Shown here: positions 1 to 64,000 of the stretch, in pieces
How positions within the stretch are numbered: position 1 is the first letter of the stretch
Layout of the letters: each line of letters starts with the position of its first letter
Assembly: GCA_964561535.1 (NCBI GenBank)
Contig: CAZLPZ010000001.1
Coordinates: forward strand, 40,946-104,945
Direction of reading: 5' to 3'
Origin: an uncultured Pseudobdellovibrionaceae bacterium
GTDB taxonomy: Bacteria > Pseudomonadota > Alphaproteobacteria > Micavibrionales > Micavibrionaceae
Length of the DNA stretch: 64,000 nucleotides
The notes under the pieces: model-generated
Seen by the model: the letters and a program-made list of their open reading frames with translations, nothing else
What the model was told of the DNA's origin: nothing
Database searches by the model: none
Translations under genes and position numbers: made by a program

Positions 1-153
1 TCCGTCGGGCCAATTCCTTTAAGCCTAAGCCTTGGGGCTACAAGTATCATTCCTTACGATGCAAGTACAATCGACGACTTCATCAAAAAAGCAAATGATG
101 CCCTTTCTACTGCTAAAAAGAAAGGGAAGGGGAACATTGAGATTTCTACATAA
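1..153 (+). CDS. C-terminal end of a GGDEF-type diguanylate cyclase (5' end outside window)
   Basis: Frame 1 is open from base 1 to TAA at 151-153. The translation ...IIPYDASTIDDFIKKANDALSTAKKKGKGNIEIST resembles the conserved GGDEF C-terminus (AD.ALY.AK..GRN). Confidence 0.45.
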   Translation, partial: SVGPIPLSLSLGATSIIPYDASTIDDFIKKANDALSTAKKKGKGNIEIST

Positions 154-173
154 ATAAAAATATATCTTCTATA

Positions 174-1082
174 TTATAGCGCCGACTCCCGATCCTCTGC
201 CAATCGATGTGCGGTTATTTCTTCGGCGTTCAAAATCAAAGCCGGAAATTCAGGTTTTTCAGGACGATAATGAACCGTGTGTAAATTCTCAAATGACCGT
301 ATTGAGGCATTTAATTCCGCCAAACGTGACCGCGCCGAAATTAACCTCAATCCTTCTTCTGACCCCGGCGTAAACATCTCTTGACGTAATTTCTCATTCC
401 CGGACCCAATGACATAGGACAATTGTATCCCTTCGAGAAACGCCGCTGCCGAATTAATAAAGTGGACAGGGTTTAAACGCGGTATACCGGGATCTTTTTT
501 ATCCCCTGTAAAATTAAACGTCCGTGTTTTTTGAGGATCGCGCAAAACCAACGCCACCCGCCCATGTTCGACCCCAATCTGAAATGTACAAGCGATATTA
601 CCGTCGTGATGAATGGTTACATTTTTACCAGCTTGTTCAAACAATTCCTCGGCAATCATCACCGCATTTTCATACGGGCGTCCCGCTCGTTCCGCACATT
701 GTTCAATAACATCCAATAAAGTATGATGGGATCCATCTTTAAAAATGGGTTTGCCTTTTGTATAGACAGCAACCCATAATTCAGGATTATGCTCACGTTC
801 AAATCCGCCCGCCGATAAATCCCACAACTGATCCCAATCCACGGGTTCGGCACGCACTAACAATGGCCCCGTACGATCGAATGTATTGATAATCGTTCCT
901 GCAAACCGAACAACGGCGTGCAACATCTGACCCCGAACAATATATGTTTCAACGATTTTTCCCGCACCATCCACCAAATCAACACGGACACGGTTTGACA
1001 ACGCGATGATCGGCTCTCGCCCCATCTCATCGGACGCAATCGTAAAACGCTCGCGCAAAATTGTACAATCAAATTGAGTCAT
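174..1082 (-). CDS. hypothetical protein, 302 aa, no recognised domain
   Basis: Long ORF with ordinary amino-acid composition, convergent with the GGDEF fragment. The overlapping ORFs are short and low-complexity. Confidence 0.6.
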   Translation of the reverse strand: MTQFDCTILRERFTIASDEMGREPIIALSNRVRVDLVDGAGKIVETYIVRGQMLHAVVRFAGTIINTFDRTGPLLVRAEPVDWDQLWDLSAGGFEREHNPELWVAVYTKGKPIFKDGSHHTLLDVIEQCAERAGRPYENAVMIAEELFEQAGKNVTIHHDGNIACTFQIGVEHGRVALVLRDPQKTRTFNFTGDKKDPGIPRLNPVHFINSAAAFLEGIQLSYVIGSGNEKLRQEMFTPGSEEGLRLISARSRLAELNASIRSFENLHTVHYRPEKPEFPALILNAEEITAHRLAEDRESAL

Positions 1083-1230
1083 AATTTATGTCATCATCTT
1101 TTGTGCTGCATGCCTCGAAATTTGAAGGCATCAGATCTATCCAGTGTGCCGCATAAATCCTAACTGAATATAAAGAAACCACCAAAAATAAAATATGTCT
1201 ATTAAAACACCCTAAACGAGAACCATATTT

Positions 1231-1530
1231 TTAATGCGCGCAATAAATTTTGGCCAGGGCCCGCACAACTTGCTCGGCGCGGATCGAGTCAAGACGATAA
1301 TAAACCGTTTGGGCATCTTTACGGGATTTCACCAACCCATCACGTTTCATCACGGACAAAAATTGTGAAATATGGGATTGGCTGGCCTTTTTCCCGGCTA
1401 CATTGACGAGATCACCCACACACGTTTCACCATGCTCTAATAGATGACATAAAATAAACAAGCGCACCGGATGCGCCAACGATTTTAATAAATCGACCGC
1501 CTGTTCTAATTTCTTAAAAGAAGTCGCCAT
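1231..1530 (-). CDS. ArsR/SmtB-family transcriptional repressor (YgaV/BigR-like)
   Basis: Winged-helix signature LKSLAHPVRLFILCHLL...CVGDLV...SQSHISQFLSVMKRDGLV...VYYRL. Cys residues lie in helix 2 and at the C-terminus (IYCAH). Divergent from a rhodanese gene. Confidence 0.85.
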   Translation of the reverse strand: MATSFKKLEQAVDLLKSLAHPVRLFILCHLLEHGETCVGDLVNVAGKKASQSHISQFLSVMKRDGLVKSRKDAQTVYYRLDSIRAEQVVRALAKIYCAH

Positions 1531-1580
1531 ATTATATGCCCCTTGTTATATAGACCTTGACATGTATATTAAAGTAATCT

Positions 1581-1593
1581 AATATAGTATATT
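1581..1593. promoter_or_regulatory. 13-bp palindrome AATATAGTATATT in the arsR/rhodanese divergent promoter region (candidate operator)
   Basis: The half-sites AATATA and TATATT are reverse complements around a central G. The palindrome sits between the two divergent start codons. Confidence 0.3.
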
Positions 1594-1633
1594 ATAACAT
1601 ACTTATAAACAACCTCACAACAGGAAAAACACC

Positions 1634-2212
1634 ATGCCCTTAACTATCCCGGCCTCCGATCTTCCAAAAGTTGACATATCTCACGGCGTTATCATTGATG
1701 TCCGCACAGGTGTCGAACATAACGAAAAGCGCCTGACATGCGCCCACGCGCATATCCCTTTGGATACGTTAAATCCCCGTGCATTTATGAACCAAAATAA
1801 CTTAAACGCCGATACACCTGTTTACCTACTGTGTCGCAGTGGGGGACGTGCAACCCAAGCCGCCGCACAATTTATGGCCGCCGGATACCCCAATGTCACG
1901 GTGATCGAAGGCGGAATCATGGCCTGCGAGGCGTGCGGCCATGATGTTGTTGGGTCAACAATCCCCTCTTCTGGCACATCGACAATAACGGCGCCAGACC
2001 TACTCACAATTCGTCGCCCCATTACATTAGAACGCCAGGTTCGGATCGCCGCGGGGTCACTTATATTAATCGGATTCATTCTTTCACTATTTATCCACCC
2101 CATTTTCATCGGCCTGACCATTTTTGTGGGTGCGGGATTGGTTTATGCAGGCCTGACTGACCGATGCGGCATGGCGTTAATGCTCGCCCACGCCCCGTGG
2201 AATAAACAATAA
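1634..2212 (+). CDS. rhodanese-domain sulfurtransferase fused to a DUF2892 membrane hairpin (YgaP architecture)
   Basis: Rhodanese active-site loop LLCRSGGRA (C-X4-R). The C-terminal hydrophobic hairpin ends in GLTDRCGMALMLAHAPWN, typical of DUF2892. Confidence 0.8.
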   Translation: MPLTIPASDLPKVDISHGVIIDVRTGVEHNEKRLTCAHAHIPLDTLNPRAFMNQNNLNADTPVYLLCRSGGRATQAAAQFMAAGYPNVTVIEGGIMACEACGHDVVGSTIPSSGTSTITAPDLLTIRRPITLERQVRIAAGSLILIGFILSLFIHPIFIGLTIFVGAGLVYAGLTDRCGMALMLAHAPWNKQ

Positions 2213-2243
2213 TTTTTAACCCCAACCAAAAAAGAGGATCCCC

Positions 2244-2585
2244 ATGACAAAAATTTATAAAGAAATCATCGCCGATATTGGCGCATATGCGAAAGAACTC
2301 CACGGCCTGATCCCCGATACGATGTCTGGATTTTCAGCGATGGCCAAGGCCGCAACCACAACCAAAGTATTGGATGAAAAAACAAAAGAACTGATTGCCC
2401 TTGCTCTGGGGGTTGCCGCACGATGCGATGGATGTTTAGGGTTCCATACCAAAACGCTGGCGCGGCTGGGGGCAACACGAGAAGAGATCGGCGAGACCCT
2501 CGCCATGGCCATTTACATGGGCGGCGGTCCGTCACTCATGTACGCCGCCGATGCATTACGCGCATATGACGAGTTTAAGGGATAA
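2244..2585 (+). CDS. carboxymuconolactone decarboxylase / AhpD-like family protein
   Basis: ELIALALGVAARCDGCLGFHTKTLARLGATREEIGETLAMAIYMGGGP matches the CMD-family CxxC core. Confidence 0.8.
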   Translation: MTKIYKEIIADIGAYAKELHGLIPDTMSGFSAMAKAATTTKVLDEKTKELIALALGVAARCDGCLGFHTKTLARLGATREEIGETLAMAIYMGGGPSLMYAADALRAYDEFKG

Positions 2586-2601
2586 TGCGATACAAATATT
2601 T

Positions 2602-3024
2602 TTAAATATAATGTTCAAGAGGGAGGGGCTGGGGATGTTTTTTATTTTCCTGAATAATCTCTAATCCCCCCCCGCTCCCTAAACGAGTGAGTTTTATAGG
2701 AAACCATTCTTTACGACCCAGAGCTTGCCACTCCCCCTCTAATCTTCGGCCTTTCGATACAAGATTCAAATGTATACGAAATAGTCTTGTATCATTTCTG
2801 TTTTCAAGAAGTGAAAGAGCCTCTCCATTAAAAGAACCTGAAAGGTTGGAATTAAAAGAATGAGACCCTAAATCACTAACCCTTTTCTCGGACCAGTCAC
2901 CAACAACACGATGACCCATTTGTATAAAACGGCATACTAATACAGTGTGCGCATCAGAATAATCGTCAAGCCCACCTACCCAGGGCCCCGACACACCAAT
3001 TTTCTTATTATTTTCTAAACCCAT
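2602..3024 (-). CDS. hypothetical protein, 140 aa
   Basis: ORF only, with no recognisable motif. Local sequence looks AT-rich. Confidence 0.4.
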   Translation of the reverse strand: MGLENNKKIGVSGPWVGGLDDYSDAHTVLVCRFIQMGHRVVGDWSEKRVSDLGSHSFNSNLSGSFNGEALSLLENRNDTRLFRIHLNLVSKGRRLEGEWQALGRKEWFPIKLTRLGSGGGLEIIQENKKHPQPLPLEHYI

Positions 3025-3175
3025 AACGCCCCCCTTTTTTTATTTCTATAATATATTTACCCCTCCCTGTCAATTTCTACCTTTCATTCAGAAATCTCTG
3101 CTATACTAACTTTGTTCAGAATGATATCGGCCCCGTGCACGGGTCACCGATCCCCGCGGATGAGGATTATCCCCC

Positions 3176-4567
3176 ATGATTTACCATCTTTATGACTTGC
3201 AACATGCCCTTTTGACCCCCGCCCGCGCGGCGATGGAAGGGATGAAGGCGGCCCTGCAAAACCCATTTAACCCTCTCACCCATACCGACGGTGGTCGTAA
3301 AATGGCGGCCGGCGCCGAACTTTTTGAACGCATGACACGGCGGTTTGGTCGTCCTTCTTTTGACCTGCCCACCACAATCATTGACGGCAAAAAGATCAAA
3401 ATCACCGAAGAAGACGTGATGGTTAAACCATTTTGTGACTTGTTGCATTTTAAACGCGCCACCCCCCGCAAGGACCCAAAGGTCCTGGTTGTGGCCCCCA
3501 TGTCGGGCCACTGGGCCACTTTATTACGCGGCACGGTCGAAGCGTTATTGCCCCACCATGATGTATATATCACTAATTGGGAAGACGCCCGCCAAATTCC
3601 GTTAAAGGACGGTCGATTTAATCTAGATGATTATATCAATTATTTACGTGATTTCTTAAATTTTTTAGGTCCCGATGTCCACGTCATTGCGGTGTGTCAA
3701 CCCGCCGTCCCCGTGGTGGCTGTTACGGCCCTAATGAATAATGAAAAAGACCCCACCGCCCCGAGGTCCATGACATTGATGGGAGGTCCCATTGATGCCC
3801 GCATTACCCCCACGGAAGTTACGCAACTGGCCGAGAAAAAACCCATGAAATGGTTTGAAAAAATGCTGGTCAGCGAGGTGCCGTTTTATTACCCTGGCGC
3901 CCATCGGCGGGTTTACCCCGGGTTCCTCCAGCTTTCCAGTTTTATGTCCATGAATATGGAACGCCACGTCTCGGCCCACATGGATTTCTATAACCACCTT
4001 GTCGAAGGCGACGGTGAAGGGGCGGAACAACACCGAAAATTCTATAATGAATATATGGCGGTCATGGATTTACCCGCGGAATTTTACTTACAAACGGTCG
4101 ATGTTGTGTTCCAACGGTTTTTGTTACCAAAAAGTCAGATGAAATGGCGTGATCCGGAAACAGAAGAGCTCCATGATATTTTGCCAGCCAAAATTACAAA
4201 AACCGCTTTATTAACGATCGAGGGGGAACTAGACGATATTTCCGCCCACGGGCAAACGACCGCCGCGCACGATATTTGCACGGGAATCCCCGACAATATG
4301 CAGTTTCATCATTTCCAACTGGATGTCGGACACTATGGTATTTTCAACGGGCGGCGGTGGCGGGAACAAATCATGCCGCGGATCCGACATTTCATTCGCG
4401 ATATGGACAAGACAAAAGCCGACCCGGTGCCGGCGAGCGATTTAAAGCTGATCCCTGATCTGAAACCCGATCGTTATAATGTTCAAAAACATGGGATTAA
4501 AGCCGTGCGAATCCTCTGCGCCGAACGCGAAAAAGCGCGGGAAGCAAAGAAAAATTCCAAGAAATAA
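3176..4567 (+). CDS. phaZ: intracellular polyhydroxyalkanoate (PHB) depolymerase
   Basis: The N-terminus MIYHLYDLQHALLTPARAAMEG...FNPL and the overall 460-aa layout match the intracellular PhaZ family. A GGAT/GAGG-like RBS lies upstream. Confidence 0.8.
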   Translation: MIYHLYDLQHALLTPARAAMEGMKAALQNPFNPLTHTDGGRKMAAGAELFERMTRRFGRPSFDLPTTIIDGKKIKITEEDVMVKPFCDLLHFKRATPRKDPKVLVVAPMSGHWATLLRGTVEALLPHHDVYITNWEDARQIPLKDGRFNLDDYINYLRDFLNFLGPDVHVIAVCQPAVPVVAVTALMNNEKDPTAPRSMTLMGGPIDARITPTEVTQLAEKKPMKWFEKMLVSEVPFYYPGAHRRVYPGFLQLSSFMSMNMERHVSAHMDFYNHLVEGDGEGAEQHRKFYNEYMAVMDLPAEFYLQTVDVVFQRFLLPKSQMKWRDPETEELHDILPAKITKTALLTIEGELDDISAHGQTTAAHDICTGIPDNMQFHHFQLDVGHYGIFNGRRWREQIMPRIRHFIRDMDKTKADPVPASDLKLIPDLKPDRYNVQKHGIKAVRILCAEREKAREAKKNSKK

Positions 4568-4598
4568 TCATGTCATCCGGGATGACGCCCTTTAAACT

Positions 4599-5567
4599 CT
4601 ACCCCACCCTTGGCGTCCGTTTCTTATGTTTGCGGTCCGGTAACGGCCGGCCCCAGACAAATTTGGGCACGATATAGTTTGGCCGCACATTATGGTGCGC
4701 CATCACCAAATTATTCAACGATTTTTCCAAATCACTTAACGTCGACAACCCTTTAAAATTCCCAGAATGCAGGCCCGTCGCCGCAATCAAGCACGTGTCC
4801 ATTTCGGCCGTGACACCGCCCAAAATATCCTGATCCATCGCATCGCCAATCATCACACATTGGCCCGGGAAAATCTCTTTTTTCCGTAAAAAATCCATAC
4901 AGGACCGGAAAATCGGCTCGAACGGTTTCCCAATATACGTCACAACGCCGCCAAAATCTTGATAGCGCCTTGCAATCGCCCCGGTGCCCATCACGGGGTG
5001 CCCCCCCACCAACCCCCGCATTTCCGGGTTGGAACAAATCGCCTTTAAGCGCTTTTTCGCGGCTTCTTTTAAGATAATATCATAATCTTCGAGTGATTTT
5101 TCAGGGGCATCGCACCCGGCAATCACCATAAAATCGGCCTCATCGGGGGTGCCCACCACCGTAATATCATCCAATCCGTCCACAATCGAATGGTCGCCGC
5201 CATGAGAAATCAGAAAACATTTGGTCCCCAACCCCTTAAACGCGCCCGAATGATCATGCAACCCTTGCCAGACCATCTCGGATGAGGTCACCAGATGATC
5301 ATACAAATCCGCCGGGATCCCAATTTGGGTCAAACGTGCCCGGTTTTCCGCCGCGCGTTTCGATGAATTCGACAATAAAATAACGGTTTTCCGTCGATTT
5401 TTCAGTTCGGTTAAACAGTCGATCACCCCGTCAAACGGTTTTTCACCATTATGCAGGACACCATATTGATCCAGAATAAACCCGGCATAGCTATCGGATA
5501 AATCAGAAATCCCTTGGCAAAATTTTGTGGATGACATCGACAAAAACCCTGGTGAACGAAAGGACAC
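4599..5567 (-). CDS. HAD-superfamily hydrolase, subfamily IIA (TIGR01459-like)
   Basis: Motif I FILDQYGVLHNG, then ILLSNSS, then the C-terminal GDAMDQDILGG motif. The true start may be the internal Met at 5537. Confidence 0.75.
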   Translation of the reverse strand: MSFRSPGFLSMSSTKFCQGISDLSDSYAGFILDQYGVLHNGEKPFDGVIDCLTELKNRRKTVILLSNSSKRAAENRARLTQIGIPADLYDHLVTSSEMVWQGLHDHSGAFKGLGTKCFLISHGGDHSIVDGLDDITVVGTPDEADFMVIAGCDAPEKSLEDYDIILKEAAKKRLKAICSNPEMRGLVGGHPVMGTGAIARRYQDFGGVVTYIGKPFEPIFRSCMDFLRKKEIFPGQCVMIGDAMDQDILGGVTAEMDTCLIAATGLHSGNFKGLSTLSDLEKSLNNLVMAHHNVRPNYIVPKFVWGRPLPDRKHKKRTPRVG

Positions 5568-5697
5568 AAAGACATAGTTCCCGTCAGGATACCCCCATAA
5601 GGGTTAAACAAGGATTAGCAGGGCATTAATTTTATCGCCATTGACATATTTAAAACAAATCATTAAAAAATAAAAACTGACCCACAAGGGATATAAA

Positions 5698-6429
5698 ATG
5701 ACAAATGCTCTAATGCCAGGTTCCAATGTTCATCCCGCCGACTATATGGCGGAAACAAAACGACTTCAGGCAGAAGCAGAATTACATTATGGAACGACAA
5801 ATCAGCTAGACGATGCAAAAGAAAGCGCCGTATTTTCTCGTTACAAAAAAATTGTCCTATACGCCCCTTCTCATGCTGGAGAGGCCGCATATCAATTGGC
5901 TCTGATGTGCCGTTCCTATTATTGTGGCCGTCCATTTTCAAAACAAATTGGTAATGAAATATCTCCAGATATTGGTGGCGCAACTGAATCCTGGTTTCAA
6001 TGTGCGTTAGATAATCTCTATATAAAAGCAATTGCCCCCTATGCTGATTTTATTCGTTATCATAATCCTACACGTGCCCATGAACTTGACCTTTTGGGTG
6101 CACAATCTAAAGATTGGCGCGGAATAACTAACATTATTTATGCTGGATTAAACAATCGCGGCACATTAGCAAACAATGGAGCGGAAATATTAAAATGGAT
6201 CCGCAGACTTAATCATTCTGATGCCCCAGAAGATGTAAAAGAGCAAGTTATCAACTCAACCGTACAACAAATTACGCAGAATCCTCACACCATGATGGCC
6301 AGGGATTTTATTCGGGCCGCAATGACTGTCAGTTTAAAAGGTCCAGATACTAAAATTGTAACTTTTAATCAGGATATCGCGGCACCTAATCATCCTGAAA
6401 CGAATAAACCAGACTTAAGCAAAAGATAA
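5698..6429 (+). CDS. hypothetical protein, 243 aa
   Basis: ORF preceded by AAGGGA 6 nt upstream of the ATG. No recognised domain. Followed by an inverted repeat at 6447-6478. Confidence 0.5.
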   Translation: MTNALMPGSNVHPADYMAETKRLQAEAELHYGTTNQLDDAKESAVFSRYKKIVLYAPSHAGEAAYQLALMCRSYYCGRPFSKQIGNEISPDIGGATESWFQCALDNLYIKAIAPYADFIRYHNPTRAHELDLLGAQSKDWRGITNIIYAGLNNRGTLANNGAEILKWIRRLNHSDAPEDVKEQVINSTVQQITQNPHTMMARDFIRAAMTVSLKGPDTKIVTFNQDIAAPNHPETNKPDLSKR

Positions 6430-6628
6430 AAAAGAATAAGAGAGGCAGCGTCATCTCAGTGCCGACGGGAATGACGCTTTCTTTGAATCCTCCCTTCCCG
6501 AATCAAATCCTGTTGATAACCTTAAAAACCCCGTTGAATAAAGGGGTTGCACATGGTTCTATATCCTGGCTTTCAAAAATTTATCTCGCGTTTTTCAAAA
6601 AACCGTCTCGTTCAGGGGGAATGTTGGC

Positions 6629-9600
6629 ATGACTTCTACGTCCGCGTCATCACGTTTTTCGTCCATCACAGAAGAAGAAGCAATCATTGCGGATGGGGCG
6701 GCGATTGCCTTGCCGGATGGTTCAACCACCCCCCCTGTCACATCAGACCTGCGCAAAACAACATTGGCCGACGGCCTCGAAAAATCGGAACCCTCTATGT
6801 CCCTCTCTGCTGGATCTTTACGCGGCGAAAGCAGCAAATCGGGTTTCTCCTTACGTGATTTTGATGATAAAGACGCCCTGAAAATCGCCGAAGAAACCGC
6901 CCTGGATGCCGAAATGGCGGCCCTGGCCACCCCCGCAACCGCACGCGCCGCAACATCCGACGCCGATGACGATGGATTATTCACGGGCTCGGGCGTCCCG
7001 CTATCGGCCATGCGCTTCCCGAAATGGGTCGATTATGTTCAAACCGCGGCCGTTGTGTTCTCGGCCGTGTGGATCACTCTATCGCTCGTTTTGATCATCA
7101 CGCGCCTGGGACCTGCCCTTCCCGGCATGATGCCCCAGGAAATTGGCGGCGTTTTGGCCGGTGTCCTGGCCCCCGTTGCATTATTATGGCTCGCCCTCAC
7201 CCACATCACCCGGACATACGATGCCCAACGGTATGGCGAGGCCCTGCGCGCCGAACTGCACGCCCTGATTTTCCCGTCCGAAGATCGGCAACAACGTATT
7301 TCGCATGACATTGAAAAATTATGCGAACAGGCCGCGGAACTCGCCGGGTCGTCCCGCACCGTGCTCAAGGCCATCCAAAAATCACGTCAAGCCCTGCACC
7401 AAGAAACACGTGAATTCGTTTTGCTGTCGCGCAAAGCCGAAGTTCATATCGATAAGCTGGCGGAAAACCTGCACGATCGGGTTCAAAAATTACAAACCAT
7501 TACAGACGACGTCGAACGCCGCACCCATAATATTGATGCCCGCACCCAAGAAGGGGTGAAAGTTTGGGACGAAACAGCCGCCCATATTCTGGTCAAAGCC
7601 GAAGAAATCGAAACGGCCCTGGGGCGTGGTGCGGTCAAAATTACAGATGCCGCGGAAATGGCACAAACCAAGGCAACCGACATTGAAACACAACTGAACA
7701 ATACCGTTGAAAACCTAAGCACCTCGATTGATACCGTCGCTGGTCGCATGACAACCCTATCATCCCAATTTGACGATCATGGCGGCAACCTGTCCCGCGC
7801 CTCGGAACGCGTTGTGGATGAAACAAAACGATTGGGAATGATGATCCAATCGCAAATCAGCGATCTTGAAGGGATGTCAACGGGCGTATTCGAGGCCGTC
7901 GCAAAATCATCCGCCATGGTCAAAGAACAAAGCAATACATTAGACGCTGGCGCTGTGGCGCTCGCCCGCCACACGGAAGAAATCGCCGGAAAAATCAAAT
8001 CCAGCACCGATTATCTGGCCGAAGCCGCACGCGATGTTGAAACCCGCGCCGGTGACATCGAAGATCGTATCTCACGTCAAGCCGATTCCTTAAAAACAAT
8101 TCTCTATCAACTTGAATCACAAACACGCACCGTTGAACATACCGGTGACAATATCGCTGAACGTCTATCTGAATCGCTCGCGGTCGCACTATCTGGATCA
8201 GAAACTCTCTCGACATCTGTGCGCAAGGCTGTTGAATCATTGCAAAATGCGGCAAGCGAAAGCCGTGCCCAGGCCGCTGACATTCTGCGCGTTACAAACA
8301 CCAGCATTGATAATTTACAACAAACAGGATCGGCGCAAATGCAACGTGCCGAGCAAATAGATCAAACATTACAATCGCACCGCGATCTTTTAATCGATAG
8401 TGCCCGCAAAGCCGAAGAGCAAGCGCGTGATGTCTTGAAACTCTATGATGAACAAACCATATCGATGGGCCTGGCCGTCACCCAATTATCCGAAAAATTA
8501 ACATCCGCAGCATTAGGAATCCAATCGCCTTTACGGGCCGTTGAACAAGCCGTCAATGAAGCGGATCGTCGCCATGATGCCCTTGAGCAAACATTAATGC
8601 GCCGCGTAGATGATTTATCACGCACATCGGATAAAGCGCGAGAAGCCGCCGAACATATTCAAAACATCTTGCGGACTCAAGCACAGGATTTATCCATTCT
8701 ATCGGGTCAAATCTCGGGTCAAGTACGATCAATCGGCGATCAAATCGGACAACAAAAAGATTTATTGGGAACCCAAGTCGAACGGACTGTTCAAGATCTT
8801 GATCATGTGCGCGCAGCCATTGCACGCCAGGCCGAAAGTCTGTCGCAAGTGGCGTCCGATATGAATAATGACATGTCACGTCTGCATGACCGAATGAATG
8901 ACCGCACCGGAATTTTAAGATCAGATGCCGAAGGTCTGACAACGCGCCTGTATGAACTCGATGAAAAAATGTCATCGTCTTCATCTAAATTATCCGAACT
9001 CACGTCAAAACTCCGTGATAACGCCGATGTGGCGGCCGCTACGATCGATTCAACCATTGATCATGCGGAACCAATTTATCGGCGTGTTCTGGATCAGGCC
9101 ACGGCCACACAAGATCGCTTTGAACTCTTGAACCGCAGCTTTGACACAACCGCCACCAGTAATCTGGAACGCTTACAACAAATCGGCGGTATTTTTGATG
9201 ACCGGCTGTCGCAATTGCGTACCGGTGTTCAAGAGGCTGCGCAAATTCTTCGGTCATCCGGCGATGATTTGCGCCAACGCGTCGATGATATTGAAAGTGC
9301 AAGCATGTCGGCCAGTGACCGCATGAATACCGTCAGCGGAACATTAAATAACCAAATCTCGGACATTCACCTGCTGACCGATCAATCTTTGCTGAAAATC
9401 GAAAACGTTCAAAAAGCGATTGAAAACCAATTCCACGAACTGAACGTGGCCGTCGGTAAGGCGGTATCTGAACTGGAAGGCGCACAAAATCAATTTACTG
9501 GTGCCGCGCGCACCTTGGACAGTTCGGTTGATGGATCGGTTCGCAAAATGCAAACGGCCGCACGCGAAACGGTTGACGAAAGCAATGTCTTACAAGGTGC

Positions 9601-10510
9601 TGCGGCATCCGTTATCCGGACAACACAAGACATGATTTCATCCCTGCAATCTGAATCGAAACTCATGTTGCAATCCGCGGGCGACACATTACTTGAGATT
9701 AAGAAAATTTCGGATGGCTTTGCTTTGCGTGCCCATGAAGTTGAAGAACATATGAAATCATCGCTCTCGACCGCGCAAACATATGGACGAGATCTAAAAA
9801 CCCAGGCCGGTATGATTGCCGAAAGCTCGGTCGATACCGCCGACAAGATCGCACGCGCCATTACCCAAATGACCGGAAAAGTCACGGACGTGGAACGTGC
9901 GGCCACAACGGTCGGCGAAAAAATCGAACAAGTTCGGGGACGTTTGGAAACCGAAGCCGTCCGGTTCATGAATACCGCAAAACAAGCGGTGGATGCGGCC
10001 GAAGAGGCATCCTCCAGTTATGCCCGCCAATCAAATGTCTTGTTCAAGGCGGCCCAGGATGCCGTTGCTCAAATTGACAAAATCAAAGATGTTCAGGGCC
10101 GCGCACAACGCGATGCATTCTTGTCATCGGCGAAGTTCGTCATCGAATCCCTCCACTCCCTCTCAGTTGATTTTGTCCGTGTTTTGGAAGGTGGAGTCGA
10201 AGATAAAACATGGAAATCATTCCAAAAAGGCGATGTTGCGGCGTTCACACGGCGGTTGGTTCAAAATCTGGATCAACTTCCCCAAGACAAAGTGCGTGCG
10301 AAATTTGCAGGCGACAGCGAGTTCCGCGGATATGTTCAACGATTCATTCGCCAATTCGAAGACATGTTCGATCAGGCCATTTCAAACGATCACGGCGAAC
10401 TCTTGGCGGCAACATTCTTGTCCTCTGATATTGGTCGCTTGTACCACACGCTGTGCACGGTCACTGGGCGCGAAGCAAAATCTGGCCGCAATCTGGCAAA
10501 CGCCGCGTAA
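6629..10510 (+). CDS. giant membrane-anchored coiled-coil protein, 1293 aa
   Basis: Two hydrophobic helices (VQTAAVVFSAVWITLSLVLIITRL and IGGVLAGVLAPVALLWLALTHI) are followed by about 950 aa of heptad-like E/Q/A/R/L-rich sequence and a non-repetitive C-terminal domain (FLSSAKFVIESLHSLSVDFVRVLEGG...). Confidence 0.8.
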   Translation: MTSTSASSRFSSITEEEAIIADGAAIALPDGSTTPPVTSDLRKTTLADGLEKSEPSMSLSAGSLRGESSKSGFSLRDFDDKDALKIAEETALDAEMAALATPATARAATSDADDDGLFTGSGVPLSAMRFPKWVDYVQTAAVVFSAVWITLSLVLIITRLGPALPGMMPQEIGGVLAGVLAPVALLWLALTHITRTYDAQRYGEALRAELHALIFPSEDRQQRISHDIEKLCEQAAELAGSSRTVLKAIQKSRQALHQETREFVLLSRKAEVHIDKLAENLHDRVQKLQTITDDVERRTHNIDARTQEGVKVWDETAAHILVKAEEIETALGRGAVKITDAAEMAQTKATDIETQLNNTVENLSTSIDTVAGRMTTLSSQFDDHGGNLSRASERVVDETKRLGMMIQSQISDLEGMSTGVFEAVAKSSAMVKEQSNTLDAGAVALARHTEEIAGKIKSSTDYLAEAARDVETRAGDIEDRISRQADSLKTILYQLESQTRTVEHTGDNIAERLSESLAVALSGSETLSTSVRKAVESLQNAASESRAQAADILRVTNTSIDNLQQTGSAQMQRAEQIDQTLQSHRDLLIDSARKAEEQARDVLKLYDEQTISMGLAVTQLSEKLTSAALGIQSPLRAVEQAVNEADRRHDALEQTLMRRVDDLSRTSDKAREAAEHIQNILRTQAQDLSILSGQISGQVRSIGDQIGQQKDLLGTQVERTVQDLDHVRAAIARQAESLSQVASDMNNDMSRLHDRMNDRTGILRSDAEGLTTRLYELDEKMSSSSSKLSELTSKLRDNADVAAATIDSTIDHAEPIYRRVLDQATATQDRFELLNRSFDTTATSNLERLQQIGGIFDDRLSQLRTGVQEAAQILRSSGDDLRQRVDDIESASMSASDRMNTVSGTLNNQISDIHLLTDQSLLKIENVQKAIENQFHELNVAVGKAVSELEGAQNQFTGAARTLDSSVDGSVRKMQTAARETVDESNVLQGAAASVIRTTQDMISSLQSESKLMLQSAGDTLLEIKKISDGFALRAHEVEEHMKSSLSTAQTYGRDLKTQAGMIAESSVDTADKIARAITQMTGKVTDVERAATTVGEKIEQVRGRLETEAVRFMNTAKQAVDAAEEASSSYARQSNVLFKAAQDAVAQIDKIKDVQGRAQRDAFLSSAKFVIESLHSLSVDFVRVLEGGVEDKTWKSFQKGDVAAFTRRLVQNLDQLPQDKVRAKFAGDSEFRGYVQRFIRQFEDMFDQAISNDHGELLAATFLSSDIGRLYHTLCTVTGREAKSGRNLANAA

Positions 10511-10517
10511 AAAGGCC

Positions 10518-10544
10518 CTCCCCCTCTTAAGGAGGGGGAGATTT
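10518..10544 (+). terminator. intrinsic-terminator-like hairpin after the coiled-coil gene
   Basis: CTCCCCCTC-ttaag-GAGGGGGAG forms a 9-bp stem and is followed by ATTT. It starts 8 nt after the stop codon. Confidence 0.5.
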
Positions 10545-10585
10545 CCCCTGACTGAAATACGCAACAATATTACCGCATTTATTCC

Positions 10586-10615
10586 TTGACTATATTCCTG
10601 TATTTAGGATATATA
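10586..10615 (+). promoter_or_regulatory. sigma70-like promoter candidate (TTGACT, 17-18 nt spacer, ATATAT/TATATA)
   Basis: TTGACT at 10586-10591 and an AT-rich -10 hexamer at 10609-10615. No protein gene lies downstream on this strand. Confidence 0.35.
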
Positions 10616-10619
10616 TCAT

Positions 10620-10850
10620 ATCAACGATGATGTACACATCGGAATTGGTCAAGGGGGGATACGTCCTTACTCTTAGAGTCGAGAACAAATGCACCGAGTT
10701 CTCGAGAAAATCCATTCTTTCAAAGGGCCGCGTGGTTCTGGCCCTTTGATCGTCAATCCCCGGTTGCGGGCATACAGGGTCTGACAAGCCCTTTGTCTAA
10801 ACGACCCACGGGCAGATCCACAGCATACCAAAACGGCGCGCCGGTTTTTG
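10620..10850 (+). ncRNA. candidate small RNA of unknown family
   Basis: Bounded by the promoter candidate and by the GC palindrome CGGCGCGCCG plus a T-run (10834-10849). Contains two strong hairpins: TCGAGAAC/GTTCTCGA at 10679-10705 and TCAAAGGGCC/GGCCCTTTGA at 10720-10749. There is no credible ORF. Confidence 0.3.
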
Positions 10851-10984
10851 TTAAAAGAGAGAATCAGAGAAGAAGGAAAAGAACATGAGGGTTTTCCCTC
10901 CCCCTGAAGGAAGGAAATGGTGCACGCAACGCACCGGAAAGGGTAATCGTTATCGAGCAAAAAAAGAGTACAAAGAGGAGCGGA

Positions 10985-11025
10985 AATGAAAATAAAACAT
11001 AATTCTTGACAACACTGTCAAAGAA
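10985..11025 (-). terminator. rho-independent terminator of the zapA operon
   Basis: On the minus strand, TTCTTTGACA-gtgt-TGTCAAGAA follows the zapA stop directly and is followed by TTATGTTTTATTTTC. Confidence 0.55.
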
Positions 11026-11031
11026 CAAGCC

Positions 11032-11634
11032 CTATGCCGCCTGTAATTTTTTGGCGATGCCTTCTAAACGTCCGGCCAATGCTTCGATTGTGCCTGCAAT
11101 TTTTTCTTCAATATCCGGAGTTACGCTATTGGCTGCGGGGCCGCCCGCTTGCAAAAATCCAACACTTCCCATAGGGGTTGGTGCCGTTAATTGATCTTCT
11201 AATTCTGAAATTTCAGATTCCATTTTTTCAATCTGATCTTCAAGTGACGACATTTGACCTTGCATCCGATTAATTTGTTCTGCACGATCATCGGATAATT
11301 GCCGCATAGCTTCGGTCTCATCGACTTGTGATTCGACTTGACGTTGTAATTTTTCAATCTCGACCTGTAATAATTCCATTTCACGATTATGCGTCATGGA
11401 TTGCGACCGCACGTTCGTTTGACCATCCCGCGTATCAAAAAGTTCATCCGCCATCACAAGACACGCAAGAACCAACAAATGCGATTCTGCCGCTGCCGAC
11501 CCCCCCGTAGCCTGGGCAATATCACGCACACGACGATCAATATATTGACCTAAATCGCGTACACGACGTTCTTGCCCCTCATCACATCCAACGCCATATG
11601 TCCGGCCATGAATAATCAGATTAACAGTGCTCAT
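11032..11634 (-). CDS. zapA: cell division protein ZapA with a long C-terminal coiled coil
   Basis: The N-terminus VNLIIHGRTYGVGCDEGQERRVRDLGQYIDRRVRDI...HLLVLACLVMADELF matches the ZapA fold. The C-terminal half is heptad-rich. Confidence 0.8.
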   Translation of the reverse strand: MSTVNLIIHGRTYGVGCDEGQERRVRDLGQYIDRRVRDIAQATGGSAAAESHLLVLACLVMADELFDTRDGQTNVRSQSMTHNREMELLQVEIEKLQRQVESQVDETEAMRQLSDDRAEQINRMQGQMSSLEDQIEKMESEISELEDQLTAPTPMGSVGFLQAGGPAANSVTPDIEEKIAGTIEALAGRLEGIAKKLQAA

Positions 11635-11646
11635 TTTAAGTTCTCC

Positions 11647-11913
11647 TTACGCGGCTTGTGCCAACACATGTTCAATTTGATCAATCACGCGTGCCATCCG
11701 ACGTGCCATATCTTCAGTATCAATGTTTTTACCATTGGTCACGACCGTTGGTGCCACGCCGGCTCCGCCAAATAAATCCATTTGATCCGTCCGTTTTTTA
11801 CCCCGTGCCCCGGCTGCTTTGATCCGTGATTCAACAGACGTCACCGCGGATTCTAGCGTACTAATACCCATATTTAAACGATCAAGGGCCTCGAGGATGG
11901 GGGAACTGGACAT
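11647..11913 (-). CDS. DUF4164 / ZauP-like coiled-coil protein
   Basis: Lies immediately upstream of zapA, as in Caulobacter zauP-zapA. Start chosen at MSSSPILEAL because AAGGAG lies 8 nt upstream. The ORF-track start at 11937 lacks an RBS. Confidence 0.55.
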   Translation of the reverse strand: MSSSPILEALDRLNMGISTLESAVTSVESRIKAAGARGKKRTDQMDLFGGAGVAPTVVTNGKNIDTEDMARRMARVIDQIEHVLAQAA

Positions 11914-12104
11914 GACGCAGGCTCCTTCTATTTTCAAAAATATTTTGGAAGTACACTATACTTACCAAAAACAATAAGACACGGCAAGACAAGAACTTAG
12001 GCGACTACTCTGACCTCTCACTTCATATCAAGTTATCCACAGATTTGTGCACAGTTTCGGATCCCTCCCTTCCTTCTTTCTACAAAAAAGATATAGTTTA
12101 CTTC

Positions 12105-14090
12105 ATGAACCCGAACCTCCCCCTCTTAACCACCCTTCCCTCTCTTGCGCATGCCATCCGCACCTTGGCCATGGATGCCGTAGAACAGGCACAATCCGGC
12201 CATCCGGGCATGCCGATGGGCATGGCCGACGTAGCGACTGTTTTATATGCCCGCCATTTAAAATTTTGGGCTCATAATCCGCACTGGCCCGATCGCGATC
12301 GGTTTATTCTATCGGCCGGGCATGGATCCATGTTGCTCTATGCCCTTTCATACCTCACCGGATATGAGGGGATGACGATGGAACAGATTAAAAAATTTCG
12401 GCAACTAGGGTCACGTACCCCCGGCCATCCAGAACATGATGTTGATGTTGGCATTGAAATGACAACGGGCCCCCTGGGCCAAGGAATTGCCACCTCAGTT
12501 GGATTTGCACGCGCCGAAAAATTAAACGCCGAACGTTTCGGATCTGATCTTGTCAATCATCACACCTATGTCATGGCCGGGGATGGCGATATGCAAGAAG
12601 GCATTAACCACGAGGCCTGTGCCCTAGCCGGACACTGGAATTTAAATAAACTTATCGTTCTTTATGATGATAACGGAATCACAATTGATGGCCCCACACA
12701 TTTATCCTTTACCGAAGATGTCTGTAAACGCTATACGGCATATGGGTTTATAACCCGCCAAATTGATGGACATGATATGACGGCAATTGATGATGCATTG
12801 ACGTGGGCCAAAATCCAAAACCGCCCCGTCCTTATTGCATGCAAAACAATCATTGGAAAATTTGCAGGTAAAAAAGAAGGCACGGCGGACTGCCACGGAT
12901 CTCCCCTGGGGCCCGATGGCATCGCCGCCGCCCGGACGGCCATGAAGTGGCCCCAGGAACCCTTTATTATCCCGGATGATATTTTATCAACATGGCGTGC
13001 CATTGGCATGCAAGGACGCACAGAATATACATCTTGGGAAAAGCGTCTATCTGCTGTCCCTGATCAAATGCGTCAAGATTTTATCACGGCACAATCCGGC
13101 ATCTCTCCCCTTGCGCGGACAACAGCCATCAATTTAGCCCTCGCACAAATCAATACCCAAAAACAAACCATTGCAACCCGTAAGGCATCGCAAATGGTTT
13201 TAGAACATCTGGTCTCTGCTTTACCGAATTTAATCGGCGGATCTGCCGATTTAACTGGATCAAATCTAACAAAAGTCACCGCACATTCCCTTCCGGAACA
13301 CCCCTACATCCATTACGGAATACGCGAACATGGTATGGCCGCAATTATGAATGGATTATCTTTACATGGAGGTATGGTTCCCTATGGGGGAACATTTTTA
13401 TGCTTTGCCGATTATATGCGTCCAGCCATGCGACTGGCCGCGCTCATGGGAACCCAAGTAATATACGTGATGACACACGATTCAATCGGCCTGGGCGAGG
13501 ATGGTCCGACACATCAACCCATTGAACATTTGGCATCCTTACGGGCAATCCCAAATATGCTCGTCCTGCGTCCAGCCGACGCCCAAGAAACCGCTGTATG
13601 TTGGGACATCGCCCTCGCCCACAAAACCGGCCCCAGTGTCATCGCCTTGTCACGCCAAAACATCCCCCCCCTGCCCATTCTAGACCTATCCGAAATTAAA
13701 AATGGTGGATATGTGATGATTGATACCCCTTCCCCTTCTGTCGTTTTATGCGCCACAGGCACCGAAGTGGATATCGCCATTCAAACAGCGCATTTATTAA
13801 CAACCAAATATAAAATTGCGACGCGCGTTCTATCGGTCCCCTGTTTTGAATTATTTATGTCCATACCCCACGATATCCGATCGACCCTTATTCCTATTAA
13901 TACTTTACACGTTGGAATCGAAGCCGGCATACGACAGGGATGGGACGAAATTATTGGATCCAATGGGCTGTTTTTTGGCCTAAATACATTTGGTGCATCT
14001 GGCAAATATAAAGATATTTATGCCCATTTTGGGTTAACGCCAGAGTATATTTCCAGCGAAATCATCAAAAAATTATCTGATGTAAAATAA
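12105..14090 (+). CDS. tkt: transketolase
   Basis: AIRTLAMDAVEQAQSGHPGMPMGMADVA, GHGSMLLYAL and GEDGPTHQPIEHLASLRAIPN are canonical transketolase motifs. The ATG at 12105 is preferred over the TTG at 12045. Confidence 0.95.
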   Translation: MNPNLPLLTTLPSLAHAIRTLAMDAVEQAQSGHPGMPMGMADVATVLYARHLKFWAHNPHWPDRDRFILSAGHGSMLLYALSYLTGYEGMTMEQIKKFRQLGSRTPGHPEHDVDVGIEMTTGPLGQGIATSVGFARAEKLNAERFGSDLVNHHTYVMAGDGDMQEGINHEACALAGHWNLNKLIVLYDDNGITIDGPTHLSFTEDVCKRYTAYGFITRQIDGHDMTAIDDALTWAKIQNRPVLIACKTIIGKFAGKKEGTADCHGSPLGPDGIAAARTAMKWPQEPFIIPDDILSTWRAIGMQGRTEYTSWEKRLSAVPDQMRQDFITAQSGISPLARTTAINLALAQINTQKQTIATRKASQMVLEHLVSALPNLIGGSADLTGSNLTKVTAHSLPEHPYIHYGIREHGMAAIMNGLSLHGGMVPYGGTFLCFADYMRPAMRLAALMGTQVIYVMTHDSIGLGEDGPTHQPIEHLASLRAIPNMLVLRPADAQETAVCWDIALAHKTGPSVIALSRQNIPPLPILDLSEIKNGGYVMIDTPSPSVVLCATGTEVDIAIQTAHLLTTKYKIATRVLSVPCFELFMSIPHDIRSTLIPINTLHVGIEAGIRQGWDEIIGSNGLFFGLNTFGASGKYKDIYAHFGLTPEYISSEIIKKLSDVK

Positions 14091-14127
14091 GATTTCTTTT
14101 TGAAAAAGGGTTCGTTATAATTACCCC

Positions 14128-14703
14128 ATGACCTCACCCACTGACTTTTTTTCTACCGCTGGGCATTTGTTAATTGCAATGCCTTTAATTGGCGACCCGC
14201 GTTTTCATCGCAGCGTTGTCTTTATCGCCGCCCATGATCACGGCGGTGCAATGGGGTTTAACCTGACTATTCCACGTACGGATATGATGCTCGATAACAT
14301 GATGGAGCAACTTAACATTCATCATCATGAATTCGAATTTTCCCGCACCCCTGTGATGAATGGGGGCCCAGTTGACCAAGAACGTGGTTTCATATTGCAC
14401 AGCCCCGATTATCATCGCAAAGAAACAATTACCGTAAACGATGACTTTCATGTAACAGCAACAATTGAAGTCTTAAAAGATATTGCAAATGGTAATGGCC
14501 CGCGAGATTATCTTTTTATTTTGGGATATGCCGGATGGCAAACCAAACAAATCGAAAATGAATTAAAAGGAAATACCTGGTTAACGATGCCCGCCACACC
14601 CCATCTCGTTTTTCAAATCCCGGCAACGAATAAATGGGATGTGGCACTCAACCACATGGGTGTTAACCCTGCAATGCTTTCAGATATCGTTGGGCATGCA
14701 TAA
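14128..14703 (+). CDS. YqgE/AlgH-family protein (UPF0301)
   Basis: LLIAMPLIGDPRFHRSVVFIAAHDHGGAMGFNL and GYAGWQTKQIENEL are typical of the family. Confidence 0.85.
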   Translation: MTSPTDFFSTAGHLLIAMPLIGDPRFHRSVVFIAAHDHGGAMGFNLTIPRTDMMLDNMMEQLNIHHHEFEFSRTPVMNGGPVDQERGFILHSPDYHRKETITVNDDFHVTATIEVLKDIANGNGPRDYLFILGYAGWQTKQIENELKGNTWLTMPATPHLVFQIPATNKWDVALNHMGVNPAMLSDIVGHA

Positions 14704-14758
14704 AACGATCCCAAAATAAAAGAAAAATGATCCCAAACTACGGCGAATTATTCGAAAA

Positions 14759-17700
14759 TTATTCCCCAGCAACCGTTTTCGGTGGCGTTACTTTTGCCGC
14801 CGGATCTGCAAGAGGTCCATCCGTAACGGCAGCCGCAGGCAGAGAAACCGGGCCCCCCCCTGTTGATTTCGGTAATAAAGGAGACGTTTTTCGGAATGAA
14901 TCCAAAAATTTACCAAAAAGATCCACTTCTTCAACCAACTTATTCAGCGTGTCTCGATCCGCCAATGTCGGCACCTGACGTTCACGCGTCACAATATCAA
15001 ACTCATCTGCCCGCTTGGTTTGAGTCATCGCCGTCATATACAAGGAACGAATACGGGCAAGTTCAATCCGATCGCCACCCAAATTTACGGCAACCGCCAA
15101 ATTTTGAACATTATCAGCTTGAATATCTGTTGGAGGCTTTGTCGGCAAAATAGGATCAAGCGCAAGCAATTTTGAAAGTGCAGCAGCAACATCACCCCAC
15201 CGGGCCGTCTGCCATGCAATATCTGCTCCAGCCCGTAAAACATTCGGATCATCTTGAGGAAGTTCAGAAAGAACCGATAATGCCTGATCAACACGATCTG
15301 ATTGTGATAAAGCCCGTGCACGAAGTAACCCTAAATCTAATAATTTACGTTTCTGAAGATCATCTTTAGGCAACACTTCAATCATGGCGTCAGTACGATT
15401 TAAAACACCAAGTGCTAAATCAGCGCGCTTATTCATCAAATGAACGGCAGCCAATCGTAAAGCTCCATCAACCCGTTCGTTGTCGACCAATTTATGATCC
15501 ACAAGATCTTGCAAAACACGAACTGCCCGATCAAGTAAATCAACTTCAAGTAACCGATCCACCAAATTCATCATCATTTGATTGGCGTCAACCCCCACTG
15601 GCGCGAGTTCTCCAAATTTTTCAAACACGGTAATTGCGTCAATCGGGTCAATTTTTTTTATGTTTTCCGGCGTAAAAACTGATTTAAATTGTTCAATCAT
15701 CAATGCTGTTACACGTCGTCCGCTTTCCGATTCAGGTGCAAGTGACACCGTATCCCGCAACATCGAAAGCCCGCGTATATAATCCCCACCCGCCAAATAT
15801 GTTTCGCCCAAACGAGTGCCGATTGCCATTTCAAAATCATCACCTCGCCAACTGAACCGCAGAGTCTCTAATCGATCTACAGCTTGATCTGGTGTTATCT
15901 TTCCACTTTCAAAATTCATAATGGCCAAGGCAAGACGTGCACGTGCGCGATATTTATCATCCTTACTTTTTGATAATTTCTCCCAAATACTTGCTGCGAC
16001 ATCTTTTTTACCTTGTTGTCGCGCAACCTCTCCCTTTAAATAATCCGCATATGCCAAAACAGACAAACGATGTAAAGGATTATCCAATTTCTGGGTTTTT
16101 TTATCCGACATCGCATTATCGGCCGTTGATAAAATCTTTTGCGCCTCTATCGATTTTCCGGCACGTAAAACACTTTCTCCAATTGTCAAAATCATATCGG
16201 GGCCAAAAGACCATGGGTAATGCGCCGCCAATTTTGTATCAACCTCTGGTACCGTTGCCGCGCGCGACCAGTCTTGTAATTTTCCAATCATAACCGCACG
16301 CCACAGCGGTATATCCACATACGCATCAAGACCAGGATTATTTAAATCGTCAATGGCCAAATCATACTGGCCATTAATGGCATATGCCGCACCACGCACG
16401 CCCAAAAATTCAGGGTTATCGATTAATGGCGGGGACGATTCAAGGGCAAGACGAAAATATCCAACAGCTTCGGCCCCCCGACCACTTGCCAAAAACATTT
16501 TCCCAATATTCATATACCCGCTCGCGCGGTCATCTTCTTTTTTCTCAGATAAATCTGAAATCAATGCGGTTTCATTCGATAAAAGTGACGATACCCCCCC
16601 CATTGCCCAACGATCAAACCGATATAAAATATTTTTCTGAGCTCCTGTAGCATCGATAATTTTAGAATCGTCTGAATTTTCGGCATCCGAACTCACAATC
16701 GCTTTCACTTCATGATCTGATTCATGTCGCGTCGGTGGGGCCGTAAGCGTGGGATCCCCCTTATGATCATCTTCAGAGACATATGTTTCAGCCTGAAGCG
16801 ATGTTGTAACGGACACCCCACTGGGACGTGATATCAAAACGCCATCATGAATAATTTTCACATCTAAATCATCCACCTTGGAGACAACAGCAATGCCAAT
16901 CGGAGAATGTGCTGTATAAAATTCCGTAAAATCATGCATGGGTCCCGCATATTGGTCTGATTTTGAAACAGTCCCCACCACGATTGTCTCACCCGTATCG
17001 GGATCATTCAATTTAATAAGTTTTGTAACATCGGATGGCCACAAAACACCGCGATCATTATCACCATCCAACCGCCGCAAATCCGTGGCGGGTAATAATT
17101 TTGAATCCACCGGAGCAATCACAACTCGCCAGAATAAATCACCGCCCTCGCCCCGAATAAAAAGAACAGGCCCTGGCAATTTCCATTTAAAAATAGTCGC
17201 GTCTGACGTTCCAATCCGCGTCACAGGACCAAATCTTTCAGACCCCACCCCCGATAATTTTGGAGCACCTTCAAAATTGGGCGTATCTACAACAACCCAC
17301 AATGTACGATTTTTGATAAATGACGCCATTCCAAATTTATTCAGCGATGAAATCGCCAAAAGCGGCGGCTGTATTTTATCAACAACAATCGGGCGATCAT
17401 CTAGATCTGGCATCATCGCTGGTAATTTTGACGTGGCCGAAACAACTTGTATTTCTGGTTTTATTTCTGGTGTAAGACCGGATTTTTTATCTGTTGGCTG
17501 AACAGAAAGTGTCGCGACTCCGGCTTTATTTACCTCTTGCTCAGGTTTCAAAACATCTTGTTTTTTTAATTCGACTTGAGGTTCTTTTTTAATTTTATAA
17601 TTTTCTTTATCCTCAATTTGATCAACTTTCTTTTCAGATGGTAAATCTGTTTGATTTTTTTGAGCTCTTAATTTTTCATCATGCCCAAAATCAAGAATAA

Positions 17701-18085
17701 TTCGACGCCCAACACTCACCTCACGTTTAAATAATTTTGAACTTTGAATAACCCACAAGCGCAACGGCGCACCCGGATCGGAGACACGGCGCACATCAAC
17801 AATTTCCGGAATCATTGGTACAGGACTATAAGAAGAACCAGACGCCGTTCCTGCAAACGTGACTTCTGTCGTTTGATCATCAATCTGACGCACATGATAT
17901 AGCGGCAGCGGCTCATGTGGCCATTCGATCACCAACCGGACACGATCACCCTGATCGCCAACGCGCACCTGAACTTCGTCCGCAGCTACCGCCGCGACCG
18001 ACGAAATAATCAGAGCGAAAAGAGATAAGAGAAAAAGACGAAACATCATTCGTATCAGGTTACCCTGAACTCTGGGTTGTGACAA
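14759..18085 (-). CDS. secreted 1108-aa protein with an N-terminal beta-rich (AMIN-like?) region and C-terminal TPR-like repeats
   Basis: Signal peptide MMFRLFLLSLFALIISSVAAVAADE. Multiple TPR-like helices (GRGAEAVGYFRLALESSP, YLAGGDYIRGLSMLRDTVSLAP and others). Last gene of a three-gene minus-strand cluster. Confidence 0.8.
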   Translation of the reverse strand: MSQPRVQGNLIRMMFRLFLLSLFALIISSVAAVAADEVQVRVGDQGDRVRLVIEWPHEPLPLYHVRQIDDQTTEVTFAGTASGSSYSPVPMIPEIVDVRRVSDPGAPLRLWVIQSSKLFKREVSVGRRIILDFGHDEKLRAQKNQTDLPSEKKVDQIEDKENYKIKKEPQVELKKQDVLKPEQEVNKAGVATLSVQPTDKKSGLTPEIKPEIQVVSATSKLPAMMPDLDDRPIVVDKIQPPLLAISSLNKFGMASFIKNRTLWVVVDTPNFEGAPKLSGVGSERFGPVTRIGTSDATIFKWKLPGPVLFIRGEGGDLFWRVVIAPVDSKLLPATDLRRLDGDNDRGVLWPSDVTKLIKLNDPDTGETIVVGTVSKSDQYAGPMHDFTEFYTAHSPIGIAVVSKVDDLDVKIIHDGVLISRPSGVSVTTSLQAETYVSEDDHKGDPTLTAPPTRHESDHEVKAIVSSDAENSDDSKIIDATGAQKNILYRFDRWAMGGVSSLLSNETALISDLSEKKEDDRASGYMNIGKMFLASGRGAEAVGYFRLALESSPPLIDNPEFLGVRGAAYAINGQYDLAIDDLNNPGLDAYVDIPLWRAVMIGKLQDWSRAATVPEVDTKLAAHYPWSFGPDMILTIGESVLRAGKSIEAQKILSTADNAMSDKKTQKLDNPLHRLSVLAYADYLKGEVARQQGKKDVAASIWEKLSKSKDDKYRARARLALAIMNFESGKITPDQAVDRLETLRFSWRGDDFEMAIGTRLGETYLAGGDYIRGLSMLRDTVSLAPESESGRRVTALMIEQFKSVFTPENIKKIDPIDAITVFEKFGELAPVGVDANQMMMNLVDRLLEVDLLDRAVRVLQDLVDHKLVDNERVDGALRLAAVHLMNKRADLALGVLNRTDAMIEVLPKDDLQKRKLLDLGLLRARALSQSDRVDQALSVLSELPQDDPNVLRAGADIAWQTARWGDVAAALSKLLALDPILPTKPPTDIQADNVQNLAVAVNLGGDRIELARIRSLYMTAMTQTKRADEFDIVTRERQVPTLADRDTLNKLVEEVDLFGKFLDSFRKTSPLLPKSTGGGPVSLPAAAVTDGPLADPAAKVTPPKTVAGE

Positions 18086-18128
18086 CCAGATGAATCAAAA
18101 ATCCCTAGCGCCGGGATGACACTCTTTT

Positions 18129-18872
18129 CTAAGGCTTTAATGGTTTAAGCGGTACAATTCGCCACAATAATCGTGGATCCCCCTCTCGATCCCCCAATCC
18201 TTGAGCCGCAATATATATTTTCATATTTTTGTTTGAATTTTGAATAGCCAAAATATCCCGAATTTGGCGTGCATATTGTAAGGCCGACATAACACTTTCA
18301 GAAAACCCATCTTGAGCCCGCCATTCAACCTGAATTTCAATATCATTCGGGACCGCCTCGAAAATACTTGTTATATTTCGGAGAATATCTTGAGTGTTTT
18401 CAGAAAATTCAAGCCGGCCATTGTTAAAAGGAATAACCGACAACGGCAACGCCAACAGAACCGAATCGTTTTTTAAAATGACAGATAATTTTTTAAGACC
18501 TGGAATACTTTCTCGCTTTGATTCAATAATTTGTGTTAAATACCCAACATCCAAGCCTTGGCTATACCGCGTCCGAGGCAATGGCAAGGAATCCGAATCG
18601 CCCATTTTGGAAACAGCCCCATCAAAAGATTTTCCTTGTTGCCCTTCAAGCCCACCCAGTTTCTTTGCCTTTGGAATACCATGGTCTGACATCGCAAACA
18701 TCATTACAAAAAATGTCAGCATTAATGCCATAATATCTGTAAAAGATACCATCCATGTCTTATTGCTGCCATACGTTCCACCAAGTGACCGGTGAGAAAC
18801 AAATAAGGGGGGCGGAGGCGGTGGCGCCTGAACAGCCTTAAATTTTGATTTAACTTTCCAAGGGGCGGGCAT
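18129..18872 (-). CDS. MotB-like bitopic membrane protein with a degenerate OmpA-like C-terminal domain
   Basis: WMVSFTDIMALMLTFFVMMFAM matches the MotB transmembrane/plug signature, including the conserved Asp. The start overlaps the upstream stop (TAATG). Confidence 0.65.
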   Translation of the reverse strand: MPAPWKVKSKFKAVQAPPPPPPLFVSHRSLGGTYGSNKTWMVSFTDIMALMLTFFVMMFAMSDHGIPKAKKLGGLEGQQGKSFDGAVSKMGDSDSLPLPRTRYSQGLDVGYLTQIIESKRESIPGLKKLSVILKNDSVLLALPLSVIPFNNGRLEFSENTQDILRNITSIFEAVPNDIEIQVEWRAQDGFSESVMSALQYARQIRDILAIQNSNKNMKIYIAAQGLGDREGDPRLLWRIVPLKPLKP

Positions 18873-19546
18873 TATTTATTCCCCTGATCCAATGGTCGAA
18901 TCATCAAAGTCACAACACCGGGATGCCCCACTCCCACGCCCACTTGCAGGCGATCACTGGGAAGTCCCGATTGTATAAAGACGCTGGCCCATTTTAATAA
19001 AAAAAGATCATATATCGATGATATTGTTGATGATTTACCAGATAGCCTGTCATCCGTTTCAGGCCGCTCATTCACCTGAATCGTCACCTGATATGATTTC
19101 CGTGTCGGGTCCGCCAAAAAGGAAATAAGCGTTTGAATCACTGGACTTATGCCATCCGTTCCAGATAGCCCCGTCATGCTGTTCATTTCATTAATTGGGA
19201 TATCAATTTGCAGCTGACCCGTATTGCGAACTAAAACCGCGCGAATTCCGGGGACTTCATTCTGAAATGAACCGGCGATATCTTGTAATGATGTCCCCTG
19301 CCCAGCACGACTAATAGGGGATTTAATAAAGGAGGCACCCGACCCCTCCAAGACAACAACATCCGGCACACCAAACGCCTCGCGTACACTTTCAAATACA
19401 GCGTCGCTGTTTTTTAAAAAAACACCCGCCATCCCGGACAGCATCATAAAAAATGAGAGCAGAATAACAAACAGCGCAAGCGCCGTCATTTGGGACGCTT
19501 CGCCTGAAAATCCAAAATCACGTCGATGTCGCCTAGTTGATAACAT
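18872..19546 (-). CDS. second MotB/OmpA-like bitopic membrane protein
   Basis: Single N-terminal TM helix (MTALALFVILLSFFMMLSGMAG). The C-terminal part loosely resembles an OmpA-like fold (QLQIDIPINEMN...YQVTIQV...). Translationally coupled to the next gene. Confidence 0.5.
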   Translation of the reverse strand: MLSTRRHRRDFGFSGEASQMTALALFVILLSFFMMLSGMAGVFLKNSDAVFESVREAFGVPDVVVLEGSGASFIKSPISRAGQGTSLQDIAGSFQNEVPGIRAVLVRNTGQLQIDIPINEMNSMTGLSGTDGISPVIQTLISFLADPTRKSYQVTIQVNERPETDDRLSGKSSTISSIYDLFLLKWASVFIQSGLPSDRLQVGVGVGHPGVVTLMIRPLDQGNK

Positions 19547-19774
19547 GAAATACTCGTTTGAGTTTTAAATATTTACTTTAAAAATTTTATAGTAATTCTA
19601 CTAGAGAACAAAAGACGCCGCGAGCCCCCCTGTAAGGGAGAAGATGGGAGACCTTCAGAAAGGACCCGGATTTTCGAGTTTTGAATAAAACACCTAAAAG
19701 AGCAAGGCCATTTTGAATTTTTTCTTGAATAACCTCGAACAGGTTTGTTGCTCAAGCGTCATGTGGTTTTTCCT

Positions 19775-21124
19775 TTAATTTACTTTCACGCGAGCTTTTG
19801 CGTGCAGCAAAATTGGTTTTGCAGGATAGACACCATAGTTGAACACAATTTTAGTTTGCCCGTTTGGCGTAGTTGCCGTGTCAAACAATTCATATTTGCT
19901 AAAGAGCGCCCCAAGTATCATTTTAATGATCGGAACCGACAAATGAATTCCTAAACAAGTGCGCGGCCCCCCCCCAAAGGGAAGATGGTATTTTGATTTT
20001 GTTTTTTCTGGGTTTTCCGGATCAAATCGTAAGGGATCAAATGCTTGAGGATTTGGCCAAAATTGTGGATGGCGATTGGCGAAATAGCGTAACAGCAGAA
20101 ATGTCGATTTCTTAGGAAACGCGTAATCATCTATTTCAAAAGGCTGTTGATTATAGCGAATATTACCCCAGAATGTTGGATAAAGGCGCATAGTTTCTTT
20201 AATAATGGATTCAAAATAGATCAGAGATTTTGATGCTTCATACCCAACCATTTCTTCATCTGGCGCAACCAAACTAAGTTCTGTAATCATTTTTCGGCAA
20301 ACATCAGGATGACAAGACAATTGGTAGGCTGTCCATGTTAATGGTGTGGCGATGGCACTGGCACCCAAAAATACGGCTAACATCTGGTCAGTAATTTCTT
20401 TTTCACTCCAAGGACGGAGCGATTCAATATCCTCCACAGCAAGTAAATGATCGAGGTAATCTCCGGGTTTAGCCTGGTTGCCACGACGTTTAGCAATTAA
20501 ACTTGCGCAGAAATCTCTTAATTTTTTAGACTCAAATTTAAAATTGAGATTACTTGGAGTAGGTATCCATAGTGGTATTTGCTCAGGCATCCCATTTTCT
20601 AAATGCGTAACATTTTCGGTTACAGTATCAAGATCCTTATCGCTAAGCTGTTCAGAGAAAAACATCCGCAAAGAAAAATCGATCGTGCATCGGCGCATTT
20701 CCAAATGAATGTCAAATCGCGTATCCGTGTCCTTGTAATGCTCAACTTTTTTAAGGAGTCGCTTTACCGCTGGGAGAATATGATCAAGAAAAGCGCTATA
20801 ATTTTTCGTTAAAAATGGTGGACTCATGACTGTGCGCTTGTTTTTCCAATGATTACCAACGTCAGCAATTAGACTATCGCGCATTAACCAATCTTCACGG
20901 GGCATCAAGCCTGGTGGCTTGCTAATTCCAACAATCGGATCATTAAAGAAACCTATAATTAACTCCGGCGACATCACACAATAAATATGCTTTGGAAGTT
21001 CTGTCTTTAACTCCAATACTGGTGATTTCGTTTCATCGAATATTTTTGAAATTTTATCCATCAAATCAGAGATCGATGAAAGTATAATCGAAACCCTCAG
21101 ACTAGGTATTTTTTTCGGCATCAA
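19775..21124 (-). CDS. cytochrome P450
   Basis: Heme-binding loop FGGGPRTCLG, EXXR motif (ETMRLYP) and an I-helix-like FLGASAIATP. Confidence 0.9.
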   Translation of the reverse strand: MMPKKIPSLRVSIILSSISDLMDKISKIFDETKSPVLELKTELPKHIYCVMSPELIIGFFNDPIVGISKPPGLMPREDWLMRDSLIADVGNHWKNKRTVMSPPFLTKNYSAFLDHILPAVKRLLKKVEHYKDTDTRFDIHLEMRRCTIDFSLRMFFSEQLSDKDLDTVTENVTHLENGMPEQIPLWIPTPSNLNFKFESKKLRDFCASLIAKRRGNQAKPGDYLDHLLAVEDIESLRPWSEKEITDQMLAVFLGASAIATPLTWTAYQLSCHPDVCRKMITELSLVAPDEEMVGYEASKSLIYFESIIKETMRLYPTFWGNIRYNQQPFEIDDYAFPKKSTFLLLRYFANRHPQFWPNPQAFDPLRFDPENPEKTKSKYHLPFGGGPRTCLGIHLSVPIIKMILGALFSKYELFDTATTPNGQTKIVFNYGVYPAKPILLHAKARVKVN

Positions 21125-21169
21125 AAAAGTTCCTTTCTATTTTAATACACTGCAATTCTATCATATCAC

Positions 21170-23827
21170 TCACGCCATGAGAAATCCCTTTAACGCTGCC
21201 GATAATTTTTGCGCCGTCGCCTGCGCTTCCGCTCGACGCGCATGTTGTTCGGCGATTACATCTTCAGGGGCTTTTTTCACAAATTCGTCATTTGATAATT
21301 TTTGATCAATTTTGCGAACATCCCCTTCCAACCGGGCGATTTCCTTTTTCAGGCGCGCACGTTCACGATCAAGGTCAATGATATCGGCAATCGGCAAGGC
21401 GTACGTCACACCGTTAACAACCATTTGAACAGCCCCCTTGGGCATTACATCCACATATTCGACAGCCTCAACCCGCGCCATACGTGCCAATAATTCAGCA
21501 TAACGATTAAGGAAGTCGCGCGTATCGATGGATGGGTCCCGCACCGCCAACCGTGTCTTGGCGGACGCCGGCACATTCATATCCATCCGCACCGAACGAA
21601 TTTCAGTGATCAAGTTTTTCAACCCCTCGATCTCGGCCCGCGCATTTGAATCATGCGGCAAGGCGGACGCATCGATCCACCGGTTCGTCATTAACAATTC
21701 CCCCGCCGGGCGGGGCGATAACTGCGCGTACAATTCTTCCGTGATATAGGGCATAAACGGATTAAGGATATGCAAGATCTGATCGAGCACATAGGCGGTG
21801 GTCACCCGCACCTCGGTCTTGGCGGCCACGTCACCCTCGCCCATCAACACAGGTTTCGTGAATTCCAGATACCAATCACAGAACGTCCCCCATACAAAAC
21901 CGTACACAATCGATGTGGCGTCATTGAACCGATAGGTTTCAAGCGCCGCCGCCGTATCACGCGCTGTGTCAGAAAGGGCCGAGAGAACCCATTTATTCAA
22001 GGTATGCGTGACCGTTTGAGGGTCAAAACCCGAGACGACGTTACATTCATTCATCTGGCAATATCGCGCCGCGTTCCACAATTTTGTCGCAAAATTGCGG
22101 TACCCTTCTACGCGTTCTGGGGCCAATTTAATATCGCGGCCTTGGGCGGTATAAGCCAGCAAGGTAAAGCGCAATGCGTCCGTGCCATATTGATCGACGA
22201 TATCCAGCGGATCAACGACGTTGCCCTTGGTCTTGGACATTTTCTGCCCTTGAGCATCGCGCACCATACCGTTAAAATAAACTGTTTTAAAGGGAACATC
22301 ATCCATAAAATGAAGACCCATCATCATCATCCGGGCCACCCAGAAAAAAATAATATCAAACCCCGTAACGAGAACATCGCCCGGATAATATTTTTCAAGA
22401 TCCGGCGTTTGATCGGGCCACCCGAGGGTCGAGAACGGCCACAGGGCCGACGAAAACCACGTATCCAGAACATCCGGATCGCGCGTCAACGTCACGCGAC
22501 GACCATAATGTTTATCGGCCTGGGCTTGCGCTTCGGCTTCACTTTCGGCCACGAACACGTCTGTGCCTTCACCGTACCACGCCGGAATTTGATGCCCCCA
22601 CCAAATTTGACGCGAGACACACCACGGTTGAATATTATTCATCCATTCAAAGAATGTGTTTTCGGCATATTGCGGCACCAATTTTGTGCGTCCGGTTTTC
22701 ACCGCATCAATCACAGGTTTGGCCAACGTCGCCGCGTCTACATACCATTGATCCGTCATCCAAGGTTCAAGGACTACCGATTTTGTTTTCTCATCATAAG
22801 GGACGCTGTGGGTGATATCATCGGTTTTGACCAATAAATCATCCTGTTCCAACGCGGCCAGGATTTTCTTGCGCGCGTCAAACCGGTCAAGCCCCACATA
22901 ATCATCAGGGCCGTTTTCGTTAATACACGCGTTTTTATCAAACACGTTGATCATCGCTAATTTATGGCGTTTCCCAATATCAAAATCATTAAAATCATGG
23001 GCCGGCGTCACCTTCATCGCGCCAGTGCCAAATTCACGGTCGACATATTCGTCGGCAATAATCGGGATCAACCGCCCCACAATCGGCAACACCGCAAATT
23101 TTCCAATCACATCCGCATAGCGCTCATCTTCCGGATGCACGATGATCGCGGTGTCCCCCAGCATCGTTTCGGGGCGTGTCGTGGCTATTGTGATAAAGCG
23201 TTCGGTAGTCCCCTCGACCGGGTATTTGATATACCACATATGGCCTTTTTGTTCACGGAGTACAACTTCCAAATCCGAGAGCGCCGTATGCATTTTCGGA
23301 TCCCAATTAACCAGTCGTTGCGCGCGGTACAGTAATCCCTGTTGGTGCAACGTCACGAAAACTTTACGGACCGCACGCGACAATCCATCATCCATCGTAA
23401 ATGCTTCGCGTGACCAATCGCACGTCGCGCCTAACCGCCGCAATTGTTTAAAAATATTTCCGCCAGATTCAGCCTTCCATTCCCACACTTTCTTAATGAA
23501 ATCGTCACGCGTGAAATCGGTACGCGTTTGGCCATTCTCACGCAGCTTGCGCTCAACAACTAATTGGGTCGCAATGCCGGCATGATCCGTCCCCGGCAAC
23601 CACAATGCATCGCGCCCCGTCATACGATGATAGCGGGTTAACGTATCTTGAATCGTCATGGTCAAGGCATGACCGATATGCAACGACCCCGTCACATTCG
23701 GGGGTGGCATCATAATCACATGCGGCGCGGCATTGCCCGCCGGATTGGCCGTAAATGCGCCGGACTTTTCCCATGCTTCATAATGCTTTTGTTCGATGTG
23801 GGATGGTTCAAATGTTTTATCGAGCAT
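21170..23827 (-). CDS. valS: valine--tRNA ligase
   Basis: PPPNVTGSLHIGHAL (HIGH), KMSKTKGN (KMSKS) and a C-terminal coiled coil. Confidence 0.97.
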   Translation of the reverse strand: MLDKTFEPSHIEQKHYEAWEKSGAFTANPAGNAAPHVIMMPPPNVTGSLHIGHALTMTIQDTLTRYHRMTGRDALWLPGTDHAGIATQLVVERKLRENGQTRTDFTRDDFIKKVWEWKAESGGNIFKQLRRLGATCDWSREAFTMDDGLSRAVRKVFVTLHQQGLLYRAQRLVNWDPKMHTALSDLEVVLREQKGHMWYIKYPVEGTTERFITIATTRPETMLGDTAIIVHPEDERYADVIGKFAVLPIVGRLIPIIADEYVDREFGTGAMKVTPAHDFNDFDIGKRHKLAMINVFDKNACINENGPDDYVGLDRFDARKKILAALEQDDLLVKTDDITHSVPYDEKTKSVVLEPWMTDQWYVDAATLAKPVIDAVKTGRTKLVPQYAENTFFEWMNNIQPWCVSRQIWWGHQIPAWYGEGTDVFVAESEAEAQAQADKHYGRRVTLTRDPDVLDTWFSSALWPFSTLGWPDQTPDLEKYYPGDVLVTGFDIIFFWVARMMMMGLHFMDDVPFKTVYFNGMVRDAQGQKMSKTKGNVVDPLDIVDQYGTDALRFTLLAYTAQGRDIKLAPERVEGYRNFATKLWNAARYCQMNECNVVSGFDPQTVTHTLNKWVLSALSDTARDTAAALETYRFNDATSIVYGFVWGTFCDWYLEFTKPVLMGEGDVAAKTEVRVTTAYVLDQILHILNPFMPYITEELYAQLSPRPAGELLMTNRWIDASALPHDSNARAEIEGLKNLITEIRSVRMDMNVPASAKTRLAVRDPSIDTRDFLNRYAELLARMARVEAVEYVDVMPKGAVQMVVNGVTYALPIADIIDLDRERARLKKEIARLEGDVRKIDQKLSNDEFVKKAPEDVIAEQHARRAEAQATAQKLSAALKGFLMA

Positions 23828-23866
23828 TTTTTTACTTTCAATAAGAGCATAGTTATTAGGTCTTTA

Positions 23867-23888
23867 TACTTAAGATAATTATCTTAAG
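23867..23888. promoter_or_regulatory. perfect 22-bp palindrome ACTTAAGATAATTATCTTAAGT (candidate operator)
   Basis: Self-complementary over all 22 positions. Located in the 288-bp AT-rich divergent region between valS and the adhesin gene. Confidence 0.5.
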
Positions 23889-24115
23889 TCAAGGACATAC
23901 TATATATAAAGGCAGAACAGAAGGAATACCAGACCCGATCATACAGGAATAAAAAAGAGACAAAATGAGATATTTCAATATTTAACTAATTTTTATGGTT
24001 ATTCATATTAATATAGAAATACACATTCGCAGAATATTAAGGATAATAGGATTTAATGGTGGCAACCCCAAAGAAAATACCACCATATTGAATACCTTTA
24101 AAGATTGGACATAAT

Positions 24116-27100
24116 ATGACTATATCCTCTTCTACTCCCGCTTCAGTATCGGTGTCGACTTCCGGTGCCTCCTCTCATGACGGGCGTGTTTTTGAGGGAA
24201 AAAATAATGAAAAATCTGAACTTTCTCAATCCATTACACCCATAACCCTCTTAAGCGAAGACCGGATCCTTGAACAAAATAATACGCTTATCTTATCAAC
24301 CTCCCGGACCGACGCCCTTCAGGACGGGCAAAATTTATGGATTGATGCAAAAATCGCAAATACCCCTAAAATAGACATCACGGATATCCAGCTCCGTGAT
24401 CACTCAGACCCTCTGACACTTATCACAGCCCTAAAAATTGCCGGTGATATCCCCTCCAATCTCGATGATATTTTAGAAAATCTAACATCCCTCACACCCA
24501 ACATCACCCCTGCCGCCGGGACTGGTATTGTGGTCGATTCCCCGAATGCGGCAGATATGCTCGCCCTTCAAGATATTCTTGCGAATATGGAGCCAGCTTC
24601 AGGAGACAGCGGTTCTTCTGGCCCTAAAAACAGTTCGGGGTTTAACAGCAACGTTGACCCTGCTATTTTACTGGGCCTGGACCGGTTGGGTGCTATTCTT
24701 GCAACCGCGGGTCTTTATGGCCTGGACGGTGAATCAGATCGCCGATTTGAATCGGATCTCAATTTAAGAAACATCCCTGAATTAACTTCGATCAATGACA
24801 CCGATTTATTTGATGGATTTATTGGCGTATCTGGTCAAGGAAATATCCTGGATAATGACACGACAACATCTGGCGGTTTAGTTTTAAAAACAATCCTGTT
24901 CAATAATGTTATCCATGACGTTCCAAGTACAGGACCTTTAGAAATTGTCGGAACCATGGGAGTTTTAAGTATCCTTGCGACGGGGGATTATACTTATACC
25001 CCCTTGAATGCTTCAGATATTGGCACAGATATTAGCGGCGTTGATTTATTTACCTATACAGCCAGTGATGCTGCAGGGCTTACCTCGACCGCAACTTTGG
25101 CGATTACCGTTCAAGACAGCATCCCCGTTGCCCTAGATGATATCATTACAGCGGATCATATGAATTTAGTGCGTTCAGGGAATTTAATATCGGGTGATCA
25201 AGGTGGTAACGGCCCCCTGCATATCGCGACGATCAATGGCCAACCGATCCCAATCAATGGATTGACCATAGATAACCCTGCGTTGGGATACCAATTAATA
25301 ATCCAAACCGATGGATCATATACTTTAACCGCCGATAATTTACGGACAGGCACAGACACCCTAACATACACGACAGTTGATCGAGATGGGGATCCGTCAG
25401 GTACCGCAACAATCGCCCTCAACTTCAGCGATACGGCGCCCATCGTCACTTCAAAAATTATTTCCTCCACAAATATGAATTTGGTCAGCGAGGGCGAATT
25501 AATTACCGGGGCCGATGTCATTCCAGACGGAGGCGCCCACATCGCGATACTGGGCGGCGTTACCCTTCCTCCCAGTGGATCATGGATCATGGATACAGTT
25601 GATTATACCCTCACCGTATCTGAAAGCGGTCATTTCCGATTGGAAGGTAAAAACGGCCACACGACGACGAACGTGACAATCCCCTTTACAATCGCCGACA
25701 GTGACGGTGATTTATCAAACACCGTCAACATTACTTTAAGTGTTGCCGACGCGCTTCCCATAGCTGTGGCTTCTGGAATCGATCTTCAAGGACATCTCGA
25801 TATCGCCACACAAATGATTTCTGGAAATTATACAGGCGCCATTAATCTTACTTCTCATGGCGACGCCATTGAAAGATTTACACTAGACTCTTCGGCTGTC
25901 GGATCATTTGGGTCAATCACCCTCAATGAAAATGGCACCTGGAGTTATGCCCTGAATGCAAGTAAAACCCTATTAACAAGCGGCGTTGAACTTGTCGAAA
26001 ATTTTACCTATACCGTCACAGATGCGGATGGCGATACATCAACATCGAATATCTCTGTCCGGATTGGATCTGACGGAACATGGGAAGTGGCTAATCTCCT
26101 TCCCATTGCGGCGGATGGTCCCGGCGGCACGTCTATTGGAGAGGTAGCTATTTCCGGAAATATTATTTCCAGTTTAGTCACAAGCGGCAACGGCGTAAAA
26201 ACAATTACAAGCATCAATATCAACGGTGGGCCTGCGCTGACCGTATCGGCCACAGACACGACCCACGAGGGAACTTTTGGTCGCCTGACCATTCGGGGCG
26301 ACGGCACTTATCGTTATGTGGGTAAAGACGATTTAGTTGGCCCCGAAACAATAACCTATACCGTCCGCGATGCCGATGGCGATACCGATACCGGTATCCT
26401 AACTCTCGCCGCGCATGACCACGCCCCAACAGCCGTTGCTGATACGGCAAGCGTTCAAGGAACACTTAATATTGATACACAAATGGTCACAAGAACATTA
26501 ACGGTTACGGCTGCAAACGGCGTTCTGGCCAACGATACAGATGGCGACGGCATCAAAACAGTTGTCACAACGACCGTGATTGGAACATTTGGCACCCTGA
26601 CCTTAAGTGCAGATGGCTCGTATACGTATAATTTAAATGCCTCAAAGTTAGCCCTTCAAGGGTCACCATCCGAATCTTTTTCCTATACGATGCGCGACGC
26701 CGATGGCGATACCTCGACCGCAACCTTATCGATCGGAATTTCACCTGACGGCACCTGGTCAACGACAAATCAACTCCCTCTTGCAAACGCAGATACGAAT
26801 GCATCAACCGCCGAATCAACCGTCAATGGGAACGTCATTACAACTGGACCAGGTGCCGATCAACTCGGTGACGGCCAATTACGTGTTGTTGATGTAAGAC
26901 TTGGTTCTGGAGCCCCTGTAATAGTTGGGACGGGGGTTATCCTTGATGGGACGAATGGCCGGCTTATTTTAAACTCGGACGGGTCTTATGCCTATCGTGG
27001 CTTTGATGACCGAAATGGAACCGACACATTTACGTATACGATTATGGATCGCGATGGAGATAAATCGAGCACAACCCTGACCTTAAACGCCAGTGATGCG

Positions 27101-29686
27101 ACCCCCACATCTGGAAATATTATAGGATCTGTTAGCGGCGATACTTTTACAACGGTCAGTCTATCCGGTAATCTTTTAGCCGATGCCCGTGGAGGCGACG
27201 GAACATTAAAAGTATCATCTTACGCGGGCCATACAGTCCCAGTGGGATCATCCATCACTCTCAACGGTGCTGATTTAGGGGATACAGGCATTATCTCGCT
27301 TACTGTTCACTCGAATGGAAACTATACATTAATTGGTGCAACAGGCGCCTATTTTACAAATTTTACCCCTACATTCGTGATATCGGACCAAGATGGGGAT
27401 ATTGCAACCGTCGGGCATGTTCTGACCGTTCATAACGCCGAAACATCTGCAACAGCACCGCTAGTCAGCGCGAATACCCTGACATTCGATGAAGATTCAT
27501 CCGGACGTTTGATTTTAAACATCACGAACCAAGATACAAATTCAGAAAGATTAACGATCCGTGTTACAGGTATTCCAATCGGTTGGACGATCACAGATCT
27601 TGCGGGGGGAACATTTACAAATGGTACCTGGACACGAGAACTGAGTGTAGGCGAAAGTTTAAGTAATACAGGGCCTGTTTTAAAATCACCTGCAGATTGG
27701 AACGGATCTTTAAATTTAGGTGTCAGCGCCATATCAACGGAAATCAATGGCGATGCCGTTTCAAGTACAATCAGCGCCGTCGCCGCTGTTACCGTCACCC
27801 CGGTTAATGATGCCCCGACCATCGCTGCAACGGGCCCGGGACTTGTTTCTGAAAATGTCGCAGCCGGTACCGTTGTTTCCGGGGTCACTTTATCCCCTGC
27901 AGATATCGATAGTCTGAATGTACGTTCGGTTATCTTTGGCGGAAATACCAATAATGCGTTTTCGATTGACCCCATCACTGGCAATATTATAACCAATACA
28001 ATGCTGGACCGTGAGTTAATTTCATCTTATGACCTGATTATCCGCGCCGTTGATTCAGAAGGCCTGTCTAGTTTAGTGGCCCAAACTGTCCATATTGATG
28101 TTGGGAACGTCAATGAAGCGCCGATACTTGTGACAACCCCCTTTGGATTTGTCTCTGAAAATGTCGCGGCAGGGACGGTTGTCGCGGGGGTAACGGGGAC
28201 CGGAACAACTGTTCCGGGGATCGTTATATCGGCAACTGATATCGACAGTATCGACCTGCGTTTTGGAATTGTTGGTGGCAACATAAATAATGCATTCACC
28301 ATTAATGCCATCACGGGTGTTATCACAACAACCGCCTCTCTCGATTATGAATCAATATCAGCATATGACATAGAGATCCATGTCGTTGATCCAGATGGTT
28401 TATCCAGTTCATTGCCTCACACCGTTCATATTGATATTGGTAACGTCAATGAAGCACCAACGCTTGTGGCGACAGGCCCGGGATCTGTTTCAGAAAATGT
28501 TGTAGCGGGCACTGTCGTTTCAGGACTCATAATATCCGCCACCGATATTGACAGTCCCCCACCTCGTTTCGAAATTATGGCCGGAAATACAGGCAATGCA
28601 TTCACCATTAATGCCAGCACGGGGGCAATTACCACAGCGGCTGTTCTGAATTTCGAAGCTATCAATACATATGTTCTCACAATTGAAGCATATGATACAG
28701 GTGGCTTGAGAAGTGGAACCCAAACCGTCCGTATTAATGTCGGCGATGTTAATGAAAATATCGCTATTGTTCTTCCTGCCACTGGAGGTAATGGAGCCCC
28801 TGGAGTTGGTGGTGCTGGTGGTGGAGCTCCTGGAACAGGCGCCGGTGGTGTAACAGATAGTTCTGGAGCCGCAATTGGCACAGGTTCTGGTGGTACACTT
28901 GGTGGTTCAGGGGATGTCGACAGTAATGGAGATGGAAATTCGGGGCCCCTTGTTCTCGATCTTAACCACAATGGCATTGAATTAATCTCAATCCATCAGG
29001 GTATCCGGTTTGACATGACGAATGACGGTATCCGCGATATCACGGGGTGGGTCGCGGCCAGTGATGGACAACTGGCGGTGGATTTGAACGGCAATGGTAT
29101 CATTGATAATCAACATGAATTATTTGGACAACCCATGGGAACGTCCCTCGATATCAATGGCTTTACAGATCTCTCAACATTTGACAACACCCACGACGGA
29201 AAAGTCGACGCGATGGACAGTGTGTGGTCAAAACTGATCGTGTGGCAAGATTTGAATCAAGACGGTATTTCCCAAGTTAACGAAATGAAGTCCGTTACCG
29301 AATACGACATCGCCTCGATCAGTACTGATGCCGTTCGCGTGAACGAAACTGTTGCCGAAAATCATATTTATTGGGACGGTAATATCACCTTAAATGATGG
29401 GTCATCGATGGATATTGTTGATGCGTATTACCAAGTCATTGATGGAACAAAGACCGATAATATGTCTGTATCAACATCAGCTATTGACGCCGCCATTTCT
29501 GAAACGTTGGTGGGACAATTATCATCCGATCAGACAAGCGATATCGACGCTGCCATTCACGAATTTTTGATTTTAACTGGCACGGATACGGCCGCTATAT
29601 CAAGTAACATCGTTACCGAAACAACCCCGTATCACGATATCATCGTTATAAACGACCCTCTCGTGCAGGATAATCCGCAGGTATAA
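24116..29686 (+). CDS. giant repeat adhesin: VCBS-like modules, three cadherin repeats, a Gly-rich linker and a Ca-binding-loop C-terminal domain
   Basis: Eight modules end in D.FTYT..D.DGD.S.ATL.I. Three modules run VNEAP...VSENVAAGTVV...ATDIDS...NNAF.I...TG.I.T...LD.E....Y.L.I. The C-terminus has PLVLDLNHNGIE and DxNxDG loops. No Sec signal peptide. Confidence 0.85.
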   Translation: MTISSSTPASVSVSTSGASSHDGRVFEGKNNEKSELSQSITPITLLSEDRILEQNNTLILSTSRTDALQDGQNLWIDAKIANTPKIDITDIQLRDHSDPLTLITALKIAGDIPSNLDDILENLTSLTPNITPAAGTGIVVDSPNAADMLALQDILANMEPASGDSGSSGPKNSSGFNSNVDPAILLGLDRLGAILATAGLYGLDGESDRRFESDLNLRNIPELTSINDTDLFDGFIGVSGQGNILDNDTTTSGGLVLKTILFNNVIHDVPSTGPLEIVGTMGVLSILATGDYTYTPLNASDIGTDISGVDLFTYTASDAAGLTSTATLAITVQDSIPVALDDIITADHMNLVRSGNLISGDQGGNGPLHIATINGQPIPINGLTIDNPALGYQLIIQTDGSYTLTADNLRTGTDTLTYTTVDRDGDPSGTATIALNFSDTAPIVTSKIISSTNMNLVSEGELITGADVIPDGGAHIAILGGVTLPPSGSWIMDTVDYTLTVSESGHFRLEGKNGHTTTNVTIPFTIADSDGDLSNTVNITLSVADALPIAVASGIDLQGHLDIATQMISGNYTGAINLTSHGDAIERFTLDSSAVGSFGSITLNENGTWSYALNASKTLLTSGVELVENFTYTVTDADGDTSTSNISVRIGSDGTWEVANLLPIAADGPGGTSIGEVAISGNIISSLVTSGNGVKTITSININGGPALTVSATDTTHEGTFGRLTIRGDGTYRYVGKDDLVGPETITYTVRDADGDTDTGILTLAAHDHAPTAVADTASVQGTLNIDTQMVTRTLTVTAANGVLANDTDGDGIKTVVTTTVIGTFGTLTLSADGSYTYNLNASKLALQGSPSESFSYTMRDADGDTSTATLSIGISPDGTWSTTNQLPLANADTNASTAESTVNGNVITTGPGADQLGDGQLRVVDVRLGSGAPVIVGTGVILDGTNGRLILNSDGSYAYRGFDDRNGTDTFTYTIMDRDGDKSSTTLTLNASDATPTSGNIIGSVSGDTFTTVSLSGNLLADARGGDGTLKVSSYAGHTVPVGSSITLNGADLGDTGIISLTVHSNGNYTLIGATGAYFTNFTPTFVISDQDGDIATVGHVLTVHNAETSATAPLVSANTLTFDEDSSGRLILNITNQDTNSERLTIRVTGIPIGWTITDLAGGTFTNGTWTRELSVGESLSNTGPVLKSPADWNGSLNLGVSAISTEINGDAVSSTISAVAAVTVTPVNDAPTIAATGPGLVSENVAAGTVVSGVTLSPADIDSLNVRSVIFGGNTNNAFSIDPITGNIITNTMLDRELISSYDLIIRAVDSEGLSSLVAQTVHIDVGNVNEAPILVTTPFGFVSENVAAGTVVAGVTGTGTTVPGIVISATDIDSIDLRFGIVGGNINNAFTINAITGVITTTASLDYESISAYDIEIHVVDPDGLSSSLPHTVHIDIGNVNEAPTLVATGPGSVSENVVAGTVVSGLIISATDIDSPPPRFEIMAGNTGNAFTINASTGAITTAAVLNFEAINTYVLTIEAYDTGGLRSGTQTVRINVGDVNENIAIVLPATGGNGAPGVGGAGGGAPGTGAGGVTDSSGAAIGTGSGGTLGGSGDVDSNGDGNSGPLVLDLNHNGIELISIHQGIRFDMTNDGIRDITGWVAASDGQLAVDLNGNGIIDNQHELFGQPMGTSLDINGFTDLSTFDNTHDGKVDAMDSVWSKLIVWQDLNQDGISQVNEMKSVTEYDIASISTDAVRVNETVAENHIYWDGNITLNDGSSMDIVDAYYQVIDGTKTDNMSVSTSAIDAAISETLVGQLSSDQTSDIDAAIHEFLILTGTDTAAISSNIVTETTPYHDIIVINDPLVQDNPQV
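27801..28762 (+). repeat. three tandem cadherin-repeat coding units (about 300-340 bp each) with nucleotide-level similarity
   Basis: Repeat starts (NDAP/NEAP codons) are near 27801, 28101 and 28443, with the next one at 28750. A GTTTCTGAAAATGTCGC-like string recurs at 27846, 28150 and 28488. Confidence 0.75.
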
Positions 29687-29720
29687 AGAGATCCAATATA
29701 CTTTAACCAAAAGACCTGAT

Positions 29721-30251
29721 TTAAAGTAAGGCTTGTAATGCCTTTAATTCAACCAACGCCGCCTGCAATGTTGCCCGTTGGTCGACCGTCAGGCCCACAT
29801 TCAACTGGGTATCCATGATATCGACGTTCAAAACAACTTCCTGAATACGGGCATCAGAATTGGCCGCCATTACATCCCCCGATGCCGCGGCATGCATCGC
29901 GCTCGTCCCATGATCCGCGCCAGAATCTTTCATAAGGGATGATTTCGTAACACCTTTTAATAATTTTTGGACGCCCCGAATGGTATATCCTTCGGCATAC
30001 AATAAATGATGGATGTGTTTCAATAACGCCACATCTTCAGGGCGATAATACCGCCGCCCCCCACTGCGTTTCACGGGACGTACTTGAAAAAATTTTGTCT
30101 CCCAAAACCGCAACACATGTTGTGGGACATTCAATTCATCACCCACTTCTGAAATGGTTCGAAACGCCCCAGCTGCCTTTTGGGAGACAGACGCCGTCGA
30201 TAATTCAGACGTTTTGACTGAATGGCTCGTTTTCGTGGACAGTGCGGTCAT
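29721..30251 (-). CDS. MerR-family transcriptional regulator
   Basis: [49 protein letters not shown]. Start set at MTALST because the longer ORF start (30296) lies inside a repeat element. Confidence 0.8.
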
Positions 30252-30281
30252 GGTAACATCCCCTTTTATAAAATTCAATTT

Positions 30282-30307
30282 GTCATCCCCGCGCAAGCGG
30301 GGATCCA
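30282..30307 (+). repeat. short GC-hairpin repeat element GTCATCCCCGCGCAAGCGGGGATCCA
   Basis: Internal hairpin TCCCCGC/GCGGGGA. An inverted partner lies 17 bp downstream. Confidence 0.7.
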
Positions 30308-30324
30308 GTTGATCATAAAGACTC

Positions 30325-30350
30325 TGGATTCCCGCATACGCGGGAATGAC
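30325..30350 (-). repeat. inverted copy of the same element (TGGATTCCCGCATACGCGGGAATGAC)
   Basis: The reverse complement GTCATTCCCGCGTATGCGGGAATCCA aligns with 30282-30307. Confidence 0.7.
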
Positions 30351-30375
30351 AGACCTTCAAAAAACGCCCTGCATC

Positions 30376-30693
30376 TCAATCATCCGTCGTTGTCGACACA
30401 ACGCCGTTAATGCGATCTTTTAAAACATGCGAGGCGCGGAAGGTTAAAACTTTGCGCGGTTTAATCGCCACTTCAACGCCGGTTTTGGGATTACGGCCAA
30501 TACGTTCCCCCTTTTGCCGAACATTAAACGCGCCAAAACCCGACAATTTCACATCGTCGCCCCCGATCAATCGATTACTGATTTCAATGAACACTGATTT
30601 GACGAGATTAGAGCTTTCATTCCGCGACAGGCCCACCTGTTCATAAACAGCTTCGGCCAAATCCGCGCGGGTAATGGTACGTTCGGTCATCAT
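30376..30693 (-). CDS. ihfA: integration host factor subunit alpha
   Basis: [20 protein letters not shown]...[37 protein letters not shown] is the HU/IHF fold signature. Confidence 0.9.
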
Positions 30694-30830
30694 GACACCT
30701 CGTGTGTTTTTTGAATAAAATTGGATAAAACGACCCTAACGCCGTTTTTAGGCATGAGTCAATAGGGGGAAATATGTTTTCCCCAAAGCGATCAAGGGGA
30801 TGGGGGGTGAGGTTCAGGTAAGTACCATTT

Positions 30831-31811
30831 TTAAAACCGAACAACTAGCGCGCCCCAGGTGAGACCCGCACCCAACGCCTCAAGCAGCACGAGTTGTCCG
30901 GGTTTCACGCGCCCATCACGCACCGCAACGTCCAAGGCCAGCGGAATGGACGCCGCCGATGTATTCCCGTGCTGATCCACCGTCACCACCACACGATCCA
31001 TACCCATCCCCAAACGGTCAGCGGTCGCCTTTATAATCCGTAAATTCGCCTGATGTGGGATCAACCAATCAATATCAGCGGGCGTCAGGTCATTTTTGAT
31101 CAACGCCTCATCCACAATGCTGGCCATATGCGTCACCGCATGTTTAAACACTTCTTTTCCGTCCATATGGGTCACGCCTGCCGTGCGCGTGGTCCCAGGA
31201 CCACCCGTTGCACATAAAATGCCTGCCTGCCGCCCATCCGCATACAGATGCGACGCAAGCACCCCGCGATCAGCCATTGTGCCCGCCCCATTTTGCGCCT
31301 GTAAAACAACCGCCCCTGCCCCGTCGCCGAACAAGACACACGTCGTACGGTCATTCCAATCAATCAAATTCGTGAACCGTTCAGCGCCAATCACCAATAT
31401 ATTTTTGGCCCCGCCCACGGCCATAAGGCTCGAGGCGACCGACAAGGCATAGATAAATCCTGAACATACCGCCTGCACATCAAATGCCATACACGGCGCA
31501 ATCCCCAACCCGGCCTGAACCATCACAGCAACCGATGGAAACGTTCGGTCGGGGGTGGTGGTTGCGACAATAATACCGTCAATATCAGTCGCACTTAAAC
31601 CGGCGGCCGCCATGGCGCGTTCAGCGGCCCGCATCGCCATAAAAGAGGTCGGTTCGGTATCATCCGCAATGTGCCGCTCATGAATTCCTGTGCGTTGAAT
31701 AATCCATTCATCGGACGTATCGACACCCCGTGTCACCAAATCATCATTTGTCACGCACGCGCGGGGCAAGTACGATCCAGTTCCGGTGATCACCGCGCGT
31801 ATTACCATCAT
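30831..31811 (-). CDS. fabH: 3-oxoacyl-ACP synthase III
   Basis: TSDEWIIQRTGI, AFDVQAVCSGF (active-site Cys), IPHQANLRI and GNTSAASIPLAL. Confidence 0.95.
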   Translation of the reverse strand: MMVIRAVITGTGSYLPRACVTNDDLVTRGVDTSDEWIIQRTGIHERHIADDTEPTSFMAMRAAERAMAAAGLSATDIDGIIVATTTPDRTFPSVAVMVQAGLGIAPCMAFDVQAVCSGFIYALSVASSLMAVGGAKNILVIGAERFTNLIDWNDRTTCVLFGDGAGAVVLQAQNGAGTMADRGVLASHLYADGRQAGILCATGGPGTTRTAGVTHMDGKEVFKHAVTHMASIVDEALIKNDLTPADIDWLIPHQANLRIIKATADRLGMGMDRVVVTVDQHGNTSAASIPLALDVAVRDGRVKPGQLVLLEALGAGLTWGALVVRF

Positions 31812-32866
31812 CCTGCCTCGGCCGTCACGGATGTTAAAAATGATTCCTGCCCCATCACTGCATCAATTTCAGCGGCAACGCGCCGGTTAAAATCCGTCGC
31901 AACCAATTCAGCCGCCCGTAAAATGGCATTCGCAACGCCAACAAAATCCGATCCCCCATGGCTTTTGACACATATCCCGTTCAAGCCCAAAAACATCCCC
32001 CCATTATATAAACGCGGATCAAATTGAGTTTTCAATTTTTGTAAACTGCGATACGCAAACAATCCCCCCAAAGTTGCCAGAAATGATAACCGAAATGCCT
32101 GCCGGATATATGTCCCGACCATTTTACCAACGCCTTCAGTTACCTTAATGACAACATTACCCGAAAACCCATCTGTAACCACAACATCCGTTGTACCCAT
32201 CGGAATATCATTACCTTCAATAAAGCCATAAAATTTTCCTGGAAATTTAATCGTCGACAAAATACGAGCCGTCTGACGCAACTCATCATGCCCCTTCATT
32301 TCTTCAGATCCAATATTCAACAACCCCACGGTTGGATTTTCGCATCCGTGCAATGTTCGCGCATATACGGCGCCCAAGACCGCAAATTGAACCAACATTT
32401 CGGAATCACATTCAACATTTGCCCCCAGATCCAAAATAATCGCCGGATCCTTTTTAACTGTTGGGAAAATACTGGCAATTGCGGGACGGTGAATACCCGG
32501 AAGCGTTTTTAAAATAATTTTCGCGGTCGCCATTAATGCGCCGGTATTTCCCGACGATACGATACAATCGGCTTCACCACGTGATACCGATTCAATCGCC
32601 TTACGCATACTGCTGTCGCGCCCCTGACGCAAAGCGACAGACGGTTTTTCATGGGCAGCAATCATGACATCCGTATGATGAATGGTCGATACATCCCGTA
32701 ATGCCGGTGTATGGGCCAGTTCAGCCTCAATCTCATGGGCACGCCCAAACAACATAAACCGAAGACGTGGGTTAAGTGACAGCGCACGCGCCGCGCCAGC
32801 TATCGCCGCACGCGGACCTTGATCGCCGCCCATAACATCAAGGGCAATGGTAATGGGATGCTTCAT
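31808..32866 (-). CDS. plsX: phosphate acyltransferase PlsX
   Basis: ITIALDVMGGDQGP at the N-terminus. 4-nt overlap with fabH. Start taken at MKHPITIAL. Confidence 0.92.
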   Translation of the reverse strand: MKHPITIALDVMGGDQGPRAAIAGAARALSLNPRLRFMLFGRAHEIEAELAHTPALRDVSTIHHTDVMIAAHEKPSVALRQGRDSSMRKAIESVSRGEADCIVSSGNTGALMATAKIILKTLPGIHRPAIASIFPTVKKDPAIILDLGANVECDSEMLVQFAVLGAVYARTLHGCENPTVGLLNIGSEEMKGHDELRQTARILSTIKFPGKFYGFIEGNDIPMGTTDVVVTDGFSGNVVIKVTEGVGKMVGTYIRQAFRLSFLATLGGLFAYRSLQKLKTQFDPRLYNGGMFLGLNGICVKSHGGSDFVGVANAILRAAELVATDFNRRVAAEIDAVMGQESFLTSVTAEAG

Positions 32867-32988
32867 AAAGACAATACAAAGTGAGGAAAAAGGAATATCC
32901 GAAAACACACGCAATCCCCGAAAGACACCTCATTTTGTTTATTTTACAAAAACAAAATGAGGGAATAGCGGGGGGTAACGATCTTAAA

Positions 32989-33168
32989 TTATTCCTTGGA
33001 TTCGATAATTTGTTTACCACGATACATGCCGGTTTTGGTATCGACATGATGGCGACGGACAGCTTCACCGGATGTTTTATCTTCAACCCAGTTAAACGCC
33101 TTCAAAGCATGATGAGACCGACGAATCCCCTTGCGATGTACCGAAGTTTTCTTTTTAGGAACAGCCAT
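32989..33168 (-). CDS. rpmF: 50S ribosomal protein L32
   Basis: [23 protein letters not shown] is the canonical L32 N-terminus. Confidence 0.93.
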
Positions 33169-33301
33169 GATAATAATCCTTTTTCTTGCCGAATAATATG
33201 AACTGGCGATACCTTTAACGAAAATCTCCCCAAAATGCAAGCCCAAGACACATAAAAGAAAAAATATATTATGTTTATAATCTTATAGGATGACACTTTT
33301 A

Positions 33302-33943
33302 TTAAAGACTATCCTTCCATCCTTTTAAGGCCGCGAATGGACTATCCTCCCCCGGTGTACGCGATGGTGCATTCCCATCTTCAACGCCATGATCCTCATC
33401 GGTCCCAAAAACCACCCCTTCACGATCAGCGATCCCCAAAATCGGCAAAGCCTCGACCAAATTCACGCGCCGGGGGTACGGGTCAAGGGCGAGAGATAAA
33501 AATTGCGCCGCAACTTCTCCTAAATCGATCAGACCGCCCACCACCTGTTCCGGCTCGGCGGCTTCATCGATCAATTCGACCTCAATCGGGGTACCCTTTT
33601 GGGCGGCGCGTTGGGCCTTCGCCCGGGCAAACGGCACAACATCCCGTCGATCGGTGAAATAGGCTTCGATATCATCTGTCACATGCGCCGCAATAGGGTC
33701 CAATGTCACAACACATTCCTGAACGACATCCGCGCTCACGGTGCCCGTAATATGAATGACCGACCCGCCACGTTCACGCATCAGGGTCAGATGAGCAGAC
33801 GCCGCATCAACAGCAACGATGCCATAGCGTTCGGCGAGACCCCGGCACGTATCTTCATCCGCCGTTATTTTATAATGCGCAGGCGCCGTCGAGAGATCAT
33901 CGACCTGAACCGTAAAGCTCCATTCGGGTTTTTTGAATTTCAT
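33302..33943 (-). CDS. yceD: YceD/DUF177-family protein
   Basis: Acidic protein upstream of rpmF with the C.VTLDP core. Confidence 0.75.
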   Translation of the reverse strand: MKFKKPEWSFTVQVDDLSTAPAHYKITADEDTCRGLAERYGIVAVDAASAHLTLMRERGGSVIHITGTVSADVVQECVVTLDPIAAHVTDDIEAYFTDRRDVVPFARAKAQRAAQKGTPIEVELIDEAAEPEQVVGGLIDLGEVAAQFLSLALDPYPRRVNLVEALPILGIADREGVVFGTDEDHGVEDGNAPSRTPGEDSPFAALKGWKDSL

Positions 33944-34269
33944 GATGCTTGTTTTCCTGTTTCGTGATCAATCCAATTTAAATATCCAGGCAATCCAGCA
34001 ATAATTGGAATTGCAATAATTTGTGGGAGGTCATAGGTATGTAACGCTTGAATCCGACTTTCGACCTGATCATATAAATCAACTCGAGTTTTAATGAGCA
34101 GTACATACTCGACTGTATCGCATACTGCCCCTTTCCAGCGGTATAAGCTGTCAACTGTATGAATTTCAATACACGCCGCTAAATTTTCATCAATTAGTGT
34201 GCGGGCCATCTCGCCCGCATGCTCGCGAGACTCTGTCGTTGTTGTAATCAAAATATGTTTATGATTCAT
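33940..34269 (-). CDS. cutA: divalent-cation tolerance protein CutA
   Basis: LAACIEI..VDSLYRWKG........E..LLIKT......V...I...H.YD.P.I is the CutA1 pattern. Start set at MNHKHIL, just downstream of the preceding stop. Confidence 0.8.
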   Translation of the reverse strand: MNHKHILITTTTESREHAGEMARTLIDENLAACIEIHTVDSLYRWKGAVCDTVEYVLLIKTRVDLYDQVESRIQALHTYDLPQIIAIPIIAGLPGYLNWIDHETGKQAS

Positions 34270-34276
34270 TTTTTCC

Positions 34277-34873
34277 TCATCCGACCAAGGCCCGTTGGAC
34301 CTTTGGTTCATCTCTCTCCCGTTGGGAGAGGGGTAAATCCCTGGCCATCAAATTCGTATACGAGACCGACATTAATTCTTTCAATCGCGCTGTTACATAA
34401 TCAACCATCTTATCCACCTGATCATCCTGCACACCGGGCACGGTGCCGTAGATATTCCGGCACACGGCCTCATGCAACGCGCCCGCTGGCGCATCGGGAT
34501 GCAGGGCCCGGGTATAGGTCAAGCACCGCCCGTTCATCGCGCGCATCATCGATTTTACCCGTTTTGGCACGCCCAAATCCCCGACCCCCATTTCACGCAA
34601 CGACCGATCCATATCCCGAAACATCGCATCGAAAATCGCCTGAGCCAGAATATCGGGCGCAGCCCCAGAACCGCCTGCGCCTTGCCCGCTTTCGTTTTTA
34701 ATCCTGAATAACAACATAAACACATGCAGCGCGATCATCTCGAAGCGACCGTCCAACGTATCCGGAACGCCCCATTCCACATAAAAAACAGGCACACGCG
34801 CCGCCGAAACCGCCTGGTCATAAAGCCGCACGGCAGGCCCTTGCGCCGCTTTCCTCTTGAAATACCCAAACAT
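34277..34873 (-). CDS. ubiquinol-cytochrome c chaperone (Cbp3-like) family protein
   Basis: RLYDQAVSAARVPVFYVEWGVPDTLDGRFEMIALHVFMLLFRI matches the family N-terminal core. Confidence 0.7.
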   Translation of the reverse strand: MFGYFKRKAAQGPAVRLYDQAVSAARVPVFYVEWGVPDTLDGRFEMIALHVFMLLFRIKNESGQGAGGSGAAPDILAQAIFDAMFRDMDRSLREMGVGDLGVPKRVKSMMRAMNGRCLTYTRALHPDAPAGALHEAVCRNIYGTVPGVQDDQVDKMVDYVTARLKELMSVSYTNLMARDLPLSQRERDEPKVQRALVG

Positions 34874-34892
34874 TACCGACTACTCTTCCCTT

Positions 34893-34918
34893 GTCATCCC
34901 CGCGAAGGTGGGGATCCA
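34893..34918 (+). repeat. copy of the GC-hairpin repeat (GTCATCCCCGCGAAGGTGGGGATCCA)
   Basis: Aligns with 30282-30307. Lies in the divergent region between the Cbp3-like gene and bamE. Confidence 0.7.
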
Positions 34919-34947
34919 ACCCCACTTTAGGGAAACCGTATTCAAAA

Positions 34948-35415
34948 ATGAAGTCTTTTCTGATCCTCACCTTCTTTTTATCTCTTTCAGCCTTTACAAT
35001 ATCGGCTTGTACACCGACCCGAACCGTACGGGGGAATATTGTCGACGATTTTCGCCTAGCCCGCGTGACACCCGGGGTGTCCACCCAATCCGATGTCATG
35101 AACACCATCGGATCCCCCACGACAGCCGACCCCTTTGACCCAAATATTTGGTACTATATCGGCCAAAAAACCGAGAAAAAGGGGATTTTGGATCCAAAAG
35201 TCACCGACGAACGCATCATCCGAATAACCTTTGACCCCAAAACGCGGATCGTTGCCGAAATTGCGCCGCTGGATACCAAACGCAACGATATCCCCTTAGA
35301 AAAACGGGTAACCCCCACATCGGGCAATGATTTAAACGCCGTTCAACAAATGATTGGCAATATCGGGAAATTCAACAAATCCGGCGGCAAGGCCAGCCCC
35401 ACGGATGTCCATTAA
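34948..35415 (+). CDS. bamE: outer-membrane assembly lipoprotein BamE (SmpA/OmlA)
   Basis: Lipobox LSAFTISAC followed by RGNIVDDFRLARVTPGVSTQSDVMNTIGSP. Start set at MKSFLIL. Confidence 0.8.
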   Translation: MKSFLILTFFLSLSAFTISACTPTRTVRGNIVDDFRLARVTPGVSTQSDVMNTIGSPTTADPFDPNIWYYIGQKTEKKGILDPKVTDERIIRITFDPKTRIVAEIAPLDTKRNDIPLEKRVTPTSGNDLNAVQQMIGNIGKFNKSGGKASPTDVH

Positions 35416-35429
35416 AAGGAATATATCAT

Positions 35430-35975
35430 ATGACTAAAGGAAAACTCCTGATCGTCGATGACGATGTGGTTCTGGCCCAACGGTTGGGCAAAGCCATGGA
35501 AAAACGAGATTTTGTTGTGGCGGTTGCACATACGGTAGATACGGGCCTGGATACCGCGCGGACCATGCGCCCCGATTACGCCCTGTTCGATTTACGCCTC
35601 GCCGATGGGTCAGGATTGGACCTGGTGGCATTGGTTAAAAAGGCCGTCCCCGATTGTCGGATTGTTATGATGACGGCCTATGGCAATATCGCAACCGCTG
35701 TATCCGCGATTAAACAAGGGGCGGTTGATTATTTACCGAAACCCGCCGATGCCGATGCGATCGAAGCCGCGTTGCTGGCCCACGCGGGCACAAAATTGCC
35801 CCCGCCCCCATCAAACCCCATGCCTGCGGACCGGATTAAATGGGAACATATTTTGCGCATTTATGAACAATGCGGGCGGAACGTGTCGGAAACCGCGCGA
35901 CGCCTACAAATGCACCGCCGGACGTTACAACGGATTCTCGCCAAATACGCCCCCAAAGAAACAGGTGAAGAATAA
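35430..35975 (+). CDS. RegA/PrrA/ActR-type response regulator
   Basis: Receiver domain (LLIVDDD...FDLRLADGSG) plus the near-invariant C-terminal HTH NVSETARRLQMHRRTLQRILAK. Confidence 0.85.
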   Translation: MTKGKLLIVDDDVVLAQRLGKAMEKRDFVVAVAHTVDTGLDTARTMRPDYALFDLRLADGSGLDLVALVKKAVPDCRIVMMTAYGNIATAVSAIKQGAVDYLPKPADADAIEAALLAHAGTKLPPPPSNPMPADRIKWEHILRIYEQCGRNVSETARRLQMHRRTLQRILAKYAPKETGEE

Positions 35976-36063
35976 GCAATATGTTAAAAATATTTCTTTT
36001 CGTCAGAACAGTTTACTGCTTGTCGACGCCGCAAATAATGGTTAATAAATTCAAACCATTATC

Positions 36064-38190
36064 ATGACCTTACGCGCTGACCAGAAACATCCTAAAAAAT
36101 CGGGAAAAAACCCAAAACACCACGGAGATAGCCATCCCCGTCGAGGGGTATTCGTACGCGTGTTTTTCTTTTGCCTGAAATGGGGTTTTGTCACCGCCAT
36201 CTGGGGAACCTTGATCATCCTGGGAGTCGCCGCATGGTATGCCCGTGAATTACCCGAAATTACACGCGCCCCAAATATCGAACGTAAACCATCAATCACA
36301 ATTTTAGCAAACGACGGATCTGTTGTAGCGCGCTATGGCGACATCAAAGGAGACAGCCTGTCAATCAATGATATGCCATCCGATTTAATTCATGCCGTTC
36401 TCGCCACCGAAGATCGTCGATTCTATTACCATTTCGGCTTAGACCCCATCGGGGTTTTGCGCGCCCTTGTGGTGAACATCACACGTAAAGGTGTGGTTCA
36501 GGGCGGATCTACCATTACCCAACAGCTCGCAAAAAATTTATTCTTGACCCAAGAACGAACCTTAAAACGCAAAATCCAAGAAGCGTTATTAGCCCTGTGG
36601 TTGGAACGTGAGTTATCAAAAGATGAAATCTTATCCGCCTATTTAAATCGGGTCTATATGGGGGCGGGGGCCTATGGCGTGGACGCTGCCGCCCAAATTT
36701 ATTTCAAAAAATCGGCACGTGACCTCAGCCTGCGCGAATCGGCAATTTTAGCCGGACTTTTAAAAGCCCCCTCTAAATTTTCGCCTCGGTCCAACCCACG
36801 CCTCGCGGATGAACGTGCCAATGTTGTCATTGCAAATATGAAAGACGCCGGATATCTTAAAGACGACGGTTCAAAAAATAGCAAAAATAAACCTCTTCCA
36901 CGACACAAACCCGTTGCAAACGACAGTAATCAATATTTTGGAGATTATATCGTCGAACAACTTGATGATCTCATTGGGCTTCAAATTCGAGATATTATTG
37001 TTGAGACAACATTCGACCCCGATATCCAACGCGCCGGAACCGAATCCCTCAACCGCCTTATCCAAGAAAACATGGCGGCCAAACGCGTGACTCAAGGATC
37101 GATTATCGTCACGCGCCGTGACGGCGCGATCCTCGCCCTGATTGGAGGCAAAGATTACGCACAATCGCAATTCAACCGCGCAACTCATGCCTTGCGCCCG
37201 CCAGGATCATCATTTAAGCCCATTGTGTATCTAACCGCTCTTGAAAATGGATATACACCCGATACCCTCGTCATGGATGTGCCCATTACAGAAGGAATAT
37301 ATAAGCCGACAAACTTTGATGATAAATATTACGGGGAAATTCCGCTTCGCCTGGCCTTTGCTTATTCCCTGAACACCATCGCCATTCAGTTGATGCAGCA
37401 AGTGGGAACAGGCGCCGTTATTGATACGGCACGGCGTTTAGGAATTACCGCTGATCTTGTCCCGAACTTGTCAACTGCCTTGGGGGCCAACGGCGTTCCC
37501 CAAATTGAAATGATCTCGGCCTATACCAGTATTGCAAACGGTGGGTTAGGGATCACACCCTATGGCATTTTAAAAGTCACAGACGGCGACAAAAATATCT
37601 TGTATGAACAATCGCCTTTAACCGACTTTCCCCGCGTCGCATCGCAAAGCGCAATACGCAATCTAACAATTTTAATGCAAGGAACCGTCCAAATCGGAAC
37701 AGGTCAAGGCGCCAGCTTGGGACCAGATATCTTTGCCGCCGGGAAAACTGGCACATCCCAAGATTACCGGGATGCCTGGTTTTCAGGGTTTACAGAATCT
37801 TATGTCGCGACCGTTTGGGTTGGCAATGATAACAACAGCTCAATGAAACGCGTCACCGGCGGGTCGATTCCCGCAATCATTTGGCGTGACACCATGAACG
37901 CCGCCCTAAGTGATCCAACCCCCGCCCCTGACCATGTACCGGTCTCGAATGACGGGGCCTTTGGAGGGTTACTCGATCGTGTCCTATCCTATCCAGCTGG
38001 AAACAATGAAACTTCCGCCGACACAGCCTATGACGGCAATCCCAGAGACAGCGAATCGGATAAAGGATTTTGGTGGTGGAATAAAAAAGAAAATGAACCC
38101 GAACCTCCTCCGGCCACCGAAAACCCAATCGTTGACGGCGTTTATTCTCCTGCCCACGACACAAAACCACGGAACCGTTATAATAATTAA
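36064..38190 (+). CDS. class A penicillin-binding protein (PBP1A family)
   Basis: Glycosyltransferase motifs EDRRFYYHFGLDP and GGSTITQQLAKN. Transpeptidase motifs SSFKP and KTGTS. Confidence 0.9.
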   Translation: MTLRADQKHPKKSGKNPKHHGDSHPRRGVFVRVFFFCLKWGFVTAIWGTLIILGVAAWYARELPEITRAPNIERKPSITILANDGSVVARYGDIKGDSLSINDMPSDLIHAVLATEDRRFYYHFGLDPIGVLRALVVNITRKGVVQGGSTITQQLAKNLFLTQERTLKRKIQEALLALWLERELSKDEILSAYLNRVYMGAGAYGVDAAAQIYFKKSARDLSLRESAILAGLLKAPSKFSPRSNPRLADERANVVIANMKDAGYLKDDGSKNSKNKPLPRHKPVANDSNQYFGDYIVEQLDDLIGLQIRDIIVETTFDPDIQRAGTESLNRLIQENMAAKRVTQGSIIVTRRDGAILALIGGKDYAQSQFNRATHALRPPGSSFKPIVYLTALENGYTPDTLVMDVPITEGIYKPTNFDDKYYGEIPLRLAFAYSLNTIAIQLMQQVGTGAVIDTARRLGITADLVPNLSTALGANGVPQIEMISAYTSIANGGLGITPYGILKVTDGDKNILYEQSPLTDFPRVASQSAIRNLTILMQGTVQIGTGQGASLGPDIFAAGKTGTSQDYRDAWFSGFTESYVATVWVGNDNNSSMKRVTGGSIPAIIWRDTMNAALSDPTPAPDHVPVSNDGAFGGLLDRVLSYPAGNNETSADTAYDGNPRDSESDKGFWWWNKKENEPEPPPATENPIVDGVYSPAHDTKPRNRYNN

Positions 38191-38284
38191 GGTCTATCCC
38201 TCTGCCCCTTTATGACGACGCTTGAAATCTAATATTTTCTCTCTAAACTAAGGCTGAAGAGAATCTTATCCCCCAGGGATCCCC

Positions 38285-38830
38285 ATGCCTCTATTAAAAC
38301 AAGACCAATTTTACTTTTTTATCCGCGTCCTGATCTTGGGATTTACTTTTCTTGGGCCCGTTGCGGCGCATGCCCGCCCCGGTATTCCCCAAACTCCCCA
38401 ATCCATTCTGGTTAATTATGCGGTCCAAAATAAAGAACTGATCCTGATGCTGTCAACCCGTCCCCCGATATCTGGATGCGGGAAGATATCGAACTTACCT
38501 ATTGGAGGTGGGTTTGATACGAATGCGATTGATCTTCAAGTCGGGGCCTATACTTTTACACCTGCAAAATATAATGTACATGGCCCCGCATGCGGCCCCA
38601 CCTATAAAATGTCAATCGCACGCGTTGCCATTCCTCTTGCCGATCTTGAATCCAAAAAAATAAACCGCATCCGACTGTGGTCTGGGACAAATTTGGATAC
38701 ATTTCTAATAACCAATGATGACTCTCATCTAACATTGTCCCAAATTCCTGGCGCTCGTTTTTTTAAATTGGGAAACTATTTATTACAAGTCCCAGACTCG
38801 TTTAAACGCCTGGCCAGTCAAAACCAATAA
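38285..38830 (+). CDS. hypothetical secreted protein, 181 aa
   Basis: N-terminal hydrophobic signal-like segment (FFIRVLILGFTFLGPVAAHA). No recognised domain. Confidence 0.5.
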   Translation: MPLLKQDQFYFFIRVLILGFTFLGPVAAHARPGIPQTPQSILVNYAVQNKELILMLSTRPPISGCGKISNLPIGGGFDTNAIDLQVGAYTFTPAKYNVHGPACGPTYKMSIARVAIPLADLESKKINRIRLWSGTNLDTFLITNDDSHLTLSQIPGARFFKLGNYLLQVPDSFKRLASQNQ

Positions 38831-38842
38831 AGGATTCAAAAA

Positions 38843-39520
38843 ATGACAGACAATAATATCCCAGAACTTGAACCGGAAGACATTCTTCCCCCAGAACCAA
38901 CCGCGACCCGTCCAGAACGCCCCACCTTTCCAGACCCTGCAGATGTCCATCTTGAAATGGACGAAGATATCCTAGAACAGGCCGAAAAACCAAAACCCGC
39001 CGATATTACTTCGCCCCTAACAACCGCACTCGACGAAAATAAAAAATTAAAAGATCAATTATTACGCGCAATGGCCGAATCCGAAAACACACGCCGCCGA
39101 TCAGATCGGGACCGTGACGATACAATGAAATATGCAATATCAAATTTTGCGCGCGGATTACTGACCGTATCGGATAATTTGCGTCGTGCTCTCGCGGCCA
39201 TCCCTGATACCTTAAAAACATCTGACCCCCAAATTGCAAATTTGGTTACAGGCATCGAGGCCACAGAACGCGATCTGATGTCTGCCTTTGATCGCGTTGG
39301 AATCAAACGAATCAATGCCATGGGCCAAAATTTTAACGCTCATCAACACGAAGTCATGTTTGAAGGCCCCGCAGCGGGTGTCACCCCCGGCACCGTGATC
39401 CAAGTAATCGAAGATGGTTATATGATCCACGACCGCTTGTTACGCCCCGCGCGCGTCGGTATCGCCAAAGCCGATGGATCAAACGGCCCGGCCCAACACA
39501 GCGTAGATACCCAGGCGTAA
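38843..39520 (+). CDS. grpE: nucleotide exchange factor GrpE
   Basis: LKDQLLRAMAESENTRRRSDRDRDD...FARGLLTVSDNLRRAL...GYMIHDRLLRPARVGI. Confidence 0.9.
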   Translation: MTDNNIPELEPEDILPPEPTATRPERPTFPDPADVHLEMDEDILEQAEKPKPADITSPLTTALDENKKLKDQLLRAMAESENTRRRSDRDRDDTMKYAISNFARGLLTVSDNLRRALAAIPDTLKTSDPQIANLVTGIEATERDLMSAFDRVGIKRINAMGQNFNAHQHEVMFEGPAAGVTPGTVIQVIEDGYMIHDRLLRPARVGIAKADGSNGPAQHSVDTQA

Positions 39521-39594
39521 AAACAGGCCCCCTCTTGTTTCGATAAAAAATATATTGTACCGTCCGCGCCTCTACAGAAAAACACGAGGCGATT

Positions 39595-40869
39595 ATGCCC
39601 CAAACCATCGGTATCGATTTTGGAACCACAAACAGTGTCGTGTCGGTCGCAATGCCCGACGGTCAAACACGCACAGCCATCTTTCCGTGGGCCACCGGCG
39701 CATCGGAAACTTTCCGTACTATCTTGTGCTTTTGGGAACATCAACGTCACCTTCACACCGCTTGCGGTCAAACCGCGATTGATGAATATTTAAAAGATAC
39801 CGAAGGATCTCGGTTTATCCAATCGATCAAAACATATTTGGGATCACCCTTGTTCACCGAAACACGTTTATTTGGTCGACGTTTTGAACTGGAAGATCTC
39901 ATCGCGCTCTTTTTAAAAGATTTATGGGCACGAGCAGCAACAAGTTTGACCCTCGACCCAGACCCATCAAAATACAGCGTGACATCAGGCCGGCCCGTAA
40001 AATTTGCAGGCGCTGACCCCGATGAACTCCTGGCAACGACACGGTTAATTGAATCATACGCCCGCGCCGGATTTGGCCCCGTGACACTCGCCTATGAACC
40101 CGAAGGGGCCGCATTTTGGTTCGCACAACGTACCATCAAACCATCCTATGTTTTAGTCGCTGATTTCGGTGGTGGAACCAGCGATTTTTCAATTGTCCAC
40201 ATCGCAAATCAAACGGTTTCGCCCATCGCCCATTCAGGTATCGGAATTGCGGGTGATAATTTTGATTATCGTCTTATCGACCAAATCGTGGCCCCCAAAT
40301 TGGGCAAAGGCAGCACCTATCAATCCTATGGTAAAACAATGGATATGCCGATAAGCGTATATCGTACCTTTGCGTCATGGCATTTACTATCATTACTTAA
40401 AACGCCAAAAACAATCCGTGAAATTCAAGATGTTTTACGCACATCATCCGATCCAAAGGCCCTTGAGATGTTGCTTCACATCATCCATAACGAACTTGGA
40501 TTTTTGCTCTATCGGTCAATATCAACAACAAAATCGGCGCTTTCTCAACATGACCGTGCCGATTTTGTATTCGAGGCCAATGGAGTATTGTTAAAGAGCA
40601 CTGTACGTCGCAGCGATTTTGAAAAATGGATTTCAGAGGATATAGAGAAAATCAGAACCTGTATCCAGGATCTTTTAACAAAAACAAAATTAAAGCCCAG
40701 CGATATCGACCATGTCTTCATGACCGGCGGAACATCTTTTGTACCTGCTATTCAAAAAATGATGGGATCAATATTTGGGCCTGAAAAATTGGCATCCGGT
40801 GATGAATTCACATCTGTCAGCGCGGGTCTCGCCATGATTGGACAAACCGTTGAAAAAAGATCAATATAG
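39595..40869 (+). CDS. Hsp70-family ATPase without a substrate-binding domain (YegD-like)
   Basis: IGIDFGTTNSVVSV (phosphate 1), VADFGGGTSDFSIV (phosphate 2) and FMTGGTSFVPAIQ (adenosine motif). Only 424 aa. Confidence 0.8.
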   Translation: MPQTIGIDFGTTNSVVSVAMPDGQTRTAIFPWATGASETFRTILCFWEHQRHLHTACGQTAIDEYLKDTEGSRFIQSIKTYLGSPLFTETRLFGRRFELEDLIALFLKDLWARAATSLTLDPDPSKYSVTSGRPVKFAGADPDELLATTRLIESYARAGFGPVTLAYEPEGAAFWFAQRTIKPSYVLVADFGGGTSDFSIVHIANQTVSPIAHSGIGIAGDNFDYRLIDQIVAPKLGKGSTYQSYGKTMDMPISVYRTFASWHLLSLLKTPKTIREIQDVLRTSSDPKALEMLLHIIHNELGFLLYRSISTTKSALSQHDRADFVFEANGVLLKSTVRRSDFEKWISEDIEKIRTCIQDLLTKTKLKPSDIDHVFMTGGTSFVPAIQKMMGSIFGPEKLASGDEFTSVSAGLAMIGQTVEKRSI

Positions 40870-40873
40870 CGAT

Positions 40874-41377
40874 ATGTATCGTGTCCCCTTCCCCTTCTCA
40901 TTTCAAATTCTCGCAGCTCTTACGTTGGCTTCGTCCCTCTTTTCGCTCGCCTTTGCTTATACCATGCAATATGGGTTTGGGTTTCAACCCTGTATTCTGT
41001 GCCTCTATCAACGCCCACCTTATTTTTTGGCCGCAGCGCTGGCCATCCTCGCCCTGATCCTTCTGCCACGTCAAAAACAAACGGCCTACGCCGTGCTGGC
41101 CTTATGTGTCTTATTATTCCTGATCGAATCTGCTCTCGCCTTTTACCAAGTGGGCGTCGAATATCATTGGTGGCGGGGCTTTACGGGATGTTCGGGTCCT
41201 GATCCAGAAACAATGACCACCGCTGAATATCTAGCTGCACTCGAATCAGCTCCCATCGTACGATGCGATATCGTTCAATTTTCTATATTTGGTATATCGA
41301 TGGCAGGCATGAATGCGGTCTGGGCCCTGAGTCTGGGGGTCGCCTTGACTCTCGGATTAATCAAAACCCGCGCGTAA
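40874..41377 (+). CDS. disulfide bond formation protein DsbB family
   Basis: Four hydrophobic segments. CILCLYQRPPYF provides the first Cys pair and C...C in the second loop provides the other. ATG at 40874 preferred over TTG at 40838. Confidence 0.7.
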   Translation: MYRVPFPFSFQILAALTLASSLFSLAFAYTMQYGFGFQPCILCLYQRPPYFLAAALAILALILLPRQKQTAYAVLALCVLLFLIESALAFYQVGVEYHWWRGFTGCSGPDPETMTTAEYLAALESAPIVRCDIVQFSIFGISMAGMNAVWALSLGVALTLGLIKTRA

Positions 41378-41575
41378 CCCAATTTTCGGCAGCGGTTGTG
41401 AGGATAAAATAGGCCGCCACACATACGCCATAAAATAATGCCGCCTGGGGCAAAGTTTTTTTGACTTTAAAATTAAATAGGTCTTTAAACATGATGTATC
41501 CAAGGGTTCCAAATTAATGATCCCCCTGTCTTACGTCAAAACAATATACAAAAACAAGCTTTTTCGACAATACAC

Positions 41576-41612
41576 AAAAGAAAAGGGCCCTTAAGAGTTA
41601 CCTCAAGGGCCC
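41576..41612 (-). terminator. rho-independent terminator of the HNH/membrane-protein operon
   Basis: GGGCCCTT/AAGGGCCC 8-bp stem at 41585-41612, followed on the minus strand by TTTTCTTTT. Confidence 0.6.
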
Positions 41613-41639
41613 GATCTTATCGTTTCAGATCAATCGATA

Positions 41640-42002
41640 TTATTTCTTGGTCGTTGTCGTATGAATGGTTGTCAATAGCGCAATCGGCACCAGACCCAGC
41701 AACACACCTGTGGTGTGCGCCAACCAGACACCGCCCGCGACCAACAGGATCGATAATAAATCGTTCGATAATTTGCGCTCATGAACGATTAACGTCCCTA
41801 AAATCAAGGTGATCCCAGTTCCAATCAACGTCGATACTTTACCGCCCGACAGAATTGAATCGGTGCCTTGAACCACATTCATAAGTCCAAGTACATGAAC
41901 CAGCACAGTTGTCGTTCCGACAACCAAAATCGATGCAACGATCAAAATACCAATAGTATCGACAACTGTTTTTAGCGTTGAATCCAATAACTTACCAATC
42001 AT
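41640..42002 (-). CDS. small polytopic membrane protein, about 120 aa, unknown family
   Basis: Three to four hydrophobic helices. Start at MIGKLL overlaps the HNH stop by 4 nt (ATGA). Confidence 0.6.
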   Translation of the reverse strand: MIGKLLDSTLKTVVDTIGILIVASILVVGTTTVLVHVLGLMNVVQGTDSILSGGKVSTLIGTGITLILGTLIVHERKLSNDLLSILLVAGGVWLAHTTGVLLGLVPIALLTTIHTTTTKK

Positions 42003-42610
42003 GACACACTCCCTTGTTGTTGGTTGGTTTGGTCTTCGTCCTGATCCACCAAATCGGTGTTCCAGTACATGTAATCCCGCCAACTTTCGTGACGAAAATG
42101 CGGCGGGAATTCCTGGGCGCGGCGTTGCAGCGCATGAATAGTTGGCGTGACCGGTTCCGTACGAGGAATCATCCCCGATTGACGCGGTAATCGATCCCCC
42201 TTCATAAGATTACAATCATAACATGCCGTTACAATATTATTCCATTCTGTACGGCCACCTTTTGACCTTGGAAGAACATGATCAAATGTTAATTCCGGTG
42301 TTGAAAACCGATGGCCACAATACTGGCATGTCCATCGATCGCGTAAGAACACATTCATACGTGTAAAAGCCGGAGTTCGACGTTCAGGCACATATTCCTT
42401 TAATACCAACACAGCCGGCAACCGCATCTCTTGACTGGGTGATCGCACAACCTGATTATATTCCGATAATACAGTGACATGATCACGAACCAGAGCCTTG
42501 ACCGCGTCCTGCCAGGACCAAATAGATAAAGGGAAATATGATAAAGGCCTATAATCCGCATTCAGGACAAGGGCGGGGCATTGAGCCAAAGAAACAAGCG
42601 AATCAGACAT
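41999..42610 (-). CDS. HNH endonuclease
   Basis: CQYCGHRFSTPELTFDHVLPRSKGGRTEWNNIVTACYDCNLMKGDR is a complete HNH/zinc-finger motif. Start set at MSDSLVSL. Confidence 0.85.
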   Translation of the reverse strand: MSDSLVSLAQCPALVLNADYRPLSYFPLSIWSWQDAVKALVRDHVTVLSEYNQVVRSPSQEMRLPAVLVLKEYVPERRTPAFTRMNVFLRDRWTCQYCGHRFSTPELTFDHVLPRSKGGRTEWNNIVTACYDCNLMKGDRLPRQSGMIPRTEPVTPTIHALQRRAQEFPPHFRHESWRDYMYWNTDLVDQDEDQTNQQQGSVS

Positions 42611-42934
42611 TTGATTTTCCCTCAAGGAGATACAGTCTCTACATTTACTATTGTAACATAGTTTCACCAAAAAGGGGGATCTTGCGACATATTATCCATA
42701 ATGCACCGCATCATAGGAGTGCAATGCAGCAACAAAATTACGCGGATTTTTTGGGTCTATGGGGATGCAAAATGGGTAGAAATGTGTATAGTCTGATCCA
42801 ATTGGATTGGTTCATTGGATAGATTGTGACAATTCGACCAAAACCCTTAAATTCTACGTCATCGTATAAGAGAGGAAACTATTATTTCTATTCCAAAACT
42901 CGGCGATCCCTTTTTAAAGGGCATATGGTTAACC

Positions 42935-43276
42935 GTGTGCCATCCTATCGGAATGGCACGTCGTGAAATTTTATGGGAACGTGCACAAGAACATTGTACC
43001 AAAGTAAACGCAACGGCAGAAAATATTAGGCAGGTTCGTGATTGGTTGATGACACCTCAAAACATGGGTTTTTTCAGCCAACTTTCACCAATCGATGGAA
43101 TATATACTTACCCTCCCCTAATACACCCAATACAAAAAATGCTCCATAACTTTATTACTGACATAACAGGTCAACAAACACCCTTAAGTATACAAGAAAT
43201 GCCGACAGGAGAGCGAACTGCTGATAAATTCGTCATTTATGACCCTGGCAACATCCTAAACAACTTTTTCAGATAA
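42935..43276 (+). CDS. hypothetical protein, 113 aa (weak)
   Basis: ORF with a non-ATG start that ends 15 nt before lpdA. No motif recognised. Confidence 0.3.
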   Translation: MCHPIGMARREILWERAQEHCTKVNATAENIRQVRDWLMTPQNMGFFSQLSPIDGIYTYPPLIHPIQKMLHNFITDITGQQTPLSIQEMPTGERTADKFVIYDPGNILNNFFR

Positions 43277-43290
43277 AAAGGACATTACAA

Positions 43291-44691
43291 ATGCCCCCCC
43301 CATCCTCAGACCTCATTATTATAGGCGCCGGGCCCGGCGGCTATGTCGCCGCCATTCGGGCTGCCCAACTGGGGATGAATGTCACGCTCGTCGAGGCCAA
43401 TCATTTGGGCGGCATATGTTTAAATTGGGGCTGCATTCCCACCAAGGCCCTCCTCCGATCCGCCGAGATCCTACGTACAGCCCAGCACGCCGCCGAATTT
43501 GGGATCAAAATCAAAGATATATCGATCGATATTCAAAAAATAGTTGAACGCAGCCGCGGGGTCGCTAAACAACTCTCGGGCGGGATCGGGCATCTCCTCA
43601 AAAAAAATAAAGTCACCATCATTGATGGTTATGGGAAAATTGCGGGCCCAGGTCGAGTCCTGGTCGAGAAAGATGGCAAGAAAATCGCCGATCTCACCGC
43701 AAAAAATATTATCATTGCCACGGGGGCCCGGGCCCGAGTCCTTCCCGGATTAGAACCTGACGGGAAACGCGTCTGGTCCTACCGCGAAGCCATGACCCCC
43801 TCCGAAATGCCCCAATCTGTTTTGGTCGTTGGATCCGGCGCCATCGGTATTGAATTTGCTAGCTTTTATAACGCCTTGGGTGCCAATGTGACGGTCGTCG
43901 AGGTCATCGATCGTATCCTCCCCGCCGAAGACCCCGAAATTTCAACCCTGGCGCGTCAATCATTTGAAAAACAAGGTATTCGTATTATCACGAATGCTAA
44001 AGTGACAAAATTGGACCGCGCTGCCGCGCATGTCACCGCGCATATCGACATCGCGGGAAAGATAGAACAAATCAAAGTTACCCATGTCATTTCTGCCGTG
44101 GGCGTCGTGGCGAACACCGAAAATATCGGCCTGGATACCGTGCCGCGTGTAAAACTGGACCGCGGGTGCATCGGAATCGATCCATTCTGTGCGACCGGCG
44201 AACCCGGCATTTATGCCATTGGGGATGTGACCCCGGGACCGTGGTTGGCGCACAAGGCGTCCCACGAAGCCATTATTTGTATTGAAAAAATCGCGGGTCT
44301 GCACCCCCACCCCATCAACCGGGGCAATATCCCCGGATGCACCTATTGCCATCCGCAAATCGCATCTGTCGGGTTGACAGAAGAAAAGGCGATCGCCGCG
44401 GGCCACACGGTCAAGGTCGGGCGCTTCCCGTTTATGGGTAATGGCAAGGCCATCGCGTTGGGCGAACCCGAGGGGTTGGTCAAAACCGTGTTCGATGCCA
44501 AAACTGGGGAATTGCTGGGCGCCCACATGATTGGAGCCGAGGTCACTGAACTGATCCAAGGATACGTCATCGGTAAAACCGCCGAACTGACCGAAGAAGA
44601 TTTTATGCACACCATTTTCCCGCATCCGACATTATCGGAAATGATGCATGAATCGGTGTTGTCGGCGTATGGTCGGGCGGTTCATTTTTAA
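43291..44691 (+). CDS. lpdA: dihydrolipoyl dehydrogenase
   Basis: IIIGAGPGGYVAAIRAAQLG, the redox-active GGICLNWGCIPTK, and the C-terminal HPTLSE. Confidence 0.95.
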   Translation: MPPPSSDLIIIGAGPGGYVAAIRAAQLGMNVTLVEANHLGGICLNWGCIPTKALLRSAEILRTAQHAAEFGIKIKDISIDIQKIVERSRGVAKQLSGGIGHLLKKNKVTIIDGYGKIAGPGRVLVEKDGKKIADLTAKNIIIATGARARVLPGLEPDGKRVWSYREAMTPSEMPQSVLVVGSGAIGIEFASFYNALGANVTVVEVIDRILPAEDPEISTLARQSFEKQGIRIITNAKVTKLDRAAAHVTAHIDIAGKIEQIKVTHVISAVGVVANTENIGLDTVPRVKLDRGCIGIDPFCATGEPGIYAIGDVTPGPWLAHKASHEAIICIEKIAGLHPHPINRGNIPGCTYCHPQIASVGLTEEKAIAAGHTVKVGRFPFMGNGKAIALGEPEGLVKTVFDAKTGELLGAHMIGAEVTELIQGYVIGKTAELTEEDFMHTIFPHPTLSEMMHESVLSAYGRAVHF

Positions 44692-44860
44692 ATAATATAG
44701 TTACGATATAGAAGTATAATAATTTAGAAAAAATTTTACATAATAATTTTCAATTTCTGTGCCATAATTATATTGCCTAATAAATAAAAAAATCTTGAAT
44801 TATTGCCATAATGTGATTATACCCCTTACCTATAATACATAAGTACTGGAGGGGAAATAT

Positions 44861-46165
44861 ATGCACGGCAACGAGTTTATTACCAGTGAGATTCAATTTG
44901 ATCATGATGCGCATTGTCTTTTGCTGTCTGGTCTCCCGGTAACTGGGACACCTATTGATGCACAAGACAAAATGAAACGTTTTGCACGGTTGGTTGATGT
45001 ACCGATGCAGGACGATAACGCGCTTATCCCTCTTATCAAGCTTGTTTTTCAGCCCGTTATCGTCCCTAAAGTAGAACTTGATGCTTCAATATCAAAACCG
45101 TCAGATCACCCAATTATCGTGATGGGGCCAACCGCCGGGCATACACCGACCACATACAATTTACTGGACGCCAATGATCATGCAATCGCCATTTCTAATC
45201 AGATCCTTGCTGTGGGTTGGGAGATGACACGACAAGCATTAACCCAAATGGGTGCAGAGGTTATGGTTTCGCAAGATATCTATTCAGAAGTTGGGATTGT
45301 TATGCGCGCTCCTGATGGAGCCATGCAACCCGTGCAACAAATCTTCACAAGAGATTCAGGTGTTATGATTGGTGATGATTATTTCATCGCAAGTGAAGAG
45401 GCTATTTACGATATCAGCATGAAGGCAATGCGTTCTGCAGCTGGTCCTGCCGCTCAACTGTCATCACGAGCACAGAAATTGGCACAGCTTATGGCAGGAT
45501 TAAAACCACGATTTGGATATAACGTTGCCCGAGCTTTTAATATTGCCGGAAAATCATTAGAAACTCGCACAATTGATGCCTTTTTTGAAGGTGGCGATAT
45601 TTTTGTGGACCCACGAAAAGGCATAATTCTTGTCGGAGATGATCAACGCACTAATGATCGAACTCGCGGCCTTGTCGAACATAACCAAAGGCTGAGTACT
45701 GCGTTCACAGAAATTACAGGCAAACGTCCCATTACTATTGAACGCCCCTATAGTTTAGATGGTAAAGGTCGTGATGATGGCGAGCGTTTCCATCTTGATT
45801 GCTTTATGGCTTTGTTGCCAAAAGGTGAATTATTGGTCGATCCGCGATATACAACGCCTAAATCGCTTGAGGTTCTTAAAGGACTTTATGGAGAAAATCT
45901 GATCGTTATTGGTCCAGAAAATCCGACGACGACAACGGGACCTGTCGGAACTGGTCAGGTACCCAACTACACTGCCAATCTTGTGGCTGTTGGCAATCAA
46001 TTATTGATGCCGACCTGCAGTTCAGCATTGAAAGCTACCTTAGAAGGTCGAGGCTATACAGTTGTAACCGCCCAAAACTTTAATGCACCGCCGGGATTAT
46101 TTTATATGCGTGGGGGGGGAATTCATTGCGTAACGCAAGACTTCCCATCTTATAAGATTCAGTAA
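44861..46165 (+). CDS. guanidino-group-modifying-enzyme superfamily protein (arginine deiminase / amidinotransferase / agmatine deiminase fold) with a unique N-terminal region
   Basis: Ordered motifs FTRDSGVMIG, FFEGGDIFVDP, FHLDCFMALL, ANLVAVGNQLLMP and the C-terminal GGGIHCVTQ (catalytic Cys). GGAGGGG RBS 7 nt upstream. AT-rich flanks. Confidence 0.7.
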   Translation: MHGNEFITSEIQFDHDAHCLLLSGLPVTGTPIDAQDKMKRFARLVDVPMQDDNALIPLIKLVFQPVIVPKVELDASISKPSDHPIIVMGPTAGHTPTTYNLLDANDHAIAISNQILAVGWEMTRQALTQMGAEVMVSQDIYSEVGIVMRAPDGAMQPVQQIFTRDSGVMIGDDYFIASEEAIYDISMKAMRSAAGPAAQLSSRAQKLAQLMAGLKPRFGYNVARAFNIAGKSLETRTIDAFFEGGDIFVDPRKGIILVGDDQRTNDRTRGLVEHNQRLSTAFTEITGKRPITIERPYSLDGKGRDDGERFHLDCFMALLPKGELLVDPRYTTPKSLEVLKGLYGENLIVIGPENPTTTTGPVGTGQVPNYTANLVAVGNQLLMPTCSSALKATLEGRGYTVVTAQNFNAPPGLFYMRGGGIHCVTQDFPSYKIQ

Positions 46166-46256
46166 ATTCATATAATCAGATCACGAACCCAGAAGTATAT
46201 CTTTTAAAATTATATAAAATAACTTCTATCCGACATAACAAACTTTATCATCCCCC

Positions 46257-46979
46257 CTACCCCGCTCTTTGAAACGCCATAATGTAATTGACGTCGAGAT
46301 CATGCGGGGCAAGAGCAAATTCGCGGGCAACGGGACGATACATGATGCCACTCGCCGCAACCACGTCACACCCCCGCGCGCGCATCCTTGCCGTTAAATC
46401 CGACGGCCGCATAAATTTCCGCCAATCATGCGTGCCGCGAGGTACCCATCCCAAAATATATTCAGCAGCAATCACCCCCAAAGCAAACGATTTGATCGTC
46501 CGGTTCAAGGTCGAGAGAAACACAATTCCCCCGGGGCGCACACAAGCGGTCAATTCATCCAAAAACACATCCGGCGCGTCCACATGCTCAATAATTTCAA
46601 GTGCGCTCACCGTGTCAAATAATTCTTGTTTATGACCCTTCCGAAACACCTCAATCGATTGGGCATGATACGTAATATCAAGTTCGGCGCCCTGAGCGTG
46701 CACACGCGCCACAGAAATTGCCTGATCATCGGCATCCAAACCCGTCACGTGTGCCCCAAGCCGCGCGAAAGGTTCAGAAACCAACCCACCGCCACACCCA
46801 ACATCCAGATGGGTCCAATTTTTAAAAACAGGGACCTCTTTCAAAACATCGACCATAAAGGCCATCCGCACCGGGTTCAAAACATGAAGCGGCGCAAACG
46901 GGCCTTCTGTATCCCACCAGGCCATTGAATCCTTTTGAAATTGCTCAATTTCTTTCTCATTAATTGTTGTATTTACCAT
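46257..46979 (-). CDS. ubiG: bifunctional 3-demethylubiquinol 3-O-methyltransferase UbiG
   Basis: F...S..WWD..GPFAPLH..NP.R and the SAM motif LDVGCGGGLVSEPFARLGAHVTGLD. Confidence 0.9.
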   Translation of the reverse strand: MVNTTINEKEIEQFQKDSMAWWDTEGPFAPLHVLNPVRMAFMVDVLKEVPVFKNWTHLDVGCGGGLVSEPFARLGAHVTGLDADDQAISVARVHAQGAELDITYHAQSIEVFRKGHKQELFDTVSALEIIEHVDAPDVFLDELTACVRPGGIVFLSTLNRTIKSFALGVIAAEYILGWVPRGTHDWRKFMRPSDLTARMRARGCDVVAASGIMYRPVAREFALAPHDLDVNYIMAFQRAG

Positions 46980-47138
46980 TCAAAAGAACCCATCTATCTG
47001 TAAAAAGAGAGCCCTATTCTTGCCCCCCCTCCCCCTAAAAATCAAGGAGAATCGATAAAAGAGGGCGTGACGTGGCATTCGTAAACCGTTATGATAACGC
47101 ATGTCGCCTCGGTGCAAGCTGTGGGCCCGTAATATCTA

Positions 47139-47162
47139 CATCCCGGCCCAAGCCAGGATGAC
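47139..47162 (-). repeat. degenerate copy of the GC-hairpin repeat (CATCCCGGCCCAAGCCAGGATGAC)
   Basis: Aligns with the 30325-30350 orientation. Lies in the ubiG/plsY divergent intergenic region. Confidence 0.45.
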
Positions 47163-47200
47163 ACTGTTCTGACAAAAACCATGACCCGGAGAAATTTGCC

Positions 47201-47959
47201 ATGATTTTAACCATCCTCCTTTGTTGTTTAATGGGATATTTAATTGGGTCAGTTCCCTTTGGATTACTTTTGACGCGATTTGCAGGAACCGCAGACATCC
47301 GCAATATTGGATCCGGTAATATTGGTGCAACAAATGTGTTACGTACAGGACATACAAAACTCGCCGCCCTCACCCTGATCTTCGATATCGCCAAAGGAGT
47401 TATAACGATCGCTCTATCCATACACATTATCCAATTTTTGATGCCCTTTGCGACCGAAACTGACCCTAAATGTGCCCCCGATATTCATGTTTTAAATTTC
47501 TTTTACGACCCATGCGGATATTCAGCAGGACTGATGGAATATGTCCTGTTCTTATCTGGCGCTGCAGCGGTCATCGGCCATATGTTTCCAATTTGGTTGA
47601 ACTATAAAGGCGGCAAAGGTGTCGCAACATTCTTTGGCGTTACCCTGGGGTTCATGATGATGGCTGGATTATTGACCATGGCAACATGGTTCGTTGTGGC
47701 CATTATTACCAAACGATCATCGGTTGCCGCCCTGGTATCTGTGGCCTTAACCCCTGTTTTCATGTCCGTTTTTTTAATGGAAGAAATTCTAACGTTATTT
47801 TCAAATCACCCCACACCTTATTCATCTGAATCCATGGGCCCCTTAATGGGAACCGTCGCGCTCGCCGGATTGATCTTTTACCAACATCGTGAAAATATCA
47901 AACGGCTGATCGCTGGGACCGAACCTAAAATTAATCTGAACCACAAGATTTCTGCATGA
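47201..47959 (+). CDS. plsY: glycerol-3-phosphate acyltransferase PlsY (with an internal insertion)
   Basis: GYLIGSVPFGLLLTRFAGTADIRNIGSGNIGATNVLRTG and HMFPIWLNYKGGKGVAT. At 252 aa it is longer than I expect for PlsY. Confidence 0.9.
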   Translation: MILTILLCCLMGYLIGSVPFGLLLTRFAGTADIRNIGSGNIGATNVLRTGHTKLAALTLIFDIAKGVITIALSIHIIQFLMPFATETDPKCAPDIHVLNFFYDPCGYSAGLMEYVLFLSGAAAVIGHMFPIWLNYKGGKGVATFFGVTLGFMMMAGLLTMATWFVVAIITKRSSVAALVSVALTPVFMSVFLMEEILTLFSNHPTPYSSESMGPLMGTVALAGLIFYQHRENIKRLIAGTEPKINLNHKISA

Positions 47960-49119
47960 TCCCGCTACGCCTCTTAACCGACACTGAACGCCGCGATTGG
48001 TGGCAATTGTCACGAACCGAGGGTATTGGGCCCATCACGTTCTTTCGTTTAATCGAACGATACGGGACGGCAGCGCGCGCGATCGAGTCTTTGCCCGATC
48101 TCTCCAAACGCGGGGGGCGCAAAACACCACTGATCGCTTTTTCGCGTGGTCAAGCCGAAGACGAAATCGCCACCATGATCAAAGCCCACGGACGCATGAT
48201 TGCATCTTGCGAGCCCCATTACCCCCCTCTATTGCGAAATATTGACGACGCACCACCTTTTTTGGTGATCAAAGGCAATCCCGAAATATGGAGCGATAAA
48301 ACCTGTATTGGTATGGTTGGCGCGCGTAATGCGTCCCTGCCGGGCCGCAAAATGGCAATGACATTAGCACGCGATTTAGGGGCACGGGGCTATATCATTG
48401 TATCGGGCCTCGCCCGTGGCATTGACGCGGCAGCCCACGAAGGATCGATGAAAACCGGTACCATGGCGGTCGTTGCCGGCGGCGTTGACATCATATACCC
48501 GCCCGAAAATCAAAAACTATATGATGACGTTTGTGCAACAGGCGTCGTTATTTCAGAACACCCGTGCGGCACCGAACCGAAAGCACCCTATTTCCCACGC
48601 CGTAACCGGATCATTTCCGGCCTATCCGCGGGCGTCGTGCTCGTCGAGGCGACTGTCAATTCTGGATCCCTCATCACCACGCGCTATGCCTTGGAACAGG
48701 GCCGCGATGTATTTGCGGTGCCCGGAAGCCCGATGGATCCGCGAGCGGGCGGGCCAAACCAATTGATCCGCGACGGCGCGGTGCTCGTTGAACGCGCCGA
48801 ACATATTATATCGGCCTTATCCCCGCCCCCACGTATTCAAACATTATGTGATATATCAGCAAATGATTATACATCTCCTGTCCCCACATTCGACGACGCA
48901 CGGGTAACCGCCGCGCGCACGAAAATGATCGAATGTTTGTCATATACACCAATACGGATTGACGAGATCGCTCGGACATGTCAATTGAATATCGAACTGG
49001 TTCAGGTCGCCTTGTTGGAACTTGAACTGGGCGGGTGGGTCGAACGCCTGCCGGGTAACCGTATTGCTTTGATAGATAAGGATTTTTTACTTGACCTCTC
49101 CCGCGCTTGTGATCGTTGA
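47956..49119 (+). CDS. dprA: DNA-processing protein DprA (Smf)
   Basis: GIGPITFFRLIERYG, VSGLARGIDAAAHEG and VPGSPMDPRAGGPNQLIRDGA. 4-nt overlap with plsY. Confidence 0.9.
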   Translation: MIPLRLLTDTERRDWWQLSRTEGIGPITFFRLIERYGTAARAIESLPDLSKRGGRKTPLIAFSRGQAEDEIATMIKAHGRMIASCEPHYPPLLRNIDDAPPFLVIKGNPEIWSDKTCIGMVGARNASLPGRKMAMTLARDLGARGYIIVSGLARGIDAAAHEGSMKTGTMAVVAGGVDIIYPPENQKLYDDVCATGVVISEHPCGTEPKAPYFPRRNRIISGLSAGVVLVEATVNSGSLITTRYALEQGRDVFAVPGSPMDPRAGGPNQLIRDGAVLVERAEHIISALSPPPRIQTLCDISANDYTSPVPTFDDARVTAARTKMIECLSYTPIRIDEIARTCQLNIELVQVALLELELGGWVERLPGNRIALIDKDFLLDLSRACDR

Positions 49120-51643
49120 ATCCCCGGCCAAAGCCAAAACCATCGAGAAATATCTGGGTGGCGGTTATACCGTTTTGGCGTCCTATGGTCATGTCCGCGA
49201 TTTGCCCCCTAAAAATGGATCGGTCCTGCCGGATGATGATTTTAGAATGGCGTGGGAATTAGGCGAACGCGCGGCAAAACCATTCTCAGCCATTGAAAAA
49301 GCCCTGAAAAAAGCCGACACCCTTTATCTCGCAACAGATCCTGACCGTGAGGGCGAGGCGATTTCATGGCATGTCCAAGAAATGCTTCAGGACCGAAAAT
49401 TATTGGCCGGCAAAACCGTCCGTCGCGTCACGTTCAATGAAATTACCAAAACGGCGATCAAAGAGGCATTCACCCATGCCCGCGATGTTGATCAAGATCT
49501 CGTTGACGCATACCTCGCGCGACGCGCGCTTGATTATCTGGTCGGTTTTACTCTGTCGCCCGTTTTGTGGCGAAAATTACCGGGTTCACGATCGGCCGGA
49601 CGGGTACAATCTGTCGCCCTGCGCCTGATATGTGAACGCGAATCTGAAATTGAAAAATTTCGCGCCGATGAATATTGGACGATCGCCGCCAAACTGCATA
49701 CACCGGACGGCGTGCCTTTCTTTGCGCGTCTGACGCACCTGTCGGGAAATAAACTGGACAAGCTGGACATCCCGAACGAGGACAGCGCGCGCCACGCGGT
49801 TGATCGGATCAACGCCAAAAAACTCCGTGTAACAAAGATCGAAAAAAAACAAGTCCGCCGCAACCCTTATCCTCCCTTTATCACATCTTCCTTACAGATG
49901 GAGGCATCGCGCAAGTTGGGATTCGGTGCGGCAACCACGATGCGCCTTGCCCAACAACTGTATGAAGGAATCGATTATAATGGCGAAACCGTCGGTCTAA
50001 TCACCTATATGCGAACCGACGGTATCACCCTGTCTGGCGAGGCGATCGGCCAAACCCGCGCGACAATCGAAGCCATTTACGGCAAAAAATATGTGCCCGA
50101 CAGCCCCCGCGCCTATAAATCCAAAGCAAAAAATGCCCAAGAAGCACACGAGGCCATTCGTCCGACCGATATGTCGCGCAAACCGTGGGACGTCGCCAAA
50201 CAACTCTCAGACGATCGCTTGGCCAAACTCTATGACCTCATTTGGAAACGCACCATGGCGTGCCAAATGGAAAGTGCCATTCTTGATCAAGTCGCGGCCG
50301 ATTTGTCGGACGGTACTGATGATGTCATTTTACGCGCAAATGGTTCGACTATCCAATTTGATGGGTTCTTAAAACTGTATTCCGAAGACCGCGACGACAA
50401 ACCCAAAGACGACGATGACGACGACGAAAAAGAACGCCGTCTACCACCGCTAAACCAAGATGACCCCGTTAAAACGGTGGACGTAACCCCCGACCAACAT
50501 TTTACCGAACCACCACCCCGTTATTCCGAAGCCTCACTTGTGAAAAGAATGGAGGAATTAGGTATTGGCCGCCCCTCAACCTATGCGTCCATAATTCAAG
50601 TTTTACAAGATCGAAAATATGTAACGCTGGACCGGAAACGATTTACACCGGATGATCGGGGGCGACTGGTCACAACGTTCTTGGTTAAATATTTCACCAA
50701 ATATGTGGACTATGATTTTACCGCAAACCTTGAATCTGAACTCGATGCGATTTCGGCGGGACACGTCTTTTGGAAGGAAGCGTTGCGCCAATTCTGGACC
50801 GATTTTTCGGGCGCGATTGATGGCACCAAAGATTTAAAAATCCGTGATGTTCTTGATATGCTGAACGCTGAACTCGGGGATCATTTATTCCCACAAATTC
50901 CAGGTAAAGGCGACCCCCGTACGTGCCCGGTATGTGGCAAGGGCGGATTATCCCTGCGGCTTGGAAAATTTGGCGCATTCATCGGGTGTTCCGATTACCC
51001 CGAATGCAAATTTACGCGGCCGTTGGTTGTCGATGACGGTGCCGATGGTCAAGGCACCGAAGGGACAGACGGCCATGCCAACGGTGGCGTTGACGTCCTG
51101 GCTGCCGGCCCAAAGGAACTGGGAACCGATCCCTTATCGGGTCGCACGGTCAGTTTACGCAAAGGGCCGTATGGCCCATATGTACAAATTGATGCGCCAC
51201 CTGAATCAAAAGACAAACCGAAACGGCAAGGTTTGCCCCGCGGTTTAAGTGTCAACGATATTGATTTGGCAGCCGCTCTAAAATTGCTGGAACTGCCACG
51301 CAATATCGGGCCTCACCCCGAAACCGGCAAAATGATCACCGCCGGCATTGGCCGATTTGGGCCATTTGTGAAACATGAGACGACGTTTGCATCAATCCCC
51401 AAAGGAGAAGATGTACTCTCAATCGGTATGAACCGCGCGGTTGATTTGATCACGCAAAAATTATTAAACCTGCCGAAAGGTCGTTGGGGGAAAAAGAAAC
51501 CCGAGAGCACAGAGGATAAAAAAGAAAGCGCAGAAAAATCCGTTAAGATAAAAAAATCACCCGCGAAAAAGGCGGCGGCAAAAAAATCCTCTACCAAAAA
51601 AACAGCCGTAAAAAAACTATCCAAAGTAACTAAAACACCCTAA
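49091..51643 (+). CDS. topA: DNA topoisomerase I with a Lys-rich C-terminal tail
   Basis: LVIVESPAKAKTIEKYLG, TDPDREGEAISWH, active-site ITYMRTD, and a C4 zinc ribbon CPVCGKG...CSDYPEC. Start ambiguous (TTG 49091 or GTG 49109). Overlaps the dprA end. Confidence 0.95.
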   Translation: MTSPALVIVESPAKAKTIEKYLGGGYTVLASYGHVRDLPPKNGSVLPDDDFRMAWELGERAAKPFSAIEKALKKADTLYLATDPDREGEAISWHVQEMLQDRKLLAGKTVRRVTFNEITKTAIKEAFTHARDVDQDLVDAYLARRALDYLVGFTLSPVLWRKLPGSRSAGRVQSVALRLICERESEIEKFRADEYWTIAAKLHTPDGVPFFARLTHLSGNKLDKLDIPNEDSARHAVDRINAKKLRVTKIEKKQVRRNPYPPFITSSLQMEASRKLGFGAATTMRLAQQLYEGIDYNGETVGLITYMRTDGITLSGEAIGQTRATIEAIYGKKYVPDSPRAYKSKAKNAQEAHEAIRPTDMSRKPWDVAKQLSDDRLAKLYDLIWKRTMACQMESAILDQVAADLSDGTDDVILRANGSTIQFDGFLKLYSEDRDDKPKDDDDDDEKERRLPPLNQDDPVKTVDVTPDQHFTEPPPRYSEASLVKRMEELGIGRPSTYASIIQVLQDRKYVTLDRKRFTPDDRGRLVTTFLVKYFTKYVDYDFTANLESELDAISAGHVFWKEALRQFWTDFSGAIDGTKDLKIRDVLDMLNAELGDHLFPQIPGKGDPRTCPVCGKGGLSLRLGKFGAFIGCSDYPECKFTRPLVVDDGADGQGTEGTDGHANGGVDVLAAGPKELGTDPLSGRTVSLRKGPYGPYVQIDAPPESKDKPKRQGLPRGLSVNDIDLAAALKLLELPRNIGPHPETGKMITAGIGRFGPFVKHETTFASIPKGEDVLSIGMNRAVDLITQKLLNLPKGRWGKKKPESTEDKKESAEKSVKIKKSPAKKAAAKKSSTKKTAVKKLSKVTKTP

Positions 51644-51700
51644 ACGCTTTCACCCCTCTCCTACCGAGAAAAGCGTTAAATAGAAAAGAAATAAATAAAT

Positions 51701-54175
51701 ATGGAACACGAACTGACGCAAGAAACCTTGTTGGCGTTTATGCAAACGGCCGGCGCGGTATCTAAAAATGACATCGCCGCTGCTTTTAAAATCAAGGGTG
51801 ATGTGCGCATTGCATTAAAAGACATTCTGCGCGAGATGGATGATAGCGGCCAAATCATCAAGGTCGGCGGACAACGTTATACAATTCCAGAAGGACTACC
51901 TGATGTCTGCCCATTACGTATCGTAACCATCACCCTTGACGGCGACTTAATCGCAGAACCCATGGAATGGGACACCGACCGTCAAGGCCCCCGCCCAAAA
52001 GTTTTGGTCGATGCCGATTCAAAAGATCACGGTACACTGACCGAGGGTGACCGCATTCTTGCGCGGGTTAAACCCGATACAAACCCATCCAAAGATATCC
52101 CATTGGCATTAAGCCAAAAATCACAAGATGCAGACGACGATACGGAATCTGAAGACGATTCTGAAAATATTATAATTCTCCCGACCTACACGGCAAAAAT
52201 CATCCGCCGGATTGATGCCGACACCACAATGATTATCGGTGAAGTTATTAAAACAAAAACAGGATACGCGGTCCGCACACTACAGAAACGTAATTCCGAT
52301 ACGCATGATGTTTTGGAATCCAATTTAAATGGGGCGAAAATTCATGACCTGGTCCGCGCACATTTGTCCCACACACCGGGCGAGGAAACTCCGCATGTGC
52401 GCATCGAAACGGTGATCGGATCGGCATCCGACCCGCGTGTCATGTCATTGGTTGCCGCACATGAGCTGGGCTTGCGCACAGAATTCCCGGCGCAAGTTTT
52501 AAAAGAATCCGAAAAATTACCGCGTCCCACGATGGGGGATGAGCGCATTGATTTGCGCAAAATATCACTTGTGACGATTGATGGCGAAGATGCCCGCGAT
52601 TTTGATGATGCTGTTTTTGCCGAACTCGACGAAAATCCCGAAAATCCAGGTGGATACCATTTAATTGTCGCGATTGCAGACGTGTCCTATTATGTGCGCG
52701 CGGGGTCGGCATTGGACGACGAAGCATACAAACGTGGCAATTCCACCTACTTCCCCGACCGCGTGTTACCGATGCTCCCTGAATCCATTTCGAATGATTT
52801 GTGTTCATTGAAACCGAAAGAAGATCGGTATTGCCTGGCTGTTCATTTATGGATCGATAAAAACGGCGTGATGACCAACCACAAATTTATGCGCGGATTG
52901 ATGCGATCCGTTGCACGGTTGACATACACCCAAGTACAAAACGCCTATAATGGCAAACCCGATGATACAACCGAACCCTTGCTGCGCCCCATTATCTTCC
53001 CGCTGTATGATGCATTTAAATTACTGCAAAAGGCCCGTCTTGCACGCGGCACGTTGGAACTTGAAATGCCCGAACGCAAAATCGTTGTTGACGACAATGG
53101 CGCAATGTCGGGCGTTGCAATCCGCGAACGATTTGACAGCCATAAATTGATCGAGGAATTTATGGTGCTCGCAAACGTCGCAGCAGCTGTTGCCCTGCAA
53201 AAGAAAAAAGCACCATGTGTGTACCGTGTGCATGACCGTCCGTCATTTGAAAAAATACAAAATTTGCGCACATATCTTGACACATTTGGCGTATCCGTCC
53301 CGAAAGGTAACGTGGACGAACCCGAACAACTAGCGCAAATCCTGCGTCAAGCCAAGGGGAAACCATTCGCCCAATTGATCAGCGAATCTATGCTCAGATC
53401 CCAAATGCAAGCCCACTATTCAACAGATAATATTGGACATTTTGGGTTGGCCCTCAATCACTATGCCCACTTTACCTCGCCTATTCGCCGTTATGCTGAT
53501 TTACTGGTGCATCGATCGCTGATCAACGCGTATGGGTTCGGCCCGGGCGCATTAGATGACGAAACACGGATTAAAATGCCCGTCATGTGTGAACATATTT
53601 CGATCACCGAACGCGCGAGCATGGAGGCCGAACGCAACACGGTTGATCGGTTTACCGCACATTTTCTGGCTGATAAAATTGGTCAAACATTTCCAGCAAC
53701 AATTTCAGGGGTCACACGATTTGGTCTGTTCGTACGCCTGGCTGATACGGGTGCCGATGGCCTTATCCCCATGCGCATGCTCGAGGGCGATTTCTTTATC
53801 CATGATGAACGTCGCCACGCATTAATCGGTCGACGCACGGGTGTTATATACCGACTGGGCGCAAAAATTTCGGTTGAATTGATCGAGGCGGCACCGCTTG
53901 CTGGCGCCTTGATGTTCCGCGCCGTGGGGGATATGGGTGCGGATATCCCCGGGTTTGAATTAACGGTTGATCCCCAAGAACTCGACGCCATTGCCCGTAA
54001 CCAAACCGCGGCGCGCGCGCACCGTGACGGCAAAGGATTGCCGCGCGGCGGACGGTCTGGGCCGTCCCAGGGCCGCGGGCGTGATGATCGTGGGGGACGG
54101 CCTGGCGGACGGCCCTCTTCCGGCCCATCGCGTGGGAAACCATCTGGAAAACCTCGTTCAAAAGGGAAATTTTAA
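51701..54175 (+). CDS. rnr: ribonuclease R
   Basis: RNB motifs TIDGEDARDFDDAV and YFPDRVLPMLPE, an S1 domain, and an Arg/Gly-rich basic tail. Confidence 0.92.
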   Translation: MEHELTQETLLAFMQTAGAVSKNDIAAAFKIKGDVRIALKDILREMDDSGQIIKVGGQRYTIPEGLPDVCPLRIVTITLDGDLIAEPMEWDTDRQGPRPKVLVDADSKDHGTLTEGDRILARVKPDTNPSKDIPLALSQKSQDADDDTESEDDSENIIILPTYTAKIIRRIDADTTMIIGEVIKTKTGYAVRTLQKRNSDTHDVLESNLNGAKIHDLVRAHLSHTPGEETPHVRIETVIGSASDPRVMSLVAAHELGLRTEFPAQVLKESEKLPRPTMGDERIDLRKISLVTIDGEDARDFDDAVFAELDENPENPGGYHLIVAIADVSYYVRAGSALDDEAYKRGNSTYFPDRVLPMLPESISNDLCSLKPKEDRYCLAVHLWIDKNGVMTNHKFMRGLMRSVARLTYTQVQNAYNGKPDDTTEPLLRPIIFPLYDAFKLLQKARLARGTLELEMPERKIVVDDNGAMSGVAIRERFDSHKLIEEFMVLANVAAAVALQKKKAPCVYRVHDRPSFEKIQNLRTYLDTFGVSVPKGNVDEPEQLAQILRQAKGKPFAQLISESMLRSQMQAHYSTDNIGHFGLALNHYAHFTSPIRRYADLLVHRSLINAYGFGPGALDDETRIKMPVMCEHISITERASMEAERNTVDRFTAHFLADKIGQTFPATISGVTRFGLFVRLADTGADGLIPMRMLEGDFFIHDERRHALIGRRTGVIYRLGAKISVELIEAAPLAGALMFRAVGDMGADIPGFELTVDPQELDAIARNQTAARAHRDGKGLPRGGRSGPSQGRGRDDRGGRPGGRPSSGPSRGKPSGKPRSKGKF

Positions 54176-54246
54176 TCGCCCCTTTCATCTACCCTTGGCG
54201 TTTTCCGACAATTCGGGTATATAGAGGGTCCTATTGACCTCCTTAT

Positions 54247-55890
54247 ATGTGGAATAATTTGATAATGCCCATCACGACCGCCGACCTTGCCGCCCTAAAA
54301 TCTTTGGATGAGGCCGAAAAGCTGTATCCGCCCCGGAAATTGCCCGCAGGTGCTGAAGTCGTGCGCGTGGCACCGTCCCCCACCGGCCTACCCCATTTGG
54401 GTACCGCGATGCAGGTGACGATTGACCGCGCACTCGCCAACCAAACGGGCGGTGTTTTTATTTTACGGATTGAGGATACGGACCAAACACGTTTGGTCGA
54501 CGACGCCGTCACGGCGATCCAAGACGGCATTAAATGGATGGGCATTGTGCCCGATGAAGGTGTGGGATATGGCGGCAATTACGGTCCCTATACCCAAAGC
54601 GAACGATTACCGCTTTATAAGCTTGCAGCTGATTCTTTACTTGAAAAAGGCCATGCATACCGTTGTTTTTGTTCAAAAGAACGTATTGACCTTTTGCGCA
54701 AAAACCAACAACAACAAGGCCTTCTTCCCGGCTATGACGGTCATTGCCGTAATCTTTCGGCGGATACGATCGCACGTAAACTGTCCGAAGGACAACCTTT
54801 TACCATTCGCATGAAAATCCCCGAAAAAACAACAATTCAAGTCCATGATTTGGTCCGCGGACCCATTTCGTTCGACACCGATACGTTAACGGATGAAATT
54901 TTAATGAAATCGGATGGCCGGTTTCCTACCTATCACTTGGCCGCCATGGTTGATGACCATTTTATGCGCGTGACCACGATTGTCCGGGGTGAAGAATGGA
55001 TTTCATCCGCCCCCAAACACGTGTTGTTGTACCAATATTTTGGATGGGATATGCCAAAATTATTGCATACAGTACTCCTCCGCGACACACAAAAACGGAA
55101 ACTATCGAAACGATTGGGTGATACATCCATCCGGTGGTTTGAACATCAAGGATACCTGCCCGATGGGTTCCGTAATTTCATCACCCGCGTGATGTGGGCG
55201 CACCCGGGGGAAAAAGACGTATATCCGTATCAAGAATTTATTGATTTAATGAAAACGTCCGACCTGCCCGCGACCGGACCGGTAGCCGATTTCGCCCTGT
55301 TGGGGTTCATCAACGGCAAATATATTACCGATATGACGGTGGATGCGCGGTACGATGCCATGTGTCATTATTTCAATAAATTGATCGAGCGCGGCGAAGG
55401 GCTAACCCTTGAAATTTATAATGGTGAACAACGGGATACGATTGAATATTCACATGATACTTTAACCGCATTTTCCAAGGCATTTCGGGCCGACCCAGAC
55501 TTTTCAAAACGCGTTTTTGCGTTGGAGCCTGAACGCATCCGGCGTTTGGGTGATGTGATTGAACAATATGGGTTCCTGTTCAAACCCCTGTATACCCCCC
55601 CTACAGTCGAACAGATTCTGAAAAACGCAGGGTCGGTGGACAAGGCCAAAACGATCCTAACTGATTATCTGGGCGTTGGTCATAACGGTGGCGAGACACA
55701 TGAAGAATGGGATTTGCGCCTGCGCGCCATTGGCGAAAAAATCGCCGATAAACCGAAAGCCGTCTTTATGACGATACGATTGGCCATCACGGGCAAGGAA
55801 AAATCCCCCCCCGTCTATGAAACCGCCGAAATCCTGGGGCCTGCGGAGGTCAAACGGCGGATGGAGATGGTTTTGACGAATATGTCATAA
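54247..55890 (+). CDS. gltX: glutamate--tRNA ligase (long form)
   Basis: RVAPSPTGLPHLGTA (HIGH variant), ILRIEDTDQTR and KLSKR (KMSKS variant). The true start may be the Met at 54265. Confidence 0.88.
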   Translation: MWNNLIMPITTADLAALKSLDEAEKLYPPRKLPAGAEVVRVAPSPTGLPHLGTAMQVTIDRALANQTGGVFILRIEDTDQTRLVDDAVTAIQDGIKWMGIVPDEGVGYGGNYGPYTQSERLPLYKLAADSLLEKGHAYRCFCSKERIDLLRKNQQQQGLLPGYDGHCRNLSADTIARKLSEGQPFTIRMKIPEKTTIQVHDLVRGPISFDTDTLTDEILMKSDGRFPTYHLAAMVDDHFMRVTTIVRGEEWISSAPKHVLLYQYFGWDMPKLLHTVLLRDTQKRKLSKRLGDTSIRWFEHQGYLPDGFRNFITRVMWAHPGEKDVYPYQEFIDLMKTSDLPATGPVADFALLGFINGKYITDMTVDARYDAMCHYFNKLIERGEGLTLEIYNGEQRDTIEYSHDTLTAFSKAFRADPDFSKRVFALEPERIRRLGDVIEQYGFLFKPLYTPPTVEQILKNAGSVDKAKTILTDYLGVGHNGGETHEEWDLRLRAIGEKIADKPKAVFMTIRLAITGKEKSPPVYETAEILGPAEVKRRMEMVLTNMS

Positions 55891-55946
55891 AATAATATTG
55901 ACATATAATATATTCTGTTGTTTATTCCTCATTAAAAAGGAAACCC

Positions 55947-56357
55947 ATGATAAACGTATATTCATCTCCCCTCGATTTTGGAATACGACAATCTCCCCGT
56001 GATTATTTCCAAATTGATTTCAACGCAGCAGCAATCCCATATGTCTGTTTGAAACTGGGGTGCAGTGTTACAACTTTGCCAGAAGCCATTCGTTCCGAAG
56101 TATCATCCTACGTGAGCGAAAATGGCCCGACAATAGAATATAATCACGTTATTGTTATCGCCGAAAGTGATAATAATATTGAAAAATGGGGAATGGGTTT
56201 GAAAATTTCTTTTCATGAAACCGCATGGTGTTACATCGAGAACGCGAATCTCCAAGGATTTAATATGACTGGTTGTTTAGAAGAAATGATCAATGACTTG
56301 ACAGAAGGTCTGCCAAGCAATGCCTGCGCCTATGCAACGGTGGAACACGTTTGGTAA
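55947..56357 (+). CDS. hypothetical protein, 136 aa
   Basis: ORF with AAGGAAA upstream. No similarity to ribosomal protein S16, which normally occupies this position. Confidence 0.45.
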   Translation: MINVYSSPLDFGIRQSPRDYFQIDFNAAAIPYVCLKLGCSVTTLPEAIRSEVSSYVSENGPTIEYNHVIVIAESDNNIEKWGMGLKISFHETAWCYIENANLQGFNMTGCLEEMINDLTEGLPSNACAYATVEHVW

Positions 56358-56435
56358 GGCCCCGCTTTTCCTTATTTATTTGACACGCACCTTGCCAATC
56401 GTTTTGATAGGCGGCAAGAAATGAGTTAGGTTTTT

Positions 56436-57047
56436 ATGATGCCTTCTGATCGCCTTCTGATCGCCGATATCGGCCCCGCCCATGGCATAAAGGGGGCGGT
56501 CAAATTACGTCTTTTTTTGGACAATCCCGACCTGTTGTCCACCCTAAACCCCCTGTTTATTGGTGAAAATGGGGATAAAACCACAAAACTGACCCTGATG
56601 CAGGACGCCGGGAAATCGGGCTGGATTGGCCGGATTGACGGCGTTGCCGACCGGACAACGGCCGAAAAATGGCGCGGTATAAAACTCTATGCGACCCGCG
56701 CGGCCCTGCCAAATTTGGATCATGACAATGATACAGACGATGCCTCAGGTGATTTAGGGTCCTATTACATCACTGATCTGATCGACCTGACGGCGGTGGA
56801 TGCCGATACAAACGCCGCGATCGGGACCGTATTATCCGTTGATAATTTCGGGGCGTCTGATTTGTTGGATATCAAACCCACCGGTGACGGCGCGACATTT
56901 TACGTGCCGTTCACCGATGATTACGTCCGTGCAGTTGATTTAGCAGCAGGGACCATCGCTTTGGTCAACGCCGATCTTTTTTCTGGCCCCGCGGTCCAGG
57001 ATGATGGCCATGATGATCACAATCAGGACACAACCGAAAAACAATGA
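56436..57047 (+). CDS. rimM: 16S rRNA processing protein RimM
   Basis: LLIADIGPAHGIKGAVKLRLF and the PRC-barrel part YYITDLIDL. Acidic/His-rich tail. Confidence 0.85.
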   Translation: MMPSDRLLIADIGPAHGIKGAVKLRLFLDNPDLLSTLNPLFIGENGDKTTKLTLMQDAGKSGWIGRIDGVADRTTAEKWRGIKLYATRAALPNLDHDNDTDDASGDLGSYYITDLIDLTAVDADTNAAIGTVLSVDNFGASDLLDIKPTGDGATFYVPFTDDYVRAVDLAAGTIALVNADLFSGPAVQDDGHDDHNQDTTEKQ

Positions 57048-57739
57048 CATCCCTTTGGCATGCGAACATCATTACCCTATTCCCGGATATGTTCCCAGGG
57101 CCCCTCGCCCATGCTTTATCGGGAAAAGCGCACCAAAATAAAATATGGGATTTTACAGCCGTAAACCCCCGCGATTTTGCGACCGACCCCCATAAAACGG
57201 TCGATGATACACCCTTTGGCGGCGGAGCAGGCATGGTCTTAAAACCTGATATTCTTGACCGCGCCATCCGGTCGATTCCCACCCCTGGCAAATTGATCTA
57301 TCTATCGGCCCGGGGGCGGAAATTGACCCAATCCATCATCACCAACATCGCCACGCTGCCCGCCATTACATTACTGTGCGGACGCTACGAAGGTGTGGAC
57401 CAGCGCGTTTTGGACGCCCACGGCTTTGACGAGATTTGTATCGGCGATTACGTCCTGTCCGGTGGCGAGGTCGCCGCTTTAACATTAATGGATGCCTGCA
57501 TCCGGTTGCTGCCCGGTGTGATGGGGAATATCGATACAGCTGGGGATGAAAGTTTCACCGACCCCCAGTTACTCGAATATCCACATTACACCCGCCCAGC
57601 GATCTGGACCGATTCAAACGGGGTCGAACATACCGTGCCTCCAATCTTAACATCGGGGGATCACGGAAAAGTCCGCAACTGGCGCGACACCGAATCCCGC
57701 GCCTGGACCACCAAAATGCGGCCGGATCTGATAAAATAA
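57044..57739 (+). CDS. trmD: tRNA (guanine37-N1)-methyltransferase
   Basis: ITLFPDMFPG, DDTPFGGGAGMVLKP, LLCGRYEGVDQRV and GDYVLSGGE. 4-nt overlap with rimM. Confidence 0.95.
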   Translation: MTSLWHANIITLFPDMFPGPLAHALSGKAHQNKIWDFTAVNPRDFATDPHKTVDDTPFGGGAGMVLKPDILDRAIRSIPTPGKLIYLSARGRKLTQSIITNIATLPAITLLCGRYEGVDQRVLDAHGFDEICIGDYVLSGGEVAALTLMDACIRLLPGVMGNIDTAGDESFTDPQLLEYPHYTRPAIWTDSNGVEHTVPPILTSGDHGKVRNWRDTESRAWTTKMRPDLIK

Positions 57740-57918
57740 ACAAAAAATGGAAACTGATGGTCTTCATATTTATGATATAACTATTTGAATTAATTATATT
57801 TATTTCGAAATGAATTTCGATTAAGCCCCCATTTATGCACCCACATCAAAAAATTGCCTGAAGCTTTAGGAGAAAGCGCACCATTCTCTTTCTATGCAGG
57901 AGATACTACTCCCGAAGC

Positions 57919-60054
57919 CTATGCCTGTGGGGCAGGCAAGCTGTCATTAAGCATGTAAGCCGCCATAAGTGGCAAAACGTCCATGTTTTTGTACCCGGGT
58001 TTCAAAGAAACGGCGTCGACACCCATTGAAGCAAATTGAGCGAGAGATGCTGGATCCATTACGTGGTCGCCGCAGGCATCGATCTTTAAGATGGGGTTTG
58101 CAGTGCGTGCACGTGTCATTACATCTTTTAAGGAGGCCGCAACTCTAGGCTCGAGGGTAATAAAGGGGTCTAATCCTCCCAAATCCTTGGTCAATTGACG
58201 GCGCTTAGCCCAATCAGAACGGCCACATCCGAAAAATTCCGATGTATAGTCGTTTGAACCAATGCTAACAAAGTCGCATACCTTAACGATAGGTTCGATA
58301 TTTTGACCCGCTTCAAGTGTTTCGACCATACATCCAAACCGATACTGACCGGTTGATAGACCAAATTCTCCCGATAGTTTCTTAATTATATGCTTGGCAA
58401 ACAATACATCATCCCCAGTACGGACCAATGGGATCATGATTTCAATGGGTTCACATTCTAATGGGGTAAGACCTTCATCAACAGCTTCTTTAAATGCCTG
58501 GAATAACGCTCTTACTTGGCGACGATACATGGATGGCAGTTTACGTGCCAATTGAATGCCACGTGTATTGACAGTCCCAAAACGTGCTTCAATTTCCTGT
58601 TGTTCTGATGTAGAAAAGACATCTTCGGGTACAACATCCAATAGGCGAACCCGGTTACGAACGTGCAAACTGGTTTCGTTAAAGAGCCGCTTAAATATGG
58701 CCCTTTGTGTCGCCTCAAACTTCCTTCGTCCAGTGGTATCACACTTTAGCACCGCTTGACGAAATGCTGCCGTAGCCCTCTGGTCCTCTGCAAGAAGATA
58801 TTCTGTTCGAATAAGGCCAAAGTCGGTATCGATGAAGTGCCCAAACCCATTCACACTGCCAATTGATTTTTTAAGTGTTGGAAGCCCAATCCCATTTTCT
58901 CTTAGTTTTTCTTGCATCACGTGATAAAGTTCACTCACCCATTGATAACTATTCCTATCTGCTGTCGATGGCTTAATTTGAATGTCTTGGGGCAATAATG
59001 AGTTGATGTCCGTATCAATTGTAACGACATCTCCGGATTTTATAATTGAACCATTACCGAACCGAGCCTGGTGAACATTATTTTCGATTTCTTCTATATC
59101 GTAACCGCTCGAACATGCGTAGAGACCGGTAATATTATGGGTTCCGAAAAGAGAGGCCATGTGCGCAGGGTCGCTTTCCTTCAATAATATAATCCCTGCA
59201 ATCTTGCCCAGTATCTGGGGAACCTGTGCAGGATCATAATCTTTGACAATCAGCACAGGTTTATGGCCCTGTTTGAAATGAGATTCAACTTCATCGACTG
59301 TAAAGACAGCGGGCCCCTTGGTCGCCTCACCAGAGAACCGCGCAAATCGAATGGCTTTTTCAAAATCAAAATCACCCGGCGTATAAACGGTTGGTGACAA
59401 ACCTGATGTCCAGAGCCGATCAGCGTGCTCTCTCATTCTTCGAATGGCCTCTTCGAAGGATATGCTCCCATCGGCATGGAAACCCCATATATCACCTGGG
59501 GTAATATTGTCCTGTTGCAAAATAAGGGGGACGAAGTCATTTGGGTTTAAGAGAAACGTTGTCTCAAATGTTTCGTTTAAGTAAGTACGAAGACCGTTAG
59601 TCGGACATCTTGTCAGGTCCCGGTAAATAAACTGTTCACTCGTTAGTACCTTAACAAGCCGTATTTCTGAACGATCCACCGCGTAGACTTTGATATCGGC
59701 CAGATGAGTTTGCCCCTCTTTGACTCTTCGTTGGATCAGGTCCTCGATTCTCTGTTTTGTACGTAAGACAAAGGTATCGTCGGCCGATAGAATCAGGATG
59801 GCTTTAGGAAGTTGCTCTGCTTGAAACCTATCGAACATCTCCAGGGTGCCAGCAAAGGCATTTTCCCTACCACCATGGGCTCCAACACAGTCCAGAACAA
59901 CGGCATGGGGCACTACAAAATCATCATCCAGATCAATCTCATCGAAAAAACGATATCCCTTGAATTCTACCCCCGGTATGGACGTGCCTAGACGCATAAG
60001 CGTGCGTGTCGATACCTCATTTACATTATCATCGACGACAAGAATTCTATGCAC
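57919..60054 (-). CDS. CheY-like receiver fused to a PPDK-type phosphohistidine swivel domain and PEP/pyruvate-binding TIM barrel (no ATP-grasp domain)
   Basis: N-terminus: RILVVDDN...AVVLDC...ILILSADD. Middle: PVLIVKDYDP..AGIILLKESDPAHMASL...SGDVVTIDTD. C-terminus: FGLIRTEY, VRLLDVVPEDVF, EIMIPLV, FGCMVET, FVSIGSNDYT, ACGDHVMDP. These map in order onto PPDK motifs. Confidence 0.8.
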   Translation of the reverse strand: MHRILVVDDNVNEVSTRTLMRLGTSIPGVEFKGYRFFDEIDLDDDFVVPHAVVLDCVGAHGGRENAFAGTLEMFDRFQAEQLPKAILILSADDTFVLRTKQRIEDLIQRRVKEGQTHLADIKVYAVDRSEIRLVKVLTSEQFIYRDLTRCPTNGLRTYLNETFETTFLLNPNDFVPLILQQDNITPGDIWGFHADGSISFEEAIRRMREHADRLWTSGLSPTVYTPGDFDFEKAIRFARFSGEATKGPAVFTVDEVESHFKQGHKPVLIVKDYDPAQVPQILGKIAGIILLKESDPAHMASLFGTHNITGLYACSSGYDIEEIENNVHQARFGNGSIIKSGDVVTIDTDINSLLPQDIQIKPSTADRNSYQWVSELYHVMQEKLRENGIGLPTLKKSIGSVNGFGHFIDTDFGLIRTEYLLAEDQRATAAFRQAVLKCDTTGRRKFEATQRAIFKRLFNETSLHVRNRVRLLDVVPEDVFSTSEQQEIEARFGTVNTRGIQLARKLPSMYRRQVRALFQAFKEAVDEGLTPLECEPIEIMIPLVRTGDDVLFAKHIIKKLSGEFGLSTGQYRFGCMVETLEAGQNIEPIVKVCDFVSIGSNDYTSEFFGCGRSDWAKRRQLTKDLGGLDPFITLEPRVAASLKDVMTRARTANPILKIDACGDHVMDPASLAQFASMGVDAVSLKPGYKNMDVLPLMAAYMLNDSLPAPQA

Positions 60055-60214
60055 GGCGCATTACTCTTTGTATTAGAACGGGCGGACTGGCCCTGTGTTT
60101 AATTCATTTTCCGGAAAATCGCAATATATTAATATGGATATACATGGCTCTGCTTTATATCGGTATAAATTCATAAATATGCAATATTTTATATAGAAAA
60201 ACCCCTCTAAAAAT

Positions 60215-60229
60215 GTTCTTTATATGTTC
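60215..60229. promoter_or_regulatory. alphaproteobacterial LexA (SOS) box GTTC-N7-GTTC
   Basis: GTTCtttatatGTTC is an exact match to the direct-repeat consensus. It lies 60 nt upstream of the Y-family polymerase ORF in a divergent intergenic region. Confidence 0.6.
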
Positions 60230-60248
60230 TTTATGACCTGCTATATAA

Positions 60249-60263
60249 GAACATATCATAAAC
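60249..60263. promoter_or_regulatory. second, imperfect SOS-box-like element in inverted orientation (GAAC-N7-AAAC)
   Basis: GAACatatcatAAAC has one mismatch to GAAC-N7-GAAC and lies 20 nt after the first box. Confidence 0.3.
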
Positions 60264-60288
60264 ATTTTACTCTGCGCTCTATACCCTC

Positions 60289-61566
60289 ATGTCCTTCTTT
60301 ACCCCGCCGCCCCATCATCCGCGCTGGATGTTCGTCGATATGAACAGTTACTTTGCCAGTGTCGAACAACAGGACCGCCCGGCCTTGCGCGGGAAACCTG
60401 TGGCCGTCGTGCCGGTCCAATCAGATAGCACGTGCGCGATTGCGGCATCATATGAGGCCAAGGCTTACGGCATTAAAACCGGCACGATCATTGGGGACGC
60501 GCGGCGCAAATGCCCCGGGCTTATTTGCGTTCTCGCCCGCCATCACAAATATGTTGAATACCATCATAAAATTCTGGCCGAGATTCACCGCCATGTGCCC
60601 ATTACCAAGGTGTGTTCGGTCGATGAACTCTCGTCCCGCCTCTCGCCCCTCAACCAAACCGAAGACCGAGCGGTTGAATTGGCCCACGCGATTAAGGCGG
60701 GTCTAAAAACCAACGTGGGCGACCATATTCGGTGTTCGATCGGCATCGCGCCCAACAGTTTTTTGGCAAAAGTCGCGACCGACATGATGAAACCCGATGG
60801 GTTGGTCGTGTTGCGGGGGACGGAACTTACCCATGAACTCTTCCCCCTGAAACTGACCGACTTGCCGGGAATCAATACCCGGATGGAACAACGCCTGTGG
60901 CGCGCGCGGATCCGCACGGTCGAGGATTTGTGGCGGTCGAGCCCCAAACAGGCGCGGGCGGCCTGGGGCAGTGTGGAAGGAGAACGGTTTTGGTACAATC
61001 TGCACGGCCATGAAATCCCCGACCGGATCACGCATAAATCGATGGTGGGGCATTCGCGCATTCTGGACCCGGATCTGCGGCCCGTGGCCGCCGCGTGGAA
61101 TGTTGCGCATCGGTTGACGGTCAAGGCGGCGTCACGCCTGCGCCGCGATGATTATTACGCCACGCGGTTTGCACTGTCGGTGCGAACATCCGGTAATGAC
61201 CGATGGGCACGTGAAATCCGCCTGCCCCCGGCCCAGGATGATTTTGGGTTTATCCAAGGCGTGCAGGCCCTGTGGTCCGCGATGCGGGCCGAACTCAACC
61301 CCACACACATCAAAAAGATTTCGGTCAGTTTATATGGCCTGTGCCAACGGGGTGAGATCACACCGGATTTGTTTGAACAGGCATCCCCGGCGTATCAAAG
61401 ATTGGTCACGCGTCACGAAAAATTATCGGGGGTGATCGACCAGATTAATATCAAAAACGGACGTGAAGCCGTCCGGTTGGGTCAGACCCCCGCGACCCTT
61501 GCCGGGTACCTCGGCACCAAGATCGCATTCAACCGCGTGCCCGAGATGGGGGAGTTTGTACATTAG
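60289..61566 (+). CDS. Y-family DNA polymerase (DinB/UmuC-like)
   Basis: MFVDMNSYFASVEQ (catalytic Asp), KPVAVVP, SVDELS (catalytic DE), and a little-finger region. The start may be Met at 60328. Confidence 0.85.
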   Translation: MSFFTPPPHHPRWMFVDMNSYFASVEQQDRPALRGKPVAVVPVQSDSTCAIAASYEAKAYGIKTGTIIGDARRKCPGLICVLARHHKYVEYHHKILAEIHRHVPITKVCSVDELSSRLSPLNQTEDRAVELAHAIKAGLKTNVGDHIRCSIGIAPNSFLAKVATDMMKPDGLVVLRGTELTHELFPLKLTDLPGINTRMEQRLWRARIRTVEDLWRSSPKQARAAWGSVEGERFWYNLHGHEIPDRITHKSMVGHSRILDPDLRPVAAAWNVAHRLTVKAASRLRRDDYYATRFALSVRTSGNDRWAREIRLPPAQDDFGFIQGVQALWSAMRAELNPTHIKKISVSLYGLCQRGEITPDLFEQASPAYQRLVTRHEKLSGVIDQINIKNGREAVRLGQTPATLAGYLGTKIAFNRVPEMGEFVH

Positions 61567-61701
61567 ATCCTCCCATCATCACCTAAACAGGAGTGCGGGG
61601 AATAATACAACGCTGGTGCACAAATTATTTATAACTCATTTTCATGATAGTCTTGAGCATAATAAAAGAAGAACAAGAATTGATTTTTAAACTCACGGTT
61701 A

Positions 61702-64000
61702 TTATATCGCCATTGCAACTGATATTCCCCGCTTACTTATATTGGCTGGCTTTCGGATGATTGGATATGCACTTGGCATACCATCATCTTCTGATGTTGT
61801 CCTAAATACATCCTGTAGCCAAGTGGCTTTATCTCTTATGCTTGGGGCAACCGTAAATCTTTTGACTGAGGATGTAGATTCTATCAGGTTACTCGGTCTA
61901 TAGACAACAATATCTCGAGATTGCATTTTCGCCTGCAGGAACAGAGAACCTTGCCATTCTTCCCTTTCTGCAGGCGACATCTCTTCTGTAATTCCATTTT
62001 GGAGATCTAGAGACCAATCAGCCAGAATGTTCATAGATAATAATATTTCCCGAATATCATCTTGATTAAGAACCTTAAAAAAATCCCCTAATGCTAAGAT
62101 CCCTTTTTTTACCTCAACCAAATATTGTGTGTCTTGGCCGGTTTGGTGAAGCTCTTCAATTTTATCACCAGTTACTTTTCCAAAAGCATCAACAATATTA
62201 TCTCCATTTGTTATAGATTTCAGAACAGCATAAATGACCTTACCAAGCATTTTCTGCTCTTCAATTGATGGATCGTCCAAGGCCATAGCACCCGTATCAT
62301 ATATCCCTGCCAAGTTCGTTTCTGGATCAATTGATAATTGTGCTCCATGTCGGTCATGGTCAAATTTTCGGCCAGAGAGAGTATTAGTCAATTCGAATAA
62401 AACATATCCTTTGGCAAAGCTTTTCTTATAACTGATCTGTTTTGGTGTTTTTTCAGGCAAATCATTAAACATTGGCCCCTTTGCTCGGTCCATGATGATC
62501 CAATTCTTACCCTTGGCGCGCCAATCCATCACTTTAAGAGGAAACGAATGGCTTCCATTACTCAAGGTCACGCTATTATAAAGCTTTTTGGCGTGTTCAT
62601 ATTGTTGCTGCCCAGCCTCATGGTCTGTTTCGATTTCCGACATACGAGCAGCCTGAATAATCATTTCGGCAACAGAACGAGTCAGTTCTCGATAACTTAA
62701 ATCTGATGTCCCTTCTTTTGTTTCAAGATCCGCGACAGTACAATGAATAATCCGAAACCCTTTGGCGGCTTTTTCCCTGGCCTCGGGCCGTAAAATCCTT
62801 AAGACACCATCCTCACCAAGCGCGATACTAGTATAGTAAGAAGCAGACCCCATCACCTCACCCAGATATTGCTCTTTCCACAATTCTTCGGGAATGTTTT
62901 CTGCTCTAATCCAATCGTAAACCACCCATCTGGGCGGGATATTGGCGGAGCTTTTTAAATGCTGGAGTTCTTTTTTAATTTTTTCTGGTGTTTTAGGATG
63001 TGAAGAAATTGCTTGACCCAATTTAATTTCTGCCGGCCCCATATTTTCGAGGAAAAACCTTAATGCCTTACCAACATTACCAATATCTAACCCAATATTT
63101 CGGTTTGCAACCATCATGGCAGATAATATAAGCACCCGTTCGTAATCACTTCTTGCCTTAATGTAAGAGTGCATAATTTCACGAGCATATTGTGCCTCGA
63201 TTGATTGGTCGTCTGGACGAATGATGTTGCTCATAACAACATCAAAGACACGTTCCCATGAATGTTCTTTAGGATTTTGTGTGACTTCCTTCTTGGTATT
63301 CACCGCACTTTTAAGCATACGTGCGATGATAAAGGCACGTGCTTCTAAAGGAGCGGACCAAAAATTTTCATAAAAAACTTTGCAATCTGTGGGTTGGGTA
63401 AATTTTAAAACGTTATCTAAACGAGACTCGTGGTCTTTGTATTTTTTAGTCATTGTCCGCTTAATATACGTACTAACTTTCTTACAATCCCTTTTTTCAC
63501 CTTTTGAATTTAGAAATTGAATAAAGTTATTTGCGACATCCGCGTCCCTGTCCATTTCTTCAGTCAAGTAGTCGACGCCAACGCCATAAAGATAACTTTG
63601 AATCATATCATCCGACCCAAGTGAAATTTGACAGCTCTCCTTTATCATCTGAGAGGTTTGTTCTTGAGAAACAATTCGATCCGAAAGGCGTCGTAACAGT
63701 AAATATTTATCGGCCGACGAGATCATATTGGAAAGTAACCCGCCTCTGGCCCCATGCTGAGCCCCGATATCCCAAGGCTTCTTGGTGTCATCTTCTAAAG
63801 ACTTTAAATAGACAGATAGCCGACGCTGGTATTTTTCTGACCCATCATCTTTCCCGAGTCTTGCCGCGGCGTCACTGACATAGATATTGAAGACGCGGTC
63901 TCTGGTTTCTGGGTACGCAGCGCGTAAGCTTTTGTCGAGAAGAATATAGAGGCATTCATTTTTCTTTCGACCAGACGGAAGTTGTTCAACCTTATTAAGA
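61702..64000 (-). CDS. divergent UbiB/ABC1-family atypical kinase-like protein with a long N-terminal extension (5' end probably outside window)
   Basis: KxGQ motif GPAEIKLGQAISSHP, Ala/Ser-rich loop GSASYYT, LRILRPEA, WIIMDRAKG, catalytic-loop-like FDHDRHGAQLSI and YDTG (DFG-like). The frame stays open from the ATG at 63726 up to base 63999. Confidence 0.7.
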   Translation of the reverse strand, partial: LNKVEQLPSGRKKNECLYILLDKSLRAAYPETRDRVFNIYVSDAAARLGKDDGSEKYQRRLSVYLKSLEDDTKKPWDIGAQHGARGGLLSNMISSADKYLLLRRLSDRIVSQEQTSQMIKESCQISLGSDDMIQSYLYGVGVDYLTEEMDRDADVANNFIQFLNSKGEKRDCKKVSTYIKRTMTKKYKDHESRLDNVLKFTQPTDCKVFYENFWSAPLEARAFIIARMLKSAVNTKKEVTQNPKEHSWERVFDVVMSNIIRPDDQSIEAQYAREIMHSYIKARSDYERVLILSAMMVANRNIGLDIGNVGKALRFFLENMGPAEIKLGQAISSHPKTPEKIKKELQHLKSSANIPPRWVVYDWIRAENIPEELWKEQYLGEVMGSASYYTSIALGEDGVLRILRPEAREKAAKGFRIIHCTVADLETKEGTSDLSYRELTRSVAEMIIQAARMSEIETDHEAGQQQYEHAKKLYNSVTLSNGSHSFPLKVMDWRAKGKNWIIMDRAKGPMFNDLPEKTPKQISYKKSFAKGYVLFELTNTLSGRKFDHDRHGAQLSIDPETNLAGIYDTGAMALDDPSIEEQKMLGKVIYAVLKSITNGDNIVDAFGKVTGDKIEELHQTGQDTQYLVEVKKGILALGDFFKVLNQDDIREILLSMNILADWSLDLQNGITEEMSPAEREEWQGSLFLQAKMQSRDIVVYRPSNLIESTSSVKRFTVAPSIRDKATWLQDVFRTTSEDDGMPSAYPIIRKPANISKRGISVAMAI

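What the first reader, a model, noticed from the sequence alone, without database searches (positions are those of the whole stretch)
57919..60054. Receiver domain fused to a pyruvate-phosphate-dikinase swivel-His and PEP-binding barrel, with the nucleotide-binding domain missing
The C-terminal 300 aa carries, in canonical order, the PPDK/EI-type PEP-utilizer motifs:
- FGLIRTEY (cf. GLCRTEHMF);
- VRLLDVVPEDVF (cf. RYLDPPLHEF);
- EIMIPLV (identical);
- FGCMVET (cf. GTMIEIP);
- FVSIGSNDYT (cf. FFSFGTNDLT);
- ACGDHVMDP (cf. CGEHGGDP).
By eye, the Arg, Glu, Asn-Asp and Cys positions used for PEP/pyruvate chemistry are all present. Before this lies a segment that aligns with the mobile phosphohistidine domain: PVLIVKDYDP...AGIILLKESDPAHMASL...SGDVVTIDTD versus ILVR.ETSPED...EGILT.RGGMTSHAAVVAR...EGDYISLDG. 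It retains a His at the phospho-acceptor position, but the GGMTS context is degenerate.

The ATP-grasp domain that occupies the first ~340 aa of a PPDK is absent. In its place is a CheY-like receiver (RILVVDDN, AVVLDC, ILILSADD) plus ~130 aa of unassigned sequence.

Inference: PEP could phosphorylate the swivel His, which could then pass the phosphoryl group to the receiver Asp in cis (or the reverse). That would be a metabolite-driven His-Asp relay with no histidine kinase. I know of no characterised protein with this architecture.
Basis: partly seen in the sequence, partly recalled or inferred. Interest (0 to 1): 0.8.

Follow-up and report, generated by a model that had tools for sequence, protein, structure and literature searches.

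The report
Receiver fused to ATP-grasp-less PPDK
This gene belongs to a conserved, unnamed family of proteobacterial proteins in which a signalling "receiver" domain replaces the ATP-binding part of pyruvate phosphate dikinase, so phosphoenolpyruvate may phosphorylate a receiver directly without a histidine kinase.

Summary
Window 57919-60054 (-) is an intact 711-aa ORF. Residues ~185-711 are PPDK linker, swivel phosphohistidine domain and PEP/pyruvate barrel. All catalytic motifs are present and the ATP-grasp domain is absent. The N-terminus (1-139) is a divergent receiver. Pfam misses it, but a family profile hits dozens of solved receivers and an AlphaFold model (pLDDT 91) shows a (beta-alpha)5 topology.

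It is not a gene remnant. At least 82 cluster representatives at 50% identity share the architecture, with 1-5 receiver modules. Named members are "hypothetical protein" from uncultured Alphaproteobacteria/Proteobacteria MAGs. The receiver Asp is kept in 89/89 domains. The swivel His (81/82) and PEP-site Arg, Arg, Glu, Asp and Cys (81-82/82) are also kept.

The receiver is atypical: there is no conserved Lys and no aromatic switch residue. A conserved LRxFLN helix travels with each receiver copy.

The catalogued "REC-PPDK" architecture is the opposite half (receiver plus ATP-grasp, all Asp-less).

Best reading (~0.5): a PEP -> His298 -> Asp55 relay in cis. This is inferred from architecture and conservation and was not shown. 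The main rival is a kinase-controlled, enzyme-I-like phosphotransferase with an unknown acceptor. Novelty: new variant of a known kind. Interest: 0.7.

The parts
57919..60054 (-). Whole CDS: 711 aa, GTG start at 60054, TAG stop at 57919-57921. Receiver-like domain, then helical module, then swivel His domain, then PEP/pyruvate barrel.
   Evidence: An identical protein, P0001, exists in NCBI on a 105,783-bp contig.
59638..60054 (-). Residues 1-139: divergent receiver (CheY-like) domain. Acidic pair D8-D9 (60028-60033), predicted phospho-acceptor D55 (59890-59892), S90 at the Ser/Thr position (59785-59787). No conserved Lys after b5 (R128 in this protein). E130 is conserved across the family.
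   Evidence: Family profile against PDB hits receivers. hhalign against Spo0F. AlphaFold (beta-alpha)5 topology. Conservation: D55 89/89, D9 82/85, Ser 65 / His 16 at position 90. No Pfam hit.
59365..59637 (-). Residues 140-230: helical module. It contains the family motif LRxFLN...LPLT (R156 at 59587-59589, N160 at 59575-59577), followed by helices homologous to PPDK linker 1 (from about residue 185).
   Evidence: Helices in the model. R156 36/40 and N160 34/40. The motif is duplicated together with the receiver in P0016. The family HMM aligns to true PPDKs from about position 185, equal to PPDK ~355-360.
58969..59364 (-). Residues 231-362: swivel (mobile) phosphohistidine domain. H298 (59161-59163) is at the catalytic His position.
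   Evidence: phmmer alignment to PPDK GGMTSH. PF00391 at E=2.3e-4, below the cut-off. PF00391 hits 10/40 relatives. H298 is 40/40 and 81/82.
58885..58968 (-). Residues 363-390: long linker helix between the His domain and the barrel (equivalent to PPDK linker 2).
   Evidence: Helix 367-386 in the model. Foldseek alignment to PPDK over ~563 columns.
57922..58884 (-). Residues 391-711: PEP/pyruvate-binding TIM barrel with R416, R470, E578, N601-D602 and C661 (58072-58074).
   Evidence: PF02896 at E=1.3e-27. Motif-by-motif alignment to PPDK. Conservation: R416 82/82, R470 81/82, E578 82/82, N601 78/82, D602 82/82, C661 81/82.

Best explanation
The gene encodes a member of an uncharacterised protein family that derives from pyruvate phosphate dikinase. 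Most of the N-terminal ATP-grasp nucleotide-binding domain has been replaced by one or more atypical receiver domains. Each receiver is followed by a conserved LRxFLN helix.

Without the ATP-grasp domain, the protein can carry out only the PEP/pyruvate half-reaction, as PTS enzyme I does: PEP + His298 <-> pyruvate + His298~P at the C-terminal barrel. The barrel retains Arg416, Arg470, Glu578, Asn601-Asp602 and Cys661.

The swivel His domain would then move on its retained PPDK-type linkers to the domain that now occupies the place of the nucleotide-binding domain. There it would hand the phosphoryl group to the invariant Asp55 of the fused receiver.

The result would be a receiver whose phosphorylation level follows the PEP:pyruvate ratio, with no histidine kinase and no ATP. 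The Asp~P form would then act like a single-domain response regulator or phosphorelay intermediate, acting on partner proteins or passing the phosphoryl group on. That downstream step is unknown.

Shown here: domain identities, absence of the ATP-grasp domain, and family-wide conservation of all residues the relay needs.

Inferred: every phosphotransfer step, its direction, and the output.
For: 1. The PEP half-reaction machinery is complete and under selection. PEP-utilizers_C matches at E=1.3e-27. Motif-level alignment to PPDK includes the catalytic His. In 82 family proteins H298 is 81/82, R416 82/82, R470 81/82, E578 82/82, D602 82/82 and C661 81/82, at about 22% mean column identity.

2. 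No ATP-grasp domain is present in the query or in 40/40 relatives. His~P can therefore come only from PEP or from a protein donor.

3. The N-terminal domain is a receiver by profile (best E=7.9e-6, about 60 receiver structures) and by predicted fold.

4. The phospho-acceptor Asp is kept in 89/89 receiver-like domains. This includes all five tandem copies in P0059 and both copies in P0016 and P0071. The metal-binding Asp is kept in 82/85. The catalogued receiver+PPDK_N fusions, by contrast, are 18/18 Asp-less.

5. The receiver sits exactly where the nucleotide-binding domain, the normal phosphoryl partner of the swivel His, sits in PPDK. The PPDK linker-1 helices that tether the swivel domain are retained.

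6. No other candidate acceptor domain is fused in any relative examined. No HPr/NPr-like gene is in the window. No conserved neighbour gene was seen in nine genomic contexts.

7. The confident model superposes best on PPDK structures described as the second, or intermediate, swivel state: 2r82 at TMq 0.61 and rmsd 4.4, against 1dik/1kbl at rmsd 12. From my own knowledge of those entries, this places His298 facing the PEP site, which fits a competent PEP-His step.
Against: - No phosphotransfer was or could be tested here.
- The receiver lacks the conserved active-site Lys (K/R at the b5 end in only 12/40 to 13/89). It has no conserved aromatic switch residue. Its first acidic residue is Q/N in 22/85 domains. 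By the definition read it is a pseudo-receiver, and its phospho-chemistry could be slow or different.
- Pfam's receiver model does not recognise the family-type domain in any of 40 members.
- I could not read model coordinates, so there is no geometric evidence that H298 can reach D55.
- A receiver Asp is also expected to be conserved if a separate histidine kinase phosphorylates it.
- One relative (P0012) carries an extra canonical receiver in front. That could be a kinase-fed input.
Confidence: 0.5

Rival explanations
1. Kinase-regulated enzyme-I-like phosphotransferase. The receiver is a conventional regulatory input, phosphorylated by an unlinked histidine kinase or by a small phosphodonor. 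It switches on or off a PEP-dependent autophosphorylating module whose His~P is passed to an external, still unknown acceptor (a protein such as an HPr/NPr-like carrier, or a small molecule). This would be analogous to EI-Ntr, where an N-terminal GAF sensor domain controls enzyme I.
For: - N-terminal regulatory domains on PEP-utilising phosphotransferases are known. GAF-EI (PtsP) is an example, from established knowledge. The NCBIfam PtsP model gives a weak barrel match.
- A conserved receiver Asp is equally expected under this model.
- P0012 carries an additional canonical Pfam receiver (E=3.6e-10).
- In one context (L009), a response regulator and hybrid kinases lie nearby.
Against: - No HPr-binding subdomain (PEP-utilisers_N) or other acceptor-docking domain was detected in the query or in 40 relatives.
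- No carrier-protein gene is in the window.
- No conserved kinase or carrier neighbour appears across contexts.
- Loss of the receiver Lys and of the aromatic switch residue is unexpected for an allosteric, kinase-fed receiver. Intermediary receivers do not need the 4-5-5 allosteric face.
- Near relatives show no alternative sensor domains in place of the receiver.
Confidence: 0.25
2. Phosphate sink, or reverse flow. The same chemical steps run the other way or end in hydrolysis. In one version, the receiver collects phosphoryl groups from kinases, Hpt proteins or acetyl phosphate and drains them through His298 onto pyruvate, making PEP. In the other, PEP -> His -> Asp~P is followed by rapid autodephosphorylation, so the protein is in effect a regulated PEP phosphatase.
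For: - The PEP/His step is reversible in PPDK and enzyme I (established knowledge). All residues for it are conserved.
- Tandem arrays of up to five Asp-containing receivers resemble sink or collector designs.
- The atypical active site (no Lys; Q/N at the first acidic position) could tune hydrolysis or transfer rates.
Against: - Transfer from Asp~P up to PEP is thermodynamically somewhat unfavourable. That is my own estimate from standard group-transfer potentials.
- A futile PEP hydrolase is hard to reconcile with conservation in many lineages and with two paralogues in one genome.
- Nothing in the sequence data distinguishes direction.
Confidence: 0.12
3. Non-catalytic remnant or mis-called gene: a 5'-truncated PPDK/PpsA pseudogene, or a pseudo-enzyme whose motifs survive by chance.
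For: - The swivel-domain Pfam score is below the cut-off.
- The PPDK NCBIfam score is far below the cut-off, 112 against 843 bits.
Against: - The ORF is intact with a start consistent with its homologues.
- At least 82 diverged relatives have the same architecture and near-invariant catalytic residues.
- The AlphaFold model is confident (pLDDT 91.4).
- The family HMM separates members (700-840 bits) from true PPDKs (under 300 bits).
Confidence: 0.02

Closest known systems
Pyruvate phosphate dikinase (PPDK, TIGR01828; PDB 5jvn, 1vbg, 1dik, 2r82)
   Same: It is the closest relative by sequence (E=1.5e-26) and by fold (Foldseek E=1.5e-33 over ~563 columns). Both share linker-1 helices, a swivel phosphohistidine domain with the catalytic His, a linker helix, and a PEP/pyruvate TIM barrel with the same Arg, Arg, Glu, Asn-Asp and Cys motifs.
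   Different: There is no ATP-grasp nucleotide-binding domain, so no ATP/AMP/PPi chemistry is possible. A receiver plus LRxFLN helix occupies its place. The GGMTSH context, including the regulatory Thr, is replaced by [AST][GSA]H. The score is far below the PPDK family cut-off (112 against 843 bits).
PTS enzyme I and EI-Ntr/PtsP (TIGR01417; PDB 2hwg, 2wqd)
   Same: The functional logic is the same: a PEP barrel plus a swivel His and no nucleotide domain, so PEP-dependent autophosphorylation followed by transfer to a partner. The fold match is significant (2hwg E=1.1e-16). EI-Ntr likewise has an N-terminal signalling domain (GAF), from established knowledge.
   Different: Sequence is closer to PPDK than to EI (EI PDB hits are only E~4e-3). 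There is no HPr-binding helical subdomain (no PF05524 hit). The candidate acceptor is an Asp on a fused receiver, not a His on HPr/NPr.
Response_reg~PPDK_N fusions (the 'REC-PPDK' of response-regulator censuses; PMC5847659, PMC4395418)
   Same: Both are fusions of a receiver with part of a PPDK-type enzyme, and both are uncharacterised.
   Different: That architecture joins a Pfam-recognisable receiver to the ATP-grasp domain (PF01326). All 18 catalogued receivers lack the Asp. It occurs in Bacteroidetes, Acidobacteria, Spirochaetes and Heimdallarchaeota. The present family keeps the other half of PPDK (His + PEP barrel) and an invariant Asp, and is found in Alphaproteobacteria/Proteobacteria MAGs.
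Phosphorelay intermediary receivers (Spo0F, CckA-Rec; PMC9981736) and multi-domain PTS phosphoryl-transfer proteins (EI-HPr-EIIA fusions; the latter from my own knowledge)
   Same: In both, a phosphoryl group is passed between His and Asp (or His and His) on fused or dedicated carrier domains. Intermediary receivers do not use the allosteric 4-5-5 face, which fits the absence of a conserved aromatic switch residue here.
   Different: Known relays start from an ATP-dependent histidine kinase. Known PTS fusions pass His to His (or Cys), not to a receiver Asp. Known intermediary receivers keep the Lys-Pro motif, and this family does not.

Membership tests
Pyruvate phosphate dikinase (TIGR01828 / EC 2.7.9.1) | N-terminal ATP-grasp nucleotide-binding domain (PF01326) | tested here: not met
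   No PF01326 hit in the query or in any of 40 family members. True PPDKs in the same hit list do have it.
Pyruvate phosphate dikinase (TIGR01828 / EC 2.7.9.1) | Central swivel domain with catalytic His | tested here: met
   H298 aligns to the GGMTSH His and is conserved 81/82. Pfam PF00391 is only sub-threshold in the query (21.1 against 23.1 bits).
Pyruvate phosphate dikinase (TIGR01828 / EC 2.7.9.1) | PEP/pyruvate TIM barrel with the catalytic Arg, Arg, Glu, Asn-Asp and Cys | tested here: met
   PF02896 at E=1.3e-27. Motif alignment. Conservation 78-82 of 82.
Pyruvate phosphate dikinase (TIGR01828 / EC 2.7.9.1) | Score at or above the curated equivalog cut-off | tested here: not met
   112.3 bits against a cut-off of 843.45.
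PTS enzyme I (TIGR01417) | HPr-binding helical subdomain (PEP-utilisers_N) and family cut-off | tested here: not met
   No PF05524 hit. 36.8 bits against a cut-off of 341.7.
PTS enzyme I (TIGR01417) | PEP-dependent autophosphorylation on the swivel His | not testable with these tools
   The residues required are present and conserved. The activity needs biochemistry.
Receiver domain (CheY-like, PF00072) | (beta-alpha)5 fold | tested here: met
   The AlphaFold model (pLDDT 91.4) shows b1 2-7, a1 14-24, b2 29-34, b3 51-55, a3 62-76, b4 85-90, a4 93-112, b5 122-127 and a5 128-139. The family profile hits about 60 receiver structures.
Receiver domain (CheY-like, PF00072) | Phospho-acceptor Asp at the end of b3 | tested here: met
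   D55 aligns to the receiver Asp. It is conserved in 89/89 domains.
Receiver domain (CheY-like, PF00072) | Acidic pair after b1 (DD) | tested here: inconclusive
   The second (metal-binding) Asp is 82/85. The first position is D 58, Q 15, N 7, E 2. This protein has D8-D9.
Receiver domain (CheY-like, PF00072) | Ser/Thr at the end of b4 | tested here: met
   S90 in this protein. Across the family: Ser 65, His 16, gap 8 of 89.
Receiver domain (CheY-like, PF00072) | Conserved Lys (Lys-Pro) in the b5-a5 loop | tested here: not met
   No conserved K. Position 128 is K/R in 12/40, and E130 is conserved instead. By the definition read the domain is a pseudo-receiver.
Receiver domain (CheY-like, PF00072) | Match to the Pfam model at the gathering score | tested here: not met
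   No hit at E<=10 for residues 1-147. The only hit among 40 members is the extra canonical receiver of P0012.
Response_reg~PPDK_N fusion (census 'REC-PPDK') | Receiver fused to PF01326; receiver lacks the Asp | tested here: not met
   PF01326 is absent and the Asp is invariant.

The most novel reading that the evidence does not exclude
A histidine-kinase-independent, ATP-independent His-Asp phosphorelay. PEP charges a PPDK-type swivel histidine, which phosphorylates a fused atypical receiver. The PEP:pyruvate ratio is then written directly onto an aspartyl-phosphate signal that can feed the two-component or phosphorelay network of these bacteria. The conserved LRxFLN helix possibly supplies the positive charge that the missing receiver Lys normally provides.
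Probability: 0.4. Interest if true: 0.85.

Novelty: new variant of a known kind. Interest (0 to 1): 0.7.

Why it matters
Two-component signalling and the PEP-dependent phosphotransferase system are the two main bacterial phosphorelay systems. They are normally linked only indirectly. A conserved protein that places a receiver Asp where PPDK has its nucleotide site would be a direct physical bridge. Central-carbon status (PEP:pyruvate) would set receiver phosphorylation with no sensor kinase and no ATP.

The family would also provide:
- a natural example of a receiver that works without the canonical Lys;
- a clear case of domain replacement in the swivelling-domain enzymes;
- a tractable test, because one soluble protein, 32P-PEP and two point mutants would settle the mechanism.

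The family has no Pfam, NCBIfam or literature description that I could find. Naming it would also correct 'hypothetical protein' annotations in many uncultured Proteobacteria.

Tried and rejected
- Single-sequence AlphaFold gave a useless model (pLDDT 34.6). Only the MSA-based run was usable.
- The word-indexed homologue search found only the protein itself plus ordinary PPDKs, both with the single sequence and with the 40-sequence profile. The family appeared only in the exhaustive phmmer search.
- The exact-product look-up of the window protein found no contig on record.
- The genome-contig scan with the single protein found nothing. The N-terminal alignment A3 was too divergent to seed a scan.
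After HMM filtering, only L071, L087 and partial L016 were family genes. The taxonomic picture therefore rests on a few MAG titles.
- Direct comparison of the N-terminus with CheY and with PDB gave nothing. The SAKe hits are repeat artefacts.
- I looked for a second copy, or an HPr/NPr-like gene, in the window and found none.
- I looked for conserved neighbours in nine contexts and found none apart from the dinB adjacency in two.
- I looked for alternative N-terminal domains in receiver-less near relatives. They turned out to be truncated gene calls or weakly detected receivers, so the test did not discriminate between the relay and regulatory models.
- I considered that R156 might be the equivalent of PPDK's nucleotide-site Arg. 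The weak alignments place the LRxFLN motif on the preceding 'DMQDxEFT' segment in only 2 of 9 PPDKs, so I dropped the idea.
- I considered that the LexA-type box might regulate the target. In both contexts it lies just upstream of dinB, so I assigned it to dinB.
- The promoter/terminator scan was at chance level. PADLOC gave no hit. Rfam found nothing in the window.
Full report
**What is at the coordinates**

Window 57919..60054 (minus strand) is a single intact ORF of 711 aa with a GTG start. It lies between a convergent trmD (57044-57739) and a divergently transcribed Y-family polymerase gene (60289-61566; DinB-type by Pfam and NCBIfam). An identical protein (P0001) is on record from NCBI on a 105.8-kb contig, without a name. 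Neighbouring genes are ordinary housekeeping genes: topA, dprA, RNase R, gltX, rimM, trmD. The CDS has 45.5% G+C against 47.4% for the window.

**Check of the C-terminal observation**

Pfam finds the PEP-binding barrel (PF02896) at residues 413-686 with E=1.3e-27. NCBIfam's best model is PPDK, at 112 bits against a cut-off of 843, covering residues 196-686 and model positions 354-850. phmmer against all PDB sequences gives PPDKs as the top eleven hits (best 5jvn, E=1.5e-26). Query 196-687 aligns to PPDK 359-861. In that alignment:

- H298 lies on the His of GGMTSH.
- GLIRTEY aligns to GLCRTEH.
- VRLLD aligns to IRLLD.
- EIMIPLV aligns to EIMVPLV.
- GCMVET aligns to GTMIEI.
- IGSNDYT aligns to FGTNDLT.
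- ACGDHVMDP aligns to ICGEHGGEP.

These are the motifs that, from my knowledge of Clostridium symbiosum PPDK, carry Arg561, Arg617, Glu745, Asn768/Asp769 and Cys831. I did not re-derive that numbering here. The swivel domain scanned alone reaches only 21.1 bits against Pfam's 23.1 (E=2.3e-4), so 'retained His, degenerate context' is an accurate description. No ATP-grasp (PF01326) signal exists.

**Check of the receiver observation**

From the single sequence the receiver is not demonstrable:

- No Pfam hit at E<=10.
- No BLAST similarity to CheY.
- Only repeat-artefact hits in PDB.

It becomes demonstrable once relatives are used. A profile of 37 family N-termini (A2) searched against PDB returns about 60 solved receiver domains as nearly all of its top hits (RcpA 7.9e-6, Rcp1 1.8e-5, YycF, CheY, NtrC, PhoP and others). 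The family's DD aligns to the acidic pair, and D55 to the phospho-acceptor in 'PDLILLD'. The same register is seen against Spo0F (hhalign E=5.9e-5).

An AlphaFold model built on the 40-sequence alignment is confident (pLDDT 91.4, pTM 0.85). It gives b1 2-7, a1 14-24, b2 29-34, b3 51-55, a3 62-76, b4 85-90, a4 93-112, b5 122-127 and a5 128-139. D8-D9 lie after b1, D55 ends b3 and S90 ends b4. This is the receiver topology and active-site layout described.

**It is a family, not a remnant**

The word-indexed search saw only ordinary PPDKs. The exhaustive phmmer search of 1.84 billion cluster representatives found 65 proteins at E<=1e-30, mostly 700-815 aa. They score far above true PPDKs and include a full-length 42%-identical relative, P0005.

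Of the 157 proteins fetched, 82 carry the receiver-like domain by the A2 HMM, for 89 domains in all.

| Position | Role | Conservation |
|---|---|---|
| D55 | receiver phospho-acceptor | 89/89 domains |
| D9 | second acidic residue | 82/85 domains |
| position 90 | Ser/Thr position | Ser 65, His 16, gap 8 of 89 |
| H298 | swivel His | 81/82 proteins |
| R416 | PEP site | 82/82 |
| R470 | PEP site | 81/82 |
| E578 | PEP site | 82/82 |
| N601 | PEP site | 78/82 |
| D602 | PEP site | 82/82 |
| C661 | PEP site | 81/82 |

Mean column identity in the 40-sequence alignment is only 22%, so this conservation reflects selection.

All 40 aligned members have PF02896 and none has PF01326. Only P0012 has a Pfam receiver hit, and that is an extra canonical receiver in front of the family-type one.

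A family HMM separates members (700-840 bits) from PPDK, PpsA and EI genes (under 300 bits). This disposes of the 'truncated PPDK remnant' refutation condition.

1. The receiver is atypical.
   - No conserved Lys follows b5 (K/R in 12/40 at position 128). E130 is conserved instead.
   - There is no conserved aromatic residue on b5.
   - The first acidic position is Q or N in about a quarter of domains.
   - By the definition of Bourret and colleagues it is a pseudo-receiver, although substitutions at DD, T or K need not abolish phosphorylation.
   - The Lys-Pro cis peptide is called a hallmark of the fold in PMC9981736, so its absence here is notable.

2. The 'unassigned' 140-230 segment has two parts.
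   - From about residue 185 it is homologous to the PPDK linker-1 helices.
   - Before that lies the best-conserved family-specific motif, (L/F)RxFLN...LPLT (R156 36/40, N160 34/40).
   - In P0016 the receiver and this motif are duplicated together. P0059 has five receiver-like domains in tandem, and P0071 has two. The motif therefore belongs to the receiver module.
   - Its weak alignment to the last segment of the PPDK nucleotide-binding domain appears in only 2 of 9 PPDKs, and I do not rely on it.

3. Foldseek finds PPDK first (E=1.5e-33, about 563 aligned columns), then enzyme I (2hwg, 1.1e-16) and isolated PEP-binding domains. The model superposes better on 2r82 ('second conformational state'), 1vbg and some 5jvl/5jvj chains (rmsd 4.4-5.0) than on 1dik/1kbl (rmsd 12). 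From my knowledge of those structures, this means the His domain is modelled docked on the PEP barrel.

**Distribution and context**

Every member that carries a name is a 'hypothetical protein' from uncultured Alphaproteobacteria or Proteobacteria MAGs. One MAG (GCA_016125135.1) has two paralogues. The filtered genome scan added two Alphaproteobacteria MAGs and one Proteobacteria MAG.

Gene neighbourhoods differ between lineages and show no conserved kinase, Hpt or HPr-type partner. The window contains no second copy and no HPr/NPr-like ORF. PADLOC gives no defence-system match. The only recurring neighbour is a DinB-type polymerase gene: divergent in the window, and downstream on the same strand in L007/L008. 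In both places the GTTC-N7-GTTC box sits just upstream of dinB. I read it as dinB's own SOS operator and not as a regulator of the target.

**Mechanism**

What the sequence allows is narrow. Without an ATP-grasp domain, the only chemistry left to a PPDK-type enzyme is the reversible PEP + His <-> pyruvate + His~P step. That is the enzyme I reaction. A His~P needs a partner.

The one element that is always fused, always N-terminal to the retained swivel linkers (the position of the lost phosphoryl partner in PPDK), and always keeps a phosphorylatable Asp with its metal-binding Asp, is the receiver. Receivers catalyse their own phosphorylation from phospho-His donors (established knowledge). I therefore rank the cis relay PEP -> H298 -> D55 first, at about 0.5.

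All of its steps are inferred. The missing Lys, the Q/N variants and my inability to inspect model coordinates are real weaknesses.

The rivals are:

- **Regulatory receiver.** A kinase feeds the receiver, which gates an enzyme-I-like module with an unknown external acceptor, by analogy with GAF-EI(Ntr) (about 0.25). Against it: no acceptor-docking domain, no conserved partner gene, and a receiver stripped of the allosteric switch residues.
- **Reverse flow or hydrolysis.** The same steps run backwards or end in hydrolysis, making the protein a phosphate sink or PEP phosphatase (about 0.12).
- **Non-functional remnant.** This is close to excluded on the sequence evidence (about 0.02).

**Comparison with what is known**

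The protein is not a PPDK: the ATP-grasp domain and the family cut-off both fail. It is not an enzyme I: it has no HPr-binding subdomain, the cut-off fails, and it is closer to PPDK. It works most like enzyme I.

Response-regulator censuses do list a 'REC-PPDK' combination (PMC5847659). The supplementary tables of PMC4395418 show that this is Response_reg~PPDK_N, that 18 of 18 examples are Asp-less, and that it occurs in Bacteroidetes, Acidobacteria and Spirochaetes. That is the complementary half of PPDK with a dead receiver.

Full-text searches for this architecture or for PEP-driven receiver phosphorylation found nothing. NCBIfam and Pfam have no model for the family or for its N-terminal domain.

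**Verdict**

- It is a new variant of the PEP-utilising swivelling-domain enzymes, joined to an atypical receiver.
- Interest is 0.7. If the relay is real, it would link the PEP:pyruvate ratio directly to Asp-phosphorylation signalling.

Noticed in passing
window 60215-60229 (and L007 10311-10325, L008 4564-4578): GTTCTTTATATGTTC is a GTTC-N7-GTTC direct repeat, which from my knowledge is the alphaproteobacterial LexA/SOS-box type. It lies 60 nt upstream of the DinB-type polymerase gene (60289-61566). A similar box lies 36 nt upstream of the dinB homologue next to family member P0006. Only three such motifs occur in the 64-kb window.
   Followed up: partly
window 60289-61566 (+); L007 10361-11626; L008 4614-5879: A Y-family (IMS/DinB) polymerase gene is the immediate neighbour of the receiver-PPDK-like gene in two lineages that share only ~28-31% identity. 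The orientation differs: divergent in the window, co-directional downstream in L007/L008. It is absent from the other contexts seen.
   Followed up: partly
window 61702-63726 (-): A 674-aa ORF lies in a markedly A+T-rich stretch (about 40% G+C against 47% for the window). It has no Pfam family and only a weak UbiB/ABC1-kinase-like match (TIGR01982 E=8.4e-10, residues 201-503). It may be an atypical kinase or a horizontally acquired gene.
   Followed up: no
window 55947-56357 (+): A 136-aa ORF between gltX and rimM has no match in Pfam, NCBIfam or PADLOC.
   Followed up: no
relatives P0059 (1444 aa), P0016 (989 aa), P0071 (910 aa), P0012 (1015 aa): These relatives carry tandem arrays of the receiver-like module in front of one His+PEP unit: five copies in P0059 and two in P0016 and P0071, all keeping the Asp. 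P0012 adds a canonical Pfam receiver in front.
   Followed up: partly
family alignment, position 90 of the query: A subgroup (16 of 89 domains, for example P0049 and P0052) has His instead of Ser/Thr at the receiver 'T' position. No explanation.
   Followed up: no
L001 16489-17031 and 17089-17103: In the contig carrying family member P0007, a Peptidase_S24 (LexA-like) gene has a GAAC-N7-GAAC box just upstream of its start, consistent with LexA autoregulation. About 6 kb upstream of P0007 (L001 1832-8001) has no called gene.
   Followed up: no
relatives P0095 (1878 aa), P0123 and P0142 (about 1,530-1,550 aa): These are unrelated PPDK fusions seen among weaker hits: an enolase C-terminal barrel fused in front of a full PPDK, and PPDK-type His+PEP units followed by an acyltransferase domain.
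   Followed up: no
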